From: Candidatus Marinacidobacterales bacterium
Lineage (GTDB): Bacteria; Acidobacteriota; Vicinamibacteria; Marinacidobacterales; DATDRI01
Reading direction: 5' to 3'
DNA: 64,000 nt
Assembly (NCBI GenBank): GCA_965226495.1
Contig: OZ245365.1
Span: 1,536,001-1,600,000, forward strand
The notes under the pieces: model-generated
The model's database searches: none
Told to the model about the DNA's origin: nothing
The model's input: only the letters and a program-made list of their open reading frames with translations
Shown: positions 1-64,000 of the stretch, in pieces
Layout: each line of letters begins with the position of its first letter
Position numbering within the stretch: position 1 is the first letter of the stretch
Position numbers and translations under genes: made by a program

Positions 1-1
1 T

Positions 2-286
2 GCCGAGCCGGGTCAGCAAGGCTGCGTGCAATCCATCTCCGGGCCCGAGGCTCTTCACATCGTTAGTCAGCATATTGTGTAGGAACTTCACTCGATCGGT
101 TCCGGTGACACGCAGCTGCGCACGATACGAGCGGTCCCCGACGACGACGGCCTCGCACGCCGCACGATACTCCTGGTCGATACCCGAGAACTCCTCCGCA
201 ACCTCGTTTCCTCGGTGGTCGGCAAATCGTGCGCCGGCGGCAGCGAGAGCATCCCGCATCGGCGATGGTTTGGACTTGATTGGCAA
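2..286 (-). CDS. GcvT/YgfZ-like aminomethyltransferase (folate-binding) family protein, N-terminal part, runs off window start
   Basis: Manual translation: LPIKSKPSPMRDALAAAGARFADHRGNEVAEEFSGIDQEYRAACEAVVVGDRSYRAQLRVTGTDRVKFLHNMLTNDVKSLGPGDGLHAALLTRLG. The G.DR..FL..MLTND...L..G....A.LL..G pattern is typical. TTG start with GAGG RBS; not in ORF track. Confidence 0.8.
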   Translation of the reverse strand, partial: MPIKSKPSPMRDALAAAGARFADHRGNEVAEEFSGIDQEYRAACEAVVVGDRSYRAQLRVTGTDRVKFLHNMLTNDVKSLGPGDGLHAALLTRLG

Positions 287-326
287 TAGTATCCTCTGTT
301 TGTGTGAACTATTATAATGGTCTCGG

Positions 327-692
327 ATGGAGACTGCCATGTCTCGCAAAGTACTGGCCGCGGTTAACAATCTGTTTTTCGTGGGAAAGCTGCAGTCTGC
401 GGCCAAACAGGCGTCCGTCGAGTTGACGTTCGCCTCGTCGGAGGACGACCTGCTGGAGAAAGCGCGAGAGGGTGCGGAATTGGTTGTGCTCGACCTCGGA
501 GATCAGGAAATGGACGCGGTGGAAGCGATCAAGAAGCTACGATCGGCCCCGGAGACATCCAACCTCCGGATGCTGGCTTTCGTACGGCACACTGACCCGG
601 ACCGCGCGGAGCAGGCCCGTCAAGCGGGGTGTGAGAGGGTCATGGCTCGCTCGGAGTTCAGCGCTCAGCTGGTCGATCTCCTGCGCGGCTAG
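327..692 (+). CDS. Single-domain response regulator receiver (CheY-like, atypical)
   Basis: ELVVLDL (phosphoacceptor Asp), 'EAIKKLRSAPETSNLRMLAF', 'AEQARQAGC'. Confidence 0.7.
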   Translation: METAMSRKVLAAVNNLFFVGKLQSAAKQASVELTFASSEDDLLEKAREGAELVVLDLGDQEMDAVEAIKKLRSAPETSNLRMLAFVRHTDPDRAEQARQAGCERVMARSEFSAQLVDLLRG

Positions 693-818
693 TGGCGCGT
701 CTCCTGCCTGGCGCCCAAATAGGCTGCGGCCACTAGCGGACCTAGCCAGGCGGCCGTGTTATACTCTCCTCTTTTTGCGGGACGGCTTCGATGGAATGGG
801 TGGAGTAGGAGCTCGTAG

Positions 819-2087
819 ATGGAATTTCCTATTGATTACGTACGCGGATGTTTTCCGGCCGTTGCCAGCTCAGACTTCGTTTTTTTTGACAACGCCGCCG
901 GTGCCCAAGTACCGCAGACCGTCGTCGATGCGGTGGCCGGTCATCTTACCAGCCACAATGTGCAACGCGGTGGCCGCTATCGCTTCTCCGAAGAAGTGGA
1001 CGAGGGCGTGCGCCAGGCGCGTGAGAGTGTCGCCGCATTCCTGAACGCCTATGAAACCGACGAAGTAGTTTTTGGCCTCAACGCGACAGGATTCATTCGA
1101 CTCGTCAGCCTCGCCCTTGGGGAGCTGCTGAAACCCGGCGACGAGATCGTCGTCACCGAACTCGATCACGAAGCGAACATTGCTCCCTGGTTAGGATTGC
1201 AAGAATCGCGAGGCATCAAGATCAAGTATTGGCCGGTGGAGGCGGATACGCGCTTGGATATCGAGAAGCTCGAGGCCCTCCTGACCGATCGCACACGCGT
1301 GGTTGCGGTCACCAAGGCGTCGAACGCCACCGGCTCCATCGTTGAGCTCATCCCGATCGCGGAGCGGATCCATGCCCTCAAAGGCTACCTTTTTGTAGAC
1401 GCCGTTCAGTTTGCACCACACGGTCCACTCGATGTGCGTTTCTTTGGTTGTGATTTTCTAGTGTGCTCCGGCTACAAGATCTTTGGTCCCCACATGGGCT
1501 TTCTTTGGGGCCGGCAAGAGCTTTTGGACTCGCTTCCCACCTTTCGCGAGTACTTCGTTGCGGACAAGGCTCCCGACAAGTTTGAAGTCGGGACCTTTAG
1601 CTATGAAGCCGTTGCCGGCATGAATGCCGCCATTAGCTACGTTGAAGAACTGGGTCGGCGTTCCAAAGACATGCCTCTGGCTCCCGCCGATGACGTGGGT
1701 AGGCGCGGGGATCTCCGGCGGGGCATGCAGGCCATCCGTCACTACGAGCGCACGCTTACCGCGCGCCTTCTAACGAAAGTCGCTGAAGTTCCCGGGTTGA
1801 CCGTCCACGGAATCGAAGGACCGAATCACGACGCGCTACGAACCCCGACACTCTGCTTCAGCGTGAAAGGAGTGGCCCCCGCTGACGTGTCTCGCCAACT
1901 CGCCCAGCAAGGGATCTCGGTCCGCGATGGGCATTTGTACTGCCCGCGCCTTATGAGGGCGCTGCGTCTTTCCGAAGAGGAGGGTGCGGTTCGCGCCTCA
2001 CTCGTCCATTACAACACGCTCGAAGAAGTGAAAGTCTTTACCGAAGCGCTCGAGAAAGTCGCCACAACCGCGAAAGTATCCAAGTAA
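819..2087 (+). CDS. Cysteine desulfurase-like aminotransferase class V
   Basis: FFDNAAGAQVP, LDHEANIAPW, FVDAVQFAPH, CSGYKIFGPH (PLP Lys), GAVRASLVHYNT. Confidence 0.88.
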   Translation: MEFPIDYVRGCFPAVASSDFVFFDNAAGAQVPQTVVDAVAGHLTSHNVQRGGRYRFSEEVDEGVRQARESVAAFLNAYETDEVVFGLNATGFIRLVSLALGELLKPGDEIVVTELDHEANIAPWLGLQESRGIKIKYWPVEADTRLDIEKLEALLTDRTRVVAVTKASNATGSIVELIPIAERIHALKGYLFVDAVQFAPHGPLDVRFFGCDFLVCSGYKIFGPHMGFLWGRQELLDSLPTFREYFVADKAPDKFEVGTFSYEAVAGMNAAISYVEELGRRSKDMPLAPADDVGRRGDLRRGMQAIRHYERTLTARLLTKVAEVPGLTVHGIEGPNHDALRTPTLCFSVKGVAPADVSRQLAQQGISVRDGHLYCPRLMRALRLSEEEGAVRASLVHYNTLEEVKVFTEALEKVATTAKVSK

Positions 2088-2139
2088 AGAATCCCGAGAG
2101 CGGGCCTACCGCACGCCTGAAGAAAGTCGACTAGGACTC

Positions 2140-2514
2140 TTGAAGCTAATTGGTGACCCGTTATTCCCGGTTTTGGTCGTCAAGAAGCTTAAGCGAGCCG
2201 GCCACGACGCGGTGCACGCCGTCGAGATCGGCGCGGGAGATCTCCCTCTGACCGAGATATTGAAGCTGGCCCTTTTGGAGAATCGCGTCGTCCTTACGAA
2301 AAATCAACGGTTGGCTCGATTGGTGGAGTCCAAGCCGGGTTCGTGGCCGTCGGTTGTCCTTTTGAAGCTCAAAGGGGGAAGCTCGGACTCAATGAGCCGC
2401 CTTCTAACCAAATTGCTCGCCCTCTTCGATGACGATCTTGCTAGTGGAGCGGTTGTGGTCGTGAACGAGGGCCAGACCTTACTGAAAAAGTTTATGCCCC
2501 GCTCCGAGGCCTGA
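2140..2514 (+). CDS. DUF5615/Mut7-C-like PIN-fold protein (degenerate)
   Basis: MKLIGD...L..AGHDAVH...I...A..ENRVVLT pattern and size match DUF5615 PIN-like proteins. Confidence 0.6.
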   Translation: MKLIGDPLFPVLVVKKLKRAGHDAVHAVEIGAGDLPLTEILKLALLENRVVLTKNQRLARLVESKPGSWPSVVLLKLKGGSSDSMSRLLTKLLALFDDDLASGAVVVVNEGQTLLKKFMPRSEA

Positions 2515-2615
2515 CTAGGCTCAACCTCGAGATCATTTCGCGCGATTTCGGGTCTTCCTTTTCACTTTCACTCCGTTGCCGTCAGGCGATCGTGCCCGCT
2601 CTGGGCAACCACCGT

Positions 2616-2650
2616 CCTCTCCCGGAGGGAGAGGGGGCTCGGGGCGGGGG
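2616..2650. repeat. REP-like palindrome family 2 (CCTCTCCC-GGA-GGGAGAGG)
   Basis: Perfect 8-bp stem; related copies at about 5326-5347 and 13315-13346. Confidence 0.55.
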
Positions 2651-2717
2651 CGCTATATAATGCCGCGAGCGTCTCTTGCGTCTTGCCCTTCCGGGGAGAA
2701 AGGAACAAGCATCGAGC

Positions 2718-3974
2718 ATGTCGAGTCAACCGTTCTACCTTCGCGAGGGCAAACTCCATTGCGAGGACTGCTCGTTGGAGCGGATCCCATCGTCGGTGAC
2801 CACGCCCTTTTATGTTTACAGCACCCGCGAAGTGGTCGAGAGGTTTCGACGCCTCGATAGGGCCTTCGCCGCTCACCCTCATCTCCTTTGCTACGCTCTG
2901 AAGGCGAACTCTCAACCAGCCTTGCTTCGATTGCTGGTCGCCGAAGGGGCAGGGGCTGAAGTCGTATCCGGCGCGGAGCTTGCGCTTGCTCTCAAGGTGG
3001 GGTTCCCCGCCGAGCGGATCGTGTTCTCTGGCGTCGGCAAGGCGGAATGGGAGCTTCAGGCCGGGCTCCAAGCTGACATCCTACTTTTTCACGCCGAGTC
3101 CGAAGGTGAGGTGATTCTTCTCGATCGTTTGGCGCATCAGGCCGAGCGCCGCGCGCGGGTGAGCATTCGCATAAATCCCGACATCGATGCTGGTACGCAT
3201 CCCCACATCGCGACCGGCGTCCAAACCGCCAAATTCGGGCTGGATTTGGATACGGCGATGGCGCTCTATGGCCGACATGAGGAGTTTCCAAACCTCGAAT
3301 TTTGCGGGATCCACACCCACATCGGGTCGCAAATTACCTCCTTGCATCCTTTGGGTGAAGCCGCGCGGACATTGGCGAAGGCGATCGGCGAGCTGAAGAC
3401 CCAAGGGGTCACGATTACACAGGTCGACATCGGGGGAGGGCTCGGAATCGCCTATGGCGAGGAGCCCGCACCCGAGTTCAGCGCGTATGCGCACGAAGTG
3501 CTTCCCTGGCTCACCGGCACCGGGGCTCGCGTGATCGTCGAGCCGGGACGTGCTCTCCTGGGTCCGGCGGGCGCGTTCGTTGTCAAGGTCCTCTACGTGA
3601 AGCGGGTTCATGACCGAAGTTTTGTCGTGGTCGACGCGGGCATGAACGATCTGCTGCGGCCGGCACTCTACGATGCTTATCACCGCATTGTGCCAATCGA
3701 ACCGCGCGAGGGTGCGCGAGAAACGGTCGATATCGTTGGGGCGGTCTGCGAGACCTCGGACACGTTTGGGCGCGATCGGCTACTGGTCGATCCTCGCCCC
3801 GGCGATCTACTGGCGGTCTTGGACGCCGGCGCCTACGGCTACGCAATGAGCTCCAATTACAATTTGCGCCCGCGTCCGGCGGAAGTGTTGGTCGACGGTG
3901 GCGAGTTCCGCATCGTTCGCGATGCCGAGAGCACGGAGGATCTTCTGGCGCGTGAGCTCGGGGAAGAGTCGTGA
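2718..3974 (+). CDS. lysA: Diaminopimelate decarboxylase
   Basis: CYALKAN (PLP Lys), HIATG..TAKFG, HTHIGSQI, EPGRAL, GAVCETSD, GAYGYAMSSNYN. Confidence 0.95.
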   Translation: MSSQPFYLREGKLHCEDCSLERIPSSVTTPFYVYSTREVVERFRRLDRAFAAHPHLLCYALKANSQPALLRLLVAEGAGAEVVSGAELALALKVGFPAERIVFSGVGKAEWELQAGLQADILLFHAESEGEVILLDRLAHQAERRARVSIRINPDIDAGTHPHIATGVQTAKFGLDLDTAMALYGRHEEFPNLEFCGIHTHIGSQITSLHPLGEAARTLAKAIGELKTQGVTITQVDIGGGLGIAYGEEPAPEFSAYAHEVLPWLTGTGARVIVEPGRALLGPAGAFVVKVLYVKRVHDRSFVVVDAGMNDLLRPALYDAYHRIVPIEPREGARETVDIVGAVCETSDTFGRDRLLVDPRPGDLLAVLDAGAYGYAMSSNYNLRPRPAEVLVDGGEFRIVRDAESTEDLLARELGEES

Positions 3975-4477
3975 GCAACACCCGATGGGCGGCGCTAGCT
4001 CTCGTCGTGATGGCGGTGGTTGTCTCGGTGTCTCGGTTTCTCACTGGAGAGCCTTCGATGGATGTGGTTCTCCGAGTGGTAATCCAGATTCTGGTTTTTT
4101 GGCCGATCAAGGGGGCCCTGATTCGATTCCTCGGCGGAGCTCGCCCCTACCGGAGCGCTCTGGCAGCCAACTCGTCCTCGGAGCTCATCGGATTGGGATT
4201 TCCGCTTGCCGCGTTGGGTGGACTATGGCCGGCTCTCATCGCGAGCTTCTTCTTGTCTAGCGGCATCGAGGGGCTGACTTTCAACGCTGTCGGCACGGCC
4301 AACCCGAAAACCAGCGTCAGCATGGCCGTCTACGTCAACTTCTTCGTCCACCTGTTGATGGCGGGTATAACTCTATGGGATCCGCGACCGCTGGTGGGGG
4401 GCACGGTCATCTTCCTAGCGTTCATAGTTTTTATTCTTCCCATATTCTTGGTTTCGCGTCCCGTGCCTGCGTCTTGA
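3971..4477 (+). CDS. Hypothetical integral membrane protein
   Basis: About 5 hydrophobic segments; GTGA overlap with the lysA stop. Confidence 0.65.
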   Translation: MSNTRWAALALVVMAVVVSVSRFLTGEPSMDVVLRVVIQILVFWPIKGALIRFLGGARPYRSALAANSSSELIGLGFPLAALGGLWPALIASFFLSSGIEGLTFNAVGTANPKTSVSMAVYVNFFVHLLMAGITLWDPRPLVGGTVIFLAFIVFILPIFLVSRPVPAS

Positions 4478-4523
4478 AGTGGAAAGTTATACTGACGGAG
4501 TGACAAGTTTTCCGGGGGGCTAG

Positions 4524-5303
4524 ATGAATCGCAGAGAGTTTCTGAAGAATTCGACTGCTGTCGGTGGGATGCTCGCGACGCCGCCGCTTTGGCTCTGTTC
4601 GCGTGGCGAGGCGAAGCAACGTTCTTATCGACCCGGCGACGAGGTCGACTCTAGCGTCTCTTTTCTGGATCCCGAGGGGCGGGCGGTTACCTTGGCCGAC
4701 CAAATAGACGGATCCACCAAGGTCCTGTATCTCATCATCTTTGGAGGCGCCTACGCGAAGAAGAAGCCGGACAAACGTGGCCGCCTCTGGTGTGGGGACA
4801 GCTCGGACGATATGGCGGTACATCGAACCGTGTATTTTAACTATGCCGGCGAGGGGGTGACGTTCGTTCCTGTCGCCACGCCTCCCGTTTACAGCACCGG
4901 TTATGGTTTCAAGGAGGATGTCTTCTTAGTCGAGCCGGAGAACTCCGCAGCTTATCAGAGTGCGCTTGCGGAGTTCATCGAAAAGACGGAGGCGTTGAAG
5001 CAAGACGGGACTCTTCCTTTTGACGCGGTCTTCTACGATCCGCGCTTTCGCTTGCTCGACAATCCCAGTGAGCACGAGCATGTCCCGGCGTACGGAACGA
5101 TCCATCCCTGGCAGGGGCATTTCAAGTGGTTCGAGGACGAACAGCGATACGGCACTCCCACGATTTGGCTCCTGGACGCCAAGTTACGAGTTATTCGTAC
5201 GCCCTTTTGGGGAAACGTTTACGAGGGGGTGCCGGTTCAGATCAATTACACCGTGCACGATGTCATTCGGGCACTCGATGAAGCTCTCGAGGCAGCCGAT
5301 TAA
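4524..5303 (+). CDS. Tat-exported thioredoxin/peroxiredoxin-like fold protein (CxxS)
   Basis: MNRREFLK twin-arginine signal; 'PGDEV...FLDPEGRAVTLAD', 'WCGDS' and 'GTPTIWLLD' resemble the AhpC/TlpA layout. Confidence 0.6.
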   Translation: MNRREFLKNSTAVGGMLATPPLWLCSRGEAKQRSYRPGDEVDSSVSFLDPEGRAVTLADQIDGSTKVLYLIIFGGAYAKKKPDKRGRLWCGDSSDDMAVHRTVYFNYAGEGVTFVPVATPPVYSTGYGFKEDVFLVEPENSAAYQSALAEFIEKTEALKQDGTLPFDAVFYDPRFRLLDNPSEHEHVPAYGTIHPWQGHFKWFEDEQRYGTPTIWLLDAKLRVIRTPFWGNVYEGVPVQINYTVHDVIRALDEALEAAD

Positions 5304-5434
5304 GATGGTCTCTTCGTCCATTAATCCCTCTCCCTTTGTAGGGGAGACTGTGGCCGTCAAAATACATTGTGCCATTTCGGCCGCCAACATATGGGAGTGC
5401 CGATACCAAATGTGGCAAGACGGCGGTGAGGGCG

Positions 5435-6646
5435 CTAGAGCCGTCTCACCCGAGCGTTTTCTTTGAGGATGCGCCCGACTTCCGCCAGAACCGTTTCGAT
5501 CTCCTCTTCTGTCACCACGCCGTCGGCTCGCGCCTCGCTGTAGACCCACATCAACTTAAAGAATTCCGGGACGCTCAGTTGGTTCTCCTCATTGAATTCG
5601 AGAAGGGCGTCGAACTCGTCGGTGATTCGGGCCCTCAGAGCGCCTTGCCCCGCCGCCTCCCGTAGTGTCTCCTTCATTTCGAGTATCGGTTGGTGTCTAA
5701 CTTGAGGGGCGTAGAGGAGTGAAAAGGAAAACAGGCCGAGCACGACGGTGGCTCCTCCCACCACCGCGCAACCCACGGTGAACCATCCGAGGCTGCGGCG
5801 TTCGATGGGTGGCTCTGCGCGGAGCGGCTCGAGCGACGGACGTGACAGGGCGGGTGGCGTCGCCGGTGTCTCGGCCGCGTCTGTTTCCGTGGCGCGTCTC
5901 ACATAGTGGGTGAGAGTGAGAGTGAAGATGAGAGCGGCGGGGATCAAGATGCCCGGAGGAATCCATACCGGTTGGCCGAGGCTCTCCAGTCCCGCCATGT
6001 TGAGAAGCATGATCGCCGCCGCGTTATTTGCCACGTGGATGAGAATTGGTATCAAGATGCTCTCGGTCGCGATGGCGGTGATACCCAAAACCAAGCCCGC
6101 CAAGGTGTAGCTGGCTAGCCCTTGGGGTATGAAGTGCATCACTGCGAATAGAAAAGAGGTGAGCAGAATAGCTCCGACACGGCCCAGCGAGCTCCGTTCG
6201 AGACTCTTTTGAATGAAACCACGGAAAAGGACCTCCTCTGCTACAGCTGCGCCGATCGCCAATCCCAAGATTCTGACGATCCATTCGTACGCGGTCTCTG
6301 CTTTGAGGAGGCCGACGATGCCTTCCCTGAACTCCTCAGGAATGGGGAAGACCAGGCTGGTGAGGTTGGAAACCTGATCGTTGAGTACGGCGAGGGACAC
6401 TGCCAGGGGTATGGCGAGAAGAAGATCCGTCGTGGACGGGAGTCGTAGTCGCAGGGTTGTCCTCACGTCCGCTCCAAGAATACGGACTGCCAGGACGGTG
6501 GGGATCAGAATCGCCAAGAGCTCGCCAAGGAGAATTCCTAGGTTCGGTACGGTGACCAGCAGAATGCCATTGATGACGGTGTTCAGGACAAGGACGGTCA
6601 GGAATAGAAGGAGCGCCCAGCCAGGAGTCGGAACTTTCGGTTTCAT
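5435..6646 (-). CDS. CPBP (CAAX/Abi) intramembrane metalloprotease with C-terminal extension
   Basis: AEEVLFRGFIQ, FAVMH, IHVANN motifs; start placed at MKPKVP (6646). Confidence 0.85.
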   Translation of the reverse strand: MKPKVPTPGWALLLFLTVLVLNTVINGILLVTVPNLGILLGELLAILIPTVLAVRILGADVRTTLRLRLPSTTDLLLAIPLAVSLAVLNDQVSNLTSLVFPIPEEFREGIVGLLKAETAYEWIVRILGLAIGAAVAEEVLFRGFIQKSLERSSLGRVGAILLTSFLFAVMHFIPQGLASYTLAGLVLGITAIATESILIPILIHVANNAAAIMLLNMAGLESLGQPVWIPPGILIPAALIFTLTLTHYVRRATETDAAETPATPPALSRPSLEPLRAEPPIERRSLGWFTVGCAVVGGATVVLGLFSFSLLYAPQVRHQPILEMKETLREAAGQGALRARITDEFDALLEFNEENQLSVPEFFKLMWVYSEARADGVVTEEEIETVLAEVGRILKENARVRRL

Positions 6647-6901
6647 ATAATGTACTGCCAGTCGTTGCCCGGCGGGCGACCATGGGGCTCCTGCCGCAAG
6701 GCGATTTGGGGTGCGATCGTATCCGGAATCGGTCGGAAAACCTAACGATGAGCAAGATCTGCGCCGGTGCGAAGTCTTTTGTTCGAGACGACCTCCAGCA
6801 AAATAAGTGTTGTTCGGGCTCGCTACCTGGGATAGCATTTTGCTTCCGCCGATTGTTTGCGCCCGCTTTGGTGGTGCAATAACCCAAGGAGGTTCGTTCT
6901 T

Positions 6902-7915
6902 ATGGCCTCTCCCGAGAAGCTCCGGGTCGTGCAATACGGGGTCGGTCCCATCGGCCTCGCTGCCATCCGCGCAATTCTTGCCCGCTCAGATCTGGAACTG
7001 GTCGGAGCCATCGATATCGATCCCGACAAGCAGCAGCGCGATGTGGCCGATCTCGCTGGGCTCAAACAGCCCAGTGGCATCCGTGTGTCCGATCGACCCG
7101 AGGAGGTGCTCGGCACCAAGCAGCCCGATGTCGTTCTGCACTCAACACAGTCCCATCTCAATGAAGTGCTGCCCCAGTTGCGAATCTGTCTGGAAGCCAA
7201 GGCCAGTGTGGTGAGCACGTGCGAAGAGCTACTCTTACCTTCGGTACGACACCCGAGAATAGCGAGAGAGCTTGACGCTTTGGCGCGCTCGAAAGAAGTG
7301 GTTGTCTTGGGAACGGGCGTGAACCCGGGCTTCGTGATGGATACGATGGCGCTGGTTTCGACCTCCCCCTGCCTGGAAGTTCGATCGATTCTGGTGGAGA
7401 GAGTCGTCGACGCGGCGACGCGACGTCAGCCGCTCCAAAGAAAGGTAGGCGCTGGCATGACCCCGGCGGAGTTCCGGCGCGGTGCCAAGAAAGGTCAGTT
7501 GGGACACGTCGGCCTGTTGGAGTCCTTGCATCTTGTGGCGCAGGGGCTTGGTTGGGCTCTCGAGGGTGTGAGCGAGAAACTCACTCCGGTGCTGGCCAAG
7601 AAATCGGTGCGAACCCCGTACCTGACCGTAAAAGCCGGACAGGTTGCTGGGATTCATCACGTTTGCCGTGGGCTTCGGAACGGTAAGGAAGCTCTCAAGC
7701 TCGAACTACAAATGTTTGTCGGCGCGAAGAAGCCATTCGACAAGATCTCGATTCGCGGGAATCCTTCGCTCGACATTCTGGTCGAAGGCGGCGTCGCCGG
7801 AGATGAAGCCACGGTTGGGATGTTGCTCAACATGGCTCCTAGTGTCTTGGGTTTGCGGCCAGGTCTGCGAACCATGATCGATTCAACCCTTCCCAGGTTT
7901 CGCGCCGCACCCTGA
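6902..7915 (+). CDS. DapB-like / 2,4-diaminopentanoate dehydrogenase family NAD(P)-dependent oxidoreductase
   Basis: VVQYGVGPIG Rossmann motif, STCEEL, LGTGVNPGFVMD, LQRKVGAG, GGVAGDEAT. Confidence 0.82.
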   Translation: MASPEKLRVVQYGVGPIGLAAIRAILARSDLELVGAIDIDPDKQQRDVADLAGLKQPSGIRVSDRPEEVLGTKQPDVVLHSTQSHLNEVLPQLRICLEAKASVVSTCEELLLPSVRHPRIARELDALARSKEVVVLGTGVNPGFVMDTMALVSTSPCLEVRSILVERVVDAATRRQPLQRKVGAGMTPAEFRRGAKKGQLGHVGLLESLHLVAQGLGWALEGVSEKLTPVLAKKSVRTPYLTVKAGQVAGIHHVCRGLRNGKEALKLELQMFVGAKKPFDKISIRGNPSLDILVEGGVAGDEATVGMLLNMAPSVLGLRPGLRTMIDSTLPRFRAAP

Positions 7916-7996
7916 CAGACCGGCAGTGAATTTCGGGGACTGAATTCCATAAGATCCGTGGTTCGCGTGACCCTCTGCCCGCGGATATGATGAGCC

Positions 7997-8269
7997 ATGC
8001 GCTTGGTGGCGTTTGCCGGCCTAGGGATGCTCTTGGGCTACCTGTACTTCGCATGGGCACGTCAGGCTAGGGGATTTGTACAATTCCAAAGGACACCGCT
8101 CGCCCGGCGAGGCTTCGTCGCGATGGTCTTACGCCTCGCGGTGTTCGCGCTGGTGCTCGGCATTCTCCTTCATCGCTTCGGCCCCCTCGCGGGCGTCGCT
8201 GCGCTGGCGGGCGCGGCGGTCACCCGCGGCCTGATGGTTCGGGCTGAGCCCACGCTCCGGGGGCACTAA
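7997..8269 (+). CDS. Small membrane protein, AtpR/ATP synthase subunit I-like
   Basis: GMLLGYLYF...VLRLAVF...GAAVTR, three hydrophobic helices. Confidence 0.45.
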   Translation: MRLVAFAGLGMLLGYLYFAWARQARGFVQFQRTPLARRGFVAMVLRLAVFALVLGILLHRFGPLAGVAALAGAAVTRGLMVRAEPTLRGH

Positions 8270-8278
8270 GCCGTCCAG

Positions 8279-8770
8279 ATGGCGCGCTCCAAGGCTTCAG
8301 CGGGCAAGATCAAGTTCGAGGTCTCGGCGGGGGGAGTCATCTACCGGGAAGAGGCCTCCTCACTACAGGTGTGTCTGATCGCTACACAGGGTGGTACCCG
8401 GTGGCAGCTACCGAAAGGCCTACCCGGTGGCAGCTACCGAAAAAAGGGCGAGCCGGTGGTCGCCGCGGCGGCGCGAGAGGTCAGAGAGGAAACGGGTCTG
8501 GAAGGGGAAGTTGAAGGGGAACTCGAAAAGATCGAATACTGGTTTGTCTGGAAGGAAGCCGACGGGCGTTCCGTTCGCCATCACAAGCTGGTACATTTTT
8601 TTTTGATGCGCCACACGGGCGGCGACACGTCGCTGCACGATGAAGAAGTCGACGAGGCCCGCTGGTTCCCGATTTCCAAGGCTGTTAAGAAAGTGGCTTT
8701 CGCCAACGAGCGCAAGATCGTTGAGAAGGCGCGTCGCGTATTGACTGACAAGCCGGCGTCGAGAGAATAG
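8279..8770 (+). CDS. NUDIX hydrolase (Ap4A hydrolase-like)
   Basis: SAGGVI, WQLPKG, AREVREETG; Nudix box lengthened by an internal duplication. Confidence 0.85.
   Translation: MARSKASAGKIKFEVSAGGVIYREEASSLQVCLIATQGGTRWQLPKGLPGGSYRKKGEPVVAAAAREVREETGLEGEVEGELEKIEYWFVWKEADGRSVRHHKLVHFFLMRHTGGDTSLHDEEVDEARWFPISKAVKKVAFANERKIVEKARRVLTDKPASRE
8395..8442 (+). repeat. 22-bp direct repeat (period 26) inside NUDIX gene
   Basis: TACCCGGTGGCAGCTACCGAAA at 8395-8416 and 8421-8442. Confidence 0.9.
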
Positions 8771-8771
8771 G

Positions 8772-11070
<2,299 letters not shown>

Positions 11071-11213
11071 TGTCCTCTGACGCCCGTGGATCCGCGATGG
11101 TCTCTCCGTGTATGCTTATTTCAACAACGACACAGGTGCTTATACACTGAGAAATGCTCGCGATCTTGCGATGCGCCCGACGTTGAATAGAAAGCAATAA
11201 CAGAGACTTCCTT

Positions 11214-13295
11214 ATGACAGGGAAAACCGTAGTAGGGATGATCGTCCTAATTGGAGTCTCATGTGCAGGGGGCCGAGTAGAAGCGTTGTCGAACAAGAAG
11301 ATGATCGGAGAGCTAGAGCGTCTCGGCAAGGACGGCCGGGATTGGTTAGTTTTGGGTGCCGAAGCGGGCGGTTTTGACGATCTGAGCCTCGAGCAGAAGA
11401 AGCTCGCTTATTACCTTTATCGGGCGGCGATTGCGGGTAACGACATTTTCTATCGGCAAAACCATCGGTACGCCCTCGAGATCAAAGATCTGTTGGAAGC
11501 GCTCCACCTGTATTCAGCGGGCCTTGACGCAGAAGCTGCCTATGCGGTCCATGATTATTTGAAGTACATCTGGATCCATGATTATTTGAAGTACATCTGG
11601 ATCAACCACGGTCAGTACGATGCAATCGAAGGTACGAAGGTTGTTCCTAATGAGCTCACTCCGGAGATGCTCTCCCGGGCGGCGGAGTACGCTCAGGACC
11701 TAGGCGCGACGCTCCATTTCCCGCGCGAAGAGACACTTCGAGGCAAGCTAGCGCGGCTTGAGCGTTCCATCTTTGATGCGAGCTATGAGCCCGTTCTCAC
11801 CGAGCAGGGTCATGGTAAGGACATCATCGCCGAGAGTGCGGTGAACTTCTGGGATCCAGACATTACGTCCAAAGACATGGAACCCGTTCTCGACTTCTGG
11901 AAAAAGAAGCTCAACGTGCGTTTCGCGATGGAAGAGGACGGAAGAGTCGCGCCCCAGGAGTATCGGATTGGAGGTCTCTTCGACCGGGATCTCCAAACCA
12001 TCAGCTACTTTCTCCGCAAGGCTCTGCCTCTCGCGGAGAGTGAGAAGCAAAGATCGGGTCTGAAGGCTCTGTTGGGCTACTACCAGACCGGCGACGAGGC
12101 TCTCTTCCGCGAGTACAGCGTCCACTGGTTGAAGTCGGAGACAGTCGTCGACTATTTGAACGGTTTCGTCGAACAGTACACCGATCCTCGCGGAATCATC
12201 GGCGCCTTCGAGGCGAATGTAAGCTTCTTAGCCGACTCGGAGCTGATAGGGAGGTTGGCCGTCAGCGCGCAGTATTTCGAGGACCGCATGCCGTGGCCCG
12301 ACGAGTACAGACGCGAGAAAGTCCATCCGCCGGTGGCCAACGTGGTGAAGGTGATCGTCGAGACGGGGGACAGCGGGCCGTACAGTCCCGCTGCTTATAA
12401 CCTTCCAAACTATGCTGACATCCGCCGCGACCACGGAAGCAAGAATATCATCCTGCTCAACATCGAGACCGCTGATTCCCAAGGTATCCGCGAGGCGACT
12501 ATCGAGGGCTTCTACCTGCCTGAAGTACAAGACGTGTATCGAAAATATGGTGCCGTGGGTCGAGCTTGGGAAGTTTATATGCACGAAGTGATCGGTCACG
12601 GCTCGGGCAAACCGGATCCGTCCTTGTCTGAGGACCCCCGTACGGTGCTCGGCCGTGCGTATTCGGCGCTGGAAGAATGCCGCGCCGATCTAGTCGCTCT
12701 GTATCATGTCCTCGATCCCAAGCTCGTCGAGATCGGAGCGTTCACCGCTGAAGAGCAGCGGGATGTCGCTCTCGCCATGTATCAAGGCTACCTTCAGAGA
12801 CATTTGAACGGTTATCGACGCTACGAAGACGACACGGTGCGAGAGGCACACGACAAAGGTCGGCAGCTGGTGCTGATGTACTTACACTCGGGTGGTGAAT
12901 CGGGAGACCGCGACTTCGGTGTGAGAGTCGTGGAGCGTGGCGGGGATTTCTTCGTAAAGATCTCAGACATCGACGCTGCCCGGAAGGGTGTCGGAGAGCT
13001 TCTCGGCCGCCTCCAGGTGATCAAGTCGAGAGGCGATAGTGAGGGGGCCAACTGGCTCTTCGATCGCTTCGGGACGAAGCTCGACGTGGAATGGCGGGAC
13101 AATGTCAAGGCCCGCGCTGCCAAGTTGAAGCTGCCCAACGGGACGGCGTTCGTATTCCCACAACTGATTCCCGTTGCGGGCGGGAAAGACGGGAAGGAGA
13201 TCGTGGACGTTCGTCTGGTCTACGAGGAGGATTTGACGGCGCAACAGCTTCGATGGTCTCGCCTTGCCGGCGTCGCCGACGAGTGGACGTATTAG
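11214..13295 (+). CDS. Dipeptidyl-peptidase III (peptidase M49), exported
   Basis: HEVIGHGSG (HEXXGH), LEECRADL, NLPN; N-terminal signal/lipobox. Confidence 0.88.
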   Translation: MTGKTVVGMIVLIGVSCAGGRVEALSNKKMIGELERLGKDGRDWLVLGAEAGGFDDLSLEQKKLAYYLYRAAIAGNDIFYRQNHRYALEIKDLLEALHLYSAGLDAEAAYAVHDYLKYIWIHDYLKYIWINHGQYDAIEGTKVVPNELTPEMLSRAAEYAQDLGATLHFPREETLRGKLARLERSIFDASYEPVLTEQGHGKDIIAESAVNFWDPDITSKDMEPVLDFWKKKLNVRFAMEEDGRVAPQEYRIGGLFDRDLQTISYFLRKALPLAESEKQRSGLKALLGYYQTGDEALFREYSVHWLKSETVVDYLNGFVEQYTDPRGIIGAFEANVSFLADSELIGRLAVSAQYFEDRMPWPDEYRREKVHPPVANVVKVIVETGDSGPYSPAAYNLPNYADIRRDHGSKNIILLNIETADSQGIREATIEGFYLPEVQDVYRKYGAVGRAWEVYMHEVIGHGSGKPDPSLSEDPRTVLGRAYSALEECRADLVALYHVLDPKLVEIGAFTAEEQRDVALAMYQGYLQRHLNGYRRYEDDTVREAHDKGRQLVLMYLHSGGESGDRDFGVRVVERGGDFFVKISDIDAARKGVGELLGRLQVIKSRGDSEGANWLFDRFGTKLDVEWRDNVKARAAKLKLPNGTAFVFPQLIPVAGGKDGKEIVDVRLVYEEDLTAQQLRWSRLAGVADEWTY
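11548..11603 (+). repeat. Exact 27-bp in-frame tandem duplication (HDYLKYIWI x2)
   Basis: TCCATGATTATTTGAAGTACATCTGGA occurs twice. Confidence 0.92.
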
Positions 13296-13314
13296 AAGCT
13301 CTTCATCCTTCAAT

Positions 13315-13346
13315 CCCTCTCGCTTGGGAGAGGGCCTGGGTGAGGG
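13315..13346. repeat. REP-like palindrome family 2 between convergent genes
   Basis: CCCTCTC-GCTTGG-GAGAGGG-CCTGGGTGAGGG. Confidence 0.55.
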
Positions 13347-13357
13347 CCCAACCATAC

Positions 13358-14992
13358 CTACGGTGTGCGTTGTTTTTCTCTCGTCGCTCGGAACTCGCTC
13401 TTCTCGCTCCACTCCGGCCACTCCGTGCCGGTGGCCAGCTCGTATCCCATGAGGTAGAAGAGCTCCAGATCTTCGACCGCTCCGGACAGATCCCAGTAGT
13501 CCTTCACCTCGTCCGAGGGCTTGTGGTAGTCCTCGTTTGTGTACTTCTTCCTCATCTCGATGCCCCAGCCCTCCGGCTGGTTGATAAACTCGATGCCTGC
13601 GTTAGGGTAAAAAGAGGGGATCCCGACTTTCGCGAGCTCGAAGTGATCGGACCGGTAGTAAGAGCCCTTTTCCGGCTCCGGGTCCGGTCGCAAGATGCGG
13701 CCCTGTTGTGAAGCGAGCTTGGTCGCGAGGCCGTCCAGCGCCGATTGCCCCATTCCCACGACGGTTACATCCCGTGTCGGTCCCAGCAGGTTGAGGCCAT
13801 CCATGTTGATGACCGCGACCGTGTCCTTGGGCGGATAAAGCGGATTGCGACCGTAGTATAGCGAGCCAAGGAGGCCCCGTTCTTCCGCGGTCACCGCCAG
13901 AAAGAGGACGCTCCGAGCAGGGGGCTCGTCGAGTCTTCCGAACGCCTGGGCGATCTCCAGTAGGCCCGCGGTTCCGCTGGCGTTATCGTGGGCACCGTTA
14001 AAGATGTTGTCACCGTCGAGCTCGGGATCGATCCCCATGTGATCCCAGTGGGCGGTGTAGATGATCCATTCGTCGGGCGACCGCTGGCCTTGAAGCTTCG
14101 CCACGACGTTGGCAGACTCGATCTCCCGGATCGAATTCTCCAGCGCAGCGCTCATGATCGCTCCTAGCGGGACCGGCTCAAAGGAACGATCCATGGCCGC
14201 CTGCTTCATCTCGTCGAAATCCAGTCCCGCCATTTCAAAGATCCGTCGAATGGCATCGATGCGGATCCACCCTTCTGCACCTAGTAGGTGTCTTTCCTCG
14301 CCCGAGGTTGCCAGAACGAATTGCTGCTCGGCACCCCAGCCGGAAATCACCTCCCAGGGATAGCCGGCGGGTTCGGTCTCGTGGATCACGAAAGCTCCGG
14401 CCGCACCGAGCTCCGCTGCGGTCTCGAGCTTGTAGGTCCAGCGACCGTAATAGGTCATTGCCTTACCGCCAAAGATATCTTCGCCGGGCGGGTCATTGAC
14501 CAACGCGATGAGGATCTTGCCGCGCACGTCGAAGCCCTTGAAGTCGTCCCACTGGTACTCGGGAGCCGAGACGCCGTAGCCCACGAAGACGAGCTCGCCT
14601 TCCACTTCGACACGCTCTTCCACGCGTCGAGTGCGGGCGGCAATGTCTACCTTCTGTTCGAGCTCAAACACTGAGGTTCCCTTCTTCACCACGACAGGGT
14701 TCAACTCGGTTGGAGTCAAGCTCACCAGCGGGACTTGCTGAATGAAGGCGCCATTGGGATTGCCGGGACCTAGACCGAATGAGCGAAAGCTGTCGATGAG
14801 ATACTCGACGGTCTTCTCCTCACCCGGCGAGCCGGGAGCTCGCCCCTCGAACGCATCCGAGGAGAGGAGCTGGATCCGGTTCATAAGGGACTCGGCGTTG
14901 ATCGCATCGGGATGCGACTCTTGGGGGGATTCTTGACAAGCGACGGCGATGACGCCGAGGGAAAGGCAGACCAAGGTGGTCAAGGTGCGCAT
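13358..14992 (-). CDS. M28 family metallopeptidase lipoprotein with PA domain
   Basis: Lipobox AVAC; TAHWDH, GAHDNASG, TAEERGLLGS, INMD, RSDH, DYHKPSD. Confidence 0.92.
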   Translation of the reverse strand: MRTLTTLVCLSLGVIAVACQESPQESHPDAINAESLMNRIQLLSSDAFEGRAPGSPGEEKTVEYLIDSFRSFGLGPGNPNGAFIQQVPLVSLTPTELNPVVVKKGTSVFELEQKVDIAARTRRVEERVEVEGELVFVGYGVSAPEYQWDDFKGFDVRGKILIALVNDPPGEDIFGGKAMTYYGRWTYKLETAAELGAAGAFVIHETEPAGYPWEVISGWGAEQQFVLATSGEERHLLGAEGWIRIDAIRRIFEMAGLDFDEMKQAAMDRSFEPVPLGAIMSAALENSIREIESANVVAKLQGQRSPDEWIIYTAHWDHMGIDPELDGDNIFNGAHDNASGTAGLLEIAQAFGRLDEPPARSVLFLAVTAEERGLLGSLYYGRNPLYPPKDTVAVINMDGLNLLGPTRDVTVVGMGQSALDGLATKLASQQGRILRPDPEPEKGSYYRSDHFELAKVGIPSFYPNAGIEFINQPEGWGIEMRKKYTNEDYHKPSDEVKDYWDLSGAVEDLELFYLMGYELATGTEWPEWSEKSEFRATREKQRTP

Positions 14993-15126
14993 TTCTCAAA
15001 CCTCCGATTCGATTCCCCATCCTATCACTTGCGACGGGCCCCTTGAGGGGAGTGAACCACTTGGGGGAGGGTAGCGATGACAGAGGCCAAAAAGGGATAA
15101 GCTATCAATTGGTGGCCAGACGGCGG

Positions 15127-15321
15127 GTGAGGGTTCTGAAACACACACGGGAAGGTCTCGCACGAAGCACTACGGAGCTCGGGCTGAAGCTCGACTCGAA
15201 AGCCTTGGAAGCCTTGTTTCGCCGGTTGCATTCATTGAGCGAGGCTCTCGATGTGTTAGAGGAACTCGTCGAGCCAGCCCTCGAGCCGTTTCCGACCGTG
15301 ACACTGCCCGAGGACGAGTAG
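15127..15321 (+). CDS. Small GatC/AtzG-like partner protein upstream of amidase
   Basis: LARSTTELGLKLDSKALEALFRRLHSLSEALDVLEEL..EP; stop lies 2 nt before the amidase ATG; start uncertain. Confidence 0.5.
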   Translation: MRVLKHTREGLARSTTELGLKLDSKALEALFRRLHSLSEALDVLEELVEPALEPFPTVTLPEDE

Positions 15322-15323
15322 CA

Positions 15324-16730
15324 ATGGTAGCCGATGAGCTATCATTTTGCTCGCTTTCTGAGATAAGCGCACTCATTCGCCGCAAGGAAGTCTCGGTTCA
15401 GGAACTAGTGGACCAACAGCTGACCCGGCTCAAGTCCCTGGAACCGCGTTTGAACGCATTCATCACCGTGACCGAGGAGGAAGCCCGCGGCGCTGCCAAG
15501 GACGCCGATCGAAAACTGGCGCGTGGTGAACCGGCGGGGCCCCTGCATGGAGTCCCCATGACCCTCAAGGATCTTCTTTGGACACGGGGGGTCCCCACGA
15601 CATCAGGCTCCAAGGTTTCCGCCGACTTCGTACCCCAAGAGGACGCCACTACCGTGGCTCGGCTGCGCGAAGCGGGCGCCGTGTTCTTGGGTAAGACCAA
15701 CTTACACGAGTTTGCCTACGGCATCTCGAACGTCAACCCTCACTTCGGTCCAGTGCACAATCCGTGGGACGAGGAACGCATCAGCGGGGGCTCGAGCGGC
15801 GGTTCGGCGGCCAGCCTCGCGGCGGGAATCGGCTATGGATCGGTCGGGACCGACACCGGTGGTTCGATACGCATACCCTCATCGCTTTGCGGGACGGTAG
15901 GGCTGAAGCCTACTTACGGGTTGGTGAGTCGTTACGGCGTAACGCCGCTCGCGTGGAGCCTAGACCATGTCGGACCCATGGCTCGCAGCGTGAGGGATGT
16001 CGCGATCCTCTTCGACGTTCTCGCTGGGTACGATCCGAAGGACCCCACCTCGCGAAAGGGAAAGCTCGCCTCGGTAAGTAGCGGGCTCGATGAAATCCCT
16101 TCGGGACTTCTAATGGCCATACACCCCGGTTACTTCTTCGAAGACCTGGACCCTCGAGTGCGGAAGCTGGTCGAAGCCGCGGTCGAGGATCTCGAGAAGT
16201 TGGGGCTCGAGCGCGTCGAAGTTTCGATTCCGGAAATCGAGCACCAGGGCACTTGTCGAAATGTTATTACCTTTGCAGAGGCGGCTTCGTACCATGAGCC
16301 GTCGCTTCGAGGGCGGCCCGAGGATTACGGGCCGGCCACGAGAGAGTTGCTGGAGATCGGCTTGCTGGTGCGGGCCACTGAGTATCTGACCGCGCAACGT
16401 GCGCGCAGGCGAATCGTCGAAGCGTTCAGCGAGGCGTTTCAGGGATTCGATGTCCTCGTCTCTCCAACCGTTCCTGTTCCGGCGCCTCGGATCGGGGAGG
16501 AGCTACTAGCAAATGGCGAGAAGCTGCGCCCCGGGCTTCTACGGTTACCAACTCCGTTCAATACGACTGGCTTTCCCGCCATTTCGGTTCCCTGCGGCTT
16601 CACAGCGGAAGGCCTACCGGTAGGCCTCCAGTTGGCGGCCCGCCCATTTCACGAGAAGCGCTTGCTACAAGTTGCTTACGCCTACGAGAAGTCGCATCCA
16701 TGGGTGGATAGGCATCCGGGCTCGAGCTAG
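15324..16730 (+). CDS. Amidase signature family enzyme (GatA/AtzE-like)
   Basis: GPLHGVPMTLKD, GKTNLHEFA, GGSSGGSAA, GTDTGGSIRIP. Confidence 0.92.
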   Translation: MVADELSFCSLSEISALIRRKEVSVQELVDQQLTRLKSLEPRLNAFITVTEEEARGAAKDADRKLARGEPAGPLHGVPMTLKDLLWTRGVPTTSGSKVSADFVPQEDATTVARLREAGAVFLGKTNLHEFAYGISNVNPHFGPVHNPWDEERISGGSSGGSAASLAAGIGYGSVGTDTGGSIRIPSSLCGTVGLKPTYGLVSRYGVTPLAWSLDHVGPMARSVRDVAILFDVLAGYDPKDPTSRKGKLASVSSGLDEIPSGLLMAIHPGYFFEDLDPRVRKLVEAAVEDLEKLGLERVEVSIPEIEHQGTCRNVITFAEAASYHEPSLRGRPEDYGPATRELLEIGLLVRATEYLTAQRARRRIVEAFSEAFQGFDVLVSPTVPVPAPRIGEELLANGEKLRPGLLRLPTPFNTTGFPAISVPCGFTAEGLPVGLQLAARPFHEKRLLQVAYAYEKSHPWVDRHPGSS

Positions 16731-16793
16731 GACGAGCCTATCGAGAAGACGCAGCCCGGGTTGCGGTGATAAGCTTCGCGGCTGGAGGTGAAG

Positions 16794-17591
16794 ATGCTCC
16801 TTGAGGGCAAAAAAGGTCTGGTAGTTGGGATCGCGAACAAAAGGTCTCTCGCTTGGGGGATTGCCAAGTCGGCTTCGCGAGAGGGGGCCCGCTTGGCAGT
16901 CACTTACCAAGGCGAAAGGTTGGAAAAGAACGTTCGCAAGTTGGCAGAAGAACTGAACGAACCGGTCATCCTCCCTTGCGACGTCACGCGGGATGAGGAA
17001 ATGGACTCCCTGGCGGCGACCATAAAAAACGAGTGGGGTGGTTTGGATTTCGTCATCCACGCGGTGGCGTTTGCGTTGCGGGAGGAGTTGGACGGGGAGT
17101 ATCTCGACACGTCACGGGAAGGCTACCGCGTCGCACAAGACGTCTCGGCCTATTCTCTCGTCGCTCTCGCGCGCCGCATGGCGCCCTTGATGGAGACGGA
17201 AGGTCGAGGGGGGAGCATCGTAACCCTGACCTATTTGGGAGGGCCGCGCGTTGTCCCCCATTACAACGTTATGGGGGTGGCGAAGGCGGCGCTCGAGGCG
17301 TCGGTGCGCTATCTGGCCGCCGACTTGGGGCCTCGCGGTGTTCGTGTGAACGCTATCTCCGCGGGCCCGGTCAAGACGATCGCCGCCTCGGGGGTGCACG
17401 GTGTTTCGAAGATGCTCGAGTACCATCGGAGTCATGCTCCGATGCGGAAGAACACCGAGCAGGGTGAAGTAGGGGACGCGGCGGTTTTTTTGGTGTCAGA
17501 GCTATCGCGTGGCGTCACCGGCGACGTGCTGTACGTGGATGGTGGATTTCATATCATGGCAATGACCGACCTCGGGCGCTCGCAGTCTTGA
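16794..17591 (+). CDS. fabI: Enoyl-ACP reductase
   Basis: GIANKRSLAWGIA, YNVMGVAKAALE, NAISAGPVKT. Confidence 0.95.
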   Translation: MLLEGKKGLVVGIANKRSLAWGIAKSASREGARLAVTYQGERLEKNVRKLAEELNEPVILPCDVTRDEEMDSLAATIKNEWGGLDFVIHAVAFALREELDGEYLDTSREGYRVAQDVSAYSLVALARRMAPLMETEGRGGSIVTLTYLGGPRVVPHYNVMGVAKAALEASVRYLAADLGPRGVRVNAISAGPVKTIAASGVHGVSKMLEYHRSHAPMRKNTEQGEVGDAAVFLVSELSRGVTGDVLYVDGGFHIMAMTDLGRSQS

Positions 17592-17607
17592 TTCGGAAAG
17601 GGGAGCA

Positions 17608-18909
17608 ATGATGTCAACCCGTACGACAAGTTTCCTACTGGTCGCTTGTGTTTCGGGGCCCATCGCCCTCGGAGCGTGTACAGGGGGCGACGCTGCCTCG
17701 CCTTCAACCCCGCTCGAGCGGGCCCGAGCTTTACACGGTCGGGTGCCTCTCATCGACGGGCACAACGATTTGCCATGGCAATACCGTCAGCAGTTCCAAC
17801 GAGCGGTGGCACGGCTCGATATCGCACAGCCTCAACCCCAACTGATGACGGATATCCCGCGATTGCGTGAAGGCGGAGTCGGGGCGCAGTTCTGGTCGGT
17901 TTATGTACCGACTAGCCTGGACGGAGGGGATGCGGTGCTCGCGACCCTCGAGCAGATCGACGTGGTCTACCAAATGATTCTCCGTTACCCGGATACTTTC
18001 GAGCTCGCCTTGACCGCGAATGAAGTAGAAGCAGCGTTCCGTGACGGGAAAATCGCCTCGTTGATCGGAATGGAGGGTGGTCATTCCATTAACAACTCTT
18101 TGGCCGCGCTTCGCATGTTCCACAAACTCGGGGCGCGTTACATGACGCTGGCCCACAGCGCGAACACGCCTTGGGCAGACTCGGCCACCGATGAGGCGCG
18201 CCTGGACGGACTCTCGGCCTTTGGCAGGGAAGTAGTCCGGGAGATGAACTGGTTGGGGATGCTGGTAGACCTCTCTCACGTTTCGCCGGCCACCATGCAT
18301 GACGCGTTGGACGTCTCCGAGGCGCCTATCATCTATAGTCATTCTTCGGCGCGCGCGATCACCGGTCATCCTCGAAACGTGCCCGATGATGTCCTGAGTC
18401 GGCTTCCGGACAATGGTGGCGTGGTCATGGTTACCTTCGTATCGAGCTTCATTTCGGTGGAAGCGTTCGAGCATCGTCGTGCCGGTGACGCGGAGCGGGG
18501 GCGGTTGCGCGGCTTGCCGGGAAGCACGGAAGACTTGGTACGGGTAGCGATGGAGCAATGGACCGAGGCCAACCCTGCTCCGCGAGGGACGGTTTCCCTG
18601 GTGGCGGATCATATAGACCACATACGCGAGGTAGCAGGCATCGATCACATCGGAATCGGTTCTGATTACGATGGCACGACCTATGTGGCGGAAGGCCTCG
18701 AGGATGTTTCAAAGTTGCCGACACTTACCGCGGAGCTCTTGGAAAGAGGTTACTCGGATCAGGACGTCATGAAGGTACTCGGACTCAATGTCCTTAGAGT
18801 GATGCGTAGCGTGGAAGGTGTTGCCGAACGGCTGCAACGGGAACGCGGTCCGTCGGAAGCGCTCATCGAAGAGGTCGACGGCGCGGGCCCTCCTCGCTCG
18901 GGGAGTTAA
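17608..18909 (+). CDS. Membrane dipeptidase (M19) lipoprotein
   Basis: IDGHNDLP, GAQFWSVY, GMEGGH, DLSH, SHSS, GIGSDYDG; lipobox LGAC. Confidence 0.92.
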   Translation: MMSTRTTSFLLVACVSGPIALGACTGGDAASPSTPLERARALHGRVPLIDGHNDLPWQYRQQFQRAVARLDIAQPQPQLMTDIPRLREGGVGAQFWSVYVPTSLDGGDAVLATLEQIDVVYQMILRYPDTFELALTANEVEAAFRDGKIASLIGMEGGHSINNSLAALRMFHKLGARYMTLAHSANTPWADSATDEARLDGLSAFGREVVREMNWLGMLVDLSHVSPATMHDALDVSEAPIIYSHSSARAITGHPRNVPDDVLSRLPDNGGVVMVTFVSSFISVEAFEHRRAGDAERGRLRGLPGSTEDLVRVAMEQWTEANPAPRGTVSLVADHIDHIREVAGIDHIGIGSDYDGTTYVAEGLEDVSKLPTLTAELLERGYSDQDVMKVLGLNVLRVMRSVEGVAERLQRERGPSEALIEEVDGAGPPRSGS

Positions 18910-19030
18910 TGAACTACCGGATCGGGGGGGCACTCGTTGGGTTGCTCCTACTCTGGTCCTCGCTCGGTCTTGGCCCATCCCTAGGTTTTGGTGAAGCTCG
19001 GGAATTCACGGAATCGGTTGGGGAACACTA

Positions 19031-20128
19031 ATGCGAGTCGCCGCTCTGGTCGCGGCTCTTCTCTCCGTCGGATGCACGGCCGCGGAGGAACTCTCTCTCG
19101 ATCGAATCAAGCTCCCGCCCGGATTCGAGATTCATCTCTACGCGACAGGGGTTCCCAATGCCCGCTCGATGGCTCTTGGGCCCAACGGCACCCTGTTCGT
19201 GGGCACGATGGACGAAGGCAATGTCTATGCGGTCCTCGACCAAGACCAAGACGGCAGCGCCGACAAGATCATCACTCTCATCGAAGAGTGGAACATGCCC
19301 AACGGGGTGGCGATTCGGGAGGGGGCGCTGTATGTCGCGGCAGTGAATCGGGTCGTCCGTTTCGATAACATCGAGTCACATCTGGAAGATCTTCCCACTC
19401 CGGTTGTGATTCGCGACGATTTGCCTCAAGACGAGTCCCATGGTTGGAAGTTCATCGCTTTCGGGCCGGACGGCAAACTCTACGTGCCGGTAGGCGCACC
19501 CTGTAACATCTGCGAGCGAGACGATGAACGCTATGCCTCGATTCTTCAGATGAATCCTGACGGGACGGACCTGCAAGTCTATGCGCGGGGCGTGCGGAAC
19601 ACCGTCGGATTCTCCTGGCACCCCGAGACCGAAGAGCTGTGGTTCACTGACAATGGCCGAGACCAGTTGGGAGATGATATTCCTCCCGACGAGCTCAACC
19701 ACGCCCCTGCTCCAGGGCTACATTTTGGCTTTCCCTATTGTCATGGCGGCAAATTTCTCGACCCAAAGTTCGGAGGCGATCGAGCCTGCGATGAGTTCGT
19801 GCCGCCGGCGAAGGCGCTCGGCCCTCACGTCGCGGCGCTTGGCATGCGTTTCTACACCGGGTCGATGTTTCCTGAGACATATCGAGGCCAGATTTTCTTC
19901 GCCGAGCACGGGTCGTGGAATCGAAGCAACAAGATCGGTTACCGGGTGATGCGCGTGGAGCTGGATGGAGATCAGCCGGTAAGCTACGAAACCTTCGCCG
20001 AAGGCTGGCTGCAGGGCGAAGAGGCCTGGGGCCGACCAGTCGATGTCCTAGTCATGCCGGATGGGGCGCTTCTCGTTTCTGATGACGAAGCCGGTGTTAT
20101 CTACCGGATTGTATACAAGGCTTCCTGA
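19031..20128 (+). CDS. Sorbosone / PQQ-dependent soluble sugar dehydrogenase family lipoprotein
   Basis: HGWKFIAFGPDGKLYVPVGAPCNIC, GVRNTVG, TDNGRD, EHGSWNR, GRPVDV. Confidence 0.88.
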   Translation: MRVAALVAALLSVGCTAAEELSLDRIKLPPGFEIHLYATGVPNARSMALGPNGTLFVGTMDEGNVYAVLDQDQDGSADKIITLIEEWNMPNGVAIREGALYVAAVNRVVRFDNIESHLEDLPTPVVIRDDLPQDESHGWKFIAFGPDGKLYVPVGAPCNICERDDERYASILQMNPDGTDLQVYARGVRNTVGFSWHPETEELWFTDNGRDQLGDDIPPDELNHAPAPGLHFGFPYCHGGKFLDPKFGGDRACDEFVPPAKALGPHVAALGMRFYTGSMFPETYRGQIFFAEHGSWNRSNKIGYRVMRVELDGDQPVSYETFAEGWLQGEEAWGRPVDVLVMPDGALLVSDDEAGVIYRIVYKAS

Positions 20129-20191
20129 GAATCCTTCAGCCAATTCGTTTCCAGCGAGTGGATCGATCTACAATGGGGCGAGGACACATCA

Positions 20192-21427
20192 ATGGGGGCG
20201 CGGGAGAGAAATCTCATCTATGACTGGAACCGCGAGGGGACGGCGCCCCCCGAGTTGTCGAAAACGATCGAATTCGATGATGAAACCCTGAGGGATGGGC
20301 TCCAGAGCCCTTCGGTCATTTCTCCTCCCATCGAGAAGAAACTCGAGATCCTCCATCTCATTAACGAGCTCGGGATCCACTCTGCCGACATCGGTCTTCC
20401 CGGCGCCGGTCCGCATGTTCAAGAGCAAGTCCTGCGTTTGGCGAAAGAGATCGCGGATCAGAAGCTTTCGGTCGCACCTAACTGCGCAGCGCGCACTCTA
20501 AAGTCTGATATCGAACCCATCATCGAGATCTCGCAAAGGGTTGGGTTGCCGATCGAGTGCGGCACGTTCATTGGCTCCAGTCCGATTCGACAGTACGCTG
20601 AAGATTGGGAGCTCGATCGGTTACTCAAGCACACTCGGGATGCGGTGACCTACGTCGTTGAGAACAATCTCTCTGTTATGTATGTCACAGAGGACACGAC
20701 TCGCGCCCGCCCGGAGACGCTGCGAAAGCTCTACACGACTGCTATCGAGTGTGGCGCTCGGCGTATTTGTCTCTGCGATACGGTCGGGCACGCTACTCCG
20801 GAAGGTGCGTGCAACCTCGTCAATTTCATCAAGGGAGTTGTCGCTGACACTGGTGAGCCCGTCAAGATCGACTGGCACGGGCATCGGGACCGCGGGCTGG
20901 ACATACCGAACACCCTGGCCGCCATCGAGGCCGGCGTGGATCGCGTGCACGGATGCGCCCTCGGACTCGGTGAGCGATGTGGTAACACTTCGATGGATCT
21001 CCTTCTGGTGAACCTCAAGCTGATGGGCATTATCGACAACGATCTTAGGCGGCTTCCCGATTACTGCCGGACCGTTTCCGAGGCGACCGGGATCCCTATC
21101 CCCGTCGGCTACCCGGTCGTCGGTTCCGATGCATTTCGCACCGGTACGGGCGTTCACGCCGCGGCCGTCATCAAGGCTTTCAAGAAGAAGGATACCTGGC
21201 TAGCCGACCGCGTGTACTCGGGCGTGCCGGCAGGAGAGTTCGGCCTACGGCAGAAGATCGAGGTCGGCCCGATGTGCGGTGTGTCGAACGTGCAATTCTG
21301 GCTGGCCTCACGAGGTCTGCCGGTGAAAGACGAACTGGTCCAGGCCATCTTTCAAGCAGCGAAAAAATCCGAGCGAGTGCTCGAGGACTCCGAGGTCGAG
21401 GCCGTCGTCCGACAATACATCGACTGA
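20192..21427 (+). CDS. LeuA-family (DRE-TIM) synthase lacking the C-terminal regulatory domain
   Basis: DETLRDGLQS, CDTVG, WHGHRDRG, GLGERCGN, GVHAA. Confidence 0.85.
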   Translation: MGARERNLIYDWNREGTAPPELSKTIEFDDETLRDGLQSPSVISPPIEKKLEILHLINELGIHSADIGLPGAGPHVQEQVLRLAKEIADQKLSVAPNCAARTLKSDIEPIIEISQRVGLPIECGTFIGSSPIRQYAEDWELDRLLKHTRDAVTYVVENNLSVMYVTEDTTRARPETLRKLYTTAIECGARRICLCDTVGHATPEGACNLVNFIKGVVADTGEPVKIDWHGHRDRGLDIPNTLAAIEAGVDRVHGCALGLGERCGNTSMDLLLVNLKLMGIIDNDLRRLPDYCRTVSEATGIPIPVGYPVVGSDAFRTGTGVHAAAVIKAFKKKDTWLADRVYSGVPAGEFGLRQKIEVGPMCGVSNVQFWLASRGLPVKDELVQAIFQAAKKSERVLEDSEVEAVVRQYID

Positions 21428-21462
21428 GCCAGACCGATCCCACGGAGGCATCCCCTCACACC

Positions 21463-22245
21463 ATGTCCGTCCATTCCACTGCGATCGTGAGTTCCGATAG
21501 CGAGATCGGCTCAAGAATCGAGATCGGTCCACTCGTCATCGTCGAGCCCGGAGTTGTAATAGGCGACGGATGTCGGATCGGGGCTCGCGCGGTGCTCAAG
21601 CGAGGCCTGCGTTTAGGGAAGGACGTAAGGATCTTCGAGGGAGCCGTTCTCGGAGGTGAACCCCAGGATCTGAAATATCGATCGGTCGAGAGTTTCGCGG
21701 AAGTCGGCGACCAGACCGTGATTCGCGAGTACGCTACAGTGCATCGCAGTGGACAAGAGGGCGGTGTTACCAGACTGGGTCGAGATTGTTTCCTCATGGC
21801 CTATGGCCACGTCGCTCACGATTGTGACATTGGGGACGGGGCCATCGTTGCAAGCTACGTTGCATTGGCCGGACACATTCACGTGGGAGCGAAGGCGTTC
21901 ATCTCGGGCGGCGTGGTGGTACATCAGTTTTCTCGAATTGGAGAGCTCGCGATGGTCGGCGGAGGATCGAAGATCAACTTGGACGTGCCGCCCTTTTTTA
22001 CGGTTGACGGTGTGCCCGGTCGCGCGGTGGGCCTCAACTTGGTTGGTTTGCGACGAGCTGGGTTCAGCCCGGATGACATACGGGTTCTCAAGGAGGCGTA
22101 TCGCCTTTTGTATCGAATGAATCTCCAAAGGGAGGAAGCCCTTCGTCGCATTCAGAGTCTGGGTGCCGAGCCCAGCAATCGACTTGCGGAGTTCATCCGG
22201 GCTAGTAAACGTGGAATCTGTGGAGATCGACGCACGCGTCGTTGA
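21463..22245 (+). CDS. lpxA: UDP-N-acetylglucosamine acyltransferase
   Basis: Hexapeptide repeats, PQDLKY, IREYATVHR, HVAHDC, VHQF, DVPPF, GLNLVGLRR. Confidence 0.9.
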   Translation: MSVHSTAIVSSDSEIGSRIEIGPLVIVEPGVVIGDGCRIGARAVLKRGLRLGKDVRIFEGAVLGGEPQDLKYRSVESFAEVGDQTVIREYATVHRSGQEGGVTRLGRDCFLMAYGHVAHDCDIGDGAIVASYVALAGHIHVGAKAFISGGVVVHQFSRIGELAMVGGGSKINLDVPPFFTVDGVPGRAVGLNLVGLRRAGFSPDDIRVLKEAYRLLYRMNLQREEALRRIQSLGAEPSNRLAEFIRASKRGICGDRRTRR

Positions 22246-22311
22246 CCCCTCCTGAGAAACCCCTCCGCTTTGTTGGCTGCTTAACAGGCAGAGCAATTTG
22301 CACGCGATAGC

Positions 22312-22638
22312 ATGTCTGGCATGCACATGGTTGGTGCGGGTCGACATCCTGAGCAGGCTGAGCCGGCTGAACCGGCCGAGCCGGCCGAAGGGGCACAACG
22401 GCATCCCTCGGTCATCCGAAGAACGGTTGACGCGTTGGTGTGCTGGTGGGTGCTCCTCCGTGCCCGCCTCCTGCGCACCGGGCGATCAGACCCTGAAGTC
22501 GAGCTTTGTCTGCAGTTACAGAAGGGGGCCCGCTTTCAGATACGCGGTGGCGAAGTCCATTTCGTCGATTCCGGAGGCCATCGCGCCGACGCAACGGTTT
22601 CGTCGTTTTCGTCAGGCCGGTCGGGAAATGACGAATGA
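22312..22638 (+). CDS. Possible small hypothetical protein with AEP repeats
   Basis: AEP repeats vary only at third codon positions in this frame (GCT GAG CCG GCT GAA CCG GCC GAG CCG GCC GAA); overlaps the 3' end of the TPR gene. Confidence 0.35.
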   Translation: MSGMHMVGAGRHPEQAEPAEPAEPAEGAQRHPSVIRRTVDALVCWWVLLRARLLRTGRSDPEVELCLQLQKGARFQIRGGEVHFVDSGGHRADATVSSFSSGRSGNDE

Positions 22639-25110
22639 GGTGGACTGGGCGATTTCCTTGAGCGCACTCGCTACTTTGTTCTCTTGATCCGAGGCGAGTG
22701 CTCGTCGGTAAGCATCTCGGATGACCCGGTTGACGTCGAACGAGGTGGACACGTTGACGTAAGGCATGGGTAGGACAACCGGCCCGCTTTCTTCTCCCGC
22801 TGGCTTCGTCAGCCCGACTCGGTGAATAGCTTTAAGGTATTCCTGAGCCGCTTTCGGAAAGTCCTTCATTTGGGAGTGAACGAGCCCCAGCGATAGCGCG
22901 ATAGCGGGGTCGGTAGGAGCGAGGAGTTCGGCGGACTCGAGCTCCTTGGCCGCTCCTGCGAAATCCTGCGTCCCAAAACGAGCTTCGGCGAGGCCGAGCC
23001 GAGCCGAAAGGCGATTTCCACCTTGGGCGATGGAGTTCTCGAAGAAGTTGATTGCGTTGAACGCGTCTCCCTCCGCCAGGGAGATCTGTCCGAGAGTCAA
23101 CAAGAGATCGCCCCTCGGAATTTCACTAGCGTCCTGCAAAATCTGTCTCGCCTTGGCGAAGTCTCCTCGATCTCCCCTGGACCGGCCGATTGCCAACCAG
23201 ACTCGGCCGAGGGCCAATTGCGCACGGGGTTGATCGGCATTTGCTTGCAAAGCGGTGATGAGCTCTTTACGAGCGGCTTCGAAACGCCGTCGCTCCAAGT
23301 AGACTTCTCCCAGCAACGTGTGTGCTCGAGCGTCGCCAGGATCGTAGCGCTCGAAGTTCCTCGCGATCTCTTCCGCTCCGTCCAGCTTCCCTTGGCCTAG
23401 GAGAGCGAGTCCGAGCTCGACGAAGTAATCGGCACCCGGATCGAAACGCGCCCTCGCTCCGCGGATCTCGTTTTCGGCTTCCGCGAACCGGCCTATGGAG
23501 TTGAGTAACGCTCCGTAGAGGTAGCGCGCTTCTCCGTGCGATGCGTCGAGACTCAGCGCCGCCTCGAGGTGGGAGACCGCCTCTTCTCGGCGGTCGAGTT
23601 GTACCAGGCTCGTGGCCAGGCGGTAACGGGCGTTCGCGCTGTCTTTGCCGAGCGATATCGATTTGCTATAGACGGTTGCCGCCTCAACGAATCGGCCGCG
23701 TGCGTAGAGTCCGTCCGCCATCTCCTCGAGTATCTCGGGAGAATCAGGAGCGAGCTCTGCGGCGCGAGTTAGATCGTCCAGCCCCTCCTCGCGTCCAGCC
23801 GCCAGCCGCGCCCGACCCCGCCCGAGGTAGGCGAGCACTTCGAACTGGCCAGACCCAAGGATCTGGTCGTAGGCTGCGATGGCGCGATCGAATTGGCCGG
23901 TCGCCGCTAGACTGGCCGCCTTTTGCAGTTGTTCATTCCCGGGGTCCTTGCCCCGGCCCAAGAAAAAGACCATGCCCACCGCGACAAGAATCAGTGCACC
24001 TACTCCACCGAGAACGATCGTGGGAGGGAGTCCTAGCTGTTCCCAAAACGCGCCTCCAGCAAAGTGACGTCGCGACGAGCTGTGGCGTGGCACCGGATGT
24101 TTACGGGCCGCCTCCCCTTCTGCCTCGCTGGCCTCCACCAGTGCGGCCTCTCGCTCTGGCTGTTCGTCGAGTGACTGGTCGACGAGGAGTCCAGCGGAAG
24201 GCGAAGCGGGGCGAGACGTGGTTCCACTCTCCATCAGCGTTAACAAGGAAGCGGGAGGATTCTTAAGAGTGGGTTGCGTATCGGTCGGTTTCAAATTCGG
24301 CGGACCCGACGGATCGGAAGAAAAGGTCGGGCCGATCGTTGTTCCGGAGAGCTGAGGGGAGATATTTTCCGGGTCTTCAATAGCCTGGAGAGCGAGGAGC
24401 AAAGCGTGGGCCTCTTCGGAGCGGTTGCTCGCAAGCAATTGTTGACCCATGGTTAGGAGCTCTTGGAGGTAGTTCGTTCTTCTTTCTGCCGACCGCGAGG
24501 TCGTTAGAAGCACCAGTAGCTGGAAGATGCGGTTCGACGGCTCGGCAGATAGTCCCCGAGCCCAGTTCTGGATGGCTGAGCTCTTCCATCCTCTTGTCAA
24601 CGCTTCAGCACCGGCCCGCAAGCGATCGGACCTGCTGGCGGCTGGAGGAGCCTTTTCCGTGCCGGAGGCGTGCACGATCTCGAGGAGCTCTTGCGCTTCT
24701 GTAAAATTGGGATCTCTGTCTAAGATCTCGCGAAGCTCGCGCTCGGCTAATGCAAAATCCTTTTTGCCCAAGTAGGCGAGCGCTCTCTGCAGCTTCTTTT
24801 CCAAACCGGGAACTTGCGGCTGAGGATCTCCCGAAGGCGGACCCGCCTGTTCTTGGGGCGTGGGCTCAAGGCCTCCTTCCTGGATTTCTCCAAGAATCGT
24901 CGAGTGTTGAACTTCCACGCGACGAACGATTTCCTGGCTATGGGCGAAAATAGGCTTCAAATCTTCGATGGGTACAGCGGTGCGGAAGACGACCTGCCCC
25001 TGATTCGAGACCAGGGTCTCAATCGTCGGGTGGTCTCCGGTGCGCAGCTTGGTGGAAACGCTGAGGGCATCGGAGCCGACGGTCACTTGCGTTGTACGGC
25101 CGACTCCCAT
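22612..25110 (-). CDS. Membrane-anchored TPR-repeat protein
   Basis: Small N-terminal domain, TPRs, Pro/Ser linker, one TM (IVLGGVGALILVAVGMVFFL), then about 10 TPRs. Confidence 0.85.
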   Translation of the reverse strand: MGVGRTTQVTVGSDALSVSTKLRTGDHPTIETLVSNQGQVVFRTAVPIEDLKPIFAHSQEIVRRVEVQHSTILGEIQEGGLEPTPQEQAGPPSGDPQPQVPGLEKKLQRALAYLGKKDFALAERELREILDRDPNFTEAQELLEIVHASGTEKAPPAASRSDRLRAGAEALTRGWKSSAIQNWARGLSAEPSNRIFQLLVLLTTSRSAERRTNYLQELLTMGQQLLASNRSEEAHALLLALQAIEDPENISPQLSGTTIGPTFSSDPSGPPNLKPTDTQPTLKNPPASLLTLMESGTTSRPASPSAGLLVDQSLDEQPEREAALVEASEAEGEAARKHPVPRHSSSRRHFAGGAFWEQLGLPPTIVLGGVGALILVAVGMVFFLGRGKDPGNEQLQKAASLAATGQFDRAIAAYDQILGSGQFEVLAYLGRGRARLAAGREEGLDDLTRAAELAPDSPEILEEMADGLYARGRFVEAATVYSKSISLGKDSANARYRLATSLVQLDRREEAVSHLEAALSLDASHGEARYLYGALLNSIGRFAEAENEIRGARARFDPGADYFVELGLALLGQGKLDGAEEIARNFERYDPGDARAHTLLGEVYLERRRFEAARKELITALQANADQPRAQLALGRVWLAIGRSRGDRGDFAKARQILQDASEIPRGDLLLTLGQISLAEGDAFNAINFFENSIAQGGNRLSARLGLAEARFGTQDFAGAAKELESAELLAPTDPAIALSLGLVHSQMKDFPKAAQEYLKAIHRVGLTKPAGEESGPVVLPMPYVNVSTSFDVNRVIRDAYRRALASDQENKVASALKEIAQSTSFVISRPA

Positions 25111-25361
25111 TTGTTCTTGCTATTCGATTTTTTGGACGCGCTTACTCGAAGTATACAGTAAGGAGGCGGGATTCGGCCACTCGAAGGCGGGCCTCTATGG
25201 GACGGTGCGTCAACCGTGTCGGGGGTAGGCCCGTCGGACACCCACCTGAGCAGCCAAGCCTCTTGCGCAAATGGTCGCTCCCTTGGTAGCATGGAACGAT
25301 AGACCTACAACTAAATAGGGATAACTTGGGTGGCGGGCACCTGCGCCATCGGAGGGAGGAG

Positions 25362-26867
25362 ATGGCTACCAACGCTGAGGCCTTCGCCGAAGTTGGGCTG
25401 GGCGAGCTGCTGGAACTCGAGACGTCGGTTCTCCAGACACTGTGTCTGACCGTCAACACGGCGGGCTCCGAGATCAAGTACAAGATCCTGGACGTCCTTA
25501 CCAGCCACGACTTCTATTTTCCAGTGAACGGGTCGATCTTCGAGGCCTTGGAGGACATGCATCGTAAGGGAGACTACATCGTCCATAGCAATTTGGACGA
25601 GGAGCTCCGGGGGCGATCGGTCGACTATCCGGAAGGCTTCTACTTGGAGGATCTGTTCAACGGCGAGCTTCCCCCGATTCAAGAACTGGAGCAAAGTGTC
25701 TCGAAGGTAAAGGAACGTTCGTCCTTGGATCTTCCGCCGCGGCCCGATGAGGCGGAGGCGGAGGCGGAGGCGGAGACGAATCCGAGGTTCACGGTCGCGG
25801 AGCGGCGTCCTGCTAAACCGTCGGTCACGGCCCAAGCGCCTAAGGACCCGAAGCCCGACCCCAGTCAGACTCAGGTCAATATTGGCGCGAACGCTGCGAG
25901 AAAGAACAAAGAGCCCGATGTGCAGCGCGACCCATCGTTGACGAACGCAAAGAGAGCTGCGCCCGCCCTCGCTAAAAGCGATCCCGCTGTAAGTAGGGCC
26001 AAAAGTGATCCTAAAAGCGATCCCGCTGTAAGTAGGGCCAAAAGTGATCCGGGGATAGGCAGGCCCAAGAGTAGACCCCCCTTGGCCAAGAGCAGCCCTC
26101 TCGTTCTGGCGTCAGAAGGCACCGAGCTCGGCAACTATCTGGAAGAGCTGGGATCGAAACAAGGAAAGACGCTTGAAAGCGGATTTGCTTCTCTGGATGA
26201 GGCGACGGAGGGGCTGGGCCCCGGGGTCATGCTGGTTGTCGATGACGAGCCCGATCGGCTCTCTGGTTTTCTCAAGCAGCTCACCGATCAGATCGCCGAA
26301 GGCGCTCGCGTGCCCTGCCTTTATGTGTCTTTCCGCCTTTCCAAGGATGTGTTGCGAGTCCGTACGTTGGCGCGTTTGTCCGGAGTTTCTGCTCGGGACA
26401 TCGAGAAGGGCCGCCTCAAGAAGGACTCGTCCGAGTGGAAAAAGATCGAGACAAGCGGAAAACAAGCCTCTCCTTGGATGAAGCGGGTCTTCGTGGTCGA
26501 GGCCGGCAGCGAGACGAACATCGGCCTGATCCGCAAGATGTGCCGGCAGCTTTTGGAGTCGAGCGGGGGTGCTATCTGCGCTCTGTTCGTGGACGGCATC
26601 GAGTCCCTAGGCAAAAATGGAGAGACGGTTACTTCTTGCGCGAAAGGTCTAAAAGAGCTCAGCGAATCGATGGACGTGGTGGTGATCGCAGGGGCCAAGG
26701 GGGCCGAGCCCTTGACCGATCCTTCTATAGACTTTGCTGGGGTGCTGCGCGACGGCAAGGGCGGAATGATGACATTCGAACTGCTAGCGGCTGGCGAAAG
26801 TGAACCACAGCTTTTGTCATTCGAATACCTACCAAGCCTCCATCGTTTTATTGATCGGAGTAAGTAG
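25362..26867 (+). CDS. DnaB-like protein with degenerate ATPase motifs and low-complexity linker
   Basis: N-terminal 'LTSHDFYFPVNGSIFEALEDM' resembles DnaB-N; C-terminal 'SGFASLDEATEGLGPG' resembles DnaB-C but lacks GKT; strong GGAGGGAGG RBS. Confidence 0.75.
   Translation: MATNAEAFAEVGLGELLELETSVLQTLCLTVNTAGSEIKYKILDVLTSHDFYFPVNGSIFEALEDMHRKGDYIVHSNLDEELRGRSVDYPEGFYLEDLFNGELPPIQELEQSVSKVKERSSLDLPPRPDEAEAEAEAETNPRFTVAERRPAKPSVTAQAPKDPKPDPSQTQVNIGANAARKNKEPDVQRDPSLTNAKRAAPALAKSDPAVSRAKSDPKSDPAVSRAKSDPGIGRPKSRPPLAKSSPLVLASEGTELGNYLEELGSKQGKTLESGFASLDEATEGLGPGVMLVVDDEPDRLSGFLKQLTDQIAEGARVPCLYVSFRLSKDVLRVRTLARLSGVSARDIEKGRLKKDSSEWKKIETSGKQASPWMKRVFVVEAGSETNIGLIRKMCRQLLESSGGAICALFVDGIESLGKNGETVTSCAKGLKELSESMDVVVIAGAKGAEPLTDPSIDFAGVLRDGKGGMMTFELLAAGESEPQLLSFEYLPSLHRFIDRSK
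25972..26050 (+). repeat. Exact 39-bp in-frame tandem duplication (KSDPAVSRAKSDP x2)
   Basis: CTAAAAGCGATCCCGCTGTAAGTAGGGCCAAAAGTGATC occurs twice; also (GAGGCG)4 at 25749-25772. Confidence 0.9.
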
Positions 26868-26886
26868 TAGTTCCTGCCGGCGTCAC

Positions 26887-27963
26887 TCAACGTTGGTCTT
26901 TTCGGGCAGCGCGGATCAACGCATTTACCAGACGTTCGTTCTGGTCGGGGCGGCCAATTGCGATTCGCAACACACCTTCCAACCCCGTGTCATGACTGCG
27001 ATCGCTTACGATGATCCCCTGCTTAGCAAGCGTAGCGGCCAGTTCGGGGCTGTCATGCCCGGCGCGCAGCAGAAAGAAGTTGGTACGGGTGGACATCGCG
27101 TCGAATCCCAAGCCCCGCAGTGCCCCCACCAGCGACGACATCTCCTTCCGCACCAGCTGGACATGTGCGCGAAGGAAGTCTGGGTCCTCTAGCGCGGCAC
27201 ACGCTGCCACCAAGGCGGGCGTGCTCACTGAAAATGGCGTTCGGACCTTTAGCAGCGAGGCGACGACCTCTGCGTGCGCGACCACGAAGGCTACTCGTAA
27301 ACCTGCGAGGCCATATGCTTTGGAGAAGGTGCGCACGACGGCGAGGTTTGCCGGCCGGGAGCGAATAGAGAGGGTCGTCTCGCCGTGGTACTCCACGTAG
27401 GCCTCGTCGCAAACGACGAGCGTGTCGGGGGCCGCGCTGCAAAGCTTGGCGATCCAATCGATCTCCACCGCCGTGCCGGTGGGGTTATTAGGGTTCACGA
27501 TGATCGCCATCCGTGGTCGTGCCGCCATCGCTTCCAAGAACTCTTTCCGGGGGAACTGCAGGTCTTGCCGGTATGGAACGCGCTGGATGGTCTCCCCGGT
27601 CGTTTCGGCTTCGCTCAGAAACGTCACAAAGGTCGGATCGGGAAGCACCACCGTATCGTGCGGCTCTCTAAACACTTCGAACAGGAGAGAAATGCCTTCA
27701 TCTGCCCCTGCGGTGATCAGGATTTCGTCGGTCGGAATGTGCAAACGCTCGGAGAGCAGGTCGAGCAGCTGTTCATGGAACCCATAAAGCGACAAGGCTC
27801 GGCCATCATCTTCCAACAAAGGCAAGAGGGCGGCGAGAACCCGAGGCGAGGGGCCCCATTGGTTTTCGTTCATGTCCAAGCGGAGCTTGCCTTCTCGATG
27901 ATGGTCCGGGATCTCGACCGGTCGAGCGGCAGCGATGAGAGGGCGCGGAGGCGGAGGCTTCAC
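26887..27963 (-). CDS. hisC: Histidinol-phosphate aminotransferase family
   Basis: LDMNEN, NPNNPTG, DEAYVEY, RTFSKAYGLAGLR. Confidence 0.85.
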   Translation of the reverse strand: MKPPPPRPLIAAARPVEIPDHHREGKLRLDMNENQWGPSPRVLAALLPLLEDDGRALSLYGFHEQLLDLLSERLHIPTDEILITAGADEGISLLFEVFREPHDTVVLPDPTFVTFLSEAETTGETIQRVPYRQDLQFPRKEFLEAMAARPRMAIIVNPNNPTGTAVEIDWIAKLCSAAPDTLVVCDEAYVEYHGETTLSIRSRPANLAVVRTFSKAYGLAGLRVAFVVAHAEVVASLLKVRTPFSVSTPALVAACAALEDPDFLRAHVQLVRKEMSSLVGALRGLGFDAMSTRTNFFLLRAGHDSPELAATLAKQGIIVSDRSHDTGLEGVLRIAIGRPDQNERLVNALIRAARKDQR

Positions 27964-28315
27964 TTCATGGGCCGTCTTTCCCGAGGAAGTGCTTAGATCT
28001 AGTTGCGTCGAAACTCACGACCGGTTCGTCCCCGACGGCGAGCTTGCTCTCGATTAGTTCGCCCCACTCCGGCTGCCAATTGTGCCACACGATGTTCCCT
28101 GCTAATCTGATTCTACTCCCAACGTTTCCTTGAGGTTCGTTGATGAAGCCCGTTCGTCCTTTGAGTCCCGGCAAGTTCCTGCGCCGGGAGCCCGATTGGG
28201 ACGCGATACGGCGGCTGCTGGAGCGACCGGTCGCGAAATGCTGTGCGTCGGAACCGCCATGCGAACTTTGTCCCTCCGCTCAACATTCCTCGTCGAAAGA
28301 GTCGCGGTCCGGCAA

Positions 28316-28798
28316 CTAGCGTTTGTAGCCGATGTCGCGGAGGAATTCCTTCCTCTTCTCGACGTCTTCATCTCTCTCGATGCCTAGGGGGGATGCTCCG
28401 TCAACCACACCGAGGATGGCTCGCCCCTCGCCGGCCGGTGCAACGAGAACCGTAACCGGGTTAGCCGTCGCACAATAGATTCCGCACACTTCTGGACATT
28501 CACGAATGCGTGGCAGGACGTTGATCGGATAGGCCTTCCTCATGATCAAGAGAAAGCAATGCCCGGCGGCAAGCGCCATCACGTTTTTGATCGCGAGCTG
28601 CTTGAGCTCTTCGTCATTCCCTTCGGCTCGTACTAGGCGGGGGCCGGAGGCTTCGCTAAAGGCGACTCCGAACGGAGCTCCCGGCACCGTCGTCACCATG
28701 ATCTCGTAGAGATCTTCTACGGTCTTGATGAAGTGCGATTGTCCGAGGATGATGTTCGTGTCGGAAGGGAACTCTAGTCTAACGTTTTGGATTTCCAA
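28316..28798 (-). CDS. Adenosine-specific kinase family (DUF355) protein
   Basis: NIILGQSHFIKTVEDL, AFSEASGPRLVR, AAGH, YPINVL, CATANP, GVVDG, IGYKR. Confidence 0.88.
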   Translation of the reverse strand: MEIQNVRLEFPSDTNIILGQSHFIKTVEDLYEIMVTTVPGAPFGVAFSEASGPRLVRAEGNDEELKQLAIKNVMALAAGHCFLLIMRKAYPINVLPRIRECPEVCGIYCATANPVTVLVAPAGEGRAILGVVDGASPLGIERDEDVEKRKEFLRDIGYKR

Positions 28799-28872
28799 CG
28801 CGGCACTCCATGAGTTCAGCAACCACCGCTCTTGCCTGGCAGGAGCGAGGCCTCAGTCTAGTTGGAACGGAA

Positions 28873-29295
28873 CTAGGAAGTCTTTTCGCGGCGGCCTTTT
28901 TTCCCGGCGCCCGCTTTTTCGGCGGCGATCAGTATCTTTTCTCGAAGAATTAGGCGGGCGCGTCTCTCCTCGCCGGTGATGAAGCTGTAGACTTCTTTAG
29001 TTACGTGCTGAAGCAGTGCAACCTCCGGTTGGTCTACCTCGAGGACGATGAGGCCACCGCCGCCCGCGGTGGGACGGCTGAAGTCGATGTCCAGCAATTT
29101 ATCTCGGAGCGAGAGCCGCGCAGCGCGTTCCTTGACGGAGGATGGTTCGAATTCTCGCTTGGTAATCTTTCTGAGAAAATCGACCTCGCCGTAGGAAAAC
29201 ACTATTTCCACGGACTTGGCACGGTTCGGCTGTGCCGCAGGTTTGCTCTTACGGCTCGTTTTGCTACGGGTCGCTTTCTTCGTTTTCCTCGCCAC
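28873..29295 (-). CDS. Hypothetical protein with Lys/Arg-rich N-terminus
   Basis: 140-aa ORF in a co-oriented run; GAAAGG RBS; weak internal repeat (E..FL..IT....RL.LR.K.L). Confidence 0.6.
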   Translation of the reverse strand: MARKTKKATRSKTSRKSKPAAQPNRAKSVEIVFSYGEVDFLRKITKREFEPSSVKERAARLSLRDKLLDIDFSRPTAGGGGLIVLEVDQPEVALLQHVTKEVYSFITGEERRARLILREKILIAAEKAGAGKKGRREKTS

Positions 29296-29413
29296 GATTC
29301 ACCTTTCTCGCGGATGTTGATCCCCTGTTGCTCCGGTTGCAGACGCTCGGTCAGGGTAGGAGCTCTTGACCGCAAGCACAAGGGGCGCGACGGTTTCTCC
29401 CGAAAACCCGCCC

Positions 29414-29749
29414 CTAGCTCTCCTTGGTGTTCGACTCACCAATCTCCACGTCACCGTCCAGGGTCGCTCCTTCTTTGACGGTGAGCGTCTTGGCGCGAAA
29501 GGTGCCGGAAGCACGTCCCTGTTCCAAGAGTTGGAGTGAATCGGCTTGCACCTCTCCCTGAAAGCGGCCATCGATTTCGACCCGGTTGGCCTTGATCTTG
29601 GCGTCGATGTCGGAGCCGTCCACGATACGTAGCACACCCGAGGCTCGCAGATTTCCTTTGAATCGTCCGCGGATCGTGATGTTACTACCCTCGAGCTTGC
29701 CCTCGAAGCGGGCGTTGCGGTCGAGAATGGTTTCTTTATCGTCGTCCAC
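29414..29749 (-). CDS. Bactofilin (polymer-forming cytoskeletal protein)
   Basis: TILDRNARFEGKL...ITIRGRFKGNL...IDGRFQGEV...EGATLDGDV beta-helix repeats. Confidence 0.88.
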   Translation of the reverse strand: MDDDKETILDRNARFEGKLEGSNITIRGRFKGNLRASGVLRIVDGSDIDAKIKANRVEIDGRFQGEVQADSLQLLEQGRASGTFRAKTLTVKEGATLDGDVEIGESNTKES

Positions 29750-29943
29750 GGGTACACTCCGGAAGGGTCGGTCAACAGAGTCCCTTCACGAGAGAATAGG
29801 GTCCAAAACTCGATGGATATCATTGCGCGCCTTGCGAGCGCTATGAAGAAAAATGATACCTTGCCCTCGAAAACGTGTCAATTCGTGCGTTCGGGCGTCT
29901 CGGTGTCGCGAGAGTTCCCTCGGCAGGTTTTCTTGAACGGAAC

Positions 29944-30465
29944 TCAGTCGCTCGACTCCAGTGAGCCGGTGCGTACGAAACGCTCCACGTCCTCGCTGAG
30001 TCGATCGCCCACGGCGCCGAAGTACTTCTTGACGATGTAACCATCCTTGCCGATCAAGTACTTGGTGGGATAGCCGAGAAAGGGTCCGAACGCCTCCTTG
30101 GTACCCTCCTCGCCGAGTAGGTTGGGGTAGGTAACGCTCTGCTCCCTAATGAACTCCTCGATGTCTTTCCTATCTCCTGATTCCAGCACGATCCCCAACA
30201 TGAGGAACTCGTTCGGATCGAAGGAATCGGCGAGCTCTTGCAGATGGGGCAGCTCGGCTAGACAGGGAGCGCACCATGTGGCCCAAAGGTCTACTAACAC
30301 CACCGCCCCCTTATGATCTGCCAACGATAGCGTCCCTGTGTCGTTGAGCCTCTCCAAGACGAGATCAGGGGCCGGCCGGGGTTTCTCATCGACCGGGGGG
30401 GCCTGACAGGACTGACAGGCCCCCGCGACTAGTCCAACTGCCGCCAGCCAACTAAGCGCTCGCAT
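29944..30465 (-). CDS. TlpA/ResA-like thiol-disulfide reductase lipoprotein
   Basis: DLWATWCAPC, YPTKYLIGKDG; lipobox AGAC. Confidence 0.9.
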   Translation of the reverse strand: MRALSWLAAVGLVAGACQSCQAPPVDEKPRPAPDLVLERLNDTGTLSLADHKGAVVLVDLWATWCAPCLAELPHLQELADSFDPNEFLMLGIVLESGDRKDIEEFIREQSVTYPNLLGEEGTKEAFGPFLGYPTKYLIGKDGYIVKKYFGAVGDRLSEDVERFVRTGSLESSD

Positions 30466-30526
30466 ATTTGCGCTCCTCCGTAGCGTTGATTTCCGAGGGG
30501 CGAAGGGCTAGGCTCTCCGCAGATTG

Positions 30527-31195
30527 ATGCCCCGCAAGTCGACCCTCCGCCAGTACCTCGAGTCGCTTCTTCTCTCGGTCGTGGTGGTTCTTTTCATTAG
30601 GGTCTTCTTGGGGGAGGCGGTGCAGATCCCGACCGGAAGCATGGAGGATACCCTGTTGCCGGGCGACCACCTCCTCATCAACAAATTCGCGTTTCGCTGG
30701 TACGGAGGCCAAGAGCCCGTTCGGTTCCTTCCCTTCGCCGAAGTCGTACGGAAGGACGTCGTCGTGTTCAAACACTGGGAGGCCGCTTCCGAACCCGCCT
30801 ACTACGTCAAACGGGTGGTAGCTTTGCCCGGTGAAACCGTCGAGATCTTGGAGAAACAAGTCTTCATCGATGGGGCGCCGCTTGATGAGCCTTATGCGGT
30901 TTTCAAAGAACCGACCAGAAGAGATCTGAGTCCGCGCGATAACTACGGCGCGGTCACCGTTCCTGGGGGTCACTTTTTCGTTCTCGGAGACAATCGGGAT
31001 CGAAGTTACGATAGTCGCTTCTGGGGGTTCCTCGCGCGAGACAAGATCGTTGGCAAACCACTCTTTGTGTGGTGGTCGATCGACGTGGCCAGGGGAGAGC
31101 ATTTGCCCATCGGCTTCACCGACCGCCTGGGCGGCATATTCACGCGCTTCTTCCGAGACACGCGGTGGGGCCGCACCGGCAAAGTGATCGGCTAA
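30527..31195 (+). CDS. lepB: Signal peptidase I
   Basis: IPTGSMEDTL (Ser), YVKRVVALPGE (Lys), GDNRDRSYDSRFWG. Confidence 0.93.
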   Translation: MPRKSTLRQYLESLLLSVVVVLFIRVFLGEAVQIPTGSMEDTLLPGDHLLINKFAFRWYGGQEPVRFLPFAEVVRKDVVVFKHWEAASEPAYYVKRVVALPGETVEILEKQVFIDGAPLDEPYAVFKEPTRRDLSPRDNYGAVTVPGGHFFVLGDNRDRSYDSRFWGFLARDKIVGKPLFVWWSIDVARGEHLPIGFTDRLGGIFTRFFRDTRWGRTGKVIG

Positions 31196-31212
31196 GAAGC
31201 ATCGTATCAACA

Positions 31213-31632
31213 TCAATCGACTTTCAGACCTCTCACATAGTGAACGAGCGCCCACCGCTCGTTGTCGGAGAGTTTCTTGCCGAAGGGAGGCATCGGTTTT
31301 TTCCCGACTGTCAACTTCCAGAATATACCCCCGTCCGCCATTTTCGATTGCACTGCGGCTGTGCTGATGTCGTGTGGCGCCGGCTTGACGAACTGTGTCG
31401 CCGGGCCGTCGCCTTTGCCGGTAGCACCGTGACACATCTCGCAGTTCTTCTTATAGAGATCCGAGCCCTCGGCGAGCACTTCCGAGGTAGATGGCAACGG
31501 GTTCGGTTTGGCTTTGGCTTCCTCCGGTACTTCCCAACTCGTGCCGTGATCGCCTTCCTCCTGCTGGCCGGTGTGGGCCAACGTTCCAACGCTCGCTAGC
31601 ACGATGAAGGAAATGGGGAGACCAACACGCAT
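31213..31632 (-). CDS. Monoheme c-type cytochrome
   Basis: Signal peptide, NPLP, CEMCHG, MPPF (Met ligand), RWALVHYVR. Confidence 0.9.
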   Translation of the reverse strand: MRVGLPISFIVLASVGTLAHTGQQEEGDHGTSWEVPEEAKAKPNPLPSTSEVLAEGSDLYKKNCEMCHGATGKGDGPATQFVKPAPHDISTAAVQSKMADGGIFWKLTVGKKPMPPFGKKLSDNERWALVHYVRGLKVD

Positions 31633-31740
31633 GTAAGAACCTTTCCCCCGACGAAAAAACCGAACGGGCCCAACCCGTGCGAGAGTGTCGTTGAGTGAGC
31701 GGATCATAACATGGGGAGCACTGGGAAGAGCCCGCTCTGT

Positions 31741-32478
31741 CTATCCGAGCACAGGGAGGAAGGTGAAGTAGCGCGACAGGGCTTGAAGCTTATCCGTAGC
31801 CACTAGGACCCCCACGACGACCAACAGGACTCCCGCCGTAATTTCGACGTATCTCATGTGTTTCTTCACGCGGCCGAAGAGGTCGAGGAAGCGGTTCGTG
31901 GCAAGGCCGGTAGCGATGAAGGGCACGCCGAGGCCGAGCGAGTAAGCGACTAGCAGTCCCACTCCTTGGGCGACAGTATCTTGCGTAGCCGCTAGGGCGA
32001 GGACGCCCGCCAAAATGGGGCCGATGCACGGCGACCAGCCGAAGGCGAATGCGAGTCCGATCACGAAAGAGCCGGCGAACCCCATCGGCTTCTTTTGTGT
32101 CTGAAAGCGTTTTTCGTAGTTGAGCCATTTGATGGGGGTGAGCCCCATGGTGTGGAGGCCGAAGAGTATGATCACGGCGCCTGCCACCGGCGCCAATACC
32201 GTGCGGTTCGCGGCGAACCAGTTCCCGATGTACGTCGCCGATGCTCCCATGACGACGAAGACGACCGAGAAGCCGAGAACGAAGAACACGCTGTTGAGGC
32301 CGACCTGCCGAAGAAGGCGCCGTCGCTTTTCTTCGTCCATATCACGGTTGCTTTCGAGATCTTGAAGCGACACGCCGGATACGAACGAGATGTAGCCGGG
32401 AACGATGGGGAGAACACAAGGGGAGATGAAAGAGATGATGCCTGCTAGGAACGCTGTGACCAGGCTTACATTTTCCAT
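31741..32478 (-). CDS. ccdA: Cytochrome c biogenesis protein CcdA
   Basis: AFLAGIISFISPCVLP and FGWSPCIGPIL. Confidence 0.92.
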   Translation of the reverse strand: MENVSLVTAFLAGIISFISPCVLPIVPGYISFVSGVSLQDLESNRDMDEEKRRRLLRQVGLNSVFFVLGFSVVFVVMGASATYIGNWFAANRTVLAPVAGAVIILFGLHTMGLTPIKWLNYEKRFQTQKKPMGFAGSFVIGLAFAFGWSPCIGPILAGVLALAATQDTVAQGVGLLVAYSLGLGVPFIATGLATNRFLDLFGRVKKHMRYVEITAGVLLVVVGVLVATDKLQALSRYFTFLPVLG

Positions 32479-32608
32479 TCGCCTCTACCCCTTCGGTTCG
32501 ATGCTCCATTTTACCTCGAAGTGATTAACCTTGCATGAGCCCGCTCACATATAAACTTTGTGGGCCGCCAGGGTACAATGTGGCCTCTGGACCAGGAGGT
32601 AACGGGCG

Positions 32609-32986
32609 TTGATTTGTGGGGTGGGAGTCGATTTGGTCGAAACGTCACGTATGTCAGACGCCTATTCTCGGCGCGGCGAACGGCTGGTACGTCGAGTTTG
32701 CCTGCCAACAGAGTCGGAAGCGGTGCTGCGAAATTCTCAGCCGGTCACGAAGCTCTCACAGGTTTTCGCAATTAAAGAGGCAGTCATGAAGGCTCTCGGG
32801 ACAGGGATGCGCGGTGTCGGATGGAAGGAGATTCGAACCGACGGGGCGACGGAAGGGCCGGTCGATGCTCTTCTTTCCGGTCGCGCCCTCGAGGTGGCGC
32901 ACCGAAAAGGAGTCGAGCGTTATGCCGTTTCCGTAACCGTCTCTCGGGACCTAGCAATCGCGACCGTTTTGCTCAGCCGAGCATGA
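32609..32986 (+). CDS. acpS: Holo-ACP synthase
   Basis: ICGVGVDLVE, FAIKEAVMKALGTG, WKEI. Confidence 0.85.
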   Translation: MICGVGVDLVETSRMSDAYSRRGERLVRRVCLPTESEAVLRNSQPVTKLSQVFAIKEAVMKALGTGMRGVGWKEIRTDGATEGPVDALLSGRALEVAHRKGVERYAVSVTVSRDLAIATVLLSRA

Positions 32987-33549
32987 GACTCATGGATCCT
33001 TGGACTGTGATACTGGGTTCTCCAAGTACTCTGCGGCGCAGCCGAATCGGACTCTTTGGCCTCCTCATGCTCGTCAGGCTCGTCAGCCTCGTGAGCTTGT
33101 TCGCAACGATCTTAGCGGTTCCAGCGGCGGAGGCTGGTGGCGTAACCGGTTTCATACAACGAGCCTCACCCAACGGTCGGCCCGGGATCGGCTTGGGTTT
33201 GTCCCTGTCGGTCTTCACGGAGATCATCTCCATCGAAGGAGAATATTCGCGAGCAAGTGAGGAAGACCGTTCACCGTCCTTAACCATTTGGAGCGGCAAT
33301 CTATTGCTCGTCTCTCCGGTATCGGTCCTGCGTCTGCGCCCGTATCTCGTTATGGGGCTCGGCATGTACCGCCAATCCTTCATGCAGGTTCAGGAGACTT
33401 CGCTAACTACTTCACAGGGGTTTGGAGTCTATTTACACCTCACCGGACCTACCAACCTGCGCGTCGACTATCGGACCATCCAACTCCAAGGAGATCCCCT
33501 CCAAGAGGGCCAGAAGCGGTTCTACAGCGGGCTCACGCTGCGCTTTTAA
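32983..33549 (+). CDS. Small outer-membrane beta-barrel protein
   Basis: Signal-like segment, RPYLVMGLG, LRVDYR, C-terminal GLTLRF; ATGA overlap with acpS; start uncertain. Confidence 0.7.
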   Translation: MRLMDPWTVILGSPSTLRRSRIGLFGLLMLVRLVSLVSLFATILAVPAAEAGGVTGFIQRASPNGRPGIGLGLSLSVFTEIISIEGEYSRASEEDRSPSLTIWSGNLLLVSPVSVLRLRPYLVMGLGMYRQSFMQVQETSLTTSQGFGVYLHLTGPTNLRVDYRTIQLQGDPLQEGQKRFYSGLTLRF

Positions 33550-33654
33550 GGGCGTCCTGCCACGGCCGGTTACTGGCACGGCCCGGATTGGACAACCGCA
33601 GTACTGACTGCCGGCGCGGGAATTTTGCACGCGGGAAACCGTCAACCGAGCCGC

Positions 33655-33684
33655 TTGACGTGCGGTTGCCGGAGCGGGTAAGAT
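33655..33684 (+). promoter_or_regulatory. Possible sigma70-type promoter for the MglA-like gene
   Basis: TTGACG-N18-TAAGAT. Confidence 0.35.
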
Positions 33685-33727
33685 GTCTTTATCTATTTGA
33701 AATCTAAGGGGTAAGGAGTAGCACTCG

Positions 33728-34919
33728 GTGGTTTTCTTCAACTACACGACGATGCAGGTTTCGGCGAAGATCGTCTACTACGGTGCCGGCTTGTGTGGTA
33801 AGACCACCAACCTGCAGCACATTCACAGTAAGACCGACCCTCATTCTCGGGGGGAGATGGTCAGTTTGGAGACGGAAGCCGATCGAACCCTCTTCTTCGA
33901 TCTGCTGCCCCTCGAGGTTGGGAAGATCGGCGGCATGCGGGTACGTGTGCAGCTCTATACCGTACCCGGGCAGGTCTTCTACAACACGACGCGCAAACTG
34001 GTTCTCAAGGGAGTCGACGGCATGGTATTCGTCGTGGATTCTCAGGTGCCGGCGCTCGATGCCAACTTGGAGAGTTTTGAGAACCTCAAGCAAAACCTCG
34101 AGGAGCTGAACCAACCTCTCGACAGCATTCCGTTCATATTCCAATTCAATAAACGTGACATCCGCAACATCCACTCCGTCGACATGCTGAACCGGTGTCT
34201 GAACGCGAACGGATACGAGTTTTTTGGTGCCGCTGCACTTCACGGCATCGGTGTGTTCGAGACTCTTAAGGCTATCTCACGGAAGACACTCGCCGCCGTG
34301 CACCGAAGGATTTCTGGCGATGGACCGGCGGAAAAACCACAGGTGGTGGTGCCAACCGGCGGGGTTTTCGATTTAGCGGACGAGCCCGCTCCCAAATCCA
34401 TAGTGCAAACAACGGCTTCGTCTTACTCGACCAGCACCGCCGCTCAAGAGCGGAACCGACGAGGTTCGGGTAGAATTTGCAGCGAGCCTGGACGCGACCC
34501 CGGCTCCCATTCCGGCAGGTCAATCGAGTTCGGCGAGTTCGGCGAGTTCTGTGCGTAGGATCGCGACCAAGTCATCGCACCACGTGGAACGGGAGCTCGA
34601 AAAGCTCCGCCGGGTGGCATTGGGGCACTCTTCCGGAGTCGCGAAGAAGAAGCGGGCTCCGGCTGCCCAACGTGTCCAGCCAACCCAGCAGCTTGTCCAG
34701 CGCCAGGAAGAAGAGTGCCGGGAGTTGAAGGTGACCGTGCCGAAAGCCGCTCTTGAGAACGCCAATCAACTCTGCCTGGATTTGAGCCTGGCGGGCTCGG
34801 GGGCTAGCGGTGATGTTGCCGAGTCGTTCCAAATTGACTTACCGGAGCGCCTAAGCGAAATGACTGGAAAGAAAAAGCGCCTCAGGATTACACTCGATAT
34901 CGAGGAAGACGATTCCTGA
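33728..34919 (+). CDS. MglA-like small GTPase with C-terminal extension; frameshift at about 34405-34455
   Basis: KIVYYGAGLCGKTTN, RTLFFD, LYTVPGQV.Y, QFNKRD. The +1 frame continues RLTRPAPPLKSGTDEVRVEF...VERELEKLRR to 34919. Confidence 0.8.
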
Positions 34920-34959
34920 ATCGAGCCCGTCTTGCCTTCTTTTCTTAGTAGCTTAACGG

Positions 34960-35570
34960 CTATGGCTTTTCGTCTGCTTCGGACCGCGCGGGGTGCGCTG
35001 TATTCAACGACGCCGTGCTGAGCGCCGTGTTGCTCCGACCACACTCCGTGTGGCATCGCATGAGAAGGCTTACCTTTTCGTACCTGCTATCGTTCCGGAA
35101 GGACAGTTGCTTCTTCGCCCGATGGCATCGCATGAGAAGGCTTACCTTTTCGTACCTGCTATCGTTCCGGAAGGACAGTTGCTTCTTCGCCCGCTCAAAA
35201 TCCAGCTCCGCTCTCCGGCTGTATAGATTGCCGTGGGATCGACGGCGAGACGGCCGATGAACGGGCTGTCGTCATCGGTTCGAACTCCCTCCACTCGCAG
35301 CTCAGTGACTTTCGGTAAGAGTCGCTTGAGGTCGGGATAATAGGTGAAGAGGAAGATCCGCTCGATGGGAAGATCCCCCACGCGTTGATCCTCGACGTAC
35401 AGGGTTGCCGCGGTAAGGTGCTCGCACACCCTGAGGGAAACGGGTATGTAGAGGCTCCGATTCAACAACTTGCCCTGCTCGGCTTTCACCGGGCCGTTAG
35501 AGACGAGCACCATCACCATCATCATCAGAAGCAAACCCGCTGCGCCGTAGCGTCCGATTCTCGTCTTCAT
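34960..35570 (-). pseudogene. Exported hypothetical protein with frameshift (~35205) and 72-bp duplication
   Basis: Signal peptide MKTRIGRYGAAGLLLMMM...AEQ. After ...IYTAGER the alternative frame reads ELDFERAKKQLSFRNDSRYEKVSLLMRCH (x2) TECG...EKP*. Confidence 0.55.
35051..35193 (+). repeat. Exact 72-bp tandem duplication
   Basis: TGGCATCGCATGAGAAGG...CTTCTTCGCCCG at 35051 and 35123. Confidence 0.93.
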
Positions 35571-35772
35571 GGCAAGACTCTCCCCTTGATCCGAAGGGTC
35601 CACATTCAGGAAATCGCGGGAGTCCTTCGGATCCTCCCGAGTTCCCTTGTTTTGTGTAGAGGAAACCTTAGAAAGAAGACGAAGGCTTGTGATCGTTGGG
35701 TGCGGCGCGATTCTTTCTCGGCCCGCCGAACCCTGGTGAGTTCAACTTGGTGTCGCCTTGCTAATTAGAAAT

Positions 35773-35788
35773 TGCAAGAAGGGTGCCA
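35773..35788 (-). promoter_or_regulatory. Sigma54 (-24/-12) promoter
   Basis: Minus strand TGGCACCCTTCTTGCA = GG-N10-GC with near-consensus flanks, about 200 bp upstream of 35570. Confidence 0.6.
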
Positions 35789-36015
35789 AAGAAAAAAGAA
35801 TCTGTGCGGGTGAAGCGGTAGTTCAGGTCGTGTTCCTAAACTCGGACGACTAATGGATCACTGGGGGGTGCGCGGTCTAGCAGCTCAATCTGGGATCAAA
35901 CATGGTGACATGCAGTGCTAGCACTCTCTGCCACTCGTGTAGTGGAAACACCACGGAAGTGTGAGGGTAGTACGAGACAGGGAACATCACGGCTGTTCCC
36001 CGTCCTCGTTGAAGT

Positions 36016-36933
36016 TTAAGTTCCGGGCTGCGGATCGATATAGAGATGGTAGACCCGTAGACCGAGCTGCCTGGGATCTCCGCCCGTTCCAAGTTCCGAA
36101 GGAACAAACGACTGGTTGTTTACGATTCTGAGGTCGACCCAATCCTCAGAACTCAGTGCAGCCGCGGGGATGGGAATCTTGACTAGAAAGGGATACCTGT
36201 CTTCCACAGTGATCTGAGTGAGCTCCGTGTCTCCCACGAATATTTGGACCTGGAGCGGCTCCGGGAATGCCTCGATATTGGTGTCCGCCTTCAGATAGAG
36301 GAGAGCGTCAACTTTCGGGTTCTTGAAAGAACATACCGCTTCCTGCTTCGTCCATTGCCACTCGATGGCGGGGTTCTCAGGTGAGGACTCAAGGGGATGC
36401 CAACCCTCCTTGTAGACCAAGAAGATGTTCTCCTTCTGGTCGAGAAGAGTGAGCTCTCCTACCTGGTAGGCCGATTGACCGGTATCGGCTCCGCTCAGCC
36501 CCACGCGTTCGCCGGTTTCGGGATCGTAGAGTCCCATTTCGATAGTAGCGGTTCCCAAGTAGGGGTAGAGAGGAACGAAGACGGTTCGGGAGTATTGGAC
36601 GGTGGATCCTGGCTTCCACGAGCTGGTCGGCTCCACAGGTTGGTGATCGTCGGTGAAAAGAAGCTCATCATGAGAATCGAGAAAATGCACAAAAGCAACG
36701 TAATCCCGCGGGAAGGATTCGAAGTCCGAGCCCACGTCGAAGCGATACGTCACTTCGATTGGACTGCCAATCGGCGCTCGCGGCTTGTTGAGCTCGACGG
36801 CTGGAGTCACCGGGGTGACATCGGCGGCTCCGTTACCCTGACAACCTTGAATGGAGCCGGCAGCCAGGGTAGCTATCCCCGCGAGAACGATTTGAGTAAC
36901 CCGCTGCTGAAATACCTTCATTCTTGCGCTCAC
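36016..36933 (-). CDS. Hypothetical lipoprotein (beta-sandwich-like)
   Basis: Lipobox IQGC; FVHFLD...DDHQP...W.PG, GLYDP.TGER, GWH..E...WT, D.RQLG. Confidence 0.75.
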   Translation of the reverse strand: MSARMKVFQQRVTQIVLAGIATLAAGSIQGCQGNGAADVTPVTPAVELNKPRAPIGSPIEVTYRFDVGSDFESFPRDYVAFVHFLDSHDELLFTDDHQPVEPTSSWKPGSTVQYSRTVFVPLYPYLGTATIEMGLYDPETGERVGLSGADTGQSAYQVGELTLLDQKENIFLVYKEGWHPLESSPENPAIEWQWTKQEAVCSFKNPKVDALLYLKADTNIEAFPEPLQVQIFVGDTELTQITVEDRYPFLVKIPIPAAALSSEDWVDLRIVNNQSFVPSELGTGGDPRQLGLRVYHLYIDPQPGT

Positions 36934-37085
36934 CTCGTTGATACGAATAATTTGGGTTCTGTGTTTCGGCGGCCCCGGAGGGGCTCCGGGGGGCTGAGCA
37001 AGCCAATCACTATGTCACAATCAGGGCCCCGAGTCAATTCTTCGACGTACACGCCGCGTCCCGGAGGCCGCGGCTAAGTCTTGCC

Positions 37086-37115
37086 TTGACCAGCTCTTCC
37101 ACACGATGCTATATT
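37086..37115 (+). promoter_or_regulatory. Probable sigma70 promoter of the BMC locus
   Basis: TTGACC-N18-TATATT with extended -10 TG. Confidence 0.45.
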
Positions 37116-37381
37116 GCGACCCTCGCAGCGGGCGCCTGACGTCGTCGATAATAGCAAGCTCGATGTTTTCGCGCTCGGTAGGAGCTGAAAAGGGGCGCCT
37201 GGCTAGTCGGATGATCGCAACGCGATATTTTGGCGCCCAACAGGATCAAAAAAGGCGCCGTTCATGCTCACCCAGGCCGAACCCGCCGAGGCAGGCTGAG
37301 CCTTGCAGGTCGGGTTTGGCACCAAAGTAGGAAGTTGCCACGAGGTACCTTGTCGGGCGCCGGTCTGAATAGGGAGAGACG

Positions 37382-37669
37382 ATGAAAGCAAACGGCTTAG
37401 CCTTGGGCATGGTCGAAACCAAGGGGCTCGTGGGCTCGATCGAGGCGGCGGATGCTATGGTCAAGACTGCCAACGTCACTCTTGTCGGCCGCGAGTACAT
37501 CGAGCACGGGCTAGTGACCGTATTCGTGCGGGGAGATGTGGGGGCAGTCAAAGCCGCCGTGGACGCTGGTGCCGGTGCGGCGCGCCGAGTCGGCGAGCTC
37601 GTCTCGGTCCACATCATTCCAAGCCCGGACGCTGAAGTGGAACAGATTCTCCCAACGCTGCAAGGGTAG
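37382..37669 (+). CDS. Bacterial microcompartment hexameric shell protein (BMC-H, EutM/PduA-like)
   Basis: [46 protein letters not shown]. Confidence 0.95.
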
Positions 37670-37927
37670 CAGGGTGCTGAGAATGCAGGGCACCCTGCGC
37701 GAGGAGCCATCAGCTGGACGGTGGGGTCAGATCGTGCCGGGCGCTAAAAGAGGTCGGTGCTACTAATCGACATCGCCAGACGGGCTTTCAGATCATGGTG
37801 GCCGTCAAACTAGGTTGTGCCATCGAACGACGTGGCCAGACGGCGGTGGGGCCCCGCCGCACTGATGACGGAGCGAGCCCTGAGGCGATCGAGAGACTAA
37901 ATTGACTCTTCTTCGGGAGGCTGACCC

Positions 37928-39709
37928 GTGGCGATGAGCGTGAAAGATGAAGACCTCCTCTCCTTACAGGAGGCTCGGACCTTACTGCGCCGGGCGCGCG
38001 AGGCCTGGAATACGCTCGCTCACTTTTCCCAAGAAAAAATCGATGGCATCGTTGCCGCCGCAGCGGAGGCGGCTTCCGACGCTTCCCTGGAGCTGGCCAA
38101 GCTCGCGGTCGAAGAAACCGGGTACGGTGTCCTCGAGCACAAGTTCTTAAAAAATAAGTTCGCCGCGGTTGAAGTTTACTCTTCCATCAAAGACATGAAG
38201 ACCGTGGGCGTGATCCGTGAGGTTCCCGAGAAGAAACTCTACGAGATTGCGGAGCCGGTCGGTGTAGTGGCAGCGGTCATTCCCTCGACCAATCCAACTT
38301 CGACGGCGATCTACAAGATCCTGATCAGCCTTAAGGCACGCAACACGATCGTGTTGTCCCCTCACCCGGCGGCCAAGCGGTGCATCTTGGCCACTGCAGA
38401 AATCATGCGCGAGGCGGCGCTCGCTGCCGGCGCACCTCAAGGCTCCATCGAGTGTATGGAGCACGTTTCCATCGAAGGCACGCAGGAGCTCATGCGGAAT
38501 CGCGAGACGTCGGTCATTCTGGCCACAGGTGGAATGGGTCTGGTGCGCGCCGCCTACAGCTCGGGAAAGCCTGCCTTTGGGGTAGGTCCAGGAAACGTTC
38601 CCGCGTACATAGAGTCCTCGGCGGACGTGGTCAAGGCGGTGAGGGACGTCATTACCGGAAAAAGCTACGACAACGGAACGCTGTGTTGTTCCGAACAGGC
38701 GCTTCTCTGCGACGAGGCGATCTCTCAGCAAGTCAGGGAACGCGTGGTAGCGGAGGGCGGTGCGTTTTTGACCGTGGATCAAATGCGTGCCGTGGAAAGA
38801 GTCGCGATCATGCCGACTCGCCTCGCCAACCCTCAAATTGTTGGCAAGAGCGCGACGTTCATTGCCGAGAAGGCGGGAGTCAAGGTCCCGGTGGGGACAA
38901 AGGTTTTGGTGGCGGAGCTAGAAGGTGTGGGCCGAGACTACCCGTTGTCGATTGAGAAGCTCTCACCTATTCTGGCGTTTTACGTGGTCAAAGATTGGCG
39001 GGACGGCTGCGAGCGGGCCAAGGAAATACTCGGCTACGGTGGAATGGGACACACGTTATCCATTCACTCCCAGAACCGGGACATCATCATGGAGTTCGGT
39101 CTTCAGAAACCGGCCTTCCGCATCATTGTCAACTCTCCCGCAACGCACGGAGCGGTGGGCTTCAGCACCGGCCTGGCGCCGGCGATGACCCTCGGCTGCG
39201 GTGCTTACGGTGGCAATATCACCTCGGACAACATCACTCCGTTGCATCTGATCAACATCAAACGGCTGGCGTTCGAGATTCGCCCAGTCGATCTGCAAGC
39301 GGCGTTGGCGGAGTATGGATTCGAAACTGGAGGTCGTTCGACGAGCGCGCCTAGGACGAGGGCGGCCGCTGCCACCTCGTCGGGCCAGTCGGTTGAGGAA
39401 CGGGTTGCGGGTTACTTGGCTAGTCGTGGCCTCCTAAGTACGTCAGGCACGTCAGGCTCGCCGAGCGGCTCCACCTTTCCCGACGGTGCGGCTGGCAGTC
39501 CCGCGAACCTATCCCAAGCCACAACAAACCCCAACCCGCAGCCCCCGTCGGTACCTGCTACCCCTACCACGGCCCTGGACTTCGTTTCCGAGGAAGATGT
39601 GCGCCAAGCGCTCGACGATGGGCGGAAGCTTCCCGTCGGACCGGACACCATCGTGACGCCGTCGGCCCGCGAGTTCGGGAACGAAAACGGCGTCTTCGTC
39701 CGAGTCTAG
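37928..39709 (+). CDS. Acylating aldehyde dehydrogenase, BMC-associated, with C-terminal extensions
   Basis: [31 protein letters not shown] (catalytic Cys), EKLSP, TLGCG; C-terminal amphipathic 'VEERVAGYL' and 'FVSEEDVR...IVTPSARE'. Confidence 0.92.
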
Positions 39710-39761
39710 GCGACAACGCATGAAGCTAGGCGGTTCTCGATGGGGCGGAAGAACACGGGTC

Positions 39762-39790
39762 TTGACACGCCCCTGCTACGGTGGTACATT
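39762..39790 (+). promoter_or_regulatory. Sigma70 promoter
   Basis: TTGACA-N17-TACATT. Confidence 0.6.
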
Positions 39791-39898
39791 CGCTGTGAAT
39801 TCGTGTGAAGGTCCTCGACTGAAAAGGTACGATCCCCTCAATGCTCAAGGTAGTCCCTTGTGCCTTCACTCCCCCAAGGACTGAAGAGTTGGTGAGGC

Positions 39899-40285
39899 AT
39901 GGAAGCGGTGAAAGAGTTCAAGACCGAGCACGAAAAGCACCTGAAGTCCGCCATGGACGAGTTGACCAGCGCCGGTGCCGCAGGGGCTGAAGAAGGCTTC
40001 GTCATCTTTGAGACCGACGGGGGCAAGTTTCTCCAGCTCACCTACAACATGGGGGAAGGCCTCACGTTCGACCTGCCACGGGTGAGCCTGTCTGCCGAGG
40101 AGCAACAAAAACTCATCGGCCTCGAAGGAATGGAGGCGGTTTCCGAGACCGAGACCTCTTACCTGCTTAAAGTAGGCACCGATACCAACTTGGGTGCCGA
40201 GCTGGCAAACCGCATCTTTCTCGAGGTGTTCCAGTGCCGGAACGGCTACCCAGTGGTTGCCACGCTAGATATCGAGACTGCGTAA
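39899..40285 (+). CDS. Hypothetical acidic protein
   Basis: 128-aa ORF with good codon usage downstream of a consensus promoter. Confidence 0.7.
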   Translation: MEAVKEFKTEHEKHLKSAMDELTSAGAAGAEEGFVIFETDGGKFLQLTYNMGEGLTFDLPRVSLSAEEQQKLIGLEGMEAVSETETSYLLKVGTDTNLGAELANRIFLEVFQCRNGYPVVATLDIETA

Positions 40286-40384
40286 TAGCTCTTTTCCCGA
40301 TCGCCCATCCCTAATCGAGCCGAAAGCCGGGTCGGAGTGCGCTTCGAGGGGAGGCTTCTTCCCGTTTTTTTCGTCTCTTCGAAT

Positions 40385-41909
40385 GTGTTCGCGCGTACGG
40401 TAACCGGGGCGACTCGGGGCATCGAAGGACTCCTCGTGCGGGTGGAAGTCTACCTGAGTGACGGCGTTCCGTCGTTCCGCACGGTGGGACTACCCGACGC
40501 ATCGGTGCGGGAGGCGCGCGAAAGGGTTCGAGCCGCGCTCCGTACGAATGGTTTCGAATATCCGGCTGGGAGGATTACGCTCAGCCTCGCTCCAGCGGAG
40601 GTCCCCAAACAGGGCGCGGGATTCGACCTGGCGGTCGCTATCGGTCTGCTGGCGGCGCGGGACCACGTGCCCACTGACAGGCTGAGCAGCACGCTCTTGA
40701 TGGGCGAGCTGGCGCTCGACGGGACGCTTCGTCCAGTGAGAGGGGTACTTCCGGTGGCGGTCGAGGCTCGATCGGAAGGCGTTCGGATGGCGGTGGTTCC
40801 GCAAGCAAACGGAGTGGAGGCGGCCATGGTGGATGGTCTGGCAGTGTATTCGGTCGGTTCTCTCCGAGAGGCGGTAGATCTCTTGTCCGCGGAGAACCTT
40901 CCAGCGCCCCTGCCAACGAACAGGACCTATCTGTCGAGGCGGAAGCCGTTGCGCGACCTCGCGGACGTAAAGGCTCAGTACCAAGCAAAACGGGCTCTCG
41001 AGTTGGTCGCCGCCGGGGGTCACAACCTACTCTTCTATGGACCTCCCGGCGCGGGCAAGACGTTACTCGCACGTTGCCTGCCCTCGCTGCTGCCCCCGTT
41101 GAGCTTCGATGAAGCGATCGAGGTAACGAAGGTTCATTCCGTTGCCGGGAGACTGCCTCCTAGTGTCGGTTTGTTAACCGATCCGCCGTTTAGGGCCCCG
41201 CACCACACGATTTCTTGGGCGGCGATGGCCGGCGGAGGCATAGGGGCCGATGCCTGGCGAAGTAAGCTTGGCGCATCGAGGCGTCTTGTTCCTGGACGAG
41301 CTCGCCGAGTTTCCCCGTAACGCGCTCGAGGCGCTTCGCCAACCTTTGGAAGAAGGAAGCATTCTTGTGAGCCGCGTCGGTCGATCGGCTCGATTGCCTA
41401 CCGAGTTCGTTCTAGTTGCCGCGATGAATCCCTGTCCGTGCGGATACTCCGGAGCCGAGGCTCGTGGATGCATCTGCTCGCCCGCGGTTGTGAGTCGGTA
41501 CCAGTCGCGGGTCTCTGGGCCCTTGATCGATCGCATCGACCTGCAGGTCTACGTCCGCGCCTTGACCGGCGAGCAAATGCTCGCCTCGCCTTCATCCGAG
41601 CGAAGCTCGGTCGTACGCGACCGAGTGATGAGTGCCAGGGAGTTGCAGAAGGAACGCTTTGCCGGCTCCGGTCATCGTCTCAACGCTGCGATGTCGCCCC
41701 CGGAAGTGATGCGATTCTGCGAGTTGAGCCCCGCCGGAAAGGAATCCCTACGCCAAGCTGTGGATAGCTTGGGTCTTTCGGCGCGCGCGTTCGACCGGAT
41801 ACTCAAGGTGGCGCGAACGATGGCCGATTTGGACGGGGGGGGAAGCATCGAGGACGCACACCTTCACGAGGCCATCCAGTACCGTATCCTGGAGAGTCAG
41901 CAAGCGTAG
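40385..41909 (+). pseudogene. comM: YifB/ComM Mg-chelatase-like AAA+ ATPase, frameshifted at about 41243-41246
   Basis: VGLPDASVREARERV, GPPGAGKT, PFRAPHH, then PGEVSLAHRGVLFLDE, LRQPLE, SGPLIDRID in the next frame; one extra G in ATAGGGGCCG. Confidence 0.85.
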
Positions 41910-41928
41910 CAGGTGTTAGCATCTGCCA

Positions 41929-42132
41929 ATGTCGGACAAGAATGTCCTCGCCAAGGCATCAGACCTCTTCAACCGTAAGCTTTACTTCGAATGTCACGAC
42001 TTGCTTGAAGATGCATGGGCCGGTGCGGGAGCCGTCAGCCGTCGCGCAGGTGCGCCGTCACCGGAGCGACAGGCATGGGGGTGGGGCCCCATGCCATTGA
42101 GAGATGCCGCCGCGAGCACCGGCGAGGCTTAG
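41929..42132 (+). pseudogene. Displaced 5' fragment of DUF309 gene fused to inserted sequence
   Basis: MSDKNVLAKASDLFNRKLYFECHDLLEDAWAGA, then reads into the repeat unit and stops. Confidence 0.7.
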
Positions 42133-42449
42133 GGGTTGCGGTGGGTTTGAACGACGTTCTGGCGAAGGCGTCGGAGCTTTTCAACCGAAAGCTGTATTTC
42201 GAATGTCATGACATCCTAGAGGATGCTTGGGCCGGTGCGGGAGCCGTCAGCCGTCGCGCAGGTGCGCCGTCACCGGAGCGACAGGCATGGGGGTGGGGCC
42301 CCATGCCATTGAGAGATGCCGCCGCGAGCACCGGCGAGGCTTAGGGTTGCGGTGGGTTTGAACGACGTTCTGGCGAAGGCGTCGGAGCTTTTCAACCGAA
42401 AGCTGTATTTCGAATGTCATGACATCCTAGAGGATGCTTGGGCCGGTGC
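42016..42449 (+). repeat. Two tandem 212/211-bp units bounded by TGGGCCGGTGC
   Basis: 11-bp core at 42016, 42228 and 42439; units identical except one G in a G-run. Confidence 0.93.
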
Positions 42450-42717
42450 TCGCGGCCCGGAACGCGATTTCCTCCAAGCGTTGATACACATCGCCGTCGG
42501 CATGTACCACGTGGCGGGGGGAAACCAGAGAGGAGCGGTGAGTCAGCTCGAGCAAGGAGTGCGCGCACTCCAGCCGTTTCGCCCGGACCGCGAAGGACTC
42601 GATGTGGAGCGCCTCATCATCGGCGCCGCGCGGTGTCTCGAGAAGTTCGAGAACGATGCCTTCCCGGATTGGACCGCGGAGGACATTCCGAGGATGAATT
42701 ACCGCCGATTGGTGTAG
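42352..42717 (+). CDS. DUF309 domain protein
   Basis: LFN...YFECHDILEDAW.....ERDFLQALIHIAVGMYH...GN..GA. Confidence 0.85.
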   Translation: MGLNDVLAKASELFNRKLYFECHDILEDAWAGARGPERDFLQALIHIAVGMYHVAGGNQRGAVSQLEQGVRALQPFRPDREGLDVERLIIGAARCLEKFENDAFPDWTAEDIPRMNYRRLV

Positions 42718-42778
42718 GATCGGCATTCCGCCCGGTTCGACGCCAGGCCCAGAATGTCCAAGAATAATTGAGACACCA

Positions 42779-44182
42779 ATGAAGAAGGCGTATGTCGTAG
42801 CACTGGTCCTCCTCGCCGGCCTGTTTCTATATCTGGATGTCGCCGTTCAGCGAGCCGATCGAAAGGCCGATCGAAACGATGTCGCGGCGGGGTCGGCGTA
42901 TAGGGTCATGATCCTCGGCTTCGATGGAACGGATCCCGAGTTTCTCCACTCCTTGATGTCGCAGGGCAAGCTGCCGAACTTCGAGCGGCTCCATCGGGAA
43001 GGAGCCTATGGCCCTTGCCGCACGTTCAAACCGACGAAGTCGAATGTGATTTGGACTTCCATAGCGACGGGCAAGCGAATGGAAAAACACGGCATCATCG
43101 ATTGGATGGTGCTCTCCGATGATGGCCAGGAAAGGCTTCTGACAACGGGAAACCAAAGGCGCACCGAGGCGCTATGGAATATTGCGACAGCAGCCGGGAA
43201 AAGCGTGCAACTGATCAACTGGTGGGCGACTTGGCCTGCGGAACACGTGAATGGTGAGATGGTCTCGAATCATTTCACAAAAACACGCAAGACTCGCATC
43301 GATGAAGCGACATATCCAGCGACTCTCAATGACGAGTTGGAACCACTCGCCGCCTTCGGAGACGCCGGAGTTCACGAGGAGATGCGTGCGGCGGGAATCC
43401 CGGTGTATTCGGACGAGCTCGCGGAGAGTGTCTTTCGTCCTTCCGAGAATTTCAGGAGGCGTTTCGAGGCGTCGGTAGAGCTATTCGCCGAGGATATGCT
43501 CGTCGAGAAAGTTGCGAGTCACCTCATGGAGACCCGCGGGCAAAGGGATCTCTTTGGAGTGATCTTCCGGAACGCGGACATTTTTACACACTTCCTGTGG
43601 CGATTCATCGATGTGCGCTTAGCCAAGCAAGTGTACGACCACCTCAACGAGGATAAGTTGCCGCTCACTTCAGAGATCGAGCAGGCGATGAACGAAGCCT
43701 ACGCCGCGGTCTTGCAGGCGGTGTACATTCATGAAGACCGCCGACTGGGGCGGCTGATGGCGATGGCCGGGCCGGACACGGTGGTGATCGTGGTTTCCGA
43801 TCATGGGTTTCAGTTCCGGAACTATGGCTTTTATCACTACGCTCTAGGTCCGCCGGGGGCGAGAGCGCCAGGAAGTGTGGAAACTTTGGCCCCCCCTGGG
43901 GTAATTTTCCTATGGGGTCCGCCGATCCGGGGCGGCACCAAGCTCACCCACGCGACGGTGTTCGATGTTTCGCCAACCGCCCTGTATCTTCTAGGGCTGC
44001 CGGTCGGGGAGGACATGGACGGGAGGGTTCTGGTCGAAGCCCTTGCCCCTGAACTACTTGCGGAAAGACCCGTCGAGTGGACTCCTACTCACGACAGCGG
44101 CATGCGGGGAGGAAAGCCTCGCCGAAGCCCCATCGACAAGGATATTTTGAAAGAACTGCAAACCCTCGGATACGTGTCTTGA
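42779..44182 (+). CDS. Alkaline phosphatase superfamily (type I phosphodiesterase/NPP-like) protein
   Basis: ILGFDG, LPNF, PTKSNVIWTSIATG, NWWATWPA, VSDHGF, DVSPT, C-terminal LQTLGYV. Confidence 0.82.
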   Translation: MKKAYVVALVLLAGLFLYLDVAVQRADRKADRNDVAAGSAYRVMILGFDGTDPEFLHSLMSQGKLPNFERLHREGAYGPCRTFKPTKSNVIWTSIATGKRMEKHGIIDWMVLSDDGQERLLTTGNQRRTEALWNIATAAGKSVQLINWWATWPAEHVNGEMVSNHFTKTRKTRIDEATYPATLNDELEPLAAFGDAGVHEEMRAAGIPVYSDELAESVFRPSENFRRRFEASVELFAEDMLVEKVASHLMETRGQRDLFGVIFRNADIFTHFLWRFIDVRLAKQVYDHLNEDKLPLTSEIEQAMNEAYAAVLQAVYIHEDRRLGRLMAMAGPDTVVIVVSDHGFQFRNYGFYHYALGPPGARAPGSVETLAPPGVIFLWGPPIRGGTKLTHATVFDVSPTALYLLGLPVGEDMDGRVLVEALAPELLAERPVEWTPTHDSGMRGGKPRRSPIDKDILKELQTLGYVS

Positions 44183-44358
44183 GAGGGCACGCGCTTTGCA
44201 GGGATCTAAGGAAGAAACCTGGTCGGAACCTTTGAAAAAATCGGGTTCTTCTTTTTGGCTTGACAGTTGTCTCACGGCTGTAGTAAGAAAAAGGGCGCTT
44301 TTTGTGCATTTTGGGTCGGTTTTCCTCTTGATGGAGCCAACCGCGAGAGGTCGGTGGT

Positions 44359-45300
44359 ATGGCTAAACGATTTTATACATTTATCTTAGTTCCTCATGCA
44401 GAAGCGAAGTTCCGCAAGATTCATTTGTCCAAACGTATCGCCATTCTTTTAATTTCCTTCCTTGGGTTGGTGGCTGTCATGGCCGGAACGTTGACTTTCC
44501 ACTACGTAGAGTTCTACGGGGACATGCACGAGCTCCGGCGACTGAGAATGGTTAACGCCGAGCTACGACGACAAAACCTGGACTATGAGGTTTCAGTCGA
44601 GCATCTGAACAATCGAGTCACTTCACTCCAGGATTTTGTCAAGAAGCTCTCGGTCATGGCCGGGCTCGGGACCGAGCTACCGGACGAATCCGGTGCCGGT
44701 ATGGGAGGATTTCGCGACGATGACGGCGTCTCCCCCGCGAGCGCCTACGAGCAAGTCAAGGGCAGTCTTCATCAAATGGCCAGCGACTTGACCGCTCTCG
44801 ACGCAAAAGGGCGCGTCCTGGAAAGATTCTACGAGGAGCATTCGCTCATGCTTGCCTCCACGCCGTCGATATGGCCGGTACGCGGTTATTTATCTTCGTC
44901 GTACGGTCGTCGTCGCGATCCGTTCACGGGTGAGCGCGAGTTTCATCATGGAATCGATGTCTCGACGCCTATTGGACGGTCGGTCGTGGCCCCCGCCGAC
45001 GGAGTTGTGCTGTACGCAGGCAAGCGTGGAAGCTACGGTAACGTCATCGTCATCGACCACAAGTTCGGGACGATGACCCGTTATGCGCATCTTTCTCGTT
45101 TCAATGTGGGCCCCGGCAAGAGAGTGAAGAGGGGGGATGTCGTCGGTTACGTTGGAAGTACCGGTAGGAGCAACGGCCCGCATCTCCATTACGAAGTTTG
45201 GGTGGCCGATCGCCCGGCGCACCCGCTCAACTACATTCTCGAGTATAATAAGACCTTCACGGTTTCAGGCCGCGGCAGCAGATCTGCTGGCGGACCATAG
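44359..45300 (+). CDS. M23 family metallopeptidase with TM and coiled coil
   Basis: PSIWPV.G, FHHGID, YAHL, GSTGRSNGPHLHYEV. Confidence 0.92.
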   Translation: MAKRFYTFILVPHAEAKFRKIHLSKRIAILLISFLGLVAVMAGTLTFHYVEFYGDMHELRRLRMVNAELRRQNLDYEVSVEHLNNRVTSLQDFVKKLSVMAGLGTELPDESGAGMGGFRDDDGVSPASAYEQVKGSLHQMASDLTALDAKGRVLERFYEEHSLMLASTPSIWPVRGYLSSSYGRRRDPFTGEREFHHGIDVSTPIGRSVVAPADGVVLYAGKRGSYGNVIVIDHKFGTMTRYAHLSRFNVGPGKRVKRGDVVGYVGSTGRSNGPHLHYEVWVADRPAHPLNYILEYNKTFTVSGRGSRSAGGP

Positions 45301-45377
45301 CTCTAGCAGGCCCAGAAAAAACTGCCATCGTCTTTCACTACATTGCTTCGGCGTTCACTGCACCTAGCAGACACTTC

Positions 45378-46157
45378 ATGAAGCTTGCCACTGCTCCCAC
45401 GATCCTGGGGCTTGGCACCATCTATGCCCTCGCAGCTGTGGGATGCGGCTCCAGTGCCGCGCCCCTGTCCCCGTCTCCGGTGGGGTCCGAGGCATCCAGT
45501 TCAGGCAGTTCAGACTCGCTCGGCTCAATCTCCGCCATACCTGCTCGGGACGGTGCCAAGAGAACGATCCTGTGTTTCGGCGATAGCTTGACTTTCGGTA
45601 CGACTAGCCGGGCGGCGCCCGGATTCGCGACTCTATCGATGATTGAAGGCTACGTCCCCAAGCTACAGCATCTGTTGGAAGACGAGCTGGATGGGCAGCT
45701 GAACATGGTCAACTCTAGCCGTGGGGGAGGGGATACCAACGAGGGGCTCGCGCGACTTCCTAACGATCTCCGCATCCACAACCCCGACCTGGTTCTGTTA
45801 TGGCTGGGCGTCGTCGATATCAACACCAACGATAAGGCTCGGTTCACTCAGCTACGCGAAAACCTCGTCGCGATGATGCGAATGATTCAGCGCGAGGGAG
45901 CGGCGGTGGTGATCGGAACCTATCCTCCCATGGATCCTGAAGGGTTTCGCGCCCTGGCCCCGGAGAATGTGGAACGCCTCAATACCATCATTCGTCAGGA
46001 AGCGAACGCGGAGCGGGTTCCGATTGCGGGACACGAGATCGCTTTCCGCAACGACCCAGCCTCGTTTCTGGGGAGCGACGGCCTTCACCCTAACGACAAC
46101 GGCTACCAGCTCATCGCCGAGACGTGGTTCGAGGTTGTGAAAGACCTGGACTTCTGA
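45378..46157 (+). CDS. SGNH/GDSL hydrolase lipoprotein
   Basis: CFGDSLTFG, DGLHPNDNGY; lipobox AVGC. Confidence 0.85.
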   Translation: MKLATAPTILGLGTIYALAAVGCGSSAAPLSPSPVGSEASSSGSSDSLGSISAIPARDGAKRTILCFGDSLTFGTTSRAAPGFATLSMIEGYVPKLQHLLEDELDGQLNMVNSSRGGGDTNEGLARLPNDLRIHNPDLVLLWLGVVDINTNDKARFTQLRENLVAMMRMIQREGAAVVIGTYPPMDPEGFRALAPENVERLNTIIRQEANAERVPIAGHEIAFRNDPASFLGSDGLHPNDNGYQLIAETWFEVVKDLDF

Positions 46158-46177
46158 TTACCCTCCGAAAGACTAGT

Positions 46178-46233
46178 AATCAGTCTTCAGTTATTCCTGA
46201 TCACTGATGACTGTTAACTGTTCACTGTTCACT
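46178..46233. repeat. Heptamer-type short tandem/inverted repeat
   Basis: AATCAGT CTTCAGT ... ACTGATG ACTGTTA ACTGTTC ACTGTTC. Confidence 0.5.
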
Positions 46234-46331
46234 AGGCCATGCCGTCCGCCAGGACGGCAGATGTTGATTAGCCTACGGCCATTTGCTAGACTGGCGGATT
46301 ATCAATCGGAGCAAAAGGTCAATTACTTCTG

Positions 46332-49070
46332 ATGTTTAACACCATTCTCACAAAAGTAATCGGGAGCAAGAACGAGCGCGAGCTCAAGCGGGTCCGACCC
46401 CGGGTCGCTGTCATCAACGAGCTCGAACCGCAGATGCAGGCCCTCTCCGATTCGGATTTGGCGGCGAAGACTCCCCAGTTTCGGGAGAGGTTGAGTCGCG
46501 GCGAATCTCTCGACGATCTCTTGCCCGAGGTCTTCGCAGTATGCCGGGAAGGCGGCCGTCGCGCGCTCAACATGCGTCACTTCGACGTCCAGCTCATCGG
46601 TGGGATGGTGCTCCATCAAGGGAAGATAGCCGAGATGAAGACCGGCGAGGGTAAGACCCTTGTCGCTACGCTCCCGGTCTACCTCAACTCCCTGGCCGGC
46701 AAGGGAGTGCACGTGGTAACGGTGAACGACTACCTCGCTCGGCGGGACGCGGAGTGGATGGGTAGGCTCTACCAGTTTCTCGGCTTGACGGTGGATACCA
46801 TCCAACACGACTTCACAGATGCCGATCGGCAACGCGCCTACCGGGCGGATGTGACTTACGGCACCAACAACGAGTTCGGGTTCGACTACCTACGCGACAA
46901 CATGAAGTTCGACCCTTCGCTCTTCGTGCATCGAATCTTTCCTCGCACCACGAAGGACAGAGACGGCAAAGAGGTCGAAAAACTCTTCAACTTCGCCATT
47001 GTGGACGAAGTGGATTCGATTCTCATCGACGAGGCTCGCACCCCGCTGATTATCAGCGGACCTGCGGAGGAGTCCACCGACCTCTACTACCAGATCGACC
47101 GCGTCATTCCCAAATTTAGAAGGGATTTCGATTTCACAGTTGACGAGAAGTCACGCACCGTGACCTTGACCGAGGACGGCGTGCCTCACTGCGAATCGTT
47201 GTTGGGAGTGGATAACCTCTACGATCCGTCTCAGATGCACATTCTTCATCACGTCTACCAAGCCCTCCGGGCGCACTCGTTGTACAAGCGGGACGTCGAC
47301 TACATGGTGAAAGATGGGCAGGTCGTCATCGTCGACGAGTTCACGGGTAGGTTGATGCCGGGGCGACGTTGGTCTGACGGGCTCCACCAGGCGATCGAAG
47401 CGAAAGAGCACGTCAAGATCGAAAGAGAGAACCAGACTCTCGCCACGATCACTTTCCAAAACTACTTCCGGATGTACGAGAAATTGGCAGGCATGACGGG
47501 AACCGCAGAAACCGAGGCTCCCGAGTTCGAGAAGATTTACGACTTGGAAGTCATCGTGGTGCCAACCAATCGAAATTTGATTCGTGATGAATACGCCGAT
47601 CTCGTCTACCGTACGGAACGAGAGAAGCTCAATGCCGTGGTCGACGAGATCAAGGAGCTCAGCGGGGCGGGCCGCCCCATTTTGGTAGGTACCACGTCCA
47701 TCGGCAAGAGTGAAAAGGTGTCCCAACTCCTCAAACGCTCCGGTGTGAAACATGTCGTGCTGAACGCGAAGTACCACGAGATGGAAGCCGAAATCGTGGC
47801 GCAAGCAGGCCGGATCGGCGCGGTTACCATCGCCACCAACATGGCGGGGCGCGGCACCGACATTCTCTTGGGAGGCAACCCGGACTACATGGCACGAACC
47901 GCACTCAAGGACAAAGGTGTGGACTACCGCGAGGCAGAAGAGGGAGTTTGGGAGGAAGAGTTCAAGAAGGCCACGAAGCAAGTCGCGGAGGCCCACGATA
48001 AGGTCGTGGGGGTAGGCGGGCTTCACATTTTGGCTACCGAGCGACACGAGGCGCGTCGCATCGACAACCAGCTCCGTGGTCGGGCCGGTCGGCAAGGCGA
48101 CCCAGGCAGCTCTAGGTTCTTTCTCTCGCTGGAAGATGACTTGATGCGGATCTTCGGAAGCGAGCGCATCAGCGGGCTCATGCAGAGATTGGGCATGGAG
48201 GAAGGAGTGCCCATCGAGCACAACATGGTGACGCGGGCCATCGAGCGCGCTCAAAAACAGGTGGAAGGCCAGCACTTCTCCATCCGGAAGCACCTGCTCG
48301 AATACGACGACGTCATGAACAAGCAGCGGGTGGCCGTATATCGACTGCGACGCGAGATCCTGGAAGGGAAAGACGAGCGGGAGTACGTCTTGGAGCTGGC
48401 CGACGCGCTGCTCGACTTTAGCGTCGACCGCTTCTTGCATGAGGAGAACGACCCCAGCGAGTGGGATCTGGACGGTTTCAAAAGAGAACTAGCGCGGCAG
48501 TACGGTTTGGACAGCTCGGGGATACAGGACCTGGATTGGGACGGGCTCAATCGCGACGAGATTCGAGAAACTCTTCGCACCAAGATCAAGGCCAAGTACG
48601 AAGAGAAAGAAACGCTTATCGGCCCCGACCTGATGCGTACTCACGAGCGCATCGTGATGCTCCAGATCGTGGACTCGCAGTGGAAGGACCACCTCTACGC
48701 GATGGACCACCTGAAGGAAGGTATCGGGCTCAGGGGCTACGCACAGCGCGATCCACTCATCGAGTACAAGAAGGAAAGTTTCCAGATGTTCGAAGCGACG
48801 TGGGATCGCATCGAGGAAGAGATCGTTCGTTACCTGTTCCTTCTGCAGCCAGTTCGTGAGCGTGTCAGCGAGCCGGCACCGACACGCCGCCCTACGCGAC
48901 TGCAGTTCAACGATCCCGGGGTGTCGTCATCCGCTTTCGCTAGACGCGAATCACAGGGCGGTGCGAACGCCGCAGTGAAGACCGTCAAGAGAGCAGCGGC
49001 AAAAGTCGGTAGGAACCAACTCTGTCCTTGTGGAAGCGGAAAGAAATTCAAAAAGTGCTGCGGTGCCTAG
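46332..49070 (+). CDS. secA: Preprotein translocase subunit SecA
   Basis: [39 protein letters not shown]-terminal [13 protein letters not shown]. Confidence 0.98.
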
Positions 49071-49147
49071 TGTTGTTCCAACCTGTTCGAGCCGATTTAG
49101 TTGGAACGGCACTCGTCCGCCGCAAATTGCAGCAGGGAGCGTGAGCC

Positions 49148-50611
49148 TTGAACAATGACGACAAATTTCCAATCGCTCTCACCTTTGAAGATGTCCTCTT
49201 AGTTCCCCAGAAGTCCGACGTCCTGCCGTCCCAAGTCGATACCAAGACCAAGTTCAGCCGCCGCATTCAACTCAATATTCCCATCGTCAGTTCGGGAATG
49301 GATACCGTTACCGAGTCACGCTTGGCCATCGCGATCGCGCAGCTCGGCGGATTGGGCGTCATTCACCGCAACATGACTCCACAGCAACAAGCAGACGAGG
49401 TCGACAAGGTAAAACGCTCGGAGAGCGGTATGATTGTTGATCCCATCACCATGACCCCCGACCGGTCCATCGCGGAGGCGCAGGCGGTCATGGCCAAGTA
49501 TCGGTTCTCCGGTGTCCCGGTGGTAGTGGACGGCAAACTCGTCGGCATTCTCACCAATCGCGACCTCAGATTCGAGACTCGAATGGATCTTCGAATCTCC
49601 GACGTTATGACGAAGGAAAACTTGATCACCGTTCCGGTTGGAACCAATCTTGCCGAAGCCAAGGAGATTCTGCACGAGCACAGGGTGGAAAAACTCCTGG
49701 TCGTGGACGAGGAGTACAACCTGAAAGGGTTGATCACCGTCAAGGATATTCAGAAGGCCATAAAGTACCCGCTTGCCTGCAAAGACACGCTGGGCCGTCT
49801 GCGATGCGCCGCCGCAATCGGAGTAGGGGAGGAGGCTCTGGAGAGAGCCAAAACACTCATTGATGCCCAGGCGGATGCCCTGGTAGTGGACACCGCACAC
49901 GGTCACAGCACGAAAGTGTTGGAGACGGTCGAGAAACTCAAGAGAAACCATCCCGACGTCGATGTGGTAGCGGGAAACGTTGGCACCGGGGAGGCGGCCC
50001 GCGATTTGATTCAAGCGGGAGCCGACGCGGTGAAGATCGGTATGGGGCCGGGCTCGATCTGCACGACGCGTGTGATTTCGGGCGCCGGTGTTCCTCAGAT
50101 CACCGCCGTGCTCGATTGTGCCGACGCTGCGAGCCAGTTCGACGTGCCACTGATTGCGGACGGCGGAATCAAGTTCAGCGGAGATATCACCAAGGCCATT
50201 GCCGCGGGAGCCGACGCGGTCATGGTCGGTGGCCTTTTTGCCGGCACCGATGAGAGCCCCGGCGAGATGATCCTGTACCAGGGACGGACGTTCAAGACCT
50301 ATCGGGGAATGGGGTCACTGGGCGCCATGAGCGATGCCACTCGAGATCGCTATTTCCAGCAAGACGTGGATGCTTCGAAGTTGGTCCCGGAGGGGATCGA
50401 GGGGCGGGTTCCATCCAAGGGGAGTCTGTCCGGCGTAGTGACCCAGCTGGTAGGAGGGCTACAGGCGGGCATGGGCTATTGCGGCTGCCGGAACATCAAA
50501 GAGTTGCAAACGCGCGCCAAGTTCGTGCGCGTGACGCAAGCGGGGCACCGGGAAGGCCACGTCCATGATGTCATCATCACCAAGGAAGCCCCCAACTACC
50601 AGCTCGATTAA
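49148..50611 (+). CDS. guaB: IMP dehydrogenase
   Basis: [13 protein letters not shown] pair, [27 protein letters not shown]. Confidence 0.97.
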
Positions 50612-50671
50612 GAAACGAACCTCACGGTGAGAACTTCTCACCGTTTCGAAATCATCCTGAGAACTTTCCAA

Positions 50672-51670
50672 ATGTTCGCTTGGCTCCGGTTTCGGCTTCT
50701 CGCAGCGGCGGTGACAACCGCCTGGATCTCCGCGTGCGCCGGGGTTTCGCAGACGCTCGTCACCGCCTACAGCCCTCTGCTGGCGATATCCATACCCATC
50801 CCAGCCGGCTGGAGTACCGAGATCGGTTCCCAGGCGGGATTCAAGATGCAGATTTTCACTGGGCCCTCGGTCGATGTGCCCGAGCGGCCGGGTATCCGAG
50901 TCCAAGTCATGACCGGCCCGATACCAGACGGGGTGACGGTGGACGAGATTGCAGAGCGGTACGTCGAAGGGCAAGAGGTGTCCCTCGCGCGCGGACATTC
51001 TTTGCATGGTTTCGCCGGCAAGAGTTGGTACTTCTCGTCCCAGGATGGTGCCGAGCAGTCCCGTCTCATGTTGACCCCGATCGAGGGGATACTGTACGGC
51101 ATCTACGCCCACGGCGAAGCGGGGACCGTCGAGTCCTACGGTTCGGTACTGGACGCGATGTGGGACCAATTCTCGGTAGAGCGGGAGCCGTTTTTCGAAA
51201 CCTACTCTCGGCCGGAGCTATCGTTGCAGTTCCGCCATCCTCGTTCCTGGAATAAGACTATATCCCTTGGGGAGCCTGGTAAATCCTTTTTTGTTGGTTT
51301 CCGCAGCCCGGCTTTGGCCAAAGAAGAAGCAGGGACCAGCATCCACGCGACGCTGGAAGTCAGCGTGAACACTCTCTCTCCAGGAACAACATTGGAGGCG
51401 TTCTACACGGAGCGGACGGAAGCGTTGGGCGACAATTACCGTCTGGTTCGTCACGAGCAGTGGGCGGGCGGAAAGGGTATTTCCAATCTCTACGGGACCG
51501 AGACGCAGCTCGCCAGCTACCTGGAAAGGACGTTCTATTTTGTGCATGACGGTAACAGCCTTGTCTACAAGTTCATCGTTCAAAACGTGGTCTACACCCA
51601 GATCGAGCCCTGGATCGAGGAGATCGCCAAATCGTTTCCCCCTGCTTCCGAGGCCGCCGAGCCTCGTTGA
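50672..51670 (+). CDS. Hypothetical lipoprotein (two PsbP-like halves)
   Basis: Lipobox ISAC; halves start 'ISIPIPAGW' and 'LQFRHPRSW'. Confidence 0.65.
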   Translation: MFAWLRFRLLAAAVTTAWISACAGVSQTLVTAYSPLLAISIPIPAGWSTEIGSQAGFKMQIFTGPSVDVPERPGIRVQVMTGPIPDGVTVDEIAERYVEGQEVSLARGHSLHGFAGKSWYFSSQDGAEQSRLMLTPIEGILYGIYAHGEAGTVESYGSVLDAMWDQFSVEREPFFETYSRPELSLQFRHPRSWNKTISLGEPGKSFFVGFRSPALAKEEAGTSIHATLEVSVNTLSPGTTLEAFYTERTEALGDNYRLVRHEQWAGGKGISNLYGTETQLASYLERTFYFVHDGNSLVYKFIVQNVVYTQIEPWIEEIAKSFPPASEAAEPR

Positions 51671-51709
51671 GAACGGACATTGATGTGAGATATACTGGTT
51701 GGCAATTCT

Positions 51710-53317
51710 ATGGCTACCGTGTTCGATAGAGTGGGCGCACTGCTAGGTCGAAAGTCCGAGGCCCGAACGGTTCTGTCCGTCGAGCCTGACCCAGTGAACT
51801 CGGTGGTAAAAAGCGCGGACGGATCGCTTCGTCTTGCCAACGAGGGCGATGGTCGATACGAACTCGTCGAGCTTGAGGACCGCCTCGGTGCCACTCCCGA
51901 CCGGCAGTCCCAGTACCTGTACCTTTTGCTATCACCAGAGTTGAAGGCCAAGCTGGCCGAACGTCTGGTTATCGAGATTGAATACTACGGAAAGTCATTC
52001 GGAACCTTTAGGTTGCAGTACAGCTCGACGGATCGGTCCGCACCGCACGACGGCCGATACAAAGAAGCAGAGCAGTTTTGGATCGGAGCGGAAACGGCTG
52101 AGCCGACATGGAAGAAGTGCCTTTTCGTCGTTGACGATTTCGACGCGGACGGTTCTCAAAACCTGGACGCGAGCTTCCGGCTCGAACTGAGGCAAGACTT
52201 CTACGTGTCGCAGGTTGTGGTGTCACCCGAGCTGCCCGAAGACGCCGCTACGTTCTCCGTTAAGGCGCCGCTTCCTTCGCTGCGCAAGTCGCCCAATCGG
52301 GTCTACCCCATCTGGTGGCTCTTCGTGGAGCTCACCAATGTCTGCAATTTCCACTGCACGTTCTGTCCAGATGAAATCATGGAGCGCAAGCGCGGAATGA
52401 TGGATTTCGCCGAGGCGCGACGCCTCTTCGACATGATCGCGAGGGAAAAGCAAAGAATAGGACCACTGTATCCGGTCAAACTGCACCAAATGGGCGAACC
52501 GACCCTTCATCCGAATCTGGTCGAGATCGTTGCCCACGCGGAATCGCAAGGTGTTCCTATCGAGCTCAACACCAATTGCAGCATGCTGACCCCGGAGCTA
52601 GTGGACGGTCTCTACCGGGCCGGCCTAACCAATTTCATTCTGAGTTACCAGACGCCGGATGAAGAGTCCTTCAAGACGCGGAAGGTAATCAACAAGAATC
52701 TGACGTTCGATATCTATATGGAAAAGGTCCGGATGGCAGTGGAGCGTAAGGTGACGCTCTCCGCCTCTACCTATCTCGAAATCGATGTCATGAATACGGC
52801 CGGCTCCCACGAGATCCAAATCGTCAACGAGGAGACCCGCGCTAGTCGCGTTCTACTCGAATGGATAGCATTCGCCCGTTCGCTCGAGAGAAAGTACAAC
52901 TTGCCTCTCACCTCGCATAACCTCGACTCCGTTCAGGGGGGCTTTCGTTTCCTCGACCATGACGAGGACACTGGTCGCTACACCCTGTTGCCGGGAGTAG
53001 ACCTCATCTGGAAACGCCTCCATACCTGGGGCAATGTCATCCAACCGGAGGAAGTCCGAAAGACCGTTGATGGCTATTGTCCGGCACCGAACGAGCAGTT
53101 CGTCATCTTATGGGACGGTCGGGTGACGGTGTGCTGCACCGACTACGAGGGCCGGCTATCGGTGGGGGATATCAAGAAGCAAACCATCGAGGAGATTTGG
53201 AACGGCCCCGGATGGCGTCACATGCGGGAACAAATGTGGAACGACGTCCTCGAGAACGAGACCTGCCGCGTCTGTAAAGGCGTGGAAGCTCCGAAGTTGG
53301 TTCAGATTTCTGTGTAA
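51710..53317 (+). CDS. Radical SAM protein with SPASM/twitch domain and extra N-terminal domain
   Basis: CNFHCTFC, MGEPTLHP, LNTN; C-terminal CPAP...DGRVTVCCTD...G.I....IEEIWNG...CRVC. Confidence 0.9.
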   Translation: MATVFDRVGALLGRKSEARTVLSVEPDPVNSVVKSADGSLRLANEGDGRYELVELEDRLGATPDRQSQYLYLLLSPELKAKLAERLVIEIEYYGKSFGTFRLQYSSTDRSAPHDGRYKEAEQFWIGAETAEPTWKKCLFVVDDFDADGSQNLDASFRLELRQDFYVSQVVVSPELPEDAATFSVKAPLPSLRKSPNRVYPIWWLFVELTNVCNFHCTFCPDEIMERKRGMMDFAEARRLFDMIAREKQRIGPLYPVKLHQMGEPTLHPNLVEIVAHAESQGVPIELNTNCSMLTPELVDGLYRAGLTNFILSYQTPDEESFKTRKVINKNLTFDIYMEKVRMAVERKVTLSASTYLEIDVMNTAGSHEIQIVNEETRASRVLLEWIAFARSLERKYNLPLTSHNLDSVQGGFRFLDHDEDTGRYTLLPGVDLIWKRLHTWGNVIQPEEVRKTVDGYCPAPNEQFVILWDGRVTVCCTDYEGRLSVGDIKKQTIEEIWNGPGWRHMREQMWNDVLENETCRVCKGVEAPKLVQISV

Positions 53318-53494
53318 GGGGGCCCCACCCCCAGGCGCCGGCCCTCACTCCTCAATTAATGGCGCGGGGCCCCACCCCCACGCCTCATGCTTCGCCGACT
53401 ACGCGACTCCGCATGGGCTCATGGCTGCGTTCGGCCCCTGGCCTCCGCTCGGCAGCTCGCTGCGGCCGGCGGGCGCGCGGGCTGAGGGCTCTCC
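53318..53494. repeat. REP-like element family 1 (GGGGCCCCACCCCC core, two cores)
   Basis: Shares TCAATTAATGGCGCGGGGCCC and GCTGA.GGCTCTCC with 61617-61723; core also at 42072, 42284 and about 37845. Confidence 0.7.
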
Positions 53495-53512
53495 TACGCG
53501 CTCGAAGCGTTT

Positions 53513-54967
53513 CTATCGTTCCGTCTCCTTTTTGCTTCCCTTGCTCAAGTAGCCGAGGGCTTCTAGGTTTCGAAGGGTTTCCTGCGACAGCTGCTCATCC
53601 TGTCGGGCGGGGGTTCCACCGCGATTGCGATCCGTCTCCTGTTGCCACGCCACCGTTCGAGTCTTGAAGCTCCCGAGTTCCGCCTGAAGGCGAGCGATGG
53701 ATGCCTGAGAGCTCTGGTAGCGGTCTTGCAACTCGTCCGGATCCCGCCATGTATCGTAGAGCTCGTAGCGGCCTTTTCCCTCCGGCTTTTCTGGATAGTG
53801 GATCAATTTGAGTCGGCCATTGCTGATTCCCACTTGATGCTGATCGTTTTGAAAGAAGAACTGATCGTGCAGCCGATCTTGGCTGCGTCGCACCGGGGCT
53901 AGTAAGGATCGGCCCTGCAAGCCAGGCGGAAAAGTGACCTGAGCGAGATCCAAGACGGTAGGGAAGATATCCAAGGTCGAAACGGCGGCCTGAACAACCT
54001 CGCCTCGAGGAAGGATTCCCGGAAACGACAAGATCAGCGGAATGCGCAGCGACGGATCGAAGAGATCGTTTCCGTGATCGAAGAAGTAATCGTGCTCGCC
54101 AAGGCTCTCGCCGTGATCGGAAGTGAGGACGACCAGGGTTGAGTCGCGGTGAGCGCTTTCGTCGAGGGCATCCAGAATGCGCCCGATTTGACGATCGGCG
54201 AAAGCGATCTCCGCGTCGTAGTGGTCGACGTAGTCTCCCCAGCGAGACTCCCCGGCAACAGGGAGACGGCGATTGATTCCACCGTGATAGCCGACCACTT
54301 GTTCAAGCTTCGGGCCACGCGGCACGACGTCGTCGTCCTCGAAGGACTTCAAGAAGTCCTCGGGCGGGTCGTAGGGGGTATGTGGATTCACGTAGTGGAT
54401 CCAAAGGAAAAACGGCTTCGCCTCGTCGTGGTTTGCTAGAAAGTCGAGCGCGAAGCTCGTGAGGTCCTCGGTTTTTTCCGCCTCGGTTTCCCCGGTGAGC
54501 CAGACCTGTTCGTAGCGGTCGAATCCTTGAGCAAACCCTAGTGCTCGATCCAGGTTGCCATTGTCCACCGCCGCGGCTGTCGAATACCCGGCGTCTCTCA
54601 GCGTTTCGGCCAGAGTTTGGTTGTAGTCCGGCAAATCACGGTCGCGGACGGTGAGGCCGTTCTGCGCGGCATAGAGTGACGTGAACATCGCTGCAAAACT
54701 TCCGCGCGTCTTCGGCCAGTAGGTAAACGCATTATCGAAGAGAACGCCGCGGGCTGCCAAACCATCTATCGCCGGGCTCGTCTGCCGAGGGTAACCGTAG
54801 GAGCTCACGTGATCGGCGCGAAGCGTATCGATAGTGAGGAGCAATACATTGATGCCGGCGTTGGTCACTACAGGCTCGACTTTCTCAGGTTCACGCCGAC
54901 AGCCGGCCAGAATGAGCACAGTAAAAAGTTGAGCAACAATGAGGGTTGCCCCCCAACTTCTCATCAA
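53513..54967 (-). CDS. Sulfatase-like hydrolase lipoprotein (no FGly Cys)
   Basis: LLTIDTLRADH, WPKTRGSFAAMFT, HYVNPHTPY, TSDHGE, C-terminal LEALGYL; lipobox LAGC. Confidence 0.85.
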   Translation of the reverse strand: MMRSWGATLIVAQLFTVLILAGCRREPEKVEPVVTNAGINVLLLTIDTLRADHVSSYGYPRQTSPAIDGLAARGVLFDNAFTYWPKTRGSFAAMFTSLYAAQNGLTVRDRDLPDYNQTLAETLRDAGYSTAAAVDNGNLDRALGFAQGFDRYEQVWLTGETEAEKTEDLTSFALDFLANHDEAKPFFLWIHYVNPHTPYDPPEDFLKSFEDDDVVPRGPKLEQVVGYHGGINRRLPVAGESRWGDYVDHYDAEIAFADRQIGRILDALDESAHRDSTLVVLTSDHGESLGEHDYFFDHGNDLFDPSLRIPLILSFPGILPRGEVVQAAVSTLDIFPTVLDLAQVTFPPGLQGRSLLAPVRRSQDRLHDQFFFQNDQHQVGISNGRLKLIHYPEKPEGKGRYELYDTWRDPDELQDRYQSSQASIARLQAELGSFKTRTVAWQQETDRNRGGTPARQDEQLSQETLRNLEALGYLSKGSKKETER

Positions 54968-55863
54968 CGGTTCACTTCCGCCTTCGCGGCCCTCGAATGG
55001 ATTTCGATGAGTTTCTGTTGCGCATCGTGCTCCGGGCTGCGAAGTGGTGCTCGTGCAGGGCCGCCGTAGAAGCCGGTTTGATCGAGGAGGAATTTGAGGC
55101 CCGCAACGCCGAAATTGATCGTCACCGCGTTGTTGATGGGCACCAGCGCGTGCTGCAGCTTGCGCGCACGCTCCAAATCTCCGCGCTCGAAGGCCTCCAT
55201 GAGATCGACTGCGAGATCGTAGGCGGTATTGGCCACCGCCAGGATGGCTCCCTGGGCGCCCACGGTCAACGCGGCCAGCAGAAGGCTGCCCGAGCCGGTC
55301 AAGACCGAAAAATCTGCGGGGGCGAGGCGACAGATCTCTTGAACTTGGAGCATGTCTCCTGCGCTATCTTTGATCCCCACGATGTTCGGATGAGAGGCGA
55401 GCTCCACCGCCAATTCGGCGCCCATGTTGAGCATCGTAAAGATGGGTACGTTATAGAGTACGATCGGTATCGGACTTTGCTCTGCAACCTCCACATAGTG
55501 GGCTCGCAACGCATCCGATGACATGGCCCGTTTGTAGTAGGCGGGAGTGACTACCATTGCGAAGTCTGCTCCCGTTTCTCCCGCCCAACGAGTAAGAGCA
55601 ACGGTTTGCCGGGTCGACTCACAGCCGGTTCCCGCCAACATGATTTTGTCGCTCCCGATTTCTTGTCGTGCTCGTCCTAGCACTCTCTTCTTCTCTTCTT
55701 CGGTGAGGTAGACGAATTCACCGGTTGAGCCGAGCACCGCGAAACCGGCGAGCCTCGTCTTACTCCAACGCTTGATGTTGTCGGCCAGGCGATCGAGCGC
55801 CAACTCTTCGTTGTCATCGAAGGCGGTCGGGATGGGTGCAACGATGCCCTTTAACTCTTTCAC
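54964..55863 (-). CDS. DapA/HOGA-like dihydrodipicolinate synthase family aldolase
   Basis: LGSTGEF, LYNVP, NIVGIKDS. Confidence 0.88.
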   Translation of the reverse strand: MKELKGIVAPIPTAFDDNEELALDRLADNIKRWSKTRLAGFAVLGSTGEFVYLTEEEKKRVLGRARQEIGSDKIMLAGTGCESTRQTVALTRWAGETGADFAMVVTPAYYKRAMSSDALRAHYVEVAEQSPIPIVLYNVPIFTMLNMGAELAVELASHPNIVGIKDSAGDMLQVQEICRLAPADFSVLTGSGSLLLAALTVGAQGAILAVANTAYDLAVDLMEAFERGDLERARKLQHALVPINNAVTINFGVAGLKFLLDQTGFYGGPARAPLRSPEHDAQQKLIEIHSRAAKAEVNR

Positions 55864-55864
55864 T

Positions 55865-56347
55865 TCAGGCTCCTCTCGTCTCGGGTTGGGAGACCCGAAT
55901 CTCGCGTGTTTGTTCGTCCAGAGCTTTCAAGTGGATCCACACTGCTGCGGAGCGAAAACCGCGCCCCAGCTGGGCGAGTTTACTCGGCCACTCTACCACT
56001 ATGGCCGCACGCCGTTCCTCGACTTCGTCTTCCAGCTCCTCCAGTCCCAGTTCGTCGAGCTCACGCTCGTTTTCGATACGGTAGAGGTCGATGTGATAGA
56101 CGACGTGACTTCCGCCGCTGTATCGATTCACCAAGGCAAAGGTCGGGCTGACGACGCGGTCGGGCTCCACCCTGTAGCCGGAAGCGATTCCCTTGGCGAG
56201 TAGTGTCTTCCCGGCGCCGAGATCCCCGTCGAGATAAAAACAAGCTCCGTCGGGATGAAGGTCTGCGAGCGCCTTCCCGATGGCCATGGTCTCCTCGGGC
56301 GAACCGCTGCGATGGAGGGTCTCCTTCGAGGCGGATGAGGTCTTCAA
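55865..56347 (-). CDS. tsaE: t6A biosynthesis ATPase
   Basis: GDLGAGKT, SPTF, HIDLYR, VEW. Confidence 0.93.
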   Translation of the reverse strand: MKTSSASKETLHRSGSPEETMAIGKALADLHPDGACFYLDGDLGAGKTLLAKGIASGYRVEPDRVVSPTFALVNRYSGGSHVVYHIDLYRIENERELDELGLEELEDEVEERRAAIVVEWPSKLAQLGRGFRSAAVWIHLKALDEQTREIRVSQPETRGA

Positions 56348-57891
56348 TCGTCTTCCAAGCTGCGAATACTGTTCGGCAGCTTACGAATCAAATCGGTTGC
56401 GATGAGGGACGTTTCCCCGACTTCTTCGGCCGCAAGATCACCGGCACGGCCGTGCAGAAAGACTCCAAGGCGCAGAGCAACATCGACCGGTTGTCTCGAG
56501 AGAAGCGCTCCCACGATACCGGTCAAGACATCCCCGGTGCCTCCGGTTGCCATCCCGGGATTCCCGGTCAGGTTAATGTAAACCTCGCCGGCGGGATCAG
56601 AAATGAGACTGCGAGAACCCTTGAGCACAACGAATGCCTTTGTCAACGACGAGAGTTTACGCACAGACTCGAGCCGGTTCGCTTGAATTTCACTCGGGGT
56701 GCACCCGAGTAGTCGGGCGGCTTCGCCGGGATGCGGAGTGAGGCCGAGTGGCCTGTTCGGTGGGAAAGCGGCAGCGTCTCCCTCGAAAGCGTTTAGGCCA
56801 TCAGCGTCGACCACTACTGGGAGTTCCGTTTCCTGCACCAGCTTCTTCACCAAAGCTATGGTGTCGGGATCCCGACCGAGCCCGGGGCCGATCGCCAGAG
56901 CGGTTTTGCCGACGAGGAGCTCTTGCAAGCGAGCGTATGCGGCTTGGGAGATAGCGCCGTTCGTCGTTTGCTCGAGAGGCTCCCACATGGATTCTGGCAG
57001 AGTAGGAGCCATGAGGGGAAGAGCCCCGCTCGCTGAGGCCACGGTTACGATACCGACCCCTGAACGGAGCGCCGCATTCGCCGCCATCACTGCGGCTCCC
57101 GGTTTCCCTACCGACCCACCGACGATCAAGAGGTGGCCGAAGTCACCTTTGTGCGCATCGGACTTACGTTTGGGCAGGAAGGCTACCAAAGACTCGGCCT
57201 CGACGGTTTGAAGACGACTGCCGACGGTTTCTAGCACTGGTTCTGGGATTCCGATGTCCACGACCTCGAGCCGACCCACGCGAGTAGAGGCGGGAGGGAG
57301 CATGTGGCAGACCTTCGGAGCCGCCAGGGCTACCGTGAGGTCGGATCGGATAGCCTCGCCGGGTATCTCTCCTGTATCCGAAGAAAGACCGGACGGCACA
57401 TCCACCGAGACCTTGAAGCTGGAAATCCTGTTGACGTCATGGATCGCCGCCTGGAGCAGGCCACGTGCTTCCTTGGTCAAACCGGTTCCCAACAGGGCGT
57501 CGACGACGACGTCGGAGCGAGCGACCTCGGGGAGGACGGCGCGCCATTTCGACTCATCGGGCACTGCCTCGACGGAGAGGCCCAGTTTCTGAGCCGCGTC
57601 GAGGTTGTCTTTCGCATCGCCTTTCAGCTCTTCGAATCGGCAGAGCAGCCAAGCACGGGCGGCGATGCCGTGAGTCGCGAGATATCTCAAAACCACTAGC
57701 CCGTCGCCTCCGTTGTTGCCCTTTCCACATAAGACGGCGACCCTTCGCGAGCTAAGGTTGGGTAGCGTTCGCTCGATCGTCCGAACCACCGCCCGCCCCG
57801 CGCTCTCCATGAGAGCCCGGCCTGGGATACCGATTTCCTCGATAGTGCGTCGATCCGCCTCACGCATCTCGGAAGCCGTGAACACTCGCAT
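56344..57891 (-). CDS. nnr: Bifunctional NAD(P)H-hydrate epimerase/dehydratase
   Basis: LMESAG, GKGNNGGDG, DALLGTG, HKGDFG, DADGLN, TPHPGE, ATGGTGDVL. Confidence 0.93.
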   Translation of the reverse strand: MRVFTASEMREADRRTIEEIGIPGRALMESAGRAVVRTIERTLPNLSSRRVAVLCGKGNNGGDGLVVLRYLATHGIAARAWLLCRFEELKGDAKDNLDAAQKLGLSVEAVPDESKWRAVLPEVARSDVVVDALLGTGLTKEARGLLQAAIHDVNRISSFKVSVDVPSGLSSDTGEIPGEAIRSDLTVALAAPKVCHMLPPASTRVGRLEVVDIGIPEPVLETVGSRLQTVEAESLVAFLPKRKSDAHKGDFGHLLIVGGSVGKPGAAVMAANAALRSGVGIVTVASASGALPLMAPTLPESMWEPLEQTTNGAISQAAYARLQELLVGKTALAIGPGLGRDPDTIALVKKLVQETELPVVVDADGLNAFEGDAAAFPPNRPLGLTPHPGEAARLLGCTPSEIQANRLESVRKLSSLTKAFVVLKGSRSLISDPAGEVYINLTGNPGMATGGTGDVLTGIVGALLSRQPVDVALRLGVFLHGRAGDLAAEEVGETSLIATDLIRKLPNSIRSLEDD

Positions 57892-57995
57892 GATCAACAG
57901 TATATATCGCCGCTTAGTTGACGGTCACGACGTCTTGACGCACTCTGCAGCGCAGTTTAGGCTTAAGCGCTTCTGCGAGATGTCTGGGAGATTCC

Positions 57996-58862
57996 ATGGC
58001 CATTCGGATCAACGTGAACGGAAAGTTAGGCAGCGAGCACGATCTCATGCTGTCTCCGCTGGATCTGGGGTTCGTCTTTGGCGCCAGCGTTTATGAGACG
58101 ATCCGCACCTATAACGGCCGCCCGTTCCTTTTGGAGCGGCATCTGAAGCGGCTTAGGGAGTCAGCATCGAGCATTCACATCTCAATCGATGTGACCAACG
58201 AGGAGCTCTCCGGTCGTATCGAAGAGACCATCGCAGTAGCATCCAATGCGGAGTCCTACGTCCGCATCATCGTGTCCGGGGGGGTAGGTGCGATCGAGTA
58301 CCGGCGAGGTGAGGGAGAGGCGCCGCACCCTACGGTCGTGATTCTAGTGAAGCCTCTTCCCATAGTTCCACCCCGGCTCTACAAGGAAGGTGTCGGTGTT
58401 GCAATGGTGGGAGTGGTTAGAAACCACCCCCAGAGCGTGAGCCCTCGTATCAAATCCTCGAGCTTACTCAACAACATGTTCGCGATGCGGGAAGCACAGT
58501 CTCGTGGTGCCGAGGAAGCGGTGATGTTAAATCACCGTGGGGAGGTCGCGGAAGGCTCGCTGACGAACATCTTCTTGGTCAAGGATGGTGTGGTGCGGAC
58601 TCCTTCCGTGGAGGTTGGCATCTTGGCCGGCATCACTCGCGAGTTGGTGCTCAACTTGGCTAAAGAATTAGGGTTCGAGACGCGGGAGGGCATCCTATTA
58701 CCCGACGAGCTTGTTCACGCGGACGAGGTATTCCTTACCAGCAGTACGAAGGAGATCCTTCCGGTCGTAACCGTCGATGACAAGCAAATAAGGGACGGCC
58801 GTCCAGGATCGGTGACGCTCGCGCTGCTCGGGGCATATCGGGAGAAGGTGAGCCGCAACTGA
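57996..58862 (+). CDS. Aminotransferase class IV (IlvE/D-amino acid aminotransferase-like)
   Basis: GFVFGASVYETIR, HLKRL, IKS (PLP Lys), EGSLTNIF, LAGITR, ADEVFLTS. Confidence 0.9.
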   Translation: MAIRINVNGKLGSEHDLMLSPLDLGFVFGASVYETIRTYNGRPFLLERHLKRLRESASSIHISIDVTNEELSGRIEETIAVASNAESYVRIIVSGGVGAIEYRRGEGEAPHPTVVILVKPLPIVPPRLYKEGVGVAMVGVVRNHPQSVSPRIKSSSLLNNMFAMREAQSRGAEEAVMLNHRGEVAEGSLTNIFLVKDGVVRTPSVEVGILAGITRELVLNLAKELGFETREGILLPDELVHADEVFLTSSTKEILPVVTVDDKQIRDGRPGSVTLALLGAYREKVSRN

Positions 58863-58868
58863 CGGGAG

Positions 58869-60461
58869 CTATATCCGTCGTTCAACTTCCGGGAAATTCT
58901 GCCACACGGGGACTCCGCAAAACCGATCGCCTTCCGTGCAGCGCGGTGAGGCGACGCCGTTTCGTATCACACACGGCGGTCCCATGTAACGAGCAATGCC
59001 AGGATGCACTCGGCGCACTTGTTCCAGCTCGTCGATGGAGGCTCGATAGATTTCCTCCTGGGCGTTGAAACACGTCCGCATTGTCCATTTGTGCATGAGG
59101 TAGATGAGCGCGCCGGACTCTACGAAACGGACCGACTTCGCATTGGGTAACACGTAAAGCGCCCATTCGAGCGGCACGCCTAACTTCAGCAGACGATTCT
59201 TGGTGTCCCAAGCCTCGTCCATAGCCTCGCGATAGAGAGACAAAGCAGTGGGGTTGGCTTCGATCAACATCGGGACGATGTAGTCGGGCTGTGTGGTGTC
59301 GGCCAAGGTCATGAGCGGTCGCGAGCCGGGAACCATGCGGTGCCGTTGATCCTGAGAATCCGCGGTATGGCTGATCTTCTTCGAGAAGGCGTAGCTTGCA
59401 TGGTAGAGAGCGCGCATGATGGGTGAGTGCACCGCGACGTTCAGGGTGTCGGTTCGGAGGGGATTGAGATGCGGATCCAAAATGCGACCGAGTGCCTCCT
59501 CGGTCGTGAGCTGCTCGCTTGATTGTCCGAGAACCGCGCGCAAGGCGTCGGCGACGACGGTTTCCGCCTCATCGGAATAGTCGATGAGTTTGGCGGTGCG
59601 TCCATCGAGTTTGCGGTCGAACTCCTCGCAGAAAGAGTCGGCGTTTTGCTGCGGCTGTGGGAAGCCGAATTCCGGAAGCTCGTCCCTGCCAAGTGGCGGC
59701 TCGCCGATCTTTTCAAAAAACAGGGGATCGATATCGCGGACGGCATTGACCATGGCGTCGATCACCAGGCCTGCTTCGTATGGAACATCGCTGGCCTGCT
59801 GCATTCGTCGGAGCCGGTGGAGGGTGATCCCGGAAATGGTGTGAATCATGGACGTGAAAGCAGCGATCGGGATGACGTAGCGCGCCGTCTCGATAGCCTT
59901 TTTCTCTGCTTCCCGGGCAATTCGCTTTCGCCGCTTTTCGTTCTTCGTCGAGCCGTTCTCGTGGAAGTGGCGGAGGTCGGCCATGATCTTCCAGGTGTCG
60001 CTCTTTAAGATCTCTGTGAGTCGCCGATAGTTTTCCCAGGCTCCGACGATGGCCGATTCGTAAACCGCCCCAGCCTCACCGTCTAGGGGGGGGACGAAGG
60101 CCTGCACTTCATCCAGGCGGACGTAACGTTGGCTCGACTGTTCGGAGTTGTAGAACGGATAGCTGTGCAGGAAGCTCCAAACGAACTGGCGGGAGATATT
60201 CTCCATCCCGAATGCGAAGTGCGCGTGCTGATAGACGGTATGATGCCCGCCGTCGTAGGTGGCCCTGCTGATGGAATCTCGCTGCCGGTCGGTGATCTCC
60301 GAGCTTTCCACGACCCGCGGCGAATAGCACGTACGAGCGGCGGCCATCGAGAGGTCGAAGGGATCGCTGAAGAAGGAGAGGAGCCGAATCCGGGGCGACT
60401 GCTTAACGAGTTTTTGGGCGGGTTCCGTAACCATCCTCGATTGAATTCCTGAGGGCGCCAT
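58869..60461 (-). CDS. thyX: Flavin-dependent thymidylate synthase, tandem Thy1 domains
   Basis: AARTCY, GHHTVYQH, SQRYV, ARYVIP; second domain QDQRHR, YVLPNA, RTCFNAQEEI. Confidence 0.85.
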   Translation of the reverse strand: MAPSGIQSRMVTEPAQKLVKQSPRIRLLSFFSDPFDLSMAAARTCYSPRVVESSEITDRQRDSISRATYDGGHHTVYQHAHFAFGMENISRQFVWSFLHSYPFYNSEQSSQRYVRLDEVQAFVPPLDGEAGAVYESAIVGAWENYRRLTEILKSDTWKIMADLRHFHENGSTKNEKRRKRIAREAEKKAIETARYVIPIAAFTSMIHTISGITLHRLRRMQQASDVPYEAGLVIDAMVNAVRDIDPLFFEKIGEPPLGRDELPEFGFPQPQQNADSFCEEFDRKLDGRTAKLIDYSDEAETVVADALRAVLGQSSEQLTTEEALGRILDPHLNPLRTDTLNVAVHSPIMRALYHASYAFSKKISHTADSQDQRHRMVPGSRPLMTLADTTQPDYIVPMLIEANPTALSLYREAMDEAWDTKNRLLKLGVPLEWALYVLPNAKSVRFVESGALIYLMHKWTMRTCFNAQEEIYRASIDELEQVRRVHPGIARYMGPPCVIRNGVASPRCTEGDRFCGVPVWQNFPEVERRI

Positions 60462-60555
60462 CCTATCACACCCGTACCTCCGAGGCGCCAGGGTAGATGG
60501 TTTTAAAGAGAGGGGATTTCGGGGGAGCGGTGAGCGACCCTACGACCTGCAGGGA

Positions 60556-60780
60556 TCAGACGGCTCAGGTTCCGCCCCAGCCGACGGTTACTTTATCGTC
60601 TTCGACGATAACCGGGACGCTTCGCCTGCCGTCCGAGAATTCGAGCATTCGCTTCATCCCTTCGGGAGCCTTCTTGACGTCGACGTAGTCGACCGGGGTG
60701 TTCTTCTTGGCGAATTCCTCACGGGCCGCCGAGGTGTAGGGTCAGCCCGCTTTGCCGAAGATGATGACTGCGTTCTCCAT
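60556..60780 (-). CDS. UXX-star-type glutaredoxin-like selenoprotein (two Sec)
   Basis: MENAVIIFGKAGUPYTSAAREEFAKKNTPVDYVDVKKAPEGMKRMLEFSDGRRSVPVIVEDDKVTVGWGGTUAV*; in-frame TGA at 60742-60744 and 60565-60567. Confidence 0.85.
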
Positions 60781-60822
60781 AGTTCCATTGTATCAGGCGC
60801 GAAGAGTCAGTGAGTGGTGCTC

Positions 60823-61599
60823 CTAGTCCATGGTTTGGCCGCCGCAAAGGTTGTACGTCTGGCCGGTGATCATCGATGCGTCGTCCGATGCCAAGTAGAG
60901 CACGAGCTTCGCCACTTCGTCCGGCTCTATAAACCGTTTCAGAGGGACCCCCGCGATCGCTTCCTCCCGAAACGCCTCCGCGGAGATCCCTAGAGCCTCC
61001 GCCGTTTCCTGAATGCCCTGTTCCGCCATGTCCGTTGTGACCCAGCCGGGACAAATGGCGTTGGCCGTGATCTGCCGGGACGCGAGCTCCAACGCCAAGG
61101 CGCGTGTAAAACCGAGCAGACCATGCTTGGAGGCGCAGTAGGCGGCGTAGGCAGGAACGCCGAACCGTCCCAGGACGGAGGAGATATTGATGATGCGCCC
61201 CCATCCCGAGCTCATGAGATCGAGCGACGCCTTGGTGATGAAGTAGGCTCCGGTTAAATTGGTGTCCAATATTTGGTGCCAACGGTCATCGGAGGGATCG
61301 TCGATCGGAGTGCGGCCCGACACGCCGGCGTTGTTCACGACCACATGCAGCTTTCCCCACGTGCGGCCGATCTCGGATATCGCCTCTTCGACCTCCGACT
61401 TGACCCGAACGTCACAACGAAGCGCAATGGCGCGCCTTTCCTCTCGATTGAGGGACTCCGCCAACTCTTCGATCTGCTGTACGTTCCGTGCCGCCAACGC
61501 CACATGGGCTCCCTCAGAGGCGAAAGCTTCGGCTATCGCGCGACCGATGCCGCGGCTGGCGCCGGTGACGAGTGCGACTCTTCCCATAAAACGTTTCAT
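60823..61599 (-). CDS. Short-chain dehydrogenase/reductase (ketoacyl / 3-hydroxybutyrate dehydrogenase-like)
   Basis: TGASRGIG, NNAG, YCASKHG, ICPGWVTT. Confidence 0.92.
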   Translation of the reverse strand: MKRFMGRVALVTGASRGIGRAIAEAFASEGAHVALAARNVQQIEELAESLNREERRAIALRCDVRVKSEVEEAISEIGRTWGKLHVVVNNAGVSGRTPIDDPSDDRWHQILDTNLTGAYFITKASLDLMSSGWGRIINISSVLGRFGVPAYAAYCASKHGLLGFTRALALELASRQITANAICPGWVTTDMAEQGIQETAEALGISAEAFREEAIAGVPLKRFIEPDEVAKLVLYLASDDASMITGQTYNLCGGQTMD

Positions 61600-61616
61600 A
61601 ATTTAGTGCTCGCTCT

Positions 61617-61723
61617 TCAATTAATGGCGCGGGGCCCAGGCTTCTATTAGTCGCGCCCGCACTCCACGTTCGGGCGCTAGCCGCTACGCCGCCTTCGCGG
61701 CTGCGCGGCAGCTGAAGGCTCTC
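61617..61723. repeat. REP-like element family 1 copy
   Basis: Ends shared with the element at 53352-53494. Confidence 0.6.
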
Positions 61724-61734
61724 CGCCTGGCGGC

Positions 61735-62250
61735 TTACGCGCCGGGCATGAAGCGCCGAATATAATCACGGATCGCGTCTCTCGTACTAGTGAAGGCCAG
61801 CTCGTCCCAAGGGATCCTTTCTGGCTCGTAGCCTCGCACTTCCAGGCACTCATCGGCCGCCATGAGCTTGCCTCCGATGACTTCCGCGGCAAAGACCAAT
61901 ACCACAACCGGGGTGTTGGCGTAGGAGTAGACGTTGAGCAACTCGGAGAGCTGGACCTCTACGTTCATCTCCTCTTTCGTCTCTCTGAGGGCCGCCGCTT
62001 CGATGGTTTCGCCCCTATCCACGAATCCACCAGGAAACACCCACTTGCCGTATGACGGTTCGATCGCGCGTCGAGCGAGTATAATCTTTCCGTCGAGCGC
62101 GAAGATCGTTCCGGCGGCGACTTTGGGGTCAAGAAAGAAAACGAACTCACACTTCGAGCAAACCAGACGCTCAGGTTCTCCCAACTTGAGGAGTCTGGAT
62201 TCTAGTTGCCCGCCACAGCGGGGACAAAACTTGTACTCTTCGCCCGCCAA
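61735..62250 (-). CDS. NUDIX hydrolase with N-terminal zinc ribbon
   Basis: FCPRCG...VCSKC, GGFVDRGETIEAAALRETKEE, PWDELAF. Confidence 0.9.
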   Translation of the reverse strand: MAGEEYKFCPRCGGQLESRLLKLGEPERLVCSKCEFVFFLDPKVAAGTIFALDGKIILARRAIEPSYGKWVFPGGFVDRGETIEAAALRETKEEMNVEVQLSELLNVYSYANTPVVVLVFAAEVIGGKLMAADECLEVRGYEPERIPWDELAFTSTRDAIRDYIRRFMPGA

Positions 62251-62379
62251 CGATCGTCCCTTCGCCAGTTGGAGGAAACGATTTGATTCACCGATGATGA
62301 AGCCGCGAATGTATCACTCCCGTTCCGCGAGTGTCAACGAATCCACGCCCCCTGTCAGGTCGAGAAAGGACGAAGTCCC

Positions 62380-63330
62380 ATGGCTCTGTTCTTCACCGAA
62401 GAAGATGTAACACGCCTCCTCACCATGGATGACGCGGTATCCGCAGTCGAAGATGCGTTTCGTCAGCTTGGCGAAGGAAGCGCCGTCAATTGTCCCCGGG
62501 CGCGGGTTGGACTTCCCGGCACCATGCTGCATGTGATGCCCGCTGGAAGCGCCGAGTGGGGGCTGCTGGGCCTCAAAGCCTACATCGCGAAGCGTACCGG
62601 GGCTCGATTCCTATTCTACTTATACGGTACGAGTGGAGCTCTCCAGGCGGTGATAGAGGCCGATCGCTTGGGACAGATGCGGACGGGTGCCGCGAGCGGA
62701 GTCGCAACTCGATTCATGGCTCGGGAAGATGCGGCGACGGTTGGTCTGTATGGAACTGGCTGGCAGGCTCGCTCTCAGCTGGAGGCGGTGGCAAGGGTCC
62801 GACCGTTGAGCCGGGCGCGCGTCTTTGGCCGAGACCGAGAACGCCGGCGCCGATTTTGCGAGGAAATGAGCGAGTCCTTGGGCCTTGACGTGCAACCGAC
62901 AGAGGTACCAGAGGATATTCCTGTGGGCGCTGACATTCTCATAACTGCAACGACGTCGCGAGAGCCGGTCTTGCGCGGAGATTGGTTGCGCCCCGGGCAG
63001 CACATCAACGCCATCGGCGCGAACTTTGCGTACAAGAGGGAAGTGGACGGCGGGGTAGTGCGACGGTCGTCGTGCATCGTAGTTGACTCCAAGGAGCAGG
63101 CACTCCTGGAGTGTGGCGACCTCATTACTCCAGAATCGGAGGGCGAGCTCGCGTGGGACAACGTTTCGGAGTTGGGTCAGCTGGTGTGCGGAAAAGCGTT
63201 GGGTCGCAGGACGGACGAGGACATCACGCTTTTCGAATCGCAAGGAATCGCCATCGAGGACGTCGCGGTCGCGCGTAGGATCGTCGAGCTGGGACGGGAG
63301 CGGGGGGTGGGCGAAGTTCTACCCTTTTGA
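62380..63330 (+). CDS. Ornithine cyclodeaminase / mu-crystallin family protein
   Basis: MRTGAASGVAT, GTGWQA, HINAIGAN, ITLFESQG.AIED. Confidence 0.9.
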   Translation: MALFFTEEDVTRLLTMDDAVSAVEDAFRQLGEGSAVNCPRARVGLPGTMLHVMPAGSAEWGLLGLKAYIAKRTGARFLFYLYGTSGALQAVIEADRLGQMRTGAASGVATRFMAREDAATVGLYGTGWQARSQLEAVARVRPLSRARVFGRDRERRRRFCEEMSESLGLDVQPTEVPEDIPVGADILITATTSREPVLRGDWLRPGQHINAIGANFAYKREVDGGVVRRSSCIVVDSKEQALLECGDLITPESEGELAWDNVSELGQLVCGKALGRRTDEDITLFESQGIAIEDVAVARRIVELGRERGVGEVLPF

Positions 63331-63783
63331 CTTCGGACCTCCCTCCAACAGGGTGCGGGTAACCTGCTGCCCGTGCTCAAGCACTTCCTCCAGACGGCTT
63401 TGAAAGTGGATGCGGTTGGCCAGCTCCGCCAGTGGCCCGAGTGGAAGCTCGTACTCGATAATGTCGGTCATTCGCGTCCCTGCCCCTTCGGGGACGAACA
63501 GGTGAGTGTGGCGGTAATTCTGAAAAGGCCCCTCTGCCTGAACGTCCACGAACTGCGAAGGGGCTTCGTACTCCACGACCTCACCGGTCCAGTCGAACCG
63601 TAAGGGGCCAACGTGCATCGCGTACTTCAAAACCGCACCTTGCTTCAGGTACTTCGGCACCTCGACGATGTCAACGCGAAGATAAGGAGGAAGGATCTTG
63701 AGCAGATTACGTGGATTGTCATGGAATTGAAAGACCAGCTCGGTCGAGCCATTGATTAGGGTTGTACGCTCGACTCGGCTCAT
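63319..63783 (-). CDS. SRPBCC family protein
   Basis: VFQFHDNPRNL..I.PP, FVDVQAEGPF..YRHTHLF, TRMTD.IEYELPLG. Confidence 0.85.
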   Translation of the reverse strand: MSRVERTTLINGSTELVFQFHDNPRNLLKILPPYLRVDIVEVPKYLKQGAVLKYAMHVGPLRFDWTGEVVEYEAPSQFVDVQAEGPFQNYRHTHLFVPEGAGTRMTDIIEYELPLGPLAELANRIHFQSRLEEVLEHGQQVTRTLLEGGPKSKG

Positions 63784-63998
63784 GGCCGATCTGCCTCCCC
63801 TCGTTCCAGTGCTGCCCTCACGTTTTCCAGTCCGGTGCTGACTAGTTCTTCGAGCTTCTCTCGTACATAGAGTCTGTGGGCGACAGAACTGACCAGTCCT
63901 TTAGGCATCCGATACCTCAAGAGCTCTTGAACGCGAGTCGACGTTCCTTCCGGAGCGAAATGATGCTCATGGCTCCATTGAAGAAATCGACCGCGGCT
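63780..63998 (-). CDS. SRPBCC family protein, C-terminal part (runs off window end)
   Basis: Manual translation RGRFLQWSHEHHFAPEGTSTRVQELLRYRMPKGLV...RP*; ATGA overlap with the next gene. Confidence 0.7.
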   Translation of the reverse strand, partial: SRGRFLQWSHEHHFAPEGTSTRVQELLRYRMPKGLVSSVAHRLYVREKLEELVSTGLENVRAALERGEADRP

Positions 63999-64000
63999 CT

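Follow-up and report, generated by a model that had tools for sequence, protein, structure and literature searches.

A dispersed two-hairpin repeat at a tripled DUF309 gene start in a Marinacidobacterales genome

Introduction

IS110 elements are about 1.3 kb long and have a bridge RNA with target-binding and donor-binding loops. In RNA phage MS2, the textbook case of translational coupling, a long-range stem is opened by an upstream frame. Shyamala, Schneider and Ames are said to have reported, in 1990, that duplication joins lie at REPs in Salmonella. According to the portions of PMC3733652 that deal with their location and ends, REPs occur occasionally inside genes, and GTAG and CGTC end tags mark two REP superfamilies. 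Template switching has been described for bacterial inverted repeats (PMC5941160) and as a source of perfect hairpin arms (PMC8794818).

The window analysed here is a stretch of 64,000 nucleotides from a Candidatus Marinacidobacterales bacterium of the Vicinamibacteria (assembly GCA_965226495.1, contig OZ245365.1, positions 1,536,001 to 1,600,000). A sequence-only reading had proposed that an inserted unit in this window, X, contains a 15-nt antisense copy of its own target site and thus resembles a guide pairing with both flanks, as intron internal guide sequences or IS110 bridge-RNA target loops do; a long-range mRNA stem and an inverted repeat that seeded a duplication were named as alternatives. 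The flagged feature would have meant a new RNA-guided insertion system; the evidence presented below says otherwise, and we do not regard X as a self-standing insertion that carries its own guide. The reading that we prefer, at a probability of about one half, is that the locus is a rearrangement scar made of a REP-like core and a tail found only here, that the 15-mer is a by-product of template switching, and that the resulting helix could couple expression of the DUF309 gene to the frames upstream of it.

Results

The 5′ end of a DUF309 gene is tripled at this locus, in the layout A-X-B-X-C, with all parts on the forward strand. Upstream lies a gene for a yifB/comM-like ATPase of the Mg-chelatase family (positions 40337–41909; open reading frames and Pfam ChlI, Mg_chelatase and Mg_chelatase_C), which is read as two overlapping frames (40337–41320 and 41250–41909), the Mg_chelatase match being split at profile positions 95/99. 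A (41929–42026) is the resident DUF309 5′ end: its 33 codons (Pfam DUF309 profile positions 2–29) keep the ancestral position 20 nt past the yifB stop, with a spacer and ATG context that match those of the congener G002, and then run into X1. The resulting A-X1 open frame (41929–42132) encodes 67 aa and ends in a TAG at 42130–42132, 8 nt before the GTG of B. X1 begins with a 78-nt core (42027–42104), assigned to a two-hairpin repeat family by nhmmer (profile positions 2–78, E = 8e-17), by its fold and by family covariation, and continues into a locus-specific tail of 36 nt (42105–42140).

B (42141–42238), the second copy of the gene 5′ end, is identical to C over 106 nt. It is followed by the X2 core (42239–42316; open reading frames and nhmmer), whose last base is the A of an ATG at 42316 in frame with C, and by a second tail (42317–42351; sequence and repeat search), which at 35 nt has one G fewer than the first and forms either a leader or an N-terminal extension of C (open reading frame 42316–42717). 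C itself (42352–42717) is an intact DUF309 gene with a GTG start and 121 aa (Pfam DUF309, E = 3e-22), and its orthologues show 84–91% identity. The end of A is an 11-nt direct repeat, TGGGCCGGTGC (42016–42026), that recurs at 42228–42238 and 42439–42449. These repeats flank a 211/212-nt unit of core, tail and 33 codons, and the second unit is therefore a recent tandem copy. The extra G of the first unit (a GGGG run, as against GGG) breaks the ATG frame; in the second unit, the ATG at 42316 is in frame with the gene. Since the length of the G run differs between the units, and between unitigs of different runs, the N-terminal extension of C is not conserved. A scan of positions 41700–42800 for promoters and terminators returned 0 sites of each.

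The A-X-B-X-C structure is real, and an assembly artefact is ruled out. Logan contigs from four runs, each from a different study, contain the junction of A with X (41700–42045) with 0 mismatches and, likewise without mismatch, the segment leading from C into the rest of the gene (42420–42800). The junction of B with X2 (42209–42257), also with 0 mismatches, is found among the listed contigs of three of the four runs. In all four runs the X+N unit, again without mismatch, is a unitig of 223 or 222 nt at ~1.5–2.6 times the depth of its flanks, and Logan unitigs begin exactly at 42016 or 42228. The stretch is present in 20 rows from 8 studies; no RNA run containing it is listed among 24 runs, and no joints of deletion or one-unit alleles are reported in the contigs of the four runs, contigs being products in which rare variants are dropped.

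Starting 5 nt past the core, each 36- or 35-nt tail carries the 15-mer GCCGCGAGCACCGGC (left arms, 42109–42123 and 42321–42335), which in a repeat search is complementary at 15 of 15 positions to a right arm, GCCGGTGCTCGCGGC, at 42442–42456. The exact antisense copy described in the sequence-only reading is thus borne out for both left arms. The 106-nt repeat D1, over which B and C are 100% identical, ends at 42449, so the right arm is split into 8 nt inside the duplicated unit and 7 nt past it, and the reported 8/7 straddle of the junction is correct as well. The right arm corresponds to codons 31–35 of C, which encode A-G-A-R-G, and 14 of its 15 bases are common to the uninterrupted orthologue on the metagenome contig L027, which is without X.

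To gauge chance, a 50-nt segment was compared with ~590 nt of flanks at 20,000 random genome positions; exact antisense matches of at least 15 nt occurred at 6 of them (3e-4). At this rate ~0.04 such repeats are expected by chance over 122 family copies, a low figure but one that should not be neglected for a repeat that was spotted after the fact. Mismatched pairs of family tails and flanks gave one match of at least 15 nt in ~2,000 pairs. The exact 15-mer occurs four times in the 6.34-Mb genome, three times at the X locus. Near-matches with at most 3 mismatches number 926 genome-wide, and 12 of these lie within 200 nt of a core (3 of the 12 at the X locus), where by our own arithmetic ~10 are expected by chance. 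We also considered the 15-mer as a recurring family module, with GCGAGCAC- or AGCACCGG-type motifs found beside some cores, and rejected this because near-matches are not enriched around cores.

A search with nhmmer gave 151 matches in this genome (G000, a single 6.34-Mb contig, 94.8% complete), 122 of them full length, and the opening 78 nt of X account for one. A further full-length copy in the window lies on the reverse strand at 53352–53428 (nhmmer, E = 5e-17; genome positions 1589352–1589428). The family has an invariant, single-stranded 5′ motif, AGCC-N-T-N-AGC. Across 107 distinct copies, the outer and inner stems of hairpin 1 vary by compensatory changes (pair 15–43: GC 56, CG 41; pair 16–42: UA 43, AU 31, GC 15; pair 24–34: UA 46, CG 38, GC 17), and the top of hairpin 2 is near-invariant (UGGGG-GUGGGG-CCCC). 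Copies commonly end in ATTGA, after which come purine-rich sequence and often an ATG. Similarity of the other copies to X stops at X position ~74–91, and the 15-mer lies outside the conserved core.

Copies often stand in tandem arrays, mosaic with other small modules, and appear to lie mostly between genes and occasionally inside them. GCGAGC-type motifs are common in the modules around cores, and the genome is GC-rich. Family copies were found in 16 of 41 related genomes, a count that includes G000 and the unpublished G007. By a strict pattern, G000 has 77 copies, compared with 23, 8, 3 and 2 in four relatives, a sharp expansion in one genome. Rfam gave no match at E ≤ 1 in positions 41000–43500, and so neither an intron nor a known RNA; at gathering thresholds its only match was a group II intron, in a 16-kb stretch with five family copies.

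Cores lie 0–60 nt upstream of a same-strand, ATG-start frame of at least 250 codons in 22 of 122 cases, compared with 3 of 122 in the opposite orientation and ~6.4% of random sites. This measure replaced a count of frames downstream, which was uninformative in a GC-rich genome (random control, 45%). A frame is open across the core and 60 nt on either side in 75 of 122 copies versus 90% of random sites, by a crude test made in a GC-rich genome without gene calls.

Neither GTAG nor CGTC is an invariant end tag of the family, as judged from the consensus and per-column counts, CGTC being confined to a subfamily with a GTCGC stem. The family consensus has no terminal inverted repeats, and an empty-site comparison, in which an insert of ~133 nt found in front of one G000 gene is missing from G001 and G002 has a different one at that place, revealed no clear short target-site duplication. 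Flank duplications of 46 nt and ~98–106 nt are present at two loci and absent elsewhere. A MITE was rejected as a classification, given the absence of terminal inverted repeats and of a clear, fixed, short target-site duplication. The Y1_Tnp profile has two matches in the genome, at 1.860 Mb and 3.579 Mb, with no listed family copy beside either.

The family resembles REPs and BIMEs in that its 151 copies are short, non-coding, hairpin-forming, often in tandem arrays and, apparently, mostly intergenic, with some inside genes, and in that duplication joins fall at the element. It differs from REPs in having two hairpins and a conserved single-stranded 5′ motif over 78 nt, rather than 20–40 nt; in having no GTAG/CGTC end tag and, among the copies listed, none beside either of the two Y1-transposase genes; and in its strong bias towards the sense orientation immediately upstream of genes. 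The family is a REP-like dispersed repeat, many short non-coding hairpin copies, and is new but of a known kind (REP-type): an undescribed 78-nt two-hairpin family of the Vicinamibacteria with no Rfam match and a sense bias just upstream of genes.

If the tail were a guide, its 15-nt segment should co-vary with each local insertion site. For all 122 full-length copies, the 50 nt after the core were compared with the flanks of that copy (250 nt upstream, 340 nt downstream), and the longest exact antisense match was recorded. Matches longer than 12 nt occurred in 2 of 122 copies, both at the X locus (15 nt). The remaining 120 gave one match of 12 nt, two of 11, six of 10 and otherwise 9 or less; the longest among these are the self-complementary hairpin top, and their distribution equals a null in which tails were paired with the flanks of other copies. 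The tail segment therefore does not co-vary with insertion sites, and on this check, which the sequence-only reading had itself suggested, the guide found no support. That reading had named as contrary evidence a 15-mer shared by all copies whatever their flanks; what we found is that the other copies have no such segment at all. Nor does the description of X as an inserted unit carrying its own guide hold, because its 78 nt are a 151-copy repeat and the 15-mer lies outside the core.

The IS110 domains PF01548 and PF02371 have 0 matches each in the single-contig, 94.8% complete genome (the controls gave matches in 6 of 14 genomes), and the open reading frame list contains no IS110-type recombinase frame near X. 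X has no more in common with IS110 bridge RNAs than the concept of a segment, carried by the element, that is complementary to a target; it differs in a genome without a DEDD recombinase, in an element of 78–113 nt rather than ~1.3 kb and in other copies without complementarity. As with the internal guide sequence of a group I intron, a segment in the inserted DNA could pair across the junction, but no catalytic core fits into 78–113 nt, Rfam returns no intron and the repeat is dispersed in 151 copies. Within the 11-nt ambiguity of the junction, each choice that ends the exon in U leaves an intron ending in T rather than G; with no Rfam intron match either, the earlier judgement that a standard group I intron is unlikely stands. 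The only RVT_1 match is that of an ordinary group II intron 3.2 Mb away. A link to its reverse transcriptase was rejected: family copies do lie 2–10 kb from this intron, but similar clusters occur elsewhere. A guide like that of an intron or an IS110 bridge-RNA loop is thus not supported, for want of co-variation, of an IS110 domain and of an Rfam match, and the guide reading is largely refuted by the 122-copy test.

The join between a gene start and a family core recurs. A sensitive direct-repeat screen covered the flanks of all family matches in G000, and 34 loci around family copies (41 family matches) were screened in four relatives. At ~792.14–792.43 kb of G000, a 46-nt repeat (45/46 identical) flanks a core with a 42-nt tail; it takes in codons 1–15 of an alcohol-dehydrogenase-family gene (Pfam) and the single base that precedes the ATG. 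At the same site G001 has an empty spacer of 23 nt, and G002 has element and leader without the duplication. The third case, locus L085 of G002, is a 259-nt tandem unit of element, leader and codons 1–38 of a gene for an enoyl-CoA hydratase (Pfam). The other match of the screen in relatives, L099, is only a repeated hairpin module and was set aside.

All three joins fall at or in the family 5′ motif, (G)AGCC-N-TCAGC, where coding region passes into motif as ...GGTGC/GGGAGCC, ...GGCCGA/GAGCC and ...AATGC/CTCAGC (slash, join). At each locus, the truncated upstream frame stops in the stop-rich 3′ part of the element, shortly before the regenerated start. In three independent cases a duplicated gene 5′ end is joined to the 5′ edge of the family, which makes that edge a recurrent join point. 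An inverted repeat between tail and junction is absent at the 792-kb locus and at L085, two loci of the same topology, and is thus not a regular product of the process.

The two versions of the DUF309 5′ end differ in ancestry. One DUF309 gene, without interruption, follows yifB after ~20–27 nt in the congeners G001 and G002 and on the more closely related metagenome contig L027. There are 26 differences between A and C over 98 sites, nearly all of them synonymous from codon 6 on (codons 6–33: pS 0.75, pN 0.046). Over nt 46–98, A shows 5 differences from L027 and 11–14 from the G001 type, and C shows 4–7 from the G001 type and 9 from L027; over nt 1–45, C has 19–23 differences from every close relative. 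Because A groups with L027 and, over nt 46–98, C with the G001 type, the 5′ end of C is not a drifted in-place copy of A; and because A is without decay, the divergence of A and C is older than the rearrangement. By these alignments, another lineage of the DUF309 gene appears to have supplied the 5′ end of C along with X and the tail. The history of C may be mosaic, import by recombination being one option.

In G003, which belongs to a different genus, family elements ending in ...CCCCATGCCATTGAGTGATGCC abut the start codon of a DUF309 gene, so an element next to a gene start does occur naturally and could represent the type of donor involved. Among 55 genomes of the order there is no donor of the tail plus the C-type 5′ end (the best non-self match is G001, at 84% and in the coding part only), and tail homologues are absent from these 55 genomes and from 21 metagenome loci. 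A reciprocal single crossover (Campbell-type, with a 212-nt circle) is no longer our favoured history. With G001 and G002 as the only outgroups, too small a set, A looks resident-like in codons 1–15 and foreign-like in codons 16–33, with C reversed, and both switch points of this ‘checkerboard’ fall inside TTCAACCG; L027 is A-like over all 33 codons, however, and a reciprocal crossover is therefore no longer required.

In RNA, the arms are predicted to form a 15-bp GC-rich helix, present in both the minimum free energy (MFE) fold and the centroid fold of positions 42239–42470 (MFE −106.8 kcal/mol, z = −2.3 versus shuffles). The predicted helix encloses the ribosome-binding region and the GTG of C, with the purine-rich stretch that precedes this GTG. 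As there is a single right arm, after C only, the stem encloses the start of C when formed with X2, or B, X2 and C when formed with X1. The long-range mRNA stem put forward earlier as an alternative to a guide is thus recovered in both folds, but around the start of C and not around the start codon of B alone.

Both upstream frames run across the 5′ arm of the helix, and the next GTG lies 8 nt past the stop of A-X and 7 nt past that of B-X, so translation of these frames would open the helix and would thereby couple expression of C to them. On the folding model, such coupling is a reasonable prediction. As in MS2, the downstream start is predicted to lie in a stem whose 5′ arm sits within the final codons of a preceding frame, the stop of which comes a few bases before that start; in contrast to MS2, the upstream frames at the X locus are truncated gene fragments fused to a repeat, not genes, and the coupling is a predicted one.

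Discussion

We read the X locus as a rearrangement scar. The resident DUF309 5′ end (A) dead-ends in X, the junction of A with X being a join at the family 5′ edge. Two 211/212-nt units, each comprising core, tail and a second version of the first 33 codons, follow A, the last continuing into C; the B unit arose very recently as a tandem copy, with the 11-nt direct repeats as its boundaries. The 15-mer would be a short inverted copy of codons 31–35 that a polymerase placed in the leader when it switched templates. Given that the coding arm is constrained and shares 14 of 15 bases with L027, which is without X, it is probably the coding arm that is original and the tail arm that is the copy. 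The position of the arm at the duplication boundary suggests that the 15-mer arose in the same multi-step event as the join. We infer the template-switch origin of the 15-mer, as we do any effect on translation.

The locus resembles described template-switch products in its perfect 15-nt arm, its abrupt ends and its spacing of ~100 nt, and in having one arm in constrained coding sequence and the other in an unconstrained leader. It differs in that the arm coincides with a duplication boundary. A simple template switch does not explain the exact 8/7 straddle of that boundary.

Selection could instead have shaped the helix, either as translational control of the displaced DUF309 gene, in which occlusion of the start would be relieved by translation of A-X or B-X, or as protection of the mRNA. 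We consider this unlikely. It would fit the recovery of a helix around the GTG and its purine-rich stretch in both folds, the upstream frames that cross the 5′ arm and end 7–8 nt before each GTG, an arrangement kept without mismatch in contigs of four studies, and the leader-type context of the family (sense-strand cores upstream of long ATG frames in 22 of 122 cases, versus 3 of 122 opposite and 6.4% at random). However, no other family copy has tail/downstream complementarity of at least 13 nt, the orthologues do without such a stem, and the frame from the ATG at 42316 hangs on a GGG/GGGG run that varies between the units and between the unitigs of different runs.

Coincidence, a chance match between a GC-rich tail and a GC-rich run of codons that is devoid of mechanistic or functional meaning, is in our view improbable. 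The genome is indeed GC-rich, with GCGAGC-type motifs common around cores, and the ~0.04 matches expected over 122 copies concern a repeat noticed after the fact. The per-site rate of 3e-4 argues against it, as does the fact that the 15-mer is not a recurring family module, and the straddle of the unit boundary adds, by a rough estimate, a restriction to ~15 positions out of ~590.

In a third alternative, the inverted repeat came first, and a single-stranded DNA hairpin between its arms caused a template switch that made the 212-nt unit. One arm does lie exactly at a unit boundary, and hairpin-forming repeats are known replication obstacles (PMC12708500). A hairpin of the two arms would, however, loop out the rest of the tail and N, or ~121–136 nt with the arms, which does not match the 211/212 nt of the unit. 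At its other end the unit is bounded by the 5′ edge of the core, which lies 82 nt upstream of the left arm; the B unit is fully accounted for by slippage at the 11-nt direct repeats; and two other loci were duplicated without such a repeat. Seeding of the duplication by the repeat, as the sequence-only reading had offered, thus predicts the wrong size and boundaries for the unit and is highly unlikely, while the reverse, a switch that created the repeat, is plausible.

We give very little weight to the possibility that the family is a mobile structured RNA or single strand, its ends defined, which is copied into 5′ coding regions by primed template switching, with the 15-nt complementarity as an accidental guide rather than an evolved one. 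A nick in the template strand would be extended on the gene’s own transcript to its 5′ end, and synthesis would then jump to the element, the complementarity of tail and target being the footprint of the annealing that positioned this one insertion. If true, this would account for a duplicated segment that, at two loci, starts at the start codon and extends as far as the join, and for joins that invariably fall on the 5′ edge of the element.

A true guide, in which the 15-mer of X pairs with both target flanks and directs insertion or splicing in the manner of an IS110 bridge RNA or intron internal guide sequence, is barely credible: complementarity does span the junction exactly, a structured element with strong covariation makes an RNA or single-strand form plausible and the family has expanded in G000 (77 strict-pattern copies versus 23, 8, 3 and 2), but neither the 120 other full-length copies nor the two loci of the same topology show co-variation, PF01548 and PF02371 are without a match in the genome and Rfam without one at E ≤ 1, the core is 78 nt without coding capacity, the splice-site rules of group I introns do not fit and the sole reverse transcriptase is that of the group II intron 3.2 Mb off.

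As a rearrangement scar, the X locus belongs with join events that, in a single step, interrupt a gene and restore it downstream of a new leader, and its 15-nt repeat may illustrate how an mRNA helix is created in nature by template switching. Across the genus, the first 33 codons of the DUF309 gene show ~3 times the synonymous divergence of the rest in every close orthologue pair (for example L027–L021, pS 0.69 versus 0.19), which, together with the join events, hints that the 5′ ends of genes can be exchanged among lineages around such repeats.

A dispersed two-hairpin repeat family

The 78-nt repeat at the DUF309 locus belongs to an undescribed two-hairpin family with 151 copies across the whole genome and no match in Rfam. 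Its hairpins show strong compensatory variation. Within the window, copies lie at 42027-42104, 42239-42316 and, on the minus strand, 53352-53428, with a weaker minus-strand match at 61616-61722. By a strict pattern, the window's genome carries 77 copies, compared with 2-23 in four relatives. Family cores sit immediately 5' of genes with a bias towards the sense strand (22/122 cores, versus 3/122 in the opposite orientation).

Gene-start duplications at family elements

Gene 5' ends are duplicated around family elements elsewhere too. A second locus with the topology of the DUF309 locus lies on the minus strand of the window's own contig (L053, G000 contig C1, about 792140-792430), where an ADH_zinc_N/ADH_N gene has its first 15 codons present twice (45/46 identical). 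The duplicates flank a family core and its 42-nt tail on either side, and the duplication begins 1 nt 5' of the ATG. In a congener (L085, G002:C3:1650100-1651500, about 360-905), a 259-nt tandemly duplicated unit comprises a family element, a leader and codons 1-38 of a gene for enoyl-CoA hydratase, and the join falls within the family 5' motif.

At the DUF309 locus, the two units differ only in a G run, GGGG at window 42133-42136 and GGG at 42345-42347. Among the short-read unitigs listed, the 223-nt form occurs in two runs and the 222-nt form in two others; this may reflect polymorphism within the population instead of a difference between units.

The 5' end of the DUF309 gene

Among the DUF309 orthologs at L021, L022, L027, L028 and window 42352-42717, pS between close orthologs was 0.37-0.82 for codons 6-33 and 0.19-0.28 for codons 34-118. 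The gene's 5' 100 nt have a separate history genus-wide, either faster or recombinant. In another genus (L013, G003:C3:1925410-1928697), an array of family-like elements directly adjoins the DUF309 gene upstream on the same strand, and the end of the last element overlaps the start codon.

Neighbouring and mobile features

The yifB/comM-like gene upstream (window 40337-41909) reads in two overlapping frames, 40337-41320 and 41250-41909, with a break in its Pfam Mg_chelatase domain at profile positions 95/99; the alternatives are a true frameshift and an assembly homopolymer error.

The genome's only reverse-transcriptase match is that of a group II intron on the minus strand (L108, G000:C1:4776000-4792000, at 3476-5053), recognized by Rfam group-II-D1D4-1 and -3 together with a frame of 457 aa. 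Within 2-10 kb of this intron there are five family copies.
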